Shown: piece after piece, positions 1 through 54,210 of the stretch
Layout: each line of letters begins with the position of its first letter
Numbering within the stretch: position 1 is the first letter of the stretch
Assembly: GCA_963575745.1 (NCBI GenBank)
Contig: CAUYUJ010000258.1
Location: forward strand, 62,001-116,210
Source: Prorocentrum cordatum
Lineage: Eukaryota
Direction of reading: 5' to 3'
DNA: 54,210 nucleotides
Position numbers and translations under genes: made by a program
The notes under the pieces: generated by a model
The model's database searches: none
Told to the model about the DNA's origin: nothing
What the model saw: only the letters and a program-made list of their open reading frames with translations

Positions 1-3000
1 TGGTTGGTGGTACCTCGCCTCTGCGCACGCTGCCCTGCGGCTCGAAGACCGCCGGGCGGAACGCAACGCCAGGCCCTGGGCGCGGCACCGCGCCTTTGCG
101 TGGTTCCGTTGCGCGTCTCCGCCTCGCAAGAATTCGGACGGAAGCCCAGGCGCCAACGCCGTGTCCGCCCAGCGGTCGCGCCAGCGCGTCGTGGACCTCC
201 GCCTGGTCCAGGAAGAAAGCTCAGCTCGCACTGCCCGACTTCCGTTGGGGAGCACCGTGGCAAGGGTTATGAGCGGGCTGATGGGGAGGTCGGCCGGCAT
301 CGGAACGGGTTGAGCTTCTTGATCGCGCCGCAAAAGCGCGGAGGGCAATGCGCACCCTGCACCACTTGCGCGCGGCGCTCACCCCAGCGCCCCTTGCAAT
401 GCGACCAATCGACCATAAGGGCGGTGGGCATAGATGGCAGAACAGGCGGTCATAGACATACGCTTTCACAGGTCTGGGCGGATTTCTGGGGTCGGCTCTG
501 AGCCTCGAAACCTTGGCCGTGGGCCCGTGGTGGCAGCGGTCTGCACGAAGGAGGGCACAGTGTGCTCGCTGATCTCGGCTGGCGTTTTTCCTTCTGTCTG
601 TTGCCTCCCCCACCACCGCCGCCAGCGCCACTGCCAGCTACCCCCGCGCCCGCCAGCGCCACTGCCAGCTACCCCCGCGCCCGCCCCCGCGACCCCCGCG
701 CCCGCGCCCCCCACCACCGCCGCCGGCGCCACTGCCAGCTATCTCTCTCATCGCAGTGCCGCGCGAGGAAGTTGGCCCCCCGGGCGCCTGGGCCAGAGTT
801 GTGCCCTGGCCGCAGGCCCGCTCCCAGCCCAGGCCACCTCGGGCGAGGCCGCCCACGCACGCTGCGGCCGCCGTCTTGGCCCAGCGGCCCGCTCCCACAG
901 CTCGCGAGTGGCGCTCGCTGTGGTCGCAGCATGGCGCCCTGCGATGTAGCTGATGGCGCCATCGATCGCCTTGCGGGCCCGCTTCTCGCGGAGAGGGGAC
1001 GGAGCGACCCGCCCTCCACTAAGGCGCGACGGGGCACTCTTTTCGAGCAGCGACCGAGCCCGCTGCCGCGGCCCTCCGTCCTTGCACGCGATGCGGGTGT
1101 GGGCTCCGTCGCCAGCGCCCCAAAAACCATTACCACAGCTCACCCTTCCCGCGAATGCTGACGCCTGCGCTGCAGCAAACGGTTGTGGGCTCCAGCTTCG
1201 GCGCCTGTGTCTCTGTGGGCAGCGGCAGGGCGACTTGCCAGAGCCTGCCGTCCCTGATCCCTGCGCGCGTCAACAGTTCGGCACTAGCAGATCGCTTCGT
1301 GCTCAAGCTTCGCCGCCGCCCAGCAGTGCTGGGGCCCGCTGGTTTTTCTGCTGGTAAATGCTGAGTCGGGCGTTGTAGCTGACTGCTTTGCTCCATCTAT
1401 CTGGCCCGCACCCCGCTCAGCAGCGGTGGAGCTGAAGCCGCCAGTGCGCCTTCGGCGCACGCTAATTCCGGCACTGCTGCTTGTCCTATTGGGTTCCACA
1501 TGTGCTCTCATCATCTCGCTGAGCAACGTCCGAGTTTGTTTTGCTGCCGCTGTAACACCTCCGCCTCGGGCGCGGAGCTGCAGAGTCTGATCTTCGCCTT
1601 TCTTCGGCCACCTCTTCGGCTTCCTACCGCCTCCGCCTCCGCATCCGCCACCTCGTCGATTTCCACTTCCTGCTCATTCTTTTTCGCCTCTGCCGCCCCC
1701 GCGCCCCTCTCAGAGGGCCCGCTGCCACCCGTCGCTGTCGCTTTTCGCTTCTCGCTCCTCCACAGCGTCAGGGGCGCTCGCTGGCTACAGCCGGCGCGCG
1801 GCCCCCGGGTCGCTGTGACTCAGATCTGTTTGGCCGCAGGCCTGCCCAGAGGTAACTAAACGACGAGATCTTCGTTCGTCTCGCTTTGACTGTGGAGCAC
1901 CCAGCAGCACCCAAGAGCGTGCGCACCGTGCCCAACAGCGCCGAATAGAGGCCGAAAAGCGCCCAAGAGCGTCCAGTAACGCAGTGTGAGGGAGATGCGT
2001 TGCGCCCTCTCTGCGCGCTACTGGACGCGGTATCGGGCACCACGAGGACGACCAGAAGCTTCCGTGCGTGGCTTTGAAGGACCGGAGCAATGCAGCCGAC
2101 AAGGGACAGGTGGTGACCAGGTGGTGGTGAGAGAGCATCGCGGAGTGCGCCAAGGGCCGTGATCGTGAAGCATCGCCTCGTCCAGCTGCCCTCCACTTCC
2201 AGGGGATTCCCTGGCAGAGCACCGTATCGCCGACAACGTCGCCTCGCCGCCAGAGGTCCCGTCGCTCCCCTGCGCACCGCTGCTCCCGCCTTGCGCTCTG
2301 ATGAAGCGGCCTGGCCGGGGTCCCCTCCCTGGCCAGCGGCTGGCCTTGGTGGCCCGGGCTCTTCTCGAGACGGCGGTGGTGGATGCGCCCCCTTGAGAGG
2401 CCGCGCTGCGTCCAGGTGCTCCTGCAGCTCGCGCTGTTTTTCGCCCCGCACCTGGCCCGCGTGTCTTTTCTGGCCTTCGCATCGGTGGCCGCAGGCCCGA
2501 CGCTCGCCGCGCGCCGCGGCGCCGCGGCGCACCCTCGCGGAGATAGAGAGAGAGAGAGGGAGAAAAGAACGAGAGAGAGAGAGAGAAGCGCGGGCGAGGC
2601 GGCAAGCCCACTGTCCTCGCAAGGCACCCTGTGACAACGAGGCGAGCTCGCCTTCCACGCCGACCCCCCCCGCCCCTCCCCGCGGCCCTGGGCGGTGGCG
2701 CCCTGTCCTCGCAGAGTGGTGGCCCCCTTTGCCCGAGCGGGGCGGCAGGGCAGGGGCCCCGCGCGCGCGGCCAGAGAGAGAGAGAGAGCGCGGACATCAG
2801 CAGGGGAGCGGGGCACCGCGCAAGGTGTTGGTCCTCGGCCGCGTGCAGTGCACGCCGGTCGTTGAAAGTGGAGATCTTTGGCTTCCCAGAGCCCAATCTA
2901 TGTCAAGCGCCTTTTTTTTGTTGCAATGATCGATATGCCTACGCCGCGTTTTGTGATTCTCTGGGAGGGCTCTGACCCAATCTACTTTATCCGCCTGCTT

Positions 3001-3533
3001 CATGTTTTTATCTACTTTTTCCGACCGACGTGTAGTTGAGGCTTCTGCATGCCGCCACTGCGGCGGGTTTTTGCCGCACATCGTCGGGGGAAGGCTCTGG
3101 CGCGACTGGAGCGAGCCGTCCTGTGCAGCGCCCTCTCTTGATCATGGCGCCGGCCACAGGTCTGGCCCCCAATTCGCTGCAATTTTTTGGGGGCCCGTCA
3201 GGAACCCGCCAAGCGAGGATGTGGCGCGCAGTCTTGTGGTCGCCCATTGTGTCTGGGCGTACCGCTTGTCAGCGGAAGCTCTCGAGGCGGCCGCGGTTGG
3301 TTTGGCGCCGTTGGACATTTGCTGGGCAAAGCAGCCGGGTGCTCGGGTGCAGGACTTGGCGGAGGCCCTCGGTCGGCTGGCGTCGCTGGCCGGTCTCAGA
3401 AAGATAGCCGGCGCGGCGGGCGAGGCGGCAGTTCCCTTATCGAAGACGCCTACGGCGAATCACCGCCGCCCCCTGCCTTTTTGGAAGCGCCTATGTGGCC
3501 GAACGTTGAGGCCAGACCTGCCAAGCTATCGGA

Positions 3534-4374
3534 CCACGTGTTCCCCGAATCGGTTTGGAAAGCCTTCGGGGAACACGTGGGCATCTTGAAGGTCATCTTG
3601 GCCGTCTTGGAGGCCTCTTGGGCAAGCTTTGGGCGATCTTTGGGGCTTTTTGGGCCGTCTCGGGCCAGCTTCGAGCCAACTTCGGCCATCTTGGTGGGTT
3701 CCTGGCACGTCTGAAGCCGTCGGAAGCCGTTTGGGGGGCCTCTATGGGCCGACTTGGGGCCCGCTTGGAATGCTCCAGGGCCGTCTTGGAGGCCATCTTG
3801 GGCGTCTGGGAGGCCATCTTGGGCGTGTTGGAGGCCTCTTGGGCCCTCTTGGGGCCCTCTAGGGGCCATCTTGGAGGCCACTTGGGCCATCATGGGGCTC
3901 TCTTGGGGGCCTCTTGGGCGATCTTGGGGGCTTCTTGGGCCGTCTCGAGCCGTCGGAGAGCCGAAAAGGCGCAAATGCCAGAATCCTTCAAAAACCAAGG
4001 AAAAATCAATGATTTTGGCCTCTTCGGACTCTCCTGGAGGACCTCTTGGAGGCCTCTTGGGCCGTCTGGGAGGCCTCTGGGGGGCCTCTTGGGCCGTCTT
4101 GGGCCGTCTTGGACTCTCTTGGGCCGTTTTGGAGGCCGTCTTGGACCATCTCGGGCGGACTTGGAGGCCATCTTGGGCCATCTTCGCGATTTTTTGAGGA
4201 TGTCCCGAGCGAAACGGCCGTTTTTTGGAGGATTTTTTCCGGTCGTTGAGCACCTTCCGGGTGGCCGGCGGGTTCTGCCGGAGCCCACTGGGGAGTTCTT
4301 TTGGAAAAAGAACCAAAACCAAAACCTGAAACATCCAGCACGCCGTGCACCCCTGCAAGCAGGGGGCGGCGGAT
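3534..4374. mobile_element. Non-autonomous interspersed repeat built from GGCCGTCTTGG/GGCCTCTTGG units, with hairpins at both ends
   Basis: Internal 11-12-nt subrepeats; perfect 16-bp inverted repeat at 3534-3580; CCCCTGC-AA-GCAGGGG hairpin near 4350. Related patches at 7620-8125, 38100-38620 and (inverted) 41170-41430. Confidence 0.65.
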
Positions 4375-4494
4375 CCAGATGCCTGCGGCAAGTCCCGCCA
4401 CCGTGCAAGCACAGCATTCAGGGTGGCGACTGTTCGAGGGGGCACGTGAAGCCGTCACATGTGACTCCTCTTGTCTCCAGGCTTGGGAGAACCG

Positions 4495-5073
4495 TGATAA
4501 GGATGATGGGAATTCCGAGGATGCTTTGGGTGATGATGACGATGATGGTAATGATGATGCTGATGATGATGACAATGATGATGATGGTGATGATGATGAG
4601 GATGATGATGCTGATGATAATGATGACGATGCTGATGATTGTGGTGGTGGTGATGATGACGTTGCTGCTGATGATGATGATGATGATGAAGATGATGATG
4701 ATAAAAAGTATTATGATGATTGTGATGATGTGCAGATGATTGTGATGATGACGATGATGATGATGATGATGACGACGATGATGATGCTGACGATGATGGG
4801 TGTGATGCTGATGATGATGACGATGATGATGTTGCTGATGATGTTGATGATGCTGTTGATGATGATGAATGATGATGATGATGATGATGACGATTATGAT
4901 GATGATGATGACGGTTGTGATGATGATGAAGATGATGATGATGATGATGATGATGGTGATGATGCTGATGATGGTGGTGATGATGATGCTGCTGATGATG
5001 ATGATGATGATGATGCTGATGATGATGATGATGCTGCTGATGATGCTGATGATGATGATGATGATGCTGCTGC

Positions 5074-5105
<32 letters not shown>

Positions 5106-5385
5106 GTGGTGGTGATGATGATGCTGATGATGCTGATGATGATGATGATGGCGATGATGATGGTGGTGGTGGTGGTGGTGGTGATGATGACGATCGTGAT
5201 TACGATGATGATGACGACGACGATGATGCTGATGATGATGATGATGGTGAGGATGATGATGCTGATGATGATGATGATGCTGATGCTGATGATAATGATG
5301 ATGATGATGTTGAGGAGGATGATGCTGATGATGATGCTGATGATGATGATGATGATGCAGATGATGATGATGATGATGATGATGA

Positions 5386-5423
<38 letters not shown>

Positions 5424-5478
5424 GGATGAGGATGAGGATGAGGATGATGATGATGATTCTGATTATGATGATGATGAA

Positions 5479-5556
<78 letters not shown>

Positions 5557-5621
5557 GATGATGCTGATGATGATGATGATGATCATGATGATGATGATGA
5601 TGCTGCTGATGATGATGATGC

Positions 5622-5659
<38 letters not shown>

Positions 5660-5660
5660 C

Positions 5661-5705
<45 letters not shown>

Positions 5706-5895
5706 GGATGATGGTGACGGTGATGGTGATGGTGATGGTGATGGTGATGGTGGTGGTGATGATGAGGCGGAGGCGGTGGCGGAGGCGGAGGCGGCGGCGG
5801 CGGAGGAGGTGGATGAGGAGGAGGGGGAAGAGGAGGAGGAGGAGGAGGAGGAGGAGGAGGAGGAGGAGGAGGAGGAGGAGGAGGCGGCGGCGGCG
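4495..5895. repeat. (GAT)n microsatellite grading into (GGT/GAG)n
   Basis: Direct reading. Confidence 0.98.
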
Positions 5896-6480
5896 ATACG
5901 GTGTCGGGCCGAAGGTCGATGCCACTCGACGTAAATCAACCATCCGAACTCATCTCGGGCGGTTGCGACCTACCGTGCGCGTCGAGACGCGGATAGAGGA
6001 TGGCTCCACAGCGGGGGCCACGAGTGGACCTCGCTCGACCACAACTTCACAGAGCTCGGACCATACTAAACGAAACTGAAGGATTCGCAAACTTCGCAAG
6101 CTCAGGAAACTGACGAACTAAACTCAGACTCAACGGCCTCACCGAGGCCGAGTGAAAACTCAGGTGTACGAAAGGACCCCGCCCTACCGTAGCTTCACAG
6201 AGCACGGGCCCGAAAAGGAACCAGACTCGCAGAGCTTCACAAGGAACCTTCACTAAACAACTCAGCAGCCTCTCAGAGGCCAGGAGAAAACTACGTGGTA
6301 AACATGCTAACCAATTCTTTGAAACTGTACTGTGGACGCACAGGAGGAGGGATAGGACGAGGAGGAGGACGGAGGGGATCCAAGGCAGCGGCAGGCCGAG
6401 CCTCGAAGTCGCGCTTCCTCTCAGAGCGTGTCGTCGAGGCGGGAGGAGCGGATGTTGATCTCGAAACCGAAAGTCTGGTA

Positions 6481-7085
6481 GTTGATCCACCCGAGGCTAC
6501 TGATCCACCCGTGGCAATCGAGGACGGTAAGGTCATTGATCCACCCGTGGCAAGTGATCTCATTGTGGCCATGCCCCTGAGACGCTCCCCTCCTTTAACC
6601 CCTTGGGGGCCGTCGCATCCAGGACGGTGGAGGGGGTCTGCAGTTGCTTGGCCAGTCGGCGACCCTGCAACTGATCCGCCTGTGGCAATCGACCTCGTTG
6701 TGGCCAAGCCCCTGAGACGCTCCCCTCCTTTAACCCCTTGGGGGCCGTCACGCCCAGGACGGTGGAGGGGGTCTGCAGTTGCTTGGCCTGTCGACCCAGC
6801 AACTGATCCACTCGTGGCCGCCGATCCCATTGTGGCCAAGCCCCTGAGACGCCCCCCTCCTTAAACCCCTTGGGGGCCGCCACGCCCAGGACGGTGGAGG
6901 TGGTCTGCAGTTGCTTGGCCCGTCGACCCAGCAACTGATCCGCCCGTGGCAATCGATCCCCTTGCGGCCAAGCCCCTGAGACGCTCCCCCCCTTTAACCT
7001 CTGGGGGGCCGCCACTCCCAGGACGGTGGGGGGGGGTCTGCAGTTGCTTGGCCTGTCGTCGACCCTGCCTGTTGATCCACCCGAC
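6481..7085. repeat. Tandem repeat, 132-135 bp unit, about 4 copies
   Basis: CCCCTGAGACGC recurs at 6574, 6709, 6841 and 6973. Confidence 0.93.
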
Positions 7086-7086
7086 C

Positions 7087-7500
7087 TCAGAGGCTGTCTT
7101 CGAACTCGTCCGCGATCATCTGAAGGATCCGTTCCACTTTGCTCCGTATTGCCATGCCCTGTCGATGCTCGAACCTTGTGCTGACGCAGTAGTCCGAGAG
7201 AGCCTTCATCGTGGTGCGATCCGCGAGGACGACCGTCTTGCATGCCGTGCTCTCCCTGAGACCTTCCACCAGCATCCATCTCCGCCATGTCCGTGATCGC
7301 ATGAGCCAGCCGTATATCTTCCCGATCTCGCTGGCCTGCTGGGGAGCGCCTGCTGGTGGTGTTGTGCCGCCGCCTGCTGCTGAGCCTGCTTCGCCCTGCC
7401 GCGGGGCCTGACTGCGCCTTCGCGCTGCACCTCTCTCCCCAAGAGCGTGGGAAACAACTGCGGACCCACTGCGGTGCCTCTCGTTGCCTCTGCCGCGCCC
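7087..7500 (-). pseudogene. Coding-like C-terminal fragment of an unknown protein
   Basis: QQASEIGKIYGWLMRSRTWRRWMLVEGL...KVERILQMIADEFEDSL* is compositionally protein-like, unlike the repeat-derived rest of ORF 7087..8154; no start codon before the (CCT)n tract. Confidence 0.4.
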
Positions 7501-7618
7501 GGGGGAGGAGGTTAAGGAGGGGGAGGAGGGGGAGGAGGAGGAGGAGGAGGAGGAGGAGGAGGAGGAGGAGGAGGAGGAGGAGGAGGAGGAGGAGGAGGAC
7601 GAGGAGAAGGATGGAGGA
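7501..7618. repeat. (GAG)n microsatellite
   Basis: Direct reading. Confidence 0.97.
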
Positions 7619-7619
7619 A

Positions 7620-8125
7620 CTAGTTTGGGCCGTCTTGGGGCCGTCGTGTTTCCAGTGAGGCAGTCTTGGAAGTCTTTTTGGATTTTCTCGGGTCGTACAG
7701 GGGCCCTTCTACGCATGCTTGGGGTTCTCTTGGGCCGTCTTGGACGCATGGCGGGCGTTTTGGGGCCTTGTGCTGTCGAAGAGCCTTCTAAGGCCGTATT
7801 GGATCCCGCGGGAGATTCTCTTGGGCCGTCTTGGGGCCAGCTTGGGTGCCTCCTGGGCCATGGTGGAGTCCTCGTGGGCCGTCGTAAGCTGGCGGCAGTC
7901 CTAAAAGTCGAGAGTGCGAAAGTCACCCTAGAACCAGAAGGGACTCTTCGGACCCTGTGGGAGGTCCTCTTGGGGACATCTTGGGTCTGGGGCCGTCTTG
8001 CAGCAATCTTCGGCCACCTTGGGGCCATCTTGGGCCTTCGAGGCATCCTGCCCAGGTCGTCTTTGGGAAGCTCCGGACGCGCACCCCTTGTTCCGAACCA
8101 ACCTTTGGAAGGGTCCGCATTTTGA
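7620..8125. repeat. Diverged copy of the GGCCGTCTTGG repeat family
   Basis: Same subrepeat (ttgggccgtcttgg, ggccatcttggg). Confidence 0.7.
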
Positions 8126-8179
8126 AAAGACAGCGCCCTGTGTCTCCTTCCCACCCGCTGCCCCCTTCTCCACTTCCAT

Positions 8180-8765
8180 CATAGGGAGCTCCACCGAAAG
8201 CCCGAGTGGCTGAGACTACATCCGTCCGCGCACGAGACTACAGCTTTTCCGTGGCCCCATAGGGGCGTCCACCGAAGGCCCCAGTGGCTGTGACCATCTG
8301 CGCCCGCACACGAGAGGATGTTTTTTCGGTGCCCCAAAATGAATTCCACCAGAGTCTCCAAGGGCTGTGACCACACGCGTCCGTGCATGAGACTACAGCA
8401 TATCGTGTCCCCATAGGGAGCTCTACCGAAGGCCCCCTTGGCTGTGACCACCTGCATCTGCCCAGGAAACAAACAATAGCGTATCGTGGCCCCAGAGGAA
8501 TCTCCACCAAAGGCCCCCGAGGCTGAGACCACACGCGTCCGCGCAAGAGAGTACATCGTTTTGCGGCCCCAGAGGGAGCTCCACCGAAGGCCCGGGTGAC
8601 TGACCACCGATGTCCGCGCATGAAAATACCGCTTCTCGTGGTCTTAAAGGGAGCTCCACTGAAGGCCCCAGTGGCTGTGACCACACGCGTCCGCGCCATC
8701 CAGTACAGCGTCTTCTGGCCCCACAGGACGCTCCACCGAAGGCCCCAGTGGCTGTGACCACAAGC
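8180..8765. repeat. Minisatellite, about 78 bp unit, about 8 copies
   Basis: GGGAGCTCCACCGAAGGCCCCAGTGGCTGTGACCAC core recurs about every 78 bp. Confidence 0.92.
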
Positions 8766-8779
8766 GTTCCTGCTCCCAT

Positions 8780-9180
8780 TTGCTTCTGGGCGCTCCTTGG
8801 CGCTCCTGGGCGTTCTGAAGCAAACCCATAGGCCCCCTGGCGTCCCCAAGCGCGCCAAAGCGCCCCCAAGCTTTGGCGCTTTCTCTGCGTTCGCAAGCGC
8901 TCTCCGGCACACCCTGGCTCTTCCTTCGTGCTCCACTGGCGCTCCCAGGCGTTTCCGGCGCCCCCGGGCGCACCCAACGCTCGCAGGCGTTTCCCACGCG
9001 TGCTTGGCTCCCAGGCTCTCCCAGGCGCCTCCAGGCGCTTCTAGGCTCTCCCGCGCTTTCAGGCCAGGCGCACCGAAGCGTCCCCGCTCCTTCCAGGCGC
9101 CCCCCAGGCGTCCTCAGAAGCGCTCCCAGGCGCTTCTGCCCGTTCGTGCGCGCCCTCTACAGGATATGGCGCCTCTTACG
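8780..9180. repeat. GCGCTCCCAG-type degenerate short-unit repeat (inverted relative near 19290-19460)
   Basis: Recurrent ggcgctcccaggcg units. Confidence 0.7.
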
Positions 9181-10539
9181 CGCGACAGCTTCTGCCTGAC
9201 CCCCGCGTTCACGCGTGCCCGCACGAGTGCGATGCAGACCCCGCCCGGCAGCTACGGTCTGAACAATTGTTCCGCGCGCGCACACTCCAGGTTGCGCATT
9301 TCCTGCAGGGCTGGTGCCTCTTAGATCCGGCGTCTGATGCGCGCCCGCTCGTGGAGCATGCACGTCCCGAGTTCGTTGCTCCTTTCGCGCTTGTACGGCA
9401 CACACCAGGTCCCGCGCCGGGCGCCCGCTGGGCGCCAGCCGCTCGGCCCCGGGCGCGCCGCCCCTCACAGCTGCTGCAACCAGGAACTCCAAGGGAAGTT
9501 CTGGGCGCCGCCAGGTGGTGGTCTCTCTCACACCCCATCGTGCCTCCACGTCTGTGCCATCTCTAGGTTCCCTCCCCGCCCGACCTGGGCGGACAACGCA
9601 GGACCTCACGGGGGCAGCGAGGGGTGGGGAGAATACCGCTTTCCCCACTGGCTCACAGTGGGCAGCGCGGAACCGCGTTACGGTAGTAAAGCTGCCTGCT
9701 TTCCTCGCGCGAATCGTTTCACACCGTGCAGCTTTGGGAATGACACGCTGGCACCAGTGCGCCTGAGGGGCGGCGGCCCAAACAGGGGGGCCTCCCATGC
9801 CCCCTGGGAGTGCCGCACATTGCGCGGGCGCAGAGCCAAACGAGCGCCGCCCAGACGTAATTGGGGACAGCCAGACAGCCCAGTCCCAAGAGTTCCCGGG
9901 GCCGACCGGAATTCACAACAGACGGGGCCGCAATTTCAAAAACAGGCACGAGTCTCTATCCCGGCGATGGTCTTCAAGGCAAAAACAAAGGGGATTTGTC
10001 ACAGCACCGGGGGAGGGCATAGCAAGGAGGGGACAGCAGGCGTCGAGGCGGGCCGGCTAAGCACAGCTAGAGGCATCCGTATGGGCGTGCAGTATTTCCC
10101 TGCCCTCGCAGCTAACTGGGGTTGCTTCTCCGCGCCCAGAGTCGTCTCTGGTGGGGACGCCGTCTGTCCATGGCCCAGCGAAGGATGCAAACCTATTTTT
10201 TTGGGGGGGGTTCTTCTCCTCCCTTCCCTAGCCCAAGGCAGCCGCGTCCCCTCGCAGCCACTGGCGCGGGCCCCGGCCACCCGCGCACCAAGCTTAGCGC
10301 GGGGCAGGGGCACGCCGCGAAGGAGCGGGGGGCTTTCGGCCGAAGCCAGGGCAAACCCCGAACTTCCTGCAAGCTAGCCTAGCCGCCGCGGGCTTCCCGC
10401 TGAGCCGCCACCGCTGCCGCCGGCCGCTTGGCCGGCCGCTGCCAGCCGCCGCCTCCGCCGCCGCCTTCCCCGGCGCCCGCGCGGGCCCCTCGCCCGCCGC
10501 TGCCGGTCGCGCGAGCGTGGCCGCGGGCGGCGGCCGCGG

Positions 10540-10759
10540 CCCTTCCTCCTCCGCCTCGGCCTCTGCCTCCGCCTCCGGCCTTCTCTTCTGCTGTCTTCGC
10601 CGCCTCCTCGCCCTCGTCGTCCTCATCCGCCGCCTCCTCGGCCTCCTCCTTCTCCTCCTCGGCCTTGTCCTCCTCCTCCTCCTCCTCATCCTTCTCCCCC
10701 TCCTCCTCCTCCTCCTGCTCCTCCTCCTCCTCCTCCTCCTCCTCCTCCTCCTCCTCCTC
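10540..10759. repeat. (CCT)n tract abutting the 3' end of element A
   Basis: Direct reading. Confidence 0.95.
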
Positions 10760-10834
10760 AGCGACCTCAGCGACATCAAGTGTGTCTGATCATCCACAGG
10801 ACAGCCGACACACTACAACACTGAAAAAGGATCT

Positions 10835-12591
10835 CTACAAACCAGGCTCAGCCGGGGCGGAAGCAGGAACAGGAAGGGGAGGGGGCGGAAGGGGAAAAAA
10901 GGGCAGGGACGAAAGGGGAAAGGACGGGCCTAGTCTGTTGGAAGACCCTGGGACCACACCCTTCAGAAGCTTGGACCTCTCCGAGCTCTTCTTGGGGTTG
11001 GTACAAGGACTGCGGAGCTTCTCGCTATTCTTGCAGGAAGCGAAGGCTCCGCACAGTACACAGTAAATGTAAGGTACGTCAGAGGACACTTCTCGAGCCC
11101 AATGCAGCTTATGACCCTGGCCCCCCCCACCACACAACAAAACAGAGAGGGTGGGGTTCAGCTCGTCGCATGGGCTCGTGGTACTCTGACTGACAATACG
11201 AAGGCACCGCTGACACCGCAAGGTATCATCTAGGCGCACAGGAACATGGAGGTTCTTCGGGGTTCGAATCCGAGGTGGTTTCGATCCCTTCCGAAGCTTG
11301 CCGTGCAAGTCTTCACACGACAGAAAACACGATAAAATGCAAGTGACCCCCACAACAAGACTATTGTACTCGACCTCCGCACGCTCGAAATCCAACAGCT
11401 CCTGGGGGCATAAATTGTGACTCTGGGCCCCTTTCTTAGCCCATTCATCAGCATGGAAAGATCCTACGATCGTGCACCTATCTTGCTCGTCTATCGCATC
11501 ATTGAACGACCTGTGGGCCTTAACTTTGGTAAGGGCAACCCATTGTCGTTCTTTCAACTTACGGGCCATTTCACGCCAGAAAAAAGCCAGGCGGGACGAG
11601 CCAACTAAGGCTCTAGCAGAATCGCGAGTCCCAAGGAAAAGCGACGCACAATCAACCGAAACAGCTTGAAAATGGTCCAGAGGGTCCTGGTCCGATCTCC
11701 GAAGGACACTAACCGCTAGGGCAGCATGCTCAGCGTCACTAACAGTCTGACGGAACTCAGCGGGCAGCGGGCAGTAGATCCCACGAACTAACTGGTCTCC
11801 ACGGAGCTGAATCACGGCAATCCTAGCTCGCGCAATTTTTTCCTCAATTGAAACAAGACCCATCCGTGTACAAGACGTCACCAGGGTCAAACTGAAATGC
11901 AGGCGTGGGTCGACCATCGTTCCCGAAAAACTCCAGTTCCCAGTCAGGAGCTGGAGACGGGAGATCGGGGAAAGGGACCCACAAACGCGACAAAAGCAGA
12001 CAGTCCTCGGAGGCCCCTCGGACCTGGTCCAGGGTTTCCTCGCCGAAAAACTCCGACCGCTTTTGCACAACATCTGGAATAGGAGCACTCCCAAACTCTA
12101 TGCCACAGCGTGTCGAGAGCTTGCTTACATAAAGGACACAAATCGCAAACAGCGTATCCCCACCTTACGAGGTTGCTGCCAGTCGGGACAGTCCCTGACA
12201 CCACTTGGCAGAACAGGTGAAGAAGATCCGCAGGGAGGCCTTTTGCCACCCTCTGCATTGGAGGTAGCCACAGGCCTCGCTGCATAATGTCTAAACCCCC
12301 AGGAGCGTTGGTAAGCTTAGTTCGTATAGCTTTCTGTAGCATAGCGTAGCGGAGGTCTTCAAGAAAAGCAGAGCAAACTTCCGCAGGTGGCCGTTCGGTG
12401 AGGACCCACCGAAAACCACTCCTAGAAATGAGAACCGCTGGGCCCTCCCAAGTCCATCCGCCAGCTTCCAGCCACAGGAGCATCGCCGAGATCGGCCCCC
12501 GAGAACGATACATCCATGGCTTCCGCGGACGGGAGGCCATCAACGCAGCAGCAGATCGAAAACTCTTGCTTAGATCGCCTGGGCTCATCAC
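10835..12591 (-). pseudogene. CCHC knuckle, RNase H and Cys/His-rich tail of element A ORF2
   Basis: CPLCKQALDTLWHRVWEC (11944..12591); VLYTDGSC (11844..12068); QTVSDAE, VSVDC, KVKAH and HADEWAKKGA (10835..12094); then CQRC and CVLC motifs. Confidence 0.9.
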
Positions 12592-12923
12592 GTCTTGATG
12601 TCTGGGCCGACCTCGCTTCGGATCGGGTTCGGTCGAATGCCACCATTCCCACGAGTAGCGTCTGAGAGGACCTGCAGCAAGCTACAACGGATCTCCTCGA
12701 TATTTATAAATTGCTCACTGGAGCTCGAGTGAACAACCTTTTTTACTGATGCCTCCAGCCCTCGCAGCAGACCGTCTGATGTACTGAAGTTCGGCTGGTG
12801 AGACTCCTTGGACTTCCATCCCGTAGGATACCGTAGTCAGGGTCCCACTCTTGAACAGTCTAGCCTTCGCTCTTCTGGACACCCGAGGCGCTCCATGACG
12901 TCTAATCCGATGTTGGAATTTCG

Positions 12924-14597
12924 CTAACCTCTTCCTTTTTTTATGGCCTTCAGAATCGGAACTCGAAGATGTTTACCAACACTGAACGGAACTCCAAGAT
13001 TCCCTGGGGCCCACTCACCAGTACCAGCAAGACATCCAAGATGGTCCTGCACAACTTTCAGCAAACTCTGGGAATTTGCAGCCGCATGCGTCTTCTGTAA
13101 AGCGAGGGGCACCTTCAACGTGGCATTGATGTGGTAGGCCATGGTCACTGCCAAAGCCTTCAACTGAACAGCGCACTCAACAGGTGAGATGTGCCACGAG
13201 TGAAGAGAGAGATCGTCGACATGTGAACCTTGGCGCGTACCTGGATACTCCCTGCCGTGCATGATCGTGTTCCACATGAACGCTTTGGCTTCGTAGGTGG
13301 CAGAGGTGCTGCCCGCAACAATCCCTCGATTAGCATATAACGGCTGCGAATAAGCATCATCGAGAAGAAGAATTCTCTTCCACTTGTAAGTTGACAGCGT
13401 ATACAGCAACACATGCATTGGGAACCCCGAGATGACCCCCTGTTTGATCAGCTCCTGGTGCCCTATGTGCTCGTAGAATTGCTTGAGATCCAACAGAAGA
13501 CTAGCCCAACAGACCTTATCTCCAGTGGCTCGCTCAGCTTCAACCGAAGGCCTCCAAACGATGTCCAAGCTGCTGCGACCCTGGCCCATAGAAAACTCAG
13601 GCCCAAGACCAGCCCGAGCTTCCCAAGATCTGCAGGGGTTCCGATGAGTTTTCCCATGCAACCTTTCGAAGGCGTTGTAGTGCCCTATGGGCCTCCTTCC
13701 TTTGCCGGGACGGCCCATCAAGGACACAATTAGGCTCTGACTCAGTTTAGGCCCTTGCCCCAAGACGTCCATAAGATGATACAACCAGGATAAACAGTCC
13801 AGCGCAGACTCCCCCATCATGCTGAAATGCCTCGGGTGGAAACCATCAGGGCAACATGTGAACTTCGGGAACCTCGAGCTGATGTACCGCAGGGTCTCGC
13901 CTGAAACAGGGCCTGGGACCTCGATGGGAAACTCGGGGGCCCAGAAGTCATCGTCAGACACCTGCTCATCCTCCTCCTTGGCCTTCCAAGCAGCTTTCCA
14001 GATGCTACCTTCTTGGGCGAGACGAGCGGGCAGGCCACTAGAGAAAGAATCCAAGCTCGGTGCAACCTCTTCTTGCACTGGCTCTCCTGCACGTAAGAAT
14101 GCGAAAGCTTGCCTGCCTCCATTGTTGAGCGACTCTGAACACCAGGACTTCCAAGCTTCCCTGTCCCGAGTTCGTTCCTCCACTTGACCTTGGCGGGCCC
14201 ACATGGACACGAAGTCCAGAGTCCACTTCAAAACGTCCTGACGAGTTTCACTGGGCCTCGGAAACGTAAGCCGCTCAGCAATCGACGCCAAGAAAGGATG
14301 CCAGAAGTCGCACCCCTTCCTCCAGAACCTGCGGAACGGGCCACCTCGTTGCGGAATGTCAATCCACTGCTGGACCAAGCGCTCACGGTAATCGTCCTTC
14401 CCAGTCTGGCCGAAAAGGCTCTGGAGCTCCTTGATGCGGAGGATCACCAATTGAATCGCACGGCCAGGAAACGCTGAATCACGTTTACGAGTAGCAAGGC
14501 GCCGATCTAGTCGCGTCGCTTTCAACTCAGAAGGACTTCCTCCAGGCAAACCTGTTCCTTGAACCTTTCTAACATCAACAACCTCACCCCAGGCCAA
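12924..14597 (-). pseudogene. Reverse transcriptase domain of element A ORF2
   Basis: CPDGFHP, GRRPIG, LLLDLKQFYEHI, RGIVAGS and catalytic SHVDDL motifs in a 557-aa open segment; reading frame broken on both sides. Confidence 0.92.
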
Positions 14598-14614
14598 TGG
14601 GACCCACTTCTCAT

Positions 14615-15792
14615 CTATCTTATTGACTTATTGAGAAGCTCGACTCCACGTTCCTTCTCAACCCCTCTGGCCATAAACGTGGTCCCAGAGTCCCCAAGCC
14701 TCGGCTCCAAGAAGTCCTTAAGCTCCTTCGTGAGGTCCGAGAAATCCCTGGGCTCAGGAACGGGCCCGATGGCTCTGACAGCTGGGGCCTTCAGGTACCT
14801 CTTGGGGACATTGACGTAGATGCCTCGAATGGCCTGCTTAATCGTGAGCTCGACGGGCCTGTGGGGGCTGAACGGGCACCTTGGGAATGGCATTGTCTAA
14901 ATTCATGTGCACCACGAAATGGTCCAAGACAGTGCCCACACCTGGCGCCACATAAGTCGGGTCTCCTGGGGCTCTAACGACAGCACAGAGGTACTTCACA
15001 GGGATCCCATCGATGAGGGCGCTCGGGGACATGTTGAAGTCACCCCCAATGATGTAGGGGACCCCGTGCCGAAAAGTGTCATCCCAGATGTGCTGCATGG
15101 TCTTCACGTTATCCTTTGAGGCCAATGGAGTCCTGGAGTTAGGTAGAGTAGATCGCTAGTACTCCAATTTCCGAACTGCGAAGATAGCAACGCGCAACCC
15201 TGCCAGCTACAGCTTCAGCAGACTCCCCAGGGGCGAGAAAAACGTCATAATGCCTTCTGACACACACCATGGTCCCACTCGAAGGATATCCAGATTCGGT
15301 GTACAGACAGTCGGTCCCAAAGACCTTCCATCCACACTTCTGCAGACGATTGATTGTCTTCCGATAGAGGGCCCCTGCAAGATGATGTTCTTGAAACAAA
15401 ACAATGTCAGCGTCTGTCTCTCTAATCATGTCATTGAAACCAGGGGTAGAGCAACTAGCGGGGCGTTCGAGATCTTCGCTGTCATTTGATTCGGCAACCC
15501 AACTAGAGCCATTGAAAGTAATACCGCGGAGATTACGTAGCCTATCACGGCGATGCTTAGAACCCGTCTTGGGCTGGCACGGTGATGCGCCAGTCGTGTC
15601 GATGCGCCTGGCCTGACAACCCTGAGTCAAACATTGACTTCCGTGAATGATTGAGTCTCGTGCCACATCTACAGACAAGCAAGGGCTAGACTTGCAGGTC
15701 CAGCGCCCTAGCGTCGAGATATGGGAAAAACGACCATCTTGAACTTGACAACGCGGTACATTCGGCCAATCGCGGGCGTCAGGCACCCACAT
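14615..15792 (-). pseudogene. APE-type endonuclease domain of element A ORF2 (split by stop/frameshifts)
   Basis: Motifs ITFNGSSW, DIVLFQEHHL, SSGTMV, YIIGGDFNMSP, PTY...VLDHFVV and SPHRPV are spread over ORFs 15139..16968, 14838..15125 and 14615..14893. Confidence 0.88.
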
Positions 15793-15895
15793 GTCCCGTA
15801 TACCATAGTGAGCTTGACAATGAAGTAGAGCATTCGGCAACCCTGAGGGACTCACCTGTTGTCCCAGGCCTGGATCATACGAGGGATGGCGGAGG

Positions 15896-16954
15896 CTAAA
15901 GATCATATGTAGGATCATCACCTCCCGCAACCTCCCACCTAGCATTAGGGTGTGTGTAGTCCGCCATGGCAGTGATGGCACTCGCTGTAGGCTTGCCTCC
16001 ACGACCTGGCGCCCTGAACCGAGGCTTCTTGGTGGCAGCCTTGAGAGAGTCAATGATCTGTCGCTTGACAGCTTCAGAAACACCTTCCACTTCCACGGCA
16101 GCGTTGACATCAACTTCATCCAAGCCCAAAAACGACTCCTCATCAACGTCGACCGTGGCCGCGAACGACGAGTCAAAGGCCTTGACGAACTCCGTGTACT
16201 TGGCTTCCAACCCTGCACGCGCCTCAGCATGTTGGAGGCCCGCCACGAGAGTCTTGAAACCATCCATGTGAGCACGAAGAGCTTTGATATCTGGAACACC
16301 AGGAACAACTTTGGCGGCGGCCACCTTGCGAGCCTCCTCCACAGCGCGACGCTCCTCGGTGATGACCAGCTCCAGATCCTTGCGCTTGACATCAAGCTCG
16401 GTGATCTGACCCACCACAGCGGCGTGGGTGGACTCAAGCTTGCCGATCTTCGAAAGCCTCCGAGCCTCCTCCTGTTCAGCACGGTGAAGAACACGAGACA
16501 AAGAAAGTTGATCTTGATGGGCCTGCTTGGCCTCGGAGTAGGCACTGGAAATGGCGTCGAGCGACCCTTGAGGCAGCAGGTCCTTGAAACGGCCCGTAGT
16601 GCACAGCTGCTGGAGCCGATGGAGCTCGTCCATCGCGGCCCTCGAATGGCCTCGAGCCTGAGATGTTGCAGAGTCGGACGGTGAGCCTCCTCCTCTGCGT
16701 GCCCCACCAGCACCTCCTGTCCCTCGACCGTTGGGCCCCTTTCCACCTCCGCCCCAACGTTGCACAGGGACCCATGGGTTCCGAGTCCAGACATCTCCAG
16801 GTGGCGGGGGAGGGATGACGATTTGCCCAAAACGAGGGAGATCACCGCGGCAGTGATAACAAAACTTGAAGTGCGCAGGGTTCTTTTTGCACCCACACTG
16901 TGGGCAGGCGAGCCCCTTCTCATAGTCGGAATAACGTCTTCCAGAGCGGACCAT
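15896..16954 (-). CDS. ORF1 (gag-like) of element A: N-terminal RanBP2-like C4 zinc finger, coiled coil, basic C-terminal motif
   Basis: Open 352-aa frame from ATG 16954: LACPQCGCKKNPAHFKFCYHC, a Gly-rich linker, helical E/K/A-rich repeats and TKKPRFR. It lies between the SL and the APE domain. Confidence 0.85.
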   Translation of the reverse strand: MVRSGRRYSDYEKGLACPQCGCKKNPAHFKFCYHCRGDLPRFGQIVIPPPPPGDVWTRNPWVPVQRWGGGGKGPNGRGTGGAGGARRGGGSPSDSATSQARGHSRAAMDELHRLQQLCTTGRFKDLLPQGSLDAISSAYSEAKQAHQDQLSLSRVLHRAEQEEARRLSKIGKLESTHAAVVGQITELDVKRKDLELVITEERRAVEEARKVAAAKVVPGVPDIKALRAHMDGFKTLVAGLQHAEARAGLEAKYTEFVKAFDSSFAATVDVDEESFLGLDEVDVNAAVEVEGVSEAVKRQIIDSLKAATKKPRFRAPGRGGKPTASAITAMADYTHPNARWEVAGGDDPTYDL

Positions 16955-17101
16955 CCCAAGACACGCATTGGAACAAGAGGCGGACAATGAAGTCCGCAGG
17001 AAAGCTGGGCTCTGAGGTGGCCCCTGCCCGAGAGATGGAAGTCGAAACACGGCTGAACCCCTTGAGCGAGGTTGGACGTTCAGGATGGGTTTAACCCCAC
17101 C

Positions 17102-17138
17102 CTTGAGCCAAAATGGCTTGAGCCAAAATGGCTACGGC
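17102..17138 (-). other. Dinoflagellate spliced leader (complete 22-mer) followed by a 15-nt SL relict
   Basis: Minus strand reads GCCGTAGCCATTTTGGCTCAAG (17138-17117; matches DCCGTAGCCATTTTGGCTCAAG) then CCATTTTGGCTCAAG (17116-17102). A third, degenerate copy CCAACCTCGCTCAAG (11/15 identity) is at 17075-17061. Confidence 0.97.
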
Positions 17139-18522
17139 TCCTCCTCCTCCTCCTCCTCCTCCTCCTCCTCCTCCTCCTCCTCCTTCTCCTCCTCCTCCTC
17201 CTCCTCCTCCTCCTCCTCCTCCTCCCCCTCCTCCTCCTCCTCCTCCTCCTCTCTCTCGTCCTCCTCTTCGTCCTCCCGTCTTGGTGTTGCTGGTGGTTGA
17301 CCTGCTGGTCTCCGTCGTGGCGCTGGGGGGTAGTGGTGCGGTTGGTCGCGGTCATAGTGCTGTTGGTGGTGGTGGCCGTCGGGGTGGTGGTGCTGGTTGT
17401 TGTCGTCGTGGTGTTGGATGCCAGGCGTAGTCCCCCGATTGTTGTAGGTCGCCGTCGTGCGGTTTCTGCTGGCGGAGCTGTTGGTCGTGCTAGTGGCTGT
17501 GGTTTTGCTTGTAGTCGTGGCGCTCCTGGTCGCTGTCGTGGTGGTGGTGCTGCTGGTCGCAGTCGTGGGGCAACTGCTGGTCGCGGTCGTGGTGGCGCTG
17601 CTGGTCGTAGTCGTGTTGCTGGTGCGGCTGCTGGTACTGGTGCGGCTTGCAGCCTTTGTGGCGCTGCTGGTCGCAGGCGTGGGGCTGCTTGCTGCCGTCT
17701 CGCCGTCCTCTTCGGCCTCCTCCTTCGCCGCCTCGTCTGTCTCCTCTTCCTCCTCATCCTCGCCCTCTCCCCTCCTCTTCGTCTTCCTCGCCCTCTGCCT
17801 CCTCCTCCTCCTCCTCCACCTCCTCCTCCTCCTCCTCCTCCTCCTCCTCCTCCTCCTCCGTGGTGGTGGTGGTGGTGGTGGTGGTGGTGGTGGTCGCGGT
17901 GGCGGGGCTGCTGGCGGTGCTGCTTCTGGTCGCTGTCTCGGTGGCGGCACTGCTGGTCGCCGTCGTGGTTGTGGTCCCGCAGGTTGCTGGTGGCGGTGCT
18001 GGTGGTGGCGCTGTTAATCACCATCGTCGTGGTGGTGCTGGTGGTCGTCGTGGTTGTGGTGGCGGTGCTGGTGGCGGTGCTGCTTGTCGCCGTGGTGGTG
18101 GTAGTAGTGCTGGTCGCCGTCGTGGTTGTGGTGGTGCTGCTAGTCGTTGTCGTGGTGGTGGTCCTCCTGGTCGCCGTCGCAGTGGTGGCGGTGGTGGGGG
18201 TGCTGGCGGTCGTGCTGCTGGTCGCCGCGGTGGCGGTGTTAGTTCTAGTCGCCTTCGTGGTGCCGCGGGTCGCCTTCGTGGTGCCGCGAGTCGCCGTCGC
18301 GGCGTGGGGCTCGTAGTCGCCGCCGTGGTAGTGGTGCTGCTGGTGGCGGGGCTGCTGGTCGCCGTCGGGGTGGAGTGGCTGCTGGTCGTGGTGGTGGTGG
18401 TGGTGGCGCTGCTGGTCGTTGTCGTGGTGGCGGTGCTGGTGATGGTGGTGGTGGTCGCGGTGCTGGTCGCCATCGTGGTCGTCGTCGGGGCGGTAGCGCT
18501 GCTGGTCGCTGTAGTGCTGCTG

Positions 18523-18555
<33 letters not shown>

Positions 18556-18612
18556 TTTGTCGTCGTCGTCGTCGTCGTCGTCGTCGGCGTCGGCGTCGTC
18601 GGCCGTCGTCGG

Positions 18613-18658
<46 letters not shown>

Positions 18659-19020
18659 GGTGTTGCTGGCCGCTGTCGTGGTAATAGTAGTGTTGCTGGC
18701 CGACATCGCGATTGGTTGTGGTGCTACTGGCCGCAGTCGTGGTGCTGGCGGTGCTGGCGGTGGTCCTGCTCGTCGCCGTCGCGGTGGCGCTGCTGGTCAA
18801 AATCGTTGGGCCCTTGGTCGCTGGTGCTGGTACTGGTCGCAGTCGTGGTGCTGCTGGTCGTCGTCGTGGTAGCGGCGCTGCTGCTGCTGGTCCGTGTTTT
18901 GCTGGTGGCGCTGCTTGTAATAGTCGTTGTGCTGCTAGTCGTAGTCGTCGTGGTGGTGGTGTTAGTCGCGGTCGTGGTGGTGACTGGTGGTGCGTTGCTG
19001 GTCGTAATTGTGGCCAGTAG
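17138..19020. repeat. (CCT)n tract abutting the 5' end of element A, then degenerate (GTG/GTC/GCT)n
   Basis: Direct reading. Confidence 0.93.
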
Positions 19021-19610
19021 GTCAAGGCACGCGGGGAGAAGGAGAACAGGCTTCTCATGGGGCCACGGGGCGTGCGAGAGGTGCGCCGACATGAGCAGGA
19101 GAGGGGGCATGTGGACACTGCCGCAATGCCTTCTTGGGCGGCGCCCCCAAATCAGGGAGGTGCGCCGACATGAGCGGCGGAAGGGGGCATGTGGACGCTG
19201 CCGCAAGGCCTTCTGGTGGAGCCCACTGGGGCAGGCCAAGGGGCGCGCGAGAGGCCTGTGATCACAGCCGCTGGCTCCCTGGGTGACAGAGCGCCGAGGG
19301 GTGCTTGGCAGCGCCTGGGGGCTAATTGTGGTTCTTGGAGCGCGCGGGGGCGCCTAGGGACCGCCTGGCAGCACCTGGGGGCGCCAGTGCGCGCAGTTCT
19401 TTCGGGCCCCTGGCAGCGCGAAGGGGCGCCTGGTACTGCTCGGTAGCGCCTGGGGGCGCGCGGGCGTGGGAAAGAAGGTGGCAGGCAGTACTGGCCAGGA
19501 AAATATGTGGTACCCTCGCGCAGGCAAGCGTGGACGAGAGGACCCCAGCCTGACCTGCCAGGCTGCAAGGCACCATTCTCCAGCGGGCGCGTGGACGTTT
19601 GCCACGGTGC

Positions 19611-20602
<992 letters not shown>

Positions 20603-21229
20603 AGGAGTGTGCGAGTGTGGGGGGGGGGCTGGTCGAGGGTAGGTATATTGTCAGGGGCAGGGCTTCTCGGATTCGTCCACGTCTCGACGTGCCGACGGGC
20701 GCAGTGGATAGAGCGGGGGAGGCTGTCAGGCTGCGCTGACATTTGGCAGCCAGTGTGGCAGGCGCGGGGGCAGCGCCACCGGGCTGCTAGACATTTTCTT
20801 GTGACTCTTGTGGCGTCTGGCAGACAGGCCAGATCTCAATGTGGTTCTTAATGTCGGCGCGGCCTGCCGCGTCCTGGTGCTCGTTCTGGCGCTGGAAGAG
20901 GGTCCGCTCCGTGGGCAAGTGGCCCACCGCAAGGTGCTAGGCGCTGCCTTGCTCGCCGCCTGCCTCTTGCCAAACTGCACTGTGCGACAGATACTTTCGG
21001 GCTTCTGCTTTCCCCCGGTTTGTCGTGGACTACTGGCAGGTGCAGTTTTGTAGACGGAGCTCGGCTCGTCGATCCCCTTCCGGGCTTGGTGCGCGAATGT
21101 GGCTGGATTTCTAGGCGGCGCCGGCCCTCGTAGTCGCAGGCCTCTCAGTCCCAACCCTCCTTGGTTGGGTGTTCGTTTCAAACAGAGCAGTGTGGTCTCC
21201 ACTGCTTTTTTCCCGTCCCGCTTCCTTCT

Positions 21230-22645
21230 TCTGCTGGGGGGCCCAGCAGAGTGATGCCACGGGCAGATTCAAAGTACACCTCGCCCTCCCTGGGCGGCGG
21301 CGATCTGTGAAACTGTTGCTACTTTCGAGGCCTGCTGGGGGGCCAAGCTCAGTGACGCCACGTGCCGATCCAAACTGCACCTCGCCATCCCTGGGGGGCG
21401 GCGATCTGTGAAACTGTCGCCACTTTCGAGGCCTGCTGGGGGGCCCAGCTCAGTCACGCCACACGCCGATTCACATTTTATCTCGCCGTATCTGGGGGGC
21501 TGCGAACTGTGAAACTCTCGCCACTTTCGAGGTTTTCTGGGGGGCCCAGCACAAAGACGTCACGCGCGGACCCAAATTAAACCTCGCCGTGTCTGGGGGG
21601 CTGCGATCTGTGAAACTGTCGCTGCTTTCGCGGTCCGTGGGGGGCCCAGCACAGTGACGCCACGGGCAGATTCAAATTACACCTCGCCCCCCCTGGGGGG
21701 CTGCGATCTGTGAAACTGGTGCCACTTTCGAGGCCTGCGGGGGGGGGGGGGGGGGCAAACACAGTGAAGCAACGCGCGGGGCAAAATTATATCTCGCCGT
21801 ATCTGGGGGGCTGCGATCTGTGAAAGTTTTCGTTATTTTCGAGGCCTGTTGAGGGGCCCAGCAGAGTAATGCCACGGTCTGATCCAAATTAAACCTCGCC
21901 GCTCCTGGGGGGCTGCGATCTGTGACACTGCCGCCACTTTCGAGGCCGGCTGGGGGGCCAGCACAGTGACGCCACGGGCGGATTGAAACTATACCTTGCC
22001 ATATCTGGGGGGCTGCAATCTGTGAAACGGTCGCCACTTTCGAGGCCTGCTGGGGGGCCCAGCACAGTGACGCCACGCGCGGACCAAAATTAGACGCCGT
22101 GTCTGGGGGGCTGCGATCTGCGAAACGGTCGCCACTTTTGAGTCCTGCGGGGGGGCCCAGCACAGTGACGCCACGCGCGGGCCCAAATTATACCTCGCCG
22201 TTCCCGAGGGGCTACAGTCTGTGAAATTGTCGCTACTTTCAAGGCTTGCTGGGGTACCCAGCACAGTGACGCCACACGCGGATTCAAAGTAGATCTCGTC
22301 CGCCATCCCTGGGGGGCTGCGAGAGGAGAAACTGATGCCACTTTCGAGGCCTGCGGAGGGGGGCACAGCACAGTAACGCCACGCGCGGACTCAAAGTATA
22401 CCTCGCCACCCCTGGGGGATTCGATCTGTGAACTGTTGCCACTTTCGAGGCCTCCTGGGGGGTTCCGCAGAGTGAGGCCACACGCGGAATCAAATTAGAT
22501 CTCGCCGTCCCTAGGGGGCTGCGATCTGTGAAACTGTCGCCACTTTCGAGGCTTGCTGGGGTGCCCAGCACAGTGACGCCACGCGCGGGCCCAACGTAGA
22601 CCTCGCCATCCCTCGGGGCCTGCGATCTCAGATCCTCGCTTTCGA
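21230..22645. repeat. Satellite, about 101 bp unit, about 14 copies (variant 1)
   Basis: GGGGGCTGCGATCTGTGAAACTGTCGCCACTTTCGAGGCCTGCTGGGGGGCCCAGCACAGTGACGCCAC; CGA(T/A)CTGTG at 21301, 21402, 21503, 21604 and onward. Confidence 0.95.
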
Positions 22646-22967
22646 AGTGACTAGAGTTGCTCGGGGCTTGTGACGAATCAGCTTTATCTAGTCTTTGTCC
22701 TCTAACCAGTGTCCTGCCAGTCTCCCGAATCTCTTCTGCAGACATATGTCACCCTCGCTCCTTCATGCCCTCCTCCCCCTTATAAAGTGTCCTAAACTAT
22801 TTGCGCCCCGCGTTTGCGCAGGGGTTGGGTACGTCGCCAGGGTACTTTTTCTTGGGGGGTGGTGGGGTGGGGTGGGTGTCTCCCGCATGCTTAGGGGGTT
22901 ATGTTGTTTTTCCTGCCTCGTCGCGCCCGTGGCCCTCGCACCCCACCTTCCTCCCCCCTCTCCTGTC

Positions 22968-23300
22968 GCACAGCACAGCGCAGCACAGCGCAGCACAGCG
23001 CAGCACAGCGCAGCACAGCACAGCACAGCGCAGCACAGCGCAGCACAGCACAGTTCAGCACAGCACAGCGAAGCTCAGCATAGCACGGTACAGTGCAGCA
23101 GTCGTATATCAGGGCAGCAGAGCACAGCACAGTACAGCGTAGTAGAGCGCAGCGTAGCACAGCACACAGCACAGTGACACACAGCACGTACCTAGCACAG
23201 CGCAGCTCATCTCAGCACAGCAGTGCGCAGCACAGCGCCGCACCTCAGCACAGCACACTTCAGCACTACACAACACAACACAACACAACACAGCACAGCA
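22968..23300. repeat. (CAGCA/CAGCG)n pentanucleotide repeat
   Basis: Direct reading. Confidence 0.93.
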
Positions 23301-24330
23301 CCTCTCGACACCAGAGGGGGTGCGCAGGGGGTGGTCTCTCAGCACGGCCGCTCTCCGCGACACTGTCGCAAAGCCTCGCAGGCCTGGCACTTTCTGGACA
23401 CCACAGGGGGTGCGTAGGGGGTGGTCTCTCAGCGCGGCCGCTAGCCACGACACCTGTCGCAAAAGGCCAGCAGGCGAAGCACTTTCTGGACACCGTGGGG
23501 GGTGAGCAGGGGGTGGTCTCTCAGCGCGGCCGCTTTCCACGACACTGTCGCTAAGCTTAGCAGGCGTGGCACTTTCTCGGCACCAGAAGGGGGTGCGCAG
23601 GGGGTGGGGGTGGTCTCTCAGCGCGGCTGCTCTCCACGACACTGTCGCAAAAAGGCCAGCCGGCGAAGCACTTTCTGGACACCCTGAAGGGTGCGCAGGG
23701 GGTGGTCTCGCAGCGCGGCCGCTCCCCACGACACTGTCGCAAAAGGCCAGCAGGCGTGGCACGTTCTGGACACCACAAAGGGTGCGCAGGGGGTGGTCTC
23801 GCAGCGCGGCCGCTCTCCACGACACCGTCGCAAAGCGTAGCAGGCGTGGCACTGTCTGGACACCTTGGGGGGTGAGCAGGGGGTGGTCTCTCAGCGCGGC
23901 CGCTCTCCACGACACTGTCGCAAAGCCTAGCAGGCGTGCCGCTTCTGGACAACACAGGAGGGTCACAGGGGGTGGTCTCCCAGCGCTGCCACTATCCACG
24001 ACACCGTCGCAAAGCCTCGCAGGCGTGGCACTTCTGGGCGCCATGAAGGGTGCGCCGGGGGTGGTCTCGCAGCGCGGCCGCTACCCAAGACTCTCTTGCA
24101 AAGCCTAGCTGGCGTGGCACTTCTGGACACCATAAGGGGTGCGCAGGGGGTGGTCTCTCAGCGCGGCCGCTCTCCACGACACTGTCGCAAAGCCTAGCAG
24201 GCGTGGCACTTTCTGGACACCTTGGGGGGTGCGAGGGGGGTGGTCTCTCAACGCGGCCGCTATCCACGACACTGTCGCAAAGGCCAGCAGGCGTGGCACT
24301 TTTTGGACACCACAGAGGGTGCGGAGGGGG
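23301..24330. repeat. Satellite, about 90 bp unit, about 11 copies
   Basis: GTGGTCTC recurs at 23331, 23421, 23513, 23609, 23702, 23793, 23883 and onward; unit contains GCGGCCGC and CAGGCGTGGCACTTT. Confidence 0.95.
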
Positions 24331-24920
24331 TGGAGTGCAGTCGCTATTCGTTTCGGCCACGAAAAGCGTGGCAGGCGTGACACTTCCTCGACGCCATAGG
24401 GGGTGCGCTGGGGGTGCGGTCGCTGTCCGTTTCGGTCTCGCAACGCGTGGCAGGCGCGGTGCTTTCTCTATGCCACAGGGTGTGCGCCAGGGGTGCGGTC
24501 GCTATCTGCTTCGGCCTCGCAACGCGGGCAATCGTGCCACTTTCGCGACGCCACGCGGGGTGCGCTGGGGGTACGGTCGCTATCTGTTCCGGGTTTGCAA
24601 AGCGTTGCAGGCGTGGCAACTTCTCGACGCCGAAGGGGGGGCCCTGGGGGTTCGGTCGCTCACCGTTTCGGGCTTGCAAAGCGTGGCAGGCGTGACACTT
24701 CCTCGGCGCCGCTGGGAGTGCGCTGGGGGTGCGGTCGCTGTCCGATTTGGGTTCGCAAAGCGTTTGCAGGCGCGGTACTTTCCCGATGCCACAGGATGTG
24801 CGCTGGGGGTGCGGCCGCTATCCGTTTCGGCTTCGCAAGCGTGGCAGGCGTGGCATTTTCTCGACGCCAAAAGGGGATGCCTTCTGGTTCGGGCTCGCAA
24901 AAGTGTGGCTGGCGCGGCGC
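24331..24920. repeat. Related satellite, about 78 bp unit
   Basis: GGGTGCGCTGGGGGTGCGGTCGCT...GCAAAGCGTGGCAGGCGTG repeated about 7 times. Confidence 0.88.
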
Positions 24921-25130
24921 TTCTCCTCTCCACCTCTCCCCGTGAGTGGCGTCACCAAGCGTGTCGGCGGGGCAACGGCCATCAACATCATTCTCACATG
25001 CTTCACTTCAGCTATCCTCACTCCAACCATACTATAAGTATGTGGGGTTTCTCGGTGGCGTAATCTATTCCCCGCATCCAAAGTGGGGTTCTTGTTTTCT
25101 CTGGACACCCCGCGCAGGAACACAAACCCA

Positions 25131-25185
25131 CAACCACCACCACCACCACCACCACCACCACCACCACCACCACCACCACCATCAT

Positions 25186-25223
<38 letters not shown>

Positions 25224-25226
25224 CCC

Positions 25227-25269
<43 letters not shown>

Positions 25270-25276
25270 TATCATT

Positions 25277-25311
<35 letters not shown>

Positions 25312-25318
25312 TATCATT

Positions 25319-25350
<32 letters not shown>

Positions 25351-25400
25351 CATCATCATCATCATCATCATCCTCATCCTCATCCTCATCATCATCATCG

Positions 25401-25434
<34 letters not shown>

Positions 25435-25502
25435 CATCATCATCATCCTCATCCTCATCATCATCATCATCATCATCATCATCGTCATCGTCATCATCAC
25501 CG

Positions 25503-25536
<34 letters not shown>

Positions 25537-25975
25537 CATCATCATCATCATCATCATCCTCATCATCCTCATCCTCATCAGCATCATCATCATCATCATC
25601 ATCATCATCATGATCATCATCATCATCATCATCATCATCCTCATCGTCATCATCATCATCATCATCATCATCATCACTCGTTTCTCACTCACTCACTCAC
25701 TCATCATCCCTCGCACACTCACTCACTCACTCACTCACTCGCTCACTCACTCATTCACTCACTCACTCACTGACTCATCAGCACTCACATCTGATGATGC
25801 GGATTGTGCGCGTGAGAGAGTGTGATGGTCATCATCACCATCACCAGTCAGTCAGTCAGTCAGTCAGTCAGTCAGTCAGTCAGTCAGTTAGTCAGTCAGT
25901 CAGTCAGTCGGTCAATCACTCACTCACTCACTCACTCACTCACTCACTCACTCATTCACTCACTCACGCACTTAC
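25131..25975. repeat. Compound microsatellite (CAC)n-(CAT)n-(CACT)n-(CAGT)n
   Basis: Direct reading. Confidence 0.97.
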
Positions 25976-25994
25976 TCGCCTTGGGCCTCGTCTG

Positions 25995-26600
25995 TGAGTG
26001 AATTATGAGGAAGTCTCAGGCAGGAGCTCCCTCCCTATGGGGCCCGCGGATTATGTTACTAATCCGAGCGGGCCATCAAATTCTTTTCACTGTCGCCACT
26101 TTTGGGCTCTCGCGCTGCCAGAACGCCATTCCCAGGCCACATGTGTGAGTGATTTGCGAGGAAGTCTCAAGCGGGAACCCCCTCCCTATGGGGCGCGCGG
26201 ATCATGTTATTAATCCGAGCGGGTCATCAAATTTTCGTAACTGTCGCCACTTTTGGGCCCTCGCGCTGCAAGAACGCCACACCCAGGCCACATTTGTGAA
26301 TGAATTGCGAGGAAGTCTCAAGCGGGAACCCCCTTCCTATGGGGCGCGGATCATGTTATTAATCCGAGCGGGTCATCCAATTCTCGTAACTGTCGCCACT
26401 TTTGGGTTCTCGCGCTGCCAGAACGCCACCCCTAGGCCACATTTTGAATGCCCAGAACCAACTGTAGGCCACTTCGTGTTCGTCGTGCCCCAAGAACACC
26501 ACTCCCGGGCAACATTTTGAATGCCGGGAGCCAACTGTAGGCCACTTCGTGTTCTTAGTGCTCCCAGAACACCACTCCAGGGCGACTTTCTGGATGTCCG
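25995..26600. repeat. Three copies of a 150-bp unit followed by two copies of a 78-bp unit
   Basis: AATCCGAGCGGG at 26061, 26212 and 26361; CCAACTGTAGGCCACTTCGTGTTC occurs twice. Confidence 0.9.
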
Positions 26601-26899
26601 TGGCCAAAACAGGAGGGCGAGGTCGGGGGCAACGTAGGGAGCGGGGGGAGGGCCCGCGCCAGGGCGAGAAGAAATATACGCAGAAGAGACAGCCAGGACG
26701 CCTCACCAACAACGAGGACGACGGTGAGGGCTTTTTCCAGATTCGCCCAGAGGATTCTCATGCGGGGTCCTTCCGTCGGAGTATTTTTTTCCCAGCCCTC
26801 CTGCTTTGGGTTTTCGTTTTGAATAGAGCACTGCTCGCGCGAACCTTCCTTCCCGCCCCTCTCTTCCCCCTTGCCTTTTGCCTCGCTCGACGCTGCGTG

Positions 26900-28250
26900 C
26901 CACCTGGGGGGCTGCGATCTGTGAAACTGTCGCCACTTTCGAGGCCTGCTGAGGGGCCCAGCACAGTGGGCACCCGCGGCGGATTCAAATGTGACCTCGC
27001 CATCCCTGGGGGGCTGCGATCTGTGAAACTGTCGCCTCTTTCGAGGCCTGCTGGGGGGCCCAGCACAGTGGGCACCCGCGGCGGATTCAAATGGGATCTC
27101 GCCATCCCTGGGGGGCTGCGATCTGTGAAACTGTCGCCTCTTTCGAGGCCTGCTGGGGGGCCCAGCACAGTGGGCACCCGCGGCGGATTCAAATGGGATC
27201 TCGCCATCCCTGGGGGGCTGCGATCTGTGAAACTGTCGCCACTTTCGAGGCCTGCTGGGGGGCCCAGCACAGTGGGTATTCAAATGGGACCTCGCCATCC
27301 CTGGGGGGCTGCGATCTGTGAAACTGTCGCCACTTTCGAGGCCTGCTGGGGGGCCCGGCACAGTGGGTACCCACGGCGGATCCAAATTTGACCTCGCCAT
27401 CCCTGGGGGGCTGCGATCTGTGAAACTGTCGCCACTTTCGAGGCCTGCTGGGGGGCCCAGCACAGTGGGTACCCACGGCAGATTCAAATGACCTCGTCAT
27501 CCCTGGGGGGCTGCGATCTGTGAAACTGTCGCCACTTTCGAGGCCTGCTGGGGGGCCCAGCACAGTGGGTACCCACGGCGGATTCAAATTAGACCTCGCC
27601 ATCACTGGGGGGCTGCGATCTGTGAAACTGTTGCCACTTTCGAGGCCTGCTGGGGGGCCCAGCACGGTGGGCACTCACGGCGGATCCAAATGAGACCTCG
27701 CCATCCCTGGGGGGCTTCGATCTGTGAAACTGTCGCCACTTTCTTACCTCGCTCGTCGCTGCGTTTCGAGGGCTGCTGGGGTCTGCGATATGTGAAACTC
27801 TCGCCACTTTCGAGCGCTGCTGATGGGGCCCAGCACAGTGGGTACTCACCGCAGACACACATGGGACCTCGCCATCCCTGGGGGGCTGCGATCTGTGAAA
27901 CTGTCGCCACTTTCGAGGGCTGCTGAGGGGCCCAGCACAGTGGGTACTCACCGCGGACTCAAATGGGACCTCGCCATCCCTGGATGGCTGCGATCTGTGA
28001 AACTGTCGCCACTTTCGAGGGCTGCTGAGGGGCCCAGCACAGTGGGTACTCACCGCAGACTCAAATTAGACCTCGCCGTCCTTGGGGGGCTGCGATATGT
28101 GAGACTGTCGCCATTTTCGATGGCTTCTGAGGGGCCCAGCACAGTGGGTACTCACCGCAGACTCAGACTAGACCTCGCCATCCCTGGGGGGCTGCGATCT
28201 GTGAAATTGTCGCCACTTTCGAGGGCTGCTGATGGGGCACAGCACAGTGG
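26900..28250. repeat. Satellite, about 102 bp unit, about 13 copies (variant 2, more homogeneous)
   Basis: Same core as 21230-22645 but with CAGTGGGYACCCRCGGCGGATTCAAAT. Confidence 0.95.
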
Positions 28251-29488
28251 GCTTCCCGCGCGTCTTTCTCCTGCTCTTCGTTCCCGACTCCCCATGCCCC
28301 CTTCGAGCCTGTAGTTGTGGCCCCTCGTTCTTGTATGGTTCTCCTGCGCATCATGCCATTGGCGCGTGTCCCAAGTAGCCTACATATCAAACAACGAATC
28401 CTGCAATTTGATTGTCCGTGCAAGTTTCGGCCAACTCCCTCGTTTCCCATGATACAAATTGGTTGGGTACGTCACAGGGTTATGCTTTTCTTCATGTTCC
28501 GTCTTGTCCTCATCCTCCGCATCTTTTCTTGGGGTGCAAGTTCTGCCAAATTATCTTTGCTAAATTCTGCGGGGGGGGGGGGGGGGGGGGGGCGGTCTTT
28601 CTCCTGCCTGGCAGGGGGGGCCCTGCGAGTTTCCCAGTGGTGTGCTGTTGCGCGGGCCTTTCATGGGTTTTTCCTGTCCAGCTAGCTGGGCGCGCGCGCG
28701 TGCTCCCACGAGCTTCTGGTCAAAGTGTGTCCTGGAGGGGCAAGATTGAGAAACTGGCAGTCGGGCGGTAGACAGCAAGCCCACCAACGGCACCCACGCG
28801 CGGAAGGATCCAACCAAACGTGGCCACCAGGCTACAAGCACCAAGGGATAAGGAAGTGTTTGGGGGTGACTGGAGGGGGGATGTGCGGGTCGGGGGTGGA
28901 GAGGAGGCGGACCATCACGAGTGCGTGCGCCGTTTCCACGGGCGACCCCGTTACTTCTGTGGACAATGTCAACGTAACCAGGGAAGTGAGTTTCTCCGGC
29001 CCCGGGCTTCGATCCTCCTTGCGCTTCCGGCGTGGTGATCCTGCCGGAGGCTTTTCTGGATGGCATCTTTTGCCCGTAATTGCTTGCTTTCTTCTGCTTG
29101 CTTGTGTTTGCGCTTGCTGGCTTTCTTGTTTGCTAGCAGCGACATCGGGAGTCAGTTTGTGACGGCAAAATGTGCGGCAGACCAGACCACAGGTCGTGGC
29201 AGACCCGAACGCAGGTCTTGGTGGTGGAGGAGTGGGGGGGGAGGGGCTCGACGGTGCAGCCTGCGCCAGGAGCAGCGACTGCAGCGGCGCGAAAGGCGCC
29301 GAGGGCGGCAGCGCGGGGGCCCAGCGGCGTCAAGAGGGACGCGGCGCCGAGGGCGCAGACTAGGAGGGTCGCAGGCCTGCGCCCATGGGGCACCCGCCTG
29401 ACGAGACGGGCGGGGGCCCGCGCGGCGCAGGGCGCGCGCCCGCGCCCGCCGCGCGGGGAGAAAGGGAGGGAAAGAAAGAAAGAAAGAA

Positions 29489-29531
<43 letters not shown>

Positions 29532-29699
29532 GAGAGAGGACGCGGTCCGCTTTTACTCGACGGCCCTTGGGCATCCTGGCCGGGTTGGCGACGTCGGGGG
29601 CGCCTTGCGGGAAATGGCGTTGGCCTTCCTGACGATGATGTCCACGTTTTCAGCCGCGCGAATGCAGGAAAGCATGTGTAGGTGGACAGCGCGGGGAAC

Positions 29700-30960
29700 A
29701 TCTTCCGGGAGCAGTCGGTTGAACGGCGCGGATCCGAGTGCCGTGGCGGGTAGGTTTGCATGTGTCTCTCGAGTAGGTTTTCGCTGGGAGACTGCGCTTG
29801 CGCTGATGAAAGAGCCTCTTGGTTGGATGCGCGGGAGTAGTCAGCGTGTTGAATTTTCATGATTTCGCGAAGGCACGTCGTCTGAAAACTATGAAATCTC
29901 TTTCTGTTTGCTTGTGCTAACCATAGGCTTTCTAGATTGCGACCAGCCTGGCGTCGAAGAGGCGTGACTTCCGGTGCTTGCTGATACCAGTGTATTTGCA
30001 GCAAGTTCCGATGCTTTGAACATGTGTCTGGCTTCTCCCAGGCGTAGTCTAACTTCGGGCTTGCTTGCAGCACGGGTGCATGGTTTGCCGTGCGATTTTG
30101 AGCGGTTTTGAAGAGGGATTTACAGCCATACCCGTACGGCTGATCTGCGTCACAACTGTTGCGTCCCAGTGCAAGTCCATACCATATTGACTTCTCATCT
30201 TAATTGGCAAACCCAGCAGCATTTTGAGTGTAACGTGGTTGGCGATCACATGCATGGTGCCGTCGACGTGCAATATGTGTTGTTTGTTTGTTGTTTGTTG
30301 TTTGTTTGTTGTTGTAGGTTTGGTTGACGTCGTAGAGCATGAGGGTCTGGAGGATGATGCAGATGTACGGTGAAAGAGGGCATCTTTGAGCAGTGCCTGC
30401 CCGTTGTTGCCTGATGCTGGGATCTGCCGCAGGGTCTTTTAGGACAAACCATTGTTTTGCATATATTGTTCCACTGGGTGCTAGATGGCATCGGTCCCAG
30501 GGCTGCAAACCTTTTCAATGCTTGTAGTAATGCGTCGTGTTTGACTTAGCCGAAAGTTTTTGCCCAATCCAAGAATGCAGCTATCAACCCAGGGTGTTGC
30601 GTGCAATGCGCGGCGTCGATCATGCGGCGTGCGATTGAAGAAGCGTCAATGGTACTTCGTTTCGGTCTGAAACCAAATTGCGTCGGCCGTATTCTGCTTT
30701 CAGCGCCTCCGTGTTGAATGTGTTGTGAACCATCCACGGGAACATGTTGTAGCCTACTGGAAGGAGAGAGTGCGCGGCAATTTTCTCTAAGGCTGGCGTT
30801 TCCTTTTTTTGCGCAGAAAACACAAAGCATTCAAGACAGCAAGACAACAACTTTCTCTTGGCACTTTTCCCGCGGCGACTCAGGCAAGCGCGCGTGGCAA
30901 CGCTTGCGCTCTGGCGTGCTACTCGGGTTTTACGCTTGCATTTTGGGTGCCCAGGTGCCG
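29700..30960 (-). pseudogene. Decayed LINE (RTE/L2-like) reverse transcriptase remnant
   Basis: KKGNASLRENCRALS, QFGFRPKRST, AFLDWAKTF, GTAQRCPLSPY and LESLWL...FQTTCLREIMKI...SRASNQE across shifting frames; (TTGT)n insertion near 30280. Confidence 0.85.
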
Positions 30961-31429
30961 CGCCGGCTCTGTCACGGTCCACACGTGTGGAGCAGCTTGA
31001 TACGAGTGAACCTGCGTATGGGTGATCGGAGTGAGTATGGGTGAGTTGGAGTGTTGGTTGTTCCGTATGATCGAGCTTGATTTTGAATGGGTTTTCTTGC
31101 GCAGTCTTGGTACGAGTATGTCAGATTATGGGTGAGGTTCCGTTTGGTTTTGGGTGGGTCTGGATCGGAGTGGACCTGCGTGCAAGCAAGTGTAAGTGCG
31201 ATGGGGTCCACATGTGAGTGAGTCTGAGTTTGGGTGAGTTTGGATTTGAGTGTAATGGGCACACATCTGGGTATGAGTGGACCCGTGCGGGGTGGTCTGC
31301 GTATGAATGGGTCGAAGGGTGCGTGGGTCCGATTGTGCGCGGGCCTGATTGTGGGTTGTGTGTGTGGGTCTGGGTGAGTGTGGGCCGGGGCTAGTTGCTG
31401 ATGACCAAGGCCGAGCGAGAATATGTGCG

Positions 31430-32820
31430 TCTGGGTGGTGTATGGGTGCGTGGTTGGGTTGGGTTGGTGGGTAGAGTGGGTGAATGGGTGGTGGGTGGTG
31501 GTGGGTGGGTGGTGGGTGGGTTCGTGCGCGCGTGCGTGCGTGCGTAAGTGCGTGGGTGGGTGTGTGGGTGGGTGGGCGGCCTGGCGCGTTCGACTAAGGT
31601 CGCGCGCAATTTGCATCTCACCTGCTGACCGCACCTAAAGGGCTCCTCTACGCAACGGCAGAAATAGGTGGGTGGGTGGGGTGGGAGGGTTGGAGGGGGG
31701 CTGGGGGTGGGAGGGGGCGGGTTGGCGGGTGTAGTGGGAGGGTGGGTGGTGGGTGGGTGGGTGGGTGGGTGGGGGTGGGCGGGGGGGCGGCGGGCGGGCG
31801 GGGCGCGCGGGCTGGCGGGAAGAAGGGCGGGCGGCGCAGCGCGGCGAGGCGCGGCGCGGCGCGGGGCGGGGCGGGGCGGGGCGGGGCGGGGAGTGGGGGC
31901 GAGTGGGGGAAGTGTGGGATTGGGGGGGGGTGAGTGGGTGAGTGAGTGAGTGGGCGGATGGGCGAGTGGGCAAGTGGGTGAGTGAGTGAGGGCGTGGGTG
32001 AGTGGGTAAGTGGGTGAGTGGGCGAGTGGGCGAGCGGGTGAGTGGGCGAGTGGGTGAGAGGGTGAGTGGGTGAGTGGGTGAGTGACTGGGTGGGTGAGTG
32101 AGTGAGTGGGTGGGTGAGTGCGTGAGTGAGTGAGTGAGTGAATAATGATTGATTGAGTGGGTGCGTGGGTGAGTGGGAGGGTGGTTGCGTGGGTGAGTGG
32201 GTGAGTGGCGGAGTAGGTGAGTGGGTGAGTAGTTAGGTGAGTGAGTTGCTGGGTAAAGGGTGGGTTGATGGGTGGGTAGGTGTGGGGTGGGTGGGTGGGT
32301 TGGGAAGTGGGTGAGCGAGTGAGTGAGCGAGTGTGTGAGTGAGTGAGTGCGTGGGTGAGTGAATGAGCGAGTCAGTGGGTAAGCGAGTGAGTGAATGAGT
32401 GAGTGGGTGGGTGGGTGGGTGGGTGAGTGAGAGGGTGATTCAATGAGTCTTTGTGTGAGTGGGTGACTGGGTGGGTGGGGGAATGCGTGGGTGGGTGGGT
32501 GGGTGGGTGGGTGGGTGACTGAGTGAGCGACTGAGCGGGTGGGTGCGCGCGGAAGTGGGTGAGAGAGTGAGTGGGTGGGTGAGTGGGCGTGGGTGGGCGA
32601 GCCAGTGAGTGAGGGAGTGAGTGAGTGAGTGGGGTGGTGACCTGGGTGGGTGAGTGTTTGAGTGCGTGTATGGGTGCGTGGGTGGGTGGGTGGGTGAGTG
32701 GGTCGGTGAGTATGTGGATGAACGGGTGGGTGAGTCAGTGAGTGAATGAATGGGTAAGTGAGTGAGCGTCTGAGTGAGTGAGTGTGTGGGGTGGTGGTGT
32801 GTGTGTGTGTGTGTGTGTGT
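31430..32820. repeat. (GTGG/GTGA)n tetranucleotide tract (continues at 34048-34335)
   Basis: Direct reading. Confidence 0.95.
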
Positions 32821-32920
32821 NNNNNNNNNNNNNNNNNNNNNNNNNNNNNNNNNNNNNNNNNNNNNNNNNNNNNNNNNNNNNNNNNNNNNNNNNNNNNNNN
32901 NNNNNNNNNNNNNNNNNNNN
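32821..32920. other. Assembly gap (100 N)
   Basis: Run of 100 n; contiguity across it is not guaranteed. Confidence 1.
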
Positions 32921-32968
32921 AGTAGTAGTAGTAGTAGCAGTAGTAGTAGTAGTAGTACATAGTACTGG

Positions 32969-33018
<50 letters not shown>

Positions 33019-33272
33019 GTTCTACGACTACTACTACTACCGCTACCACTACAGCTACCACTACCAGTATCACGGCTACTACTACTACCACACAAACGAC
33101 GACTAATTGTATCATGGGTACTATCGCTGCTTCTGCTACCACTATTGTTGCTAGTCGTGTTACTAGTAATATTATTATTATTAGTAATAGTAATATGATT
33201 ATTATTATTAGTAGTAGTAGTAGTAGTAGTCGTAGTAGTAGTAGTAGTTGTTGTTGTAATAAAGTAGTAGTT

Positions 33273-33305
<33 letters not shown>

Positions 33306-33355
33306 TAGTAGTAGAAGTTAGTAACAGTCGTAGTAGTAGTAGTAGTAGTAGTAGT

Positions 33356-33402
<47 letters not shown>

Positions 33403-33440
33403 AGTATGTAGTAGTAAGTAAGTAGGAGTAGTAGTAGTTT

Positions 33441-33475
<35 letters not shown>

Positions 33476-33476
33476 C

Positions 33477-33532
<56 letters not shown>

Positions 33533-33573
33533 CAGTAGTAGTAGTAGAAGTAGTAGTAGTAGTAGTAGTCGTC

Positions 33574-33639
<66 letters not shown>

Positions 33640-33735
33640 CTACTACTACTACTACTACTACTACTCCTACTCCTACTCCTACTCCTACTCCTACTCCTAC
33701 TCCTACTCCTACTCCTACTACTGCTACTGCTACTG

Positions 33736-33827
<92 letters not shown>
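32921..33827. repeat. (TAG)n/(CTA)n microsatellite with strand switches
   Basis: Direct reading. Confidence 0.97.
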
Positions 33828-33830
<3 letters not shown>

Positions 33831-34334
33831 TTCCGGCAGTTGGGTTATCCCCAGTCATTTTGTCCTGGAACATTTGCGGTTTCCATAAAGGTAATGATCT
33901 TGCTTTGCGCTTCTTGCGCGGACGACACACATTTACGTATGCTAGGCGCGAGGTCAACTAGCCCTTGCTCTTTTCCCCGGTCAACTGAGGGATGTCCCAT
34001 TCAACCGGCGTTTAAAAACCATCGGACGGGGGGAAAGAGCGTTGCCAGTGGGTGGGTGGGTTTGGTGGGTGAGTGATTGAGTGGGTGAGTGATTTGTGGG
34101 TGAGTGAGTTAGTGGGTGAGTGAGTGAGTGAGTGAGTGAGTGAGTGAGTTAGTGTGTGGGTCAGCGGGTGAGTGGGTGATTGGCTGGGTGGGTGGGTGGG
34201 TGCGTCCGTGTGTGAGTGAAGGAGTGTGTGAGGGATGGATGCGTGGGTGAGTGGGTGTGTGGGTGGGTGAGTGAGTGGGTGAATTAGTGATTGGGTGAAT
34301 GAGTGAATGAGTGAGTAAGTGAGTTAGTGAGTGT

Positions 34335-35331
34335 GGGGCACACAAATGTAAAACCAAGTCAGGGGGGCAGGAATAGGCAACCTGCTGGAGACATCGGAGA
34401 CACCCCCACAACCTGGGCGCGCGACTTTTGGATCGCCCTTGCTCCTGGCAGCCCTCTTTCGAGATACCCAAGTGCCGCGCCTGCATTGTCGCGTTGGGTC
34501 ACCAAACGAGTAACGCCAGGGGGGCAGGAACAGGCAAGCAGCCCGAGACATTCCCACACTCTGGGCGCGAATCCTGGAGTGGCCTCGCCCCTGGCGGCAC
34601 CCCGTTGGCGCCGTTGGGGCGTGGAGAACCCGCGCCTGTATATTGCGGTGGGCATTGGGCAACCGGAGGAAAAACGCTCTCTCTGGGGGGCACAAACATG
34701 CGGACAGCGTGCGACATCCCCGCAATGTGGGCGCGAGTCTTGAAGTGTCCTCATCCTTGGCGGCCCCTCCTTGGGGTGCCCAAATGCAGCTCCTGCCATA
34801 TCTCGGTGGGCCTGGGACAGCCGCGAGAGCATAGTTTTAGGGAACAGGCTAACCACCTGTGACACTCCCAGCTCTGGATGCGATCCTAGGGGCGTGCTCA
34901 CTCTTGTCGCCCCCTCCCCCTCCCTCTGTGGTGCACAAATGTTACGCCTGGTACATCGCGGTGGGCAGTGGGCCGCCATGAGAGCAGCTCGGGGGGCAAA
35001 AACAAGCACACCGCTTGAGACATCCCCACGACCTGGGCTCGAATCCTTGGGTCTCTCCTCACCCCTGCCAGCTCCGCCATGGGGTGCTCGAGTGCCGCGC
35101 CTGCTGTGTCGCGGTGGGCATTGGGGCACTAAAAAGGGAGTCTGGGGGGTAGTAGCACGCAAACAGCTTGAGACACTCTACAATCAGGGCACGAGTTCTG
35201 CAAAGTGATCTTCTCCCTGGCGCCCCCCACCCCCCCAGTGGGGGCCCAAATGCCGCGCCTGCTCTATCTATCGCGGTGGGCATTGGACCACGAAGAGAGA
35301 AGTGTGTGTGCGTGCGTGCGTGCGTGCGTGC

Positions 35332-35384
<53 letters not shown>

Positions 35385-36280
35385 GGGGGGGGCAGAAACA
35401 GGCGACCGGCTTGGTGCATGCCGACAATCTGGGCGCGAAGCCTGGAGTGTGTTCATTCTTGGCGGCCCCCCCATTCGGGCACCGCGTGCCTCGCCCGTGG
35501 GCCACCTAATGGTAAAAGCTCTGGGGGCACAACGGGCAAACAGCTGGAGACATCCCGACAGTCTGGGCGCGACTCATGGAGTGTGCTCACCCCTGGCGGC
35601 CTCCCATAGGGGCCCCCAAGTGCCGCGCCTGCTATTTCGTTGTGGGCAGTGGGCCGCCCAAAGGGAAACGTTTGGGGTGCAAAAACATGTAAATAGATTG
35701 AGACATCCAGACAATCTGGGCGCGAATCCTGGAACGTGCTCACCCCTGGCTGCTGCCCCTCGGGGCCCCCAAGTGCCGTGCCTGTTATATCGCGGTGGGC
35801 ATTGGACCAGCAACAGCAAATGATTCGGGGAACAGAAGCAGGCATGCAGCCTGAGACACTCCCACAATCTGGGCGCGAGTAATGGAGTGCTCCTATCCCT
35901 GGCGGCTCCCCCATTGGGTGCCCGAGTGCCATGTCTGCTGTGCTGCGGAGAGCATTGGACAACCAACAGGGAACAGCTTTGGTTGCAGAAACAGGCAAAC
36001 AGCCTCAGACATCTCCGCAATGTGGGCGCTAGTTTTGGAGTGTCCTCATCCCTGCCCCCCCCATCCTCGGGGAGTGCTGAAGCCTGCGCCTCGATGAGAC
36101 ATCCGCGCAATCTGCCCCGAACGCACAGGATGTCGGGGGGGCAGAAACAGGCAAACCGCTTGAGGCGCCCCCACAATCTGGGCGCGAGTTGTGAAGTGTG
36201 CTCATCCCTGGTGGCTCCCCCCTTTGAGGTTCCCAAGTGCCGCGCCTGCTATATCGTGGTGGGCAGTGGACTGCCCGTGA
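34335..36280. repeat. Diverged satellite, about 150-165 bp unit, about 12 copies, with a (TG)n insert
   Basis: GAGACA..CCCACAATCTGGGCGCGA...CCAAGTGCCGCGCCTG...CGCGGTGGGCATTGG recurs. Confidence 0.9.
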
Positions 36281-38099
36281 AGTCTGAGTGTGTCTGAGTA
36301 GGGAGGAGCGCGTCGGATGGGGCGGACTTGAATGTGCATGGGTAAGAGTGCGTCAGAGCCAATTCCATGAAGCCGTCTGAGTAAGTCTGAGTCTGAGTGG
36401 GTCTGAGTGAGGAAATGATGGGGCTGACTCTACGTGGGGAGGAATGGGTTTGCGATGGGCCCCCTGAAGAAGAGTGGGTCTGTGATGGGCCCCGTAATGG
36501 GCGCGGGTGATTCGAGTCTGAGTATCAGCGACATGCGAGTAAAGAAGAGGAAGTGGACGAGCGAGGTCTGGGGGCGTCTAGGCGATAACAAGTGCCCCGT
36601 CTTATGAAATGGGGAATTTCAGGAACCCCAGCCATCTTGGCATATGGGGAGCAACCTTTTCGTCCGCCACCGGCGTTGCAGATGGCTTTCAGGGCGCGTG
36701 CCCAGGGAGGGAGGGCCAGCGCCGAGACAGCGAACACAATGTGGGTGCGTTGCCGCGCACGCTAGGAAAGCGCAGTCTCCATCGTGCGCGGCAGTGGCGA
36801 GACGTTTCTCGTGGCCCCTGAAAACGTGCAGAAGATCCCCGTCGGGAACCTCGACGAGGCAACCTCGGCTCAGCAGAAGCGGGGCGCTCTCTGCTCGGGA
36901 CTGCTGCAGGTCGTCGCTGCGGGCGCTGATTAGGAAGCCGCGTGCCGAGAGGTTCGAGGAGCGGACAGCACAAATGACGCGAGTGAGCGGCTCCCGCGAT
37001 CAGCGCACCGACACCCGATGCGAATTCGAAGCGGATCACGACGCCGCGTTCCGGACAGCCCTGGCCCCCCACTCTGGCGTCTCTGCTTCTCGACGTGGGC
37101 GGGCCTGCTGTCGTGGAGGACGGGCTCGCGCCGTGGCGAGGGGGGGCTGCTGGCCGCGCCCGTGCCAGATCCGAGGTCGCAGCTCTGGAAAGTATCGTCG
37201 CATCACTCCGTGGTGCGCCAGCGGCTGAAACGCGAAGCTCCGCCGCGCCACGCGCCAGATTGACGCGCGCGGGGTCGCTGGATCTCGGCAGCTCGGCGCC
37301 GCCGCCCCCGGCGGCTACTCGGCGAACGGAGGCCCTGTAGACAGGGGTGGGGTGGGAGAACGGTGACATCTCCATTCTATCTCCTCGCTCTCTGGGTATC
37401 GATTCGCGTCGGGCTGATGGGCGCCATGGCGCATGCAGTTGATTTGCCGCGCGATCCCCGCGACGAAGCCCGCGGCGGGCGCCGACGGCGTTCGCAGCTC
37501 CGCAAGGTGGGCCAGGGTTTTCGCCGTCGAGGACGCGATAGGGCTGTGGTAGTGGAGGGAGGCCTGCTCTTCGTGTTGCATCATGACAGTTGGCTGCGTG
37601 GAAACTCCGGTGGGTGGGTTGGGCGGGCGCATCTCCTCGACGTCCACAACGGGGATGACGGCCGAGCAGTTCGCCGAGTTCTGTCCCCAGCGTGGGGTGC
37701 AGATCCTAGGCGGCGCGAATTCATTCCATTTCCGCCCATCGAGGTGATCATGTACGGGCGTCGTCGTCAGCCATTGCTCAGTGTCGCTGGCGCTGAATCT
37801 TCATTCCGGGAGTGGCGCTGCATGCGACGGACGTGGTCTGCTGGGATGGCGCGTTTTTGAATCAATCTGCAGGCAACAAGCCTTTGGTCATGACGTGTGT
37901 TTTAACCTCCCCTCAAGGTCATCATTCATGGGATTCAGCGCCAGATGCACAGGGCAAGGTCAATGACCTGCATGGGGTGCGCGACGGCCATTGGGTCAGG
38001 CGTAGGATCAGACGGATACACAATGGAGATTCCATCACCTTCTGCCCGACCGCCCTGCATCGTGCCAGCGCAGCGTGGCGACGCTTGTGGCACCCATCG

Positions 38100-38620
38100 A
38101 CTCCTGGAGGGGCTCTCATGGAGGCTACCTGGACTGTCTCGGGGCTGTCTTGGAGCTCTCTTGGGGCACCCGTGGGGTCCTCTTGGGTCGTTTCGGGGCT
38201 CTCTCGGGGTTGTCTTTGTGCTGTCTTCGGCCCGTCTCGCCAGTCTGGGCAGTCCTTTGGGGCTATGTTGGAAGCTTCTTGGGGCCCTCTTCGGCAATCA
38301 TCCTTCTTAGGGCCCTCTGGGGATTGTTTCCTGCCGCCTGGAAGCCGCATTCGGTTGTCTGGGCTTCTCCGAGGCTCTCCTGGAGCACTTTAATTTGCTT
38401 TTGTGTTTGAATGAATTGGCCCTTCTGGGAGGTCTCCGGGCCTTCATGTTGATGTCTTAAGTCTCCTGGGACCTCTTCGGCGCCTCCTCGGGTCTTCTAT
38501 GTGTTTGTTGCGTGCCTTTTTGAGGAATTGTGGGAACCATCTTGACGGCTTCGGTGGTTTGCATGGGCCGTCGTGCAAGCGATGGAAAGCTTGGGAGAGC
38601 GTGGGGGGGCGTCGGGGGGG
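38100..38620. repeat. Old diverged copy of the GGCCGTCTTGG repeat family
   Basis: ggctgtcttggagctctcttgggg and cttggggccctcttcgg motifs. Confidence 0.55.
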
Positions 38621-41003
38621 GGGGCGACGCGCGCGACATTCGTGTGAGGAGAAGGGGGGGTGGCTGCTGATGAGATTAGACTACGGAAACACTTCCAGAC
38701 ACGATTTGACATTCTGTTGCGCTTCACCTTGTCAGGCGGCACGGTGTTGGATCTTGGCACAAAGCGAGTGTTGCGTACGTGGTTGAACAATTTCCTATAC
38801 GTGTAATCCCGTTCGCGTAGAGCGGCTTGTGCTCGAACTGCAAGGGTTACTCTTTGAGAACAGTGGCAGAAACCGCAGTCGTGGGCACGATTGAACATCA
38901 GTTCAGTTTTTTGCAGAGAACAACATTACATATGTTTCGGTTTTGCGCCTGGAAGATTCAGACCATTGGCAGGACACCGTGAAACAGCACATCTCCAGTT
39001 TTGTTCTAACGGCCAGCAACGTTGGCTTCCAGAGAGTCTACGCGGAGAAGTACGCAGCTTTCCGCAAATCTTATACTTTGCCACTTGATGCGATCCAAAC
39101 AGTTCGATGGTCGCCGTTCTTTTCTGCGCAGGAGAGAAGCGATTGCTATGTGAGTCGCAGGCATGGGATCCAGCATCCAGGGGTTCAAAATGGCGGAGGC
39201 GCCTGCGCCAGACTCAGCTGCGCAAGAACTGAAAACCTGGATCCCCTCGGGCGCCCTGGAGTCGGATGACAGACTGCATGGTCGCTGCGTGCGACACCAG
39301 CGTTCTGGAGCCCTCTTGGTTCTGGATTTGTTCGCGGCGGCGGCGCCGCCGTCGAGCCGCGCAGGCGCCAATTGGACCTCGCGGCCACCGGGGGCAAAGC
39401 GAGTCGTTCGCGCCGCCTCGCGGTTGCAGTCGGTGCTGCGGCCGGTGGCGGGCGACTGGTCGACACTGTGCTGCGTCGTGGCCAGTGTGTGCGAGAACTT
39501 GTCGTATCGGCAGGGCCTCGCTGTGCGAAAAGACACGTGTATCCTCGCGTCAGAGGGGTCGCGTCACGACGCTCTGTCCGCCACTGGGATAGACATACTC
39601 TTTTTTCAAGTGTTAGCGACCAGTAGTGGTGGACTCACACGCCTCCTCCCTCCAGTGCCTTTGGCGATTTGCCACCCGTCTTCCGGTCACGCTTCTTCCA
39701 GTTGCGAAACTTTACACGCATGTTTTATTCCCACCAGCCCATTCAGGCAGCTTGCCCATGCGAGTTGCCTTTCATCAGGGAAATGTAGGAGCAAGCGGTG
39801 GAGAAAAGAGGGGGATCAGCCTGCGCAGACCCATGGGTACACGAAATTGCCTGCGTGGACCTTTCGAGATGGGAGCCTCTTTGCGGCTAGCTTGGGCCAT
39901 CTTGGGGCTCTGTTGGGGTCATGCAGGAGATCGGAAACGGTTGTATTTCTTTAGTAGCAGGTTGACAGACGGTGTCTTCACCCTGCTCGCTCGAGGTGAT
40001 AGTGCATTTCCATTGTCATTGATCGCCTGCTCTCTCCGCTGTCCAATTTTGACGGCTTGTGGTCCACGCTGACTGTGCGCTGGAGGGGGAACCAATGTTT
40101 CACACGTTGATGGGACCACGAGGGCCCTGGCGGAAGTGTATTCAACGAACGCTTGCACTGACAGGGTTCTTTCGGGAGACTTTTTACTTGGGCCATCAGT
40201 CAGACATCACCATTGCCGTGCCTACTAACTCGTCGCCATCGCCGGCTAGCCTTGTCCGTTGTGTTCGGGGGTCGGCCGTCGCCGTCGCCGTCGCCAGCTG
40301 AATCCGTCGCCGTCGGCGCGACCAGCCTCGTCGGTGTCACCGTTGAGCTGGTCGTCCGCCCGCCGCAGTGTAAGTTTAGCCCGCACTCGTTGCCAACGCC
40401 GTCCAACCTTGTTGCTGGGGGCGTGCTTGGATATTTCGTGTGTGCACGATTCGTGGGTGGATCTCTTCCTTTTGTTCTCACGTGTATGTGTCATTCCTCC
40501 TCCTACGCATTGCTTCGACCGTGTGTTTGCCATCTCCGCAATCTAAGCGTAATTGATGAAAGACCTAGTGGGGTACACCGGGCCTCCTTCTAGCTGTGCC
40601 CTACCACTCTTCTGAAGAAGCAAATGGTCAAAGTGGCCATGGGTTTCAGGGAATGCTTCGGGGTCGCATCGGAGTCTTCAGCGGAGAAAACTGGGCATGG
40701 GGTTATCTTCTCGCAGCGGCACGCCCATCTCCCCCGCACAATATTGCATCGCATCCCCGGGCAAGCTTTTTTTTGCCAGGAGGGTTGTGCACTCTGTGCC
40801 CCTGTTCGGCGGCGCGCCCGGGGGCGGGGGGGGGGGAACGGAGGGGGGCAGGCCTTGTCAGAGGGCGGCGGAGCTTCTCAAGAGTCCTCCGGCATTCTGA
40901 GAGGCCCTCCCCGTCTTCGGAAGAGGCCCAGAGAGCTTCTCGGAAGGCCCGCCTCGTCTGCGTGCCCCCCCCTAGGCTGCGTGCCCCCCCGGGCTCGCCG
41001 CCA

Positions 41004-41054
<51 letters not shown>

Positions 41055-41160
41055 GACGACGACGACTAGGACGAGGACTTCGACGACGACGACAAAGACG
41101 AAAACGACGACGAGGACTTCGACGACGACGACGACGAAGACGACGACGGCGACGAAGTCG
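41004..41160. repeat. (GAC)n microsatellite
   Basis: Direct reading. Confidence 0.95.
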
Positions 41161-41169
41161 TGCCGCCCC

Positions 41170-41430
41170 TGGCCAGTCGGGGCCGAAGTTGGCCCAAGAG
41201 GGACCAGAAACAGCCCAAGAGCGCGTCTTGGCCCAAGACGGCCTTTAGAAGGGCTGCAGACAGCCCGGCCCCAAGACAGCCCACTCTGGCATCCAGACCG
41301 CCCACGGAGCCCCAGGAGACTCTCACGACGGCCAAGAGGGACCCAAGACGGCCCAAAAGGCCTTCAGGACGGCCCAACATGCCCCCCAAAGGGCGTCAGA
41401 GCGGCCACAAGAGACCCCAACAAGGGGCCC
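41170..41430. repeat. Inverted copy of the GGCCGTCTTGG repeat family
   Basis: ggcccaagacggcc and cccaagag motifs. Confidence 0.6.
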
Positions 41431-41779
41431 ATTCGCAGCCGTGCATGTTCACGGCGTCGGGCGGGGAGCTAGCATATATTGTGCGCGCGCAGGTGCGCCG
41501 CCTGGCACGATTGCCGCAGCCCTGGGGTCGCTGGCCGAGAAGCACAGCGGGCAGCCATGCCATCCTATGATCCTCAGGACGTGTGTTAGCCCAAGCGTTT
41601 GTTTACAACGCTCGGATCCGCCGACAGCGCTTTGTCTGTGTCGGCCCTCGTTGAGCCGCCAGCGTCGTATTGAAGGGCCTCGGTGGACAAGCACACGTTG
41701 GCGCTAACACAGGCTCTGGGGATCGTCCATTCATTCTATCGTCATCGTAGCGCTCATGCTGCTGTTCTGCCGATCGTGT

Positions 41780-42700
41780 TGCTCATGATGCCGTTCGTGA
41801 CTGTATTGTGTGTTCGAGTCCAGTTCCACCACCCGCCTGTCCTGCCTCGGCAACGTTCGTCTGCCACTTTGGCTGCCCACGAATACGAACCAGAGCGCCT
41901 CCCTCTCGTCCGCCGAGGGCGGTGGCGTGACCAGGCCTCTTGCGCTTACGGTCTATGCCATCAGGTCCGTATCGTATGGTCCAGTACGCTGTTGGCTGAG
42001 GCAGGCGGTGCCAAGAGTTCAGATGGAGCCAAGCCGGAGATTGATTCACGAGTGCGGAAGGGAGAGTTCGTGGTCAGGGGCAGGGGGATAGAATGGACAC
42101 GGATGGAGGATGGTACGGGGGATGAGTGAAATGCAAGTCGCGACTGGCTGCCTAGCGCCCATATACGGTCGCATCGCCGGTGCCTCTTCCAAGCCGAACG
42201 ATCCCTTAGTATATGGCGCCCGTTCGTTTTTGTTCGACCCAGTGAGACGGTGATGGCTACCAGGTAGCTGGATAACTTACACATGATGTGGCTGGCCTGG
42301 GCCAGAGCTGGGTACACATTGGCCAGATGTCTTTCATGCGCTCGGCCCTTCGCTGGACACGCTGGCTTTCCTCATGTTCATCCAGCGCAAGGCCTCCAGA
42401 TGTTCCACATGGGAATCCAGCCGTGTGTGTTTCCAGCTTTCTGTTATCAGCGCGTAGCATGACCGTTCATTCTGTTTCACCGAGTGATGCGGTGAAGGCA
42501 CTGCATACGGATTCCTCCAGAGGCGAAGCAGGCGGCCCACGATCTTGTTTCGACAGGCCATCCACTGGCCGCGGATTGAATTGTGGTCTGCGGGAAGTAG
42601 TGCTGGGATGCCCGAAGGGAAGGTACGGCAGGTTCGTGTCGGGTCGATGCTGCGGCGACTCCAGCGCGGACGTTCAAGCTTGAACGCCGCCAGTGGCCCA
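41780..42700 (-). pseudogene. Possible decayed 3' end of another LINE ORF2
   Basis: Fragments HVEHLEALRWMNMR and ILRDRSAWKR loosely resemble the C-terminal GHVAR...W...DR..W region of RTE-like proteins; heavily disrupted. Confidence 0.3.
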
Positions 42701-42970
42701 GAGTCGACCGATATCGAGTGATCTTGCGCGATCAGAAAGCCGCGACCCTTCAAAGTCGAACCATCCATGCGATGTCAGAGACCACCGCGCAAGGCGTCAC
42801 AACGCGAATCCGCCGTCCTGGAGGAAAGCATGGGCCCGCTTTGGGAGCCTGTCGGCAACCTGTGGTAACATCCAGCGAAGTGCAGGTGCATCTTTGGCGC
42901 TCCCCCTTGATCTCGGAGCTCAGGGTATCTCCACGTCTTCACTGCGTGTATGTGTGTGTGTGTGTCTCAT

Positions 42971-43040
42971 TCCGCCAGCGCAGTCACCCTGCCTAGCCGC
43001 CGACGCAAAAAGTGTGTGTGTGTGTGTGCTTGCTTTTGAG

Positions 43041-43080
<40 letters not shown>

Positions 43081-43217
43081 TGTGTGTCTGTGTGTTTTGT
43101 GTGCCCCACTAACGCTTCTTTGCCAGCGCAGTGACTCTGCCTAGCCGCCGACGCAAGCAAAAAGTGTGTTCGACTCACTCCGCATTGTCGCTGCGCGCCA
43201 GGCCGCGACCGCCAACA

Positions 43218-43257
<40 letters not shown>

Positions 43258-43270
43258 CTGTGTGTGGTCG
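42971..43270. repeat. Duplicated GCCAGCGCAGT...CCTAGCCGCCGACGCAA unit with (TG)n
   Basis: Two copies about 150 bp apart (near 42974 and 43122). Confidence 0.8.
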
Positions 43271-43276
43271 TGTTTG

Positions 43277-43338
43277 TCCGTAGCTCCCCCCTGGCTTAAG
43301 CCTTGGCTCAAGGTTGGCTCAACCCGCTGTGGGTCAAG
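43277..43338 (+). other. Stack of up to four degenerate SL relicts
   Basis: TCCGTAGCTCCCCCCTGGCTTAAG, CCTTGGCTCAAG, GTTGGCTCAA and CCGCTGTGGGTCAAG in tandem. Confidence 0.75.
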
Positions 43339-44451
43339 CAGCGGGCCGTCGGGAGGCCATGCCCCCTCTCCTCCGCTTCTGCTCCTTCCTTGCCGCTTCC
43401 GCTTCCACTCCCTTCTCCTGGCCAGCGTCGCGGACCCCCCCGGGCGGCAGGCGTCGCGGGCGCCGCGGGCGCTTCGGGCGCCGCGGCCGCCCCCGGGGCC
43501 CCCCGGCTGCCAGCCCGCCGCCACCGCCGCGGGCGCCGCGGGCGGCCGCGCCGCGGCGCCCTTCCGCCGCGTGGCGCGGCCGAAGGCGCTGCAGGTCGAG
43601 GAGCCACTGCGACGCGCGCCCTGGCCGTCGGGTTCTGGCCCATGGCCCGTGGTCTGTGGAAGGAGACGAACCTCAATAGGGAGGTCGGTGAAGTCCTAGG
43701 GTGCGCTCCTGGAAGTTCTGGCCGCGTCCGAGTTCGCTTTGATTGACCAGTTGGGATTCGAGCACTTCGTCCTCGCAATCGGGCGCCTCCCGTGGACTCC
43801 GACTCCGACGACGACGACCTGGACCTCCACTGCGGGACGGAAAGGTTGGACGTGAACGTCTGGGAGTTCTTTTAGGCCTCCTGGATGGGGTCCGAGTAGA
43901 TGGGGTCGGGGGCTCGCGCCGCATGGCCGATGCATCGACGACGCGGCTCGATGTGGAGGCCGTGTTTTCCCACGCGGACGTCGCCGGTGCACCGCCGATG
44001 CGTCGGCGATGCATTGGCGATGCGGCGCGATCCGTCGACCCCATCTACTCGGACCCCATCCCGGAGGCCTCTGGTTCTGGACCAGGCGCTGCAGAAGACC
44101 ACCCAGTTCGTCAGGGGCCACATCTCCGCCCCCGGCGTGGAGTTGCGCTTCATCGCCTGTGAGGTCCTTCCACGAGTCTGGCTTCCGCCTCCGTGGGGAC
44201 TCCAGAGGTGGCCATCCAGTGCTCAGGCGCACGGTGCCAGAGGGCTTGGAGGTAACGCGCTTCCCCTTCCTCGGGCAGTCGAACGCCAACACGGTCCGCC
44301 TCGGCATCACGCCACCAGCCTGGCCACCGCCACCCCGAAGGTGACGCGCGTCGAGGCAATCGGCAAGGCGATTGAGGGCGTGTCCACGGGGGTGCTCGCG
44401 AACGTGTGCACGTGGGTGCCGCCCAACGTGGAGTGGCGCGCCTCAAAGTGA
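43339..44451 (+). pseudogene. SL-capped processed pseudogene (retrogene) with an SH3-like beta-barrel motif
   Basis: Downstream of SL relicts, ATG at 43359. Segment GLWKETNLNREVGEVLG...GRVRVRFD*PVGIRALRPRN resembles the GL..pELNG..G.V....gR..V......l.p.NL module I recall from algal proteins. Contains an in-frame stop, frameshifts and an insertion. Confidence 0.55.
43874..44070. mobile_element. MITE-like element, 197 bp, 35-bp terminal inverted repeats
   Basis: AGGCCTCCTGGATGGGGTCCGAGTAGATGGGGTCG at the left end and its reverse complement (34/35) at the right end; no clear TSD. Confidence 0.75.
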
Positions 44452-44870
44452 GGGCGAGCATTGATTTCTCGGGGGCCGGTGGTGTCGCAATTGGCTGCTC
44501 TGCTTGAACTAGAGCGCCACCTTAGGTTTGGCACAACCATGGTCAGGTTGCTTCCCGCACACGTGTGTTGGCCAGTAGCGCCATCATTTTGAATTTTTAT
44601 GCTTCCAAGTCTTTGATTATGGAGGTTATGTTGCATCCTATCTTTTGTGCCAGTGGAGTTTGCCTCTCGCACGTCTTGCTTATAGAACTTCTCGAGGGCC
44701 TGTGGTGGCGGAGGTGGCTGCTCTGTGTGAGCTAGAGCGCCACCCCAGACAGTCAAGCTCCAAGCTATTTCCTGCACGTGTGTGTTCGCATTCAACCTCT
44801 CCAGGACCTGTGGTGGCGGAAGTGAGTTCTCTGTCTGAGTTAGAGCGCCACCCCAGGTTGGGCCCAGCAT
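44450..44870. repeat. Three diverged copies of a TAGAGCGCCACCCCAG-containing unit
   Basis: Motif near 44510, 44733 and 44841. Confidence 0.7.
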
Positions 44871-45065
44871 ATTGTTGTGTTTGCGTTTGTTGTTCGCTTC
44901 GTTGGTGCGCTTCTGTTTCTGCTTTCGTAACCGACGCAGTCACAACCTCTGGTGTCGTTGCCTATGTGGTGCCAAAAGCGTGCGACCGCGTCGTCAGTTA
45001 GACCAGGATTTCTTCTTACAGAGCGCACGTCGATTTGCGGCTTGTGATATGTGCTGCGTACTGAT

Positions 45066-45238
45066 TGCATGCTCAGGCCTCCTCCCTCCTCGTCTTCTTC
45101 TCCTGTCGTCGTCGTCCCCTTCTCTCCCCGCCGTTCTCCCTCTCCCCGATGTGAGATGCTGTGAGCGCGCTCTTTCACATGACCGCTGGGTATGGTGTCA
45201 AATTGCCGCTGGGCCTCCTCACGTCCTCGCCTTCTTCT

Positions 45239-45309
<71 letters not shown>

Positions 45310-45960
45310 CCCTCCTGAGGTCTGTCGCCGCTGCCCCTCCTCTCCTGGATGTCAGCTGCTGCGAGCGCACTTTTCCCAGTTCCCTTGGCGGGGGGCGATC
45401 CGCTCCCCGTGCGGGGGGTCGCCCGCGCATCCCGCAGTCTTGCCGCTGCTGTGTTCCACACGTGTGCTGCTTGCTGCATGCATGTTCAGGCCTCCTCCCG
45501 CCTCCTTTTTTTCTCTCCTGTCGTCGTCGTCCCGCCCTCTCTCCCCGCCTTTCCCCCCCTCCCCGATGTCAGATGCTTCGGGCGCATTATTTCACATGGC
45601 CGCCTGCTCCACCTCCTCCCGTCGACCACCTCGGCATCCTCGACCTCCTCGCCTCCTCCCCCCTCGTTTTCCTCCTCGACCTCATCCCCTCGACCTCTTC
45701 GAACTCCTCCTCCCCTCACCTCTTCCCCTCCTCCCCTTCCTTCCTCCCGCTCGACCTCCTCCCCTCGTCATTTTCCTTCCCGGTCGGCGTCGCCCCCATC
45801 TCGCCCCGCCGCTTCCCTCCCTCTCTCGGACTTCGGATGCCGCGAGCGGCGCTCTTCCCCCCCGACTGCCCCTTGGCGGAGGACCAGTCCGCTTTCCGTG
45901 CGGATGGGCATCCGCGCATCCCACAGCCAGTCCTGCCGCCGCTGCGCAGCTTCTTATTTC
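45066..45960. repeat. Degenerate local duplication (about 410-480 bp) of a pyrimidine-rich unit with (GTC)n
   Basis: TGCATG.TCAGGCCTCCTCCC...CCCCGATGT.AGATGCT at 45066 and 45477; CCCTTGGCGG...CGCGCATCCC.CAG near 45382 and 45870. Confidence 0.8.
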
Positions 45961-46111
45961 CCGCTTCTTCTTCTTCTTCTTCTTCTTCTTCTCCTCCTCC
46001 TCCTCCTCCTCCTCCTCCTCCTCCTCCTCCGCCTCCCCTTCCTCCTCCCCTCCTCCTCCTCCTCCCTCCTCCTCCTCCTCCTCCTCCTCCTCCTCCTCCT
46101 CCTCCTCCTCC

Positions 46112-46145
46112 GCTCAAGTAACATCTGGGTTCCGACCATTTTGGC
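46112..46145 (+). other. Degenerate SL remnants at the 5' end of element B
   Basis: GCTCAAG (SL 3' end) at 46112-46118 and TCCGACCATTTTGGC at 46131-46145, containing a 10-nt exact match CCATTTTGGC. Confidence 0.65.
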
Positions 46146-46253
46146 AGAGAGCTCAGGTGCCTCTGTGCCTTCCCGTGGCACTTGGGGGACAGTGCACGAA
46201 CGCCCCAGAGGATTGTTCGAGCGCTGACAAAAGCAGAGGGTTTTCAGACAGCA

Positions 46254-47354
46254 ATGGCAACGGCCAGGACATGGACACGGTGCGCAGAATGCCAGCGCTG
46301 CGAGTACAATGACGTGCTGCAGCGGAACGACAGCAAGTGTGCGCATTGTGGTGAGAGAGTGGCTCTATTTCAGCCAAAGAGGAGCGCCTCGCGTGACAGG
46401 GGCAAGAAGAAAGTGAGTTTCACGAACGACGACTCGGGCAACCTGCTGCAGCCCAAGGGTATTCTTCGTTCGGCCTCACCTTCGACAGGTAGCAGGGGCA
46501 GCACGCGTGGAAAGGCAGCAGTGACAGAGCACCTCCAGCTCGCGCTGCAAGCCACCGATGATGCCCAACTGAAGGACAGCCTTCAGAAGCATATTCAACA
46601 GCTTGAGAAGGATGCCGCAGGAAACGAGGACTCAGTCAACCCCGTGGAGGCCTTGCGGCGCGCCGACAGTGCATTCCGCGACGCAGACCACCGCCATGGG
46701 CAGCTGGCGGCGAATGTGGTCAGGTTGAGGACACAGTTGGCGCTGGCAGAGAAGAAGGAGGGCGTTGCAGCCCAGGAGGTTGCGCGAGCGCAGGCCGCGC
46801 GGCGCGCAGCCACCCAGGCCTTAGCCCATGCTGAGGGCGTCAAAGGCCAGGGTGAGACCTCCGAGGGGACCCAGGAGAGTGCGGTCCCGAAGCCGATTTT
46901 CCAGTGCACTTGGGACAAGGAGTTCTTCGCGAACATAGAGTCCTTGGACTGCGAATCCTCCGAGAAGGAAGCTCTACGCACGATCAAGACCGATCTCGAG
47001 CAGGCCGCAGGTGCTATGGAGACCAAAGAGGCGGAGGTGCGCAAGTGGCTCGACCAGTTGCAGCAGCTTCGCAATGACGTGGAGAAGCGCACGGCCAAGA
47101 AGAGACGTGGAGCTGATGGCGCAGCAGCTGAAGGTGGTGGCGGTGAAGCCAAGCCCCCGACGGCTGCCGCAGGCTCTGAGGGCACCGACCCCGCGGCGAC
47201 CCAGGCAGCCAAGGCGGCGCAGGAGGCTGCGAATGCGGAGGAGGAGGCCAAGATAGCAGTCGAGGCGCAGAGGCTGTCGGCGGCGAAGCTGGAGGCGGCG
47301 GCACAGGCGGCAGCCACCAAGGGCAAGGGCAAGGACCCTGCCGTCGCGGCTTGA
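46254..47354 (+). CDS. ORF1 (gag-like) of element B: C4 zinc finger, coiled coil, basic motif
   Basis: MATARTWTRCAECQRC...KCAHCG, a long A/E/Q/K helical region and AKKRR; intact frame upstream of APE. Confidence 0.87.
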   Translation: MATARTWTRCAECQRCEYNDVLQRNDSKCAHCGERVALFQPKRSASRDRGKKKVSFTNDDSGNLLQPKGILRSASPSTGSRGSTRGKAAVTEHLQLALQATDDAQLKDSLQKHIQQLEKDAAGNEDSVNPVEALRRADSAFRDADHRHGQLAANVVRLRTQLALAEKKEGVAAQEVARAQAARRAATQALAHAEGVKGQGETSEGTQESAVPKPIFQCTWDKEFFANIESLDCESSEKEALRTIKTDLEQAAGAMETKEAEVRKWLDQLQQLRNDVEKRTAKKRRGADGAAAEGGGGEAKPPTAAAGSEGTDPAATQAAKAAQEAANAEEEAKIAVEAQRLSAAKLEAAAQAAATKGKGKDPAVAA

Positions 47355-47378
47355 CTAGGCACGGCAGCGCAGGCGGAT

Positions 47379-48334
47379 ATGCATGGAGCAGACCCCACCT
47401 GTGCTGCCTCACCGAGCATCGCAGAGGCGGTGCCTGCAGGGGAGAGTGCTACGACGCGACTCTTTTATTCTAATGTCACTTGCATGGGGGAGAAGTCTTG
47501 GGCGTGGATTACATCCCAGACCAAGACCTACGACTTTTTCGCGATCGCCGAGACTCATGTCCACTCCGAGTCAGCGCTGCGGTCCTACGACAGCAAAGCT
47601 AGAGGTGCAGGGCTGCGGCTTTTCGCCAACGCTGCTCGCCCCACCTCGAGGCGAGTTGCAGCCCAGCAGGCTGAGCACGCCAACGAAGGAGGCGAGTGGC
47701 TCCTTTCACGTGGACATCTGCAGACACACAGGCTTGGAGCAGCTCATGCAGCACGGGGCAAGCTGGCTGCTCCAGGTCATGGGAACTCGTATGACGGATT
47801 CATGGCGCAGGTAGTCCACTTCGTCGGCTTCTCGCTGGTGAACGTGGTCTTCTACGGATACAGCAACATGGGGTTGTACGGCGCGAACCTCGGGAGGTTC
47901 AACCGCCTGCTGGGGTTGCTGTGGGCGCTGCAGTTGCCCTGGGTGGTCGTGGGCGACTTCAATCTGAGCCCTGCTGCCCTCTCGCGTGCAGGCATAGTTG
48001 AACGTCTGTCAGCTGAGATTATTTCGGCCGACATCGCAGCAACATGCAACCTCGGATCAGGCACCCACATTGATTACGTTCTCTGTAGTAAGGCCGCACG
48101 GCCTTTCATTGTCAGTGTGAGTCCAGTATTGCAGGTCCCTTGGAAACCCCACATCGGGTTAGATATAGTTTTTCGGAGTTCTGGAGAGCAACTGCTCACT
48201 CGCGTTTTAGAGTTGCCTGGGAAACTCCCTCAGGTTCCCAGGCCCAGGGTGGAGCCTACTCCTGGCTCCAAATCCAGCGTTGCCAAAGCTAAGAGGAGTG
48301 TGCAGCATCAGCTAGCCGTAGTTTCTCGAGCTGA
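47379..48334 (+). CDS. APE-type endonuclease, N-terminal part of element B ORF2 (interrupted by AT-rich island)
   Basis: FYSNVT, FFAIAETHV, PWVVVGDFNLSP, ATC...HIDYVL and WKPHIGL motifs. Confidence 0.9.
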
Positions 48335-48830
48335 TAAATTCAATTCATATTTTATCTATATTTCTATATTATATTTTATATTATTATTGTTATTTATTAT
48401 TATAGAATAATCATAATATGTCTTATATTAATATTATAATATATATTATTATATATTATAATATTATTTTTATATTTATTAAAAATATTATTAAGTACTT
48501 TATTGAGATTATTATTATTTTATTATAATTTAAAACTTAAAGATCTATATCAATATATATATTCAATTATAAAATATATCAAAATCATTTTTATATATAT
48601 TATAAATATATTCCATTATATATTATTCAATATACTTCATATTTTATTTATTTATTTGAATAGATTAAAATAAATACAATCTATTTTTTATAATATCCGA
48701 ACTGATATTAATAAATAACCACAACCGCAAGTCCAAATATCAAAGCAAAAAAAAACAAACAGAACCACGACAAACACACCACCACTAAACACACATCACA
48801 CACACTACCATAACCTAAGCTAGGTTATGT
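48334..48830. other. Extremely AT-rich low-complexity island inside element B
   Basis: Abrupt switch from GC-rich coding sequence to almost pure A/T, then A/C-rich sequence, then back. Confidence 0.9.
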
Positions 48831-48832
48831 AG

Positions 48833-51718
48833 ACACAAGGCCAGCGTGCGACCCCCGCCGAGGATGAGGAAGGGGAAAATGCCTCTCCGTCTGCGGGGGA
48901 TAGGGTGCCAGGTACTGTTAGTTTAGAAATCGATTTTGATGAATGGCCCGAGGAGGAAGACCCTTGGGCTCAGGAGCTCAATTATTGCTCGGATTTGTCG
49001 GTGTGCCAAGTTTTTTCGAATTCGTCGGTGTCTCCTGGGGATCCCACTGTGGCTGGGGGCCCTGGGCGCGGTGGTCCTAGTGTCTCTTCGCAAGAGGCGG
49101 GTCTCGACCTCGCCAGCCGACCCGAAGGACCTTCGGACACGATTGGCCATCCCGCGTCTCCGTCTGGGTCACCAGCCTTGGATTCCCAGGAAGCCTCTAA
49201 TCTGGATGCGTCACACGGTGGAGCCTCGCCCACTAACCAGGAGCCTTCCTTTGCCATACCTCCTGAGTTGTGGGATGAATGTCGACGTGCCGTGGGTTTC
49301 ACGCCTGGTGGTTTCTCGCTCGAGTCCCTTGCTCCTGCTTTCCATCAGTCAGTAGCCTTTCGGCTCAAGCCAGCTCACCTGGCAGTGATCTCAGGGCTAT
49401 ATGCATCATGGGTGTCGTCTGTTGAACGCTGTATTTCTGCTCATCACAATGTGCCAGTCCCTCCAGGGCCAACCCGAGCCCAGGGGGCCAGATTCACAGT
49501 GCAGACAGTCAAGATGCCAGGGAAAGGTAGGGCCACCCCGCTCCGTGATCGTGTGAGTGCCTGGTGGACCCAACTCCACACGTTCTTAAATGCCATTGCA
49601 CTTCACCGTTCCAGAGGGAACGGAGCCAATCAGCTGGAACGCTATCTTCAGGCCTGTCAACGGCACGTGGACGACAGGCCTGATGGGTTGGCCAAGGTTC
49701 TGATTGCCGCTAAGGACCCGCCCTGGGATGAATGGATCAGGATCATCAGGACGGCTGGCACGTGCGCGCTTCCAGTTCTGCAGAGTTACGAGTGTACCTC
49801 ACGTCGTGTCATGAATCGTGCACAGAGAAGGGCAGTCAGTGGATCGATTGCCGAGTTCAAGGAGTTTTTCGTGCAGGTGGAGTCCTTAGGTACCTTGCAC
49901 AAGTCTCTTCACGGGCAGGCACTCCCTGGGCTGGATTATGAACAGGGTGACCAAGTGCTATACCATCCCAAGGATATCATCGACGCGAAGTCGAAACACT
50001 GGCACTCCCTTTGGTCGCCGTCGGCTTTGAATGAGGAAGAGGTTTTGGACACATTTCACTCTATTCACCAAGTTGCGGTGGACGAGGAGCTGCCCATGAT
50101 CTCGGTCCCAGGTATCCGACGAGCGCTGAGGCAGATGAAAGCCAAGGCAGGACTCGGAGTTGATATGATGACCCCCACGGACTTCGAAAGATTACCTGAT
50201 TCGGCCTTGGCAGAATTGGCAATTCTTTTTGAAGCTTGTGAGCTTTACGGTTGTTGGCCAGGGCAAGTTTTACTTATCATCGGACGGATGTTGCCGAAAA
50301 AGGTGTCAGGAGATCGAATAATTGGACTAGTGGCAATGCTTGGGCGAGTCTGGAGCATGATGCGAGAACCTCTTGTTCGCACATGGTCCACATCCACCGA
50401 GCAGCAGTGGGATGCGGCCATACGCGGCAATTCCAGTCTTAGAGAAGCATTCGTACGAGCGGTACAGGAGGAGGTTTCGCATCAGTTGAAGGTACATTGT
50501 GCTGATGGGTTGATGGACATCCAATCTTTCTACGATTCCATAGAATGGCCATGTCTCGCTCGGTGTGCCCTCAACTTATCCTTTCCAGCTCGTGTTCTTC
50601 AGTTGGAGTTGTTGATGTGCGTCGCCATGCGCTCGTTGGGACAGCTGGGGGCCTTCTCTCAGCCGTTCCAACCGACTCGGATCATAGTCCAGGGGCTCCG
50701 CTCTGGGACTCGCTTCGGGCGATGCCTGACGCACCATGTCCTCTCCAAGATCACGGTGGCCCATCCGAGGCTTAGCCACCGCATTTGGATCGACGATCTA
50801 TCACAGTTCATGAGGGGGTCGAGGAAGGATCTTCGCATCAAAATGGCATCATGTCTGATTGCCACTTGCAGGGCTCTGGAGACACAGAAGTTGGCCGTCT
50901 CGCCCAAGTCCGTCATCGTCTGCACCAAGTTGCAGGATGCCGAGTGGATTTCGCGAGCAGTGCGGCGCGCAGGCTTCACAGTACGTCTTAAGCTACAGGC
51001 AGGGTATCTTGGTGTGGATCTCTCATGTGGGGCACGGCTGGCGCGACAGACGCGGGCCAAGCGAGATGAGAAAAGCAAGGGTATGAGCGCCAAGATCAGA
51101 CGTTTCGCTTTCACGTCAAAGAAGTATTCTATCACACGACGGTTGGAGAAGCAAGGGTCACAGGCTGCAGGTGTCTACGGCCACCAGATTTTTGGTACGT
51201 TCGGTGCGCGCATGGTCCAAGCCAGGAGGAAGCTTGGTATGTCCTGCGCTGCGGCTACAAAAGGAAGGTGCCTCACCACACTTTTGGCGCTGCGTGCAGG
51301 CGACCACGACCCTGGCATCAAACTACCTGTGGAGTGTCTAGATCTTTGGTTGCATTTGTGGCGTGAACATCCTGACATGAGGAAGGGCATCCAGCAGGCT
51401 TGGACCCCAGTTTTCCAGCGAATGGTGCACCTACCTCCAGAGCAGCGCTCCCGCCATGTTCGCGGCCCCCTGTCGGCAGTGGTTCTTCACCTGCTAGAAG
51501 CGGGATGGGGAGCTCAGGAGGCGACAGGGTGGACCATCCCAGCGCCTCACCCGTTCGAGGGCGAACAGTGGCGCTTCGATGACAGCATGTACAGCGGCAT
51601 CGACGCACTCGACAGGCACGACGGCTTTTTGGCAGATTTCGCTGACACACTTCGCCGTCGCTTGTGGGTGGGAGCGAGTCGTCACTATGCTGGAAGGGGG
51701 TCTCGAACAGGGAGCTGA
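48833..51718 (+). CDS. Linker and reverse transcriptase of element B ORF2
   Basis: KAGLGVD, PKKVSGDRIIGL, LMDIQSFYDSI, IVQGLRSG, catalytic IWIDDL and YLGVD. Frame open from 48833 to a +1 shift in the G5 run at 51696-51700. Confidence 0.93.
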   Translation, partial: TQGQRATPAEDEEGENASPSAGDRVPGTVSLEIDFDEWPEEEDPWAQELNYCSDLSVCQVFSNSSVSPGDPTVAGGPGRGGPSVSSQEAGLDLASRPEGPSDTIGHPASPSGSPALDSQEASNLDASHGGASPTNQEPSFAIPPELWDECRRAVGFTPGGFSLESLAPAFHQSVAFRLKPAHLAVISGLYASWVSSVERCISAHHNVPVPPGPTRAQGARFTVQTVKMPGKGRATPLRDRVSAWWTQLHTFLNAIALHRSRGNGANQLERYLQACQRHVDDRPDGLAKVLIAAKDPPWDEWIRIIRTAGTCALPVLQSYECTSRRVMNRAQRRAVSGSIAEFKEFFVQVESLGTLHKSLHGQALPGLDYEQGDQVLYHPKDIIDAKSKHWHSLWSPSALNEEEVLDTFHSIHQVAVDEELPMISVPGIRRALRQMKAKAGLGVDMMTPTDFERLPDSALAELAILFEACELYGCWPGQVLLIIGRMLPKKVSGDRIIGLVAMLGRVWSMMREPLVRTWSTSTEQQWDAAIRGNSSLREAFVRAVQEEVSHQLKVHCADGLMDIQSFYDSIEWPCLARCALNLSFPARVLQLELLMCVAMRSLGQLGAFSQPFQPTRIIVQGLRSGTRFGRCLTHHVLSKITVAHPRLSHRIWIDDLSQFMRGSRKDLRIKMASCLIATCRALETQKLAVSPKSVIVCTKLQDAEWISRAVRRAGFTVRLKLQAGYLGVDLSCGARLARQTRAKRDEKSKGMSAKIRRFAFTSKKYSITRRLEKQGSQAAGVYGHQIFGTFGARMVQARRKLGMSCAAATKGRCLTTLLALRAGDHDPGIKLPVECLDLWLHLWREHPDMRKGIQQAWTPVFQRMVHLPPEQRSRHVRGPLSAVVLHLLEAGWGAQEATGWTIPAPHPFEGEQWRFDDSMYSGIDALDRHDGFLADFADTLRRRLWVGASRHYAGRGSRTGS

Positions 51719-53189
51719 TTGCCGTTCCTATCGTATTCTTATCGATCAACTCTCGGCAGTCCCAGTGATTGGGCATCGGCTTGGGGAAGTCATGGTTTCG
51801 TGTGCAGTTGGAGGTGTCTGGCCTAGAGCCAGGCGCAGAGCTGAGATGCCCAAGTATCGTGGTTCTGAGATGTGTGGACGTTGTGGTACGAAGACCGAGA
51901 CGCTGAAACACAGGATTTGGGAATGTGAATGCAATACAGGCAGCTCCGCATATACCGAGTCTGATGAGTTGGTTTCACAGGCGCTGGTTCAGTCTGACGC
52001 AGACGAGGCGTTCTGGTTGCGAGGCATGATGCCTCAGCCCTGGACGGAGGTGCCACCGCCACCGTCCGAGGAGTGCTGGGTGGCCACGAACAACGACGAC
52101 GTGGTCGAGGGATTCTTGGGCGGCGGCACTACGGAGGAGCCGCTACTGGTGTTTGGCGATGCCAGCGGTGGTGCCGACACCAGCAGCCCGACCTTCCGCA
52201 GAGTAGGCTTGGGCATTGCAGTCTTCACCCAGCTGGAGCCGTCGGTGGAGCTGCTGACCACAGTGAGGGGTCATCTCGCTGGGCCTCGCCAGGTGGTCGC
52301 TCGGGGCGAACTGCGAGCTCTCCTTCTGGCCGTGTGGTGCACAGTCGGCGCGATCACTTTCGTATCGGACTGTGAGTCGGTCGTACAGGGCTGGTTCGAG
52401 CAGAAGTTCCTGGCCCCATCGGGGCCCGACGGTGACCTGTGGGCCCGTCTCGGCCAGCTCGTGGCCGCAGCACCAGAGCGCAGCATCAGTGTCTTCTTCG
52501 TCAACTCCCACCTCACGGGGCGCGACGTGGTGCAGCAGCGCGCACCGAGGTGGATGATCACGGGCAACAGCGTGGTGGACGAGGTGGCGGGGTGGGCAGC
52601 CGCGGAGGCCAGGTTGCCCATCGCCATCCGCCACCGTGTGCTGATGCACGAGAGGAGGGCGAGGCTGGTCAGGATGCGGATCCTAAGGTCGACGTTGGAT
52701 GCGATGAATGCGGAGAGCAAGGCCCCGCGGGAGAAACCATCGTCCTCCTCCGTCGTCGTCCCTCCTTCTGCTGCTTCGTGCTCCCTCTTCTCCTCCTCCC
52801 ACTGTCTGGATGACACGGGGCGGGGTTGCACGAGATGCGGAGGGTCAGCCTCCAGAGCCACCACCGTCGTTTGGAGGCTAACTCCGTGTTTTCAGCCAGT
52901 CCATTATAATGGGGTGCTCTGGTTTAAACCCCCTCTGGCCCCCCTCCATATAGCGGGGGGGAGCGTTCACGAATCCCATAATATGCAATTTCATGGCCCA
53001 TTAAAGTTATGGTATTGCCGTGACTGTGCTGGTTTCGGTGCTAATCAGATTCTCAAGCTTGGCCAGCCTTGCCTCCGTAAGCTAACCTCGTCTGGAATCG
53101 AGTACTTAGACCGAATCTCCCGTGGGCTGTGGCCGAAGGTCGTCAGCCGTGCTGAGCAAGCATCCCGACGTCCCAGGGGCGTAATTTAA
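51700..53189 (+). CDS. CCHC knuckle, RNase H and Cys/His-rich tail of element B ORF2
   Basis: CGRCGTKTETLKHRIWEC; VFGDASG, QVVARGELRA, FVSDC, DLW, VNSH and GNSVVDEVA; then CTRC and CRDC motifs. Confidence 0.92.
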
Positions 53190-53363
53190 GGTGCTATGTA
53201 TTATGCTCTTATAGTATTGCTGACTTCGTCATATGGTCATGCTCATGCTCATGCTCCTCCTCCTCCTCCGCCTCCCCCTCCTCCTCCTCCTCCTCCTCCT
53301 TCGCCTCCTCCTCATCCTCCTCGTCGTCGTCCTCCTCCTCCTCCTCCTCCGCCGCCTCCTCCT

Positions 53364-53512
53364 GTCGTGACAGGACTGGTGATTACCTGGCACCCAGTCG
53401 TGACAGGACTGGTGACTACCTGGCACCAAGTCGTGACAGGGCTGGTGGTTACCTGGCGCCAAGTCGTGACAGGGCTGGTGGCCGTTACATACCCAGTCGT
53501 GACAGGACTGGC
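53364..53512. repeat. 33-bp tandem repeat, about 4.5 copies
   Basis: GTCGTGACAGG at 53364, 53397, 53430, 53463 and 53496. Confidence 0.93.
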
Positions 53513-53705
53513 GGACTTCATCAGAGACAAGCTGGGCTCACCTCGTCGAGTGCTACTACCCCGAGCGTCTCTTCACGAACTTCCCCTACAACAAGCCTAC
53601 CTACGTGAACTACAACGTCAGCTGTACCGCGACTCCTTCCACAAGACCATTCATCATCGTCTTCGTGCTTGGTTCCCACTACTTCCTGTCGATAGTGGCT
53701 CTCCA

Positions 53706-54066
53706 ATGGCGCCTTCTACATCCGAGCAACTGACTGGGAGTGACAACCACGACTCCATGAAGTACCTGAACGAGCGCGCTGAAACATGGGCAGCGAGATG
53801 GATCCCCAGCGTGTTCTTCGGCCGCGACATGGACAACTTCAACGACTGCATGGGCTGGTGTGTCCCCTACGTCACAGCAGTACTACACCGCCCCCAGTTC
53901 AATGCGCACTTCCGCCTCGACGACGAACATGGGTCTCCTAGTGCTCGCCGTGACGTGGCGACGGAGATCTGTTACGGTGCATGGCGTCGAGCTGACCGTC
54001 CTCGTAATCACCATTTGGAGATCTACAACAGCGAGCACAGGTCGACTACCACCATCAGGAAGTGTC
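53706..54066 (+). pseudogene. Coding-like fragment of unknown protein, truncated by a (CCGGTT/CGGTT)n repeat
   Basis: MKYLNERAETWAARWIPSVFFGRDMDNFNDCMGWCVPY... with many C/G-ending codons; no family recognised. Confidence 0.3.
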
Positions 54067-54210
54067 CGGTTCGGGCCGGTTCGGGTCGGTTTGGCGGCGG
54101 ACCGGTTCGGTTGCAGCGGTTCGATTTCGGCGCGGGGTCCGGTTTTGGTCGGTCCGGTTTTGCCAGTCCGGGTCGGTTATGCCGGTTCGGTTCGGCGGTC
54201 GCGGGACGGT
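54066..54210. repeat. (CGGTT/CCGGTT)n degenerate repeat, runs off the window end
   Basis: Direct reading. Confidence 0.85.

What the first reader, a model, noticed from the sequence alone, without database searches (positions are those of the whole stretch)
17061..17138. A LINE whose 5' end is a complete spliced leader plus stacked relicts: trans-splicing-dependent retrotransposon
Seen: element A starts exactly with the full 22-nt DinoSL, then a perfect 15-nt relict, then a degenerate third copy, about 110-180 bp upstream of the ORF1 ATG. Established: DinoSL is added to mRNAs by trans-splicing. The CCATTTTGGCTCAAG relict arises when an integrated SL is re-spliced at the AG of CCGTAG, as described for recycled dinoflagellate retrogenes. 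Inference: this element was transcribed, SL-capped, reverse transcribed through all ~6.4 kb to the cap end and reinserted for at least two, possibly three, rounds. The integrated SL would supply its own splice acceptor, so the element could regenerate a capped 5' end from read-through transcription without an internal promoter. This differs from NeSL/SLACS/CRE elements, which insert into SL-RNA genes. I cannot confirm novelty without a literature search.
Basis: partly seen in the sequence, partly recalled or inferred. Interest (0 to 1): 0.92.

Follow-up and report, generated by a model that had tools for sequence, protein, structure and literature searches.

The report
LINE retrotransposon carrying spliced-leader relicts
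A dinoflagellate LINE retrotransposon begins with a complete copy of the spliced leader that this organism adds to its mRNAs, followed by an older leader remnant. This shows that the element was copied back into the genome from trans-spliced mRNA at least twice.

Summary
On the minus strand, 17138-17117 is a 22/22 DinoSL and 17116-17102 is a perfect 15-nt relict. They sit 184-148 nt upstream of the ORF1 ATG of a 6.4-kb APE-type LINE (element A).

The "third copy" (17075-17061) matches only 11 of 15 bases and lies 26 nt from the stack. Chance gives about 0.02. One related contig loses homology exactly at its first base, which is weak support.

The leader lies inside the insertion. The same (GAG)n array flanks A at both ends, and nothing resembling an SL-RNA gene is present.

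A second, unrelated LINE in the window (B) has leader remnants at the same place. Two LINEs on environmental contigs also begin with leader-plus-relict stacks: L029 has an SL plus one relict, and L065 has three relicts, intact ORFs and a poly(A) tail.

The best reading is that LINE RNAs are trans-spliced like host mRNAs, copied to the 5' end and reinserted. This is the known retrogene "recycling" applied to autonomous elements.

The claim that the element depends on trans-splicing and lacks a promoter is untested. Element A itself has a broken ORF2. My literature searches found no explicit description of this.

Verdict: new variant of a known kind, moderately interesting.

The parts
17139..17276 (-). 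(GAG)n microsatellite directly upstream of the leader; it reads (CTC)n on the + strand. This is the 5' flank or target of element A.
   Evidence: 46 copies, 90% matches.
17117..17138 (-). Complete 22-nt DinoSL. The first base, G, is ambiguous with the flanking repeat.
   Evidence: 21/21 fixed bases match; 0 of 100 shuffles gave a match.
17102..17116 (-). Perfect 15-nt leader relict. It begins right after the position of the leader's internal AG.
17076..17101 (-). 26-nt spacer between the relict and the putative older relict. I infer that it is flank sequence carried along from an ancestral copy.
   Evidence: In one search, one related contig loses homology at 17075, so this stretch is not shared with that relative.
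17061..17075 (-). Putative degenerate older relict, 11/15 matching, with the last 7 bases GCTCAAG exact.
   Evidence: chance about 0.02; loose end exactly at 17075, one contig only.
15896..16954 (-). ORF1 of element A: 352 aa, intact, with an N-terminal CxxC...CxxC zinc motif and a coiled-coil-like middle part.
   Evidence: No Pfam family matched and no homologue was found.
10835..15900 (-). ORF2 region of element A, split over several reading frames. Pieces: APE-like endonuclease 14841-15700, reverse transcriptase 12924-14627, zf-RVT 11944-12681, C-terminal part 10835-12097.
   Evidence: 39% identity to a Prorocentrum cordatum RT protein, E 1e-62; that protein aligns across frame changes near 12933-12972 and 11996-12097.
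10603..10759 (-). (GAG)n array at the 3' end of element A, after a 3' UTR of about 75 nt. It is either a tail or the other half of the split target.
45991..46111 (+). (CTC)n array directly upstream of element B.
46112..46157 (+). Leader remnants at the 5' end of element B. GCTCAAG sits at the junction, followed by 17 nt, then CCATTTTGGC (46136-46145) and a degenerate remainder.
   Evidence: the 10-mer is expected 0.09 times per window, and its only other two occurrences are in element A..
46254..53189 (+). Element B coding region. ORF1 runs 46254-47354, endonuclease 47355-48330, an AT-rich block 48330-48830, RT 48833-51718 and a C-terminal part 51498-53189.
   Evidence: The RT is 25% identical to that of element A.
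53254..53363 (+). (CTC)n array at the 3' end of element B.

Best explanation
Element A is a full-length retrocopy of a LINE mRNA that carried the dinoflagellate spliced leader.

**Shown by the sequence**
- The element starts with a whole leader followed by a relict cut exactly at the leader's internal AG.
- That structure needs three steps: (1) an earlier copy that already had an integrated leader, (2) transcription through it with trans-splicing of a new leader onto the AG inside the old one, and (3) reverse transcription of that mRNA to its first bases and insertion here.
- The present copy and its parent copy are therefore both recorded.

**Inferred**
- The LINE is transcribed from upstream, because nothing suggests a promoter of its own.
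- Trans-splicing cuts it free and caps it.
- Its own endonuclease and reverse transcriptase insert it by target-primed reverse transcription into a (CTC)n/(GAG)n microsatellite.
- The putative third relict and the 26-nt spacer record a still older round in which the acceptor lay in flanking DNA.

**Status of this copy.** ORF2 is now frame-shifted. The copy was either mobilised by proteins from intact relatives or decayed after insertion.

**Generality.** The same process acts on very different LINE lineages.
For: **Leader structure.** 22/22 leader plus 15/15 relict, head to tail, in the sense orientation, 148-184 nt upstream of the ORF1 ATG.

**The cargo is a LINE.**
- zf-RVT scores above Pfam's cut-off, and RVT_1 and Exo_endo_phos score below it.
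- The RT piece matches a Prorocentrum cordatum RT protein at E 1e-62.
- ORF1 lies upstream, and no long repeat flanks the element.

**The leader lies within the insertion.**
- (GAG)n abuts both ends of element A.
- Of 5 (CTC)n array clusters on the + strand, 4 abut the ends of LINE A or LINE B, while such arrays (CTC and GAG types together) cover about 1% of the window.

**Relatives exist.** 127 contigs of run X1 are at least 80% similar to the element, and one stops matching at 17075.

**The pattern recurs.**
- Element B has GCTCAAG at its junction plus an exact CCATTTTGGC 120 nt before its ATG.
- L029 has a 21/22 leader plus a perfect relict, then a zinc-motif ORF1 and an endonuclease with weak support only: tblastn to B's endonuclease E 2.4e-4 and Exo_endo_phos_2 E 0.06, below cut-off.
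- L065 has three stacked relicts, an intact ORF1, a 1049-aa endonuclease-RT ORF2 (RVT_1 E 3e-16) and an A15 tail followed by flank.
Against: - No RNA evidence: no RNA run was listed.
- No whole genome is held, so the 5' ends of family copies could not be tabulated.
- The one related 5' junction seen shows 20 nt of unrelated sequence upstream of 17075 and no leader.
- ORF2 of A is broken, so this copy cannot move itself.
- Only 2 of 37 stacked-relict loci with at least 1.5 kb downstream are LINEs. LINEs are therefore a small share of recycled loci in that sample.
- If each round added a relict, an old LINE lineage should carry many. Only 1-3 are seen, so other acceptors must often be used.
Confidence: 0.8

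Rival explanations
1. The LINE inserted into, or right behind, a leader sequence that was already there. This would be either an SL-RNA gene, as for NeSL/SLACS/CRE, or the 5' end of a host retrogene. In that case the leader is target DNA and not part of the element.
For: Site-specific LINEs in SL-RNA genes are known from nematodes and trypanosomatids (recalled). The window holds another leader stack that belongs to no LINE, at 43276-43339, so such targets exist nearby.
Against: - The leader is whole and stacked, not interrupted.
- It is followed by a relict, not by GT and an intron.
- No SL remainder lies beyond the 3' end.
- The same (GAG)n flanks both ends, outside the leader.
- The endonuclease is APE-like.
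- Four different LINEs show the same layout in the same orientation.
- Rfam gave no SL-RNA match. I do not know whether Rfam holds a dinoflagellate SL-RNA family.
Confidence: 0.05
2. During reverse transcription the enzyme jumped from the 5' end of an unspliced LINE RNA onto another leader-bearing RNA, as in human U6/L1 chimeras. The LINE RNA itself was then never trans-spliced.
For: Template switching by LINE reverse transcriptases is established in mammals (recalled). Leader-bearing RNAs are abundant in dinoflagellates.
Against: - A jump onto an mRNA should bring along part of that mRNA's 5' UTR. Here only a leader and a relict are present.
- The 26-nt spacer is not a leader.
- The arrangement recurs in L029 and L065 with clean relict junctions.
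- A jump onto SL RNA would copy its intron part.
Confidence: 0.07
3. Chance resemblance, or an assembly artefact such as cDNA reads built into the assembly.
For: ORF2 has several frame breaks, which could hint at error-prone reads.
Against: - 37 consecutive matching bases, with 0 matches in 100 shuffles.
- The sequence runs on into repeats and further DNA on both sides.
- Independent contigs from other sources show the same layout.
Confidence: 0.02

Closest known systems
Recycled dinoflagellate retrogenes with stacked DinoSL relicts (Slamovits & Keeling 2008, recalled and cited in PMC6050394; Song et al. 2017, PMC5585692, passages read; PMC12014239, passages read)
   Same: The leader followed by CCATTTTGGCTCAAG relicts, lying head to tail upstream of the coding sequence. 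The mechanism is also the same: reverse transcription of trans-spliced mRNA, re-expression, and re-splicing at the AG inside the integrated leader.
   Different: The cargo is an autonomous-type LINE with ORF1 and an endonuclease-RT ORF2, not a host gene. Element A ends in a microsatellite rather than poly(A). Song et al. only noted that the GO term 'RNA-dependent DNA replication' is enriched among relict-bearing genes. Together with PMC6050394, they favoured Ty1/copia as the source of the enzyme.
NeSL-1, SLACS, CRE, CZAR: LINEs specific for SL-RNA genes (recalled)
   Same: A LINE physically joined to spliced-leader sequence in an organism that trans-splices.
   Different: Those elements cut into the leader exon of SL-RNA genes and use a restriction-like endonuclease. 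Here the leader is complete, stacked, lies inside the flanking repeat, and the endonuclease is APE-like.
L1Tc/ingi of trypanosomatids with the Pr77 internal promoter (PMC1874656 and PMC8190864: titles and abstracts seen in the search listing)
   Same: LINEs living in a genome with polycistronic transcription and universal trans-splicing.
   Different: Pr77 drives transcripts that are not trans-spliced. The elements here carry the leader, so their RNA went through the host's trans-splicing.
R2 and other LINEs that free their 5' end from a co-transcript with an HDV-like ribozyme (recalled)
   Same: By inference, both solve the same problem: making a defined 5' end from read-through transcription without a promoter of their own.
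   Different: The processing is done by the host spliceosome and also supplies a cap. No ribozyme was sought or found here.
SymbioLINE elements of Symbiodinium (de Mendoza et al. 2018, PMC5890265, passages read)
   Same: Dinoflagellate LINEs with ORF1, an endonuclease-RT-RNase H ORF2, conserved UTRs and no poly(A) tail.
   Different: The passages I searched do not mention a spliced leader at the 5' end. ORF1 of elements A and B is a zinc-motif/coiled-coil protein, not a DNA methyltransferase.
Microsatellite-targeting LINEs such as Kibi, Koshi, Waldo, Mino, Dong (recalled)
   Same: The same short repeat on both sides of the element.
   Different: Target preference here rests on two elements in one window. 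A and B lie in opposite orientation relative to the repeat.

Membership tests
Non-LTR retrotransposon (APE-type LINE) | Reverse transcriptase domain | tested here: met
   RVT_1 is weak (E 0.0023, below cut-off). The piece matches a Prorocentrum cordatum protein carrying PF00078 at E 1e-62. zf-RVT scores 30.7 bits against a cut-off of 27.5.
Non-LTR retrotransposon (APE-type LINE) | Apurinic-type endonuclease N-terminal to the RT | tested here: inconclusive
   Exo_endo_phos matches at E 0.047 and E 0.0037 on two adjacent frame pieces, both below cut-off. Their order and position fit an endonuclease.
Non-LTR retrotransposon (APE-type LINE) | No long terminal repeats; ORF1 lies upstream of ORF2 | tested here: met
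   The element has no other DNA match in the window. ORF1 of 352 aa is intact.
Non-LTR retrotransposon (APE-type LINE) | Intact ORF2 (autonomy of this copy) | tested here: not met
   There are at least four frame changes. A homologous protein aligns across two of them.
Recycled DinoSL retrocopy | DNA-encoded leader in sense orientation upstream of the coding sequence | tested here: met
Recycled DinoSL retrocopy | Relict begins exactly after the leader's internal AG and is stacked head to tail | tested here: met
Recycled DinoSL retrocopy | Poly(A) remnant at the 3' end | tested here: not met
   Element A ends in (GAG)n. L065 does end in A15.
SL-RNA-gene-specific LINE (NeSL/SLACS/CRE) | Element interrupts the leader exon of an SL-RNA gene, with the remainder of the gene beyond the 3' end | tested here: not met
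   The leader is whole and followed by a relict. The 3' flank is (GAG)n and GC-rich DNA without any leader.
SL-RNA-gene-specific LINE (NeSL/SLACS/CRE) | Restriction-enzyme-like endonuclease C-terminal to the RT | not tested
   The C-terminal piece gave no Pfam match. An APE-like domain sits N-terminal instead.

The most novel reading that the evidence does not exclude
Dinoflagellate LINEs as a class have no promoter of their own. They ride on read-through transcription and use the host's spliced-leader trans-splicing to cut out and cap their RNA. The leader they carry into each new site then serves as a built-in splice acceptor. The same LINE machinery, rather than Ty1/copia, would make the very large population of leader-tagged retrogenes in these genomes.
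Probability: 0.35. Interest if true: 0.78.

Novelty: new variant of a known kind. Interest (0 to 1): 0.6.

Why it matters
**Source of the reverse transcriptase.** Leader relicts are the accepted tag of retroposition in dinoflagellates, where over 20% of genes carry them (PMC5585692, PMC11453091, passages read). Which reverse transcriptase makes these copies is still open. The papers I read favour Ty1/copia or leave it undecided. Complete LINEs that carry the tag themselves show that LINE enzymes can copy a leader-capped RNA of more than 6 kb to its end and insert it. That makes LINEs the simplest candidate.

**How the LINE gets its 5' end.** The finding also suggests how a LINE could regain a defined, capped 5' end without an internal promoter. 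This would be the opposite solution to the one used by trypanosome LINEs.

**Testability.** Both ideas can be tested with existing genome assemblies and leader-primed long-read cDNA.

Tried and rejected
- **Whole genome.** None is held, so the family's 5' ends could not be tabulated.
- **Earlier findings of this scan.** Nothing by place, words or sequence.
- **Sequencing runs.** Three runs were listed, all DNA contigs, and no RNA holder was listed. When laid, X1 gave 127 related contigs. Contigs were cut at the repeat 17126-17160, so the leader region of relatives could not be read. X2 gave 0 contigs and X3 gave 2 short pieces.
- **ORF1 in metagenome contigs.** 248 pattern matches, none confirmed.
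- **ORF1 in the protein collection.** No hit.
- **Stacked-relict pattern in viral contigs.** 0 matches.
- **Rfam on 16500-17800.** Only two sub-threshold snoRNA matches.
- **Further LINEs among the stacked-relict loci.**
  - tblastn with A and B proteins on all 119 loci gave one weak hit, L029.
  - phmmer gave only L065 against itself.
  - Pfam on the longest downstream ORF of 71 loci gave one LINE, L065.
  - A laxer rescan of 21 unannotated ORFs gave none.
  - Only the longest ORF of each locus was scanned, so LINEs with broken ORFs may have been missed.
- **Target-site duplication in L065.** None seen.
- **The match at 49355-49369 (12/15).** It lies inside B's ORF2, and I take it as chance.
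- **The repeated GGCCCAAGA motifs at 41180-41240.** These are not leader relicts.

Full report
**The observation**

[quoted passage not shown] The 21 fixed bases match with no mismatch, and no match occurred in 100 shuffles. The first, variable base is G and merges with the repeat upstream.

Directly behind it, 17116-17102 is a perfect 15-nt relict. It starts at the base that follows the AG of CCGTAG. This is the form described for recycled dinoflagellate cDNAs (passages in PMC5585692, PMC6050394 and PMC12014239).

It matches 11 of 15 bases and is separated from the stack by 26 nt. Matches this good occur 14 more times in the 108,420 positions of both strands, so chance puts one in the 147-nt 5' UTR about once in fifty. 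One related contig from a public run stops matching the window exactly at 17075 and continues with 20 unrelated bases. That fits an old 5' terminus at this point, but it is a single contig.

**What the leader is attached to**

The first long ORF with protein-like sequence starts at 16954. It has 352 aa, is intact, and carries a CxxC...CxxC zinc motif and a coiled-coil-like middle part.

Behind it come, in order:
- an APE-like endonuclease, supported by two sub-threshold Exo_endo_phos matches on adjacent frame pieces;
- a reverse transcriptase, with a weak RVT_1 match but 39% identity at E 1e-62 to a Prorocentrum cordatum protein that carries PF00078;
- a zf-RVT domain scoring above Pfam's cut-off;
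- a C-terminal piece that ends at about 10835.

A 3' UTR of about 75 nt then runs into a (GAG)n array at 10759-10603. The unit from leader to array is 6,379 nt. It has no other DNA match in the window, so it has no terminal repeats. This is a LINE.

Its ORF2 is not intact. The coding path changes frame at least four times. The P. cordatum protein aligns across two of these breaks, near 12933-12972 and 11996-12097. Relatives in run X1 differ by 1-2-nt indels at 12935 and 12079. I cannot tell whether the breaks are decay, a defective source RNA or assembly errors.

**The leader is part of the insertion, not the target**

(GAG)n, which reads (CTC)n on the + strand, lies directly upstream of the leader at 17139-17276 and again at the 3' end. 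Pure (CTC)n arrays form five clusters on the + strand, and such arrays (CTC and GAG types together) cover about 1% of the window. Four of the five clusters abut the ends of the window's two LINEs.

The leader is followed by a relict, not by GT and an intron. No leader remainder lies beyond the 3' end. Rfam gave nothing relevant. I do not know whether Rfam holds a dinoflagellate SL-RNA family. The NeSL/SLACS/CRE type of arrangement is therefore not met.

**The pattern recurs**

*Element B.* This LINE lies on the + strand at about 46112-53250. Its reverse transcriptase is only 25% identical to that of A.
- B also sits between two (CTC)n arrays.
- At its 5' junction the array runs straight into GCTCAAG (46112-46118), the last seven bases of the leader.
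- Seventeen bases later comes CCATTTTGGC (46136-46145), 120 nt before the ORF1 ATG.
- That 10-mer is expected 0.09 times per window, and its only other occurrences are the two in element A.
- B is older and damaged. An AT-rich block of about 500 bp splits its endonuclease from the RT, and there is a frame change near 51500-51700.

Of these, 37 have at least 1.5 kb downstream, and two of the 37 are LINEs.
- L029 has 73 nt of flank, a 21/22 leader, a perfect relict, an ORF1 with zinc motifs 66 nt downstream, and then a probable endonuclease. The endonuclease rests on weak hits only: tblastn E 2.4e-4 to B's endonuclease and Exo_endo_phos_2 at E 0.06, below cut-off.
- L065 has 53 nt of flank and two perfect relicts plus a third with small defects. 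It also has an intact ORF1 and an intact 1049-aa ORF2 (Exo_endo_phos_2 and RVT_1, E 3e-16). It ends in a short 3' UTR, an A15 run and 140 nt of further flank.
- The other loci are mostly ordinary host genes such as a phosphate transporter, MCM, 14-3-3 and PGK.
- I scanned only the longest downstream ORF per locus: 71 loci and 21 rescanned. I also ran A, B and L065 proteins against all 119 loci. Two is therefore a minimum.
- The L065 ORF2 family has 46 protein clusters in environmental data on contigs of 2-5 kb. I could not fetch those contigs.

**Mechanism**

*Shown.* The lineage of A passed at least twice through a leader-bearing RNA. A leader followed by a relict cut at the AG can arise only if an integrated leader was transcribed, a new leader was spliced onto its internal AG, and that RNA was copied to its 5' end and inserted. 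The same holds for L029, and at least three times for L065.

*Inferred.*
- The enzyme is the LINE's own. The flanking microsatellites suggest target-primed insertion into (CTC)n/(GAG)n.
- The 26-nt spacer in A and the 17-nt spacer in B stem from rounds in which the acceptor AG lay in flanking DNA.
- B's truncated leader may result from joining at the CTC shared by the leader and the target.
- In B the long (CTC)n tract followed by the first AG would make a good acceptor.

*Relict numbers are only a lower bound on rounds.* Each leader and relict also ends in AG, and splicing there adds no relict. This would explain why a repeatedly copied element carries only 1-3.

*Not shown.* Dependence on trans-splicing and the absence of an internal promoter are untested. 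No RNA run was listed. Since all nuclear mRNAs of dinoflagellates are reported to receive the leader (PMC5585692, PMC6050394), a leader on LINE mRNA is what one would expect.

**Rivals**
- Insertion into an existing leader: the points above argue against it (0.05).
- Template switching of the reverse transcriptase onto another leader-bearing RNA: this would not give clean relict junctions in several independent elements (0.07).
- Chance or artefact (0.02).

**Literature**

The four completed searches and passages from ten papers gave no explicit description of a LINE whose 5' end is a leader stack.
- Nearest statement: Song et al. 2017 (PMC5585692) found the GO term 'RNA-dependent DNA replication' enriched among relict-bearing genes. 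They read this as activity of the machinery.
- That paper, PMC6050394 and PMC3942190 point to Ty1/copia as the likely enzyme source.
- De Mendoza et al. 2018 (PMC5890265) describe Symbiodinium LINEs with conserved UTRs, and the passages I searched do not mention a leader.
- Trypanosome L1Tc uses an internal promoter and gives unspliced transcripts (PMC1874656: title and abstract seen in the listing).
- I did not see supplements, and subscription papers are not covered, so an earlier mention cannot be excluded.

**Verdict**

The "dependent, promoter-less" reading is open, and the third relict is weak. This is the known recycling mechanism applied to autonomous-type LINEs in several lineages. 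It bears on the open question of which enzyme makes dinoflagellate retrogenes. Interest 0.6.

Noticed in passing
window 43276-43339 (+): A degenerate full leader followed by three truncated, degenerate relicts. It is preceded by (GT)n and followed by an ATG at 43360 that opens a low-complexity ORF. This is another recycled 5' end, and it belongs to no LINE.
   Followed up: partly
window 10668-10759, 17138-17251, 45991-46111, 53254-53350 (+): Four of the five (CTC)n array clusters on the + strand abut the ends of the two LINEs, which lie in opposite orientations. This suggests insertion into this microsatellite, or element-borne tails.
   Followed up: partly
window 48330-48830: An AT-rich, repeat-like block of about 500 bp in a genome region of roughly 60% GC. 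It splits element B's endonuclease from its reverse transcriptase.
   Followed up: no
window 15139-16968 (-): The first ATG after the leader, at 16968, opens a 609-aa frame. That frame overlaps the whole of ORF1 in another frame and runs into the endonuclease. Its translation over ORF1 looks like junk.
   Followed up: no
window 53364-53511 (+): A 33-nt tandem repeat of 3.5-4.5 copies lies directly behind element B's 3' (CTC)n array.
   Followed up: no
L007 7-91 (+): A metagenome contig with three successive stacked-relict junctions, meaning at least four leader units in a row, ahead of a 454-aa ORF with no Pfam match.
   Followed up: no
L065 (whole contig): The ORF2 of this relict-bearing LINE has 46 related protein clusters in environmental data, on contigs of 2-5 kb. 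These may be near full-length copies or transcripts.
   Followed up: partly
window 17300-19000: More than 1.5 kb of triplet and 21-27-nt repeats upstream of element A gives long open frames on both strands. No gene is evident.
   Followed up: no
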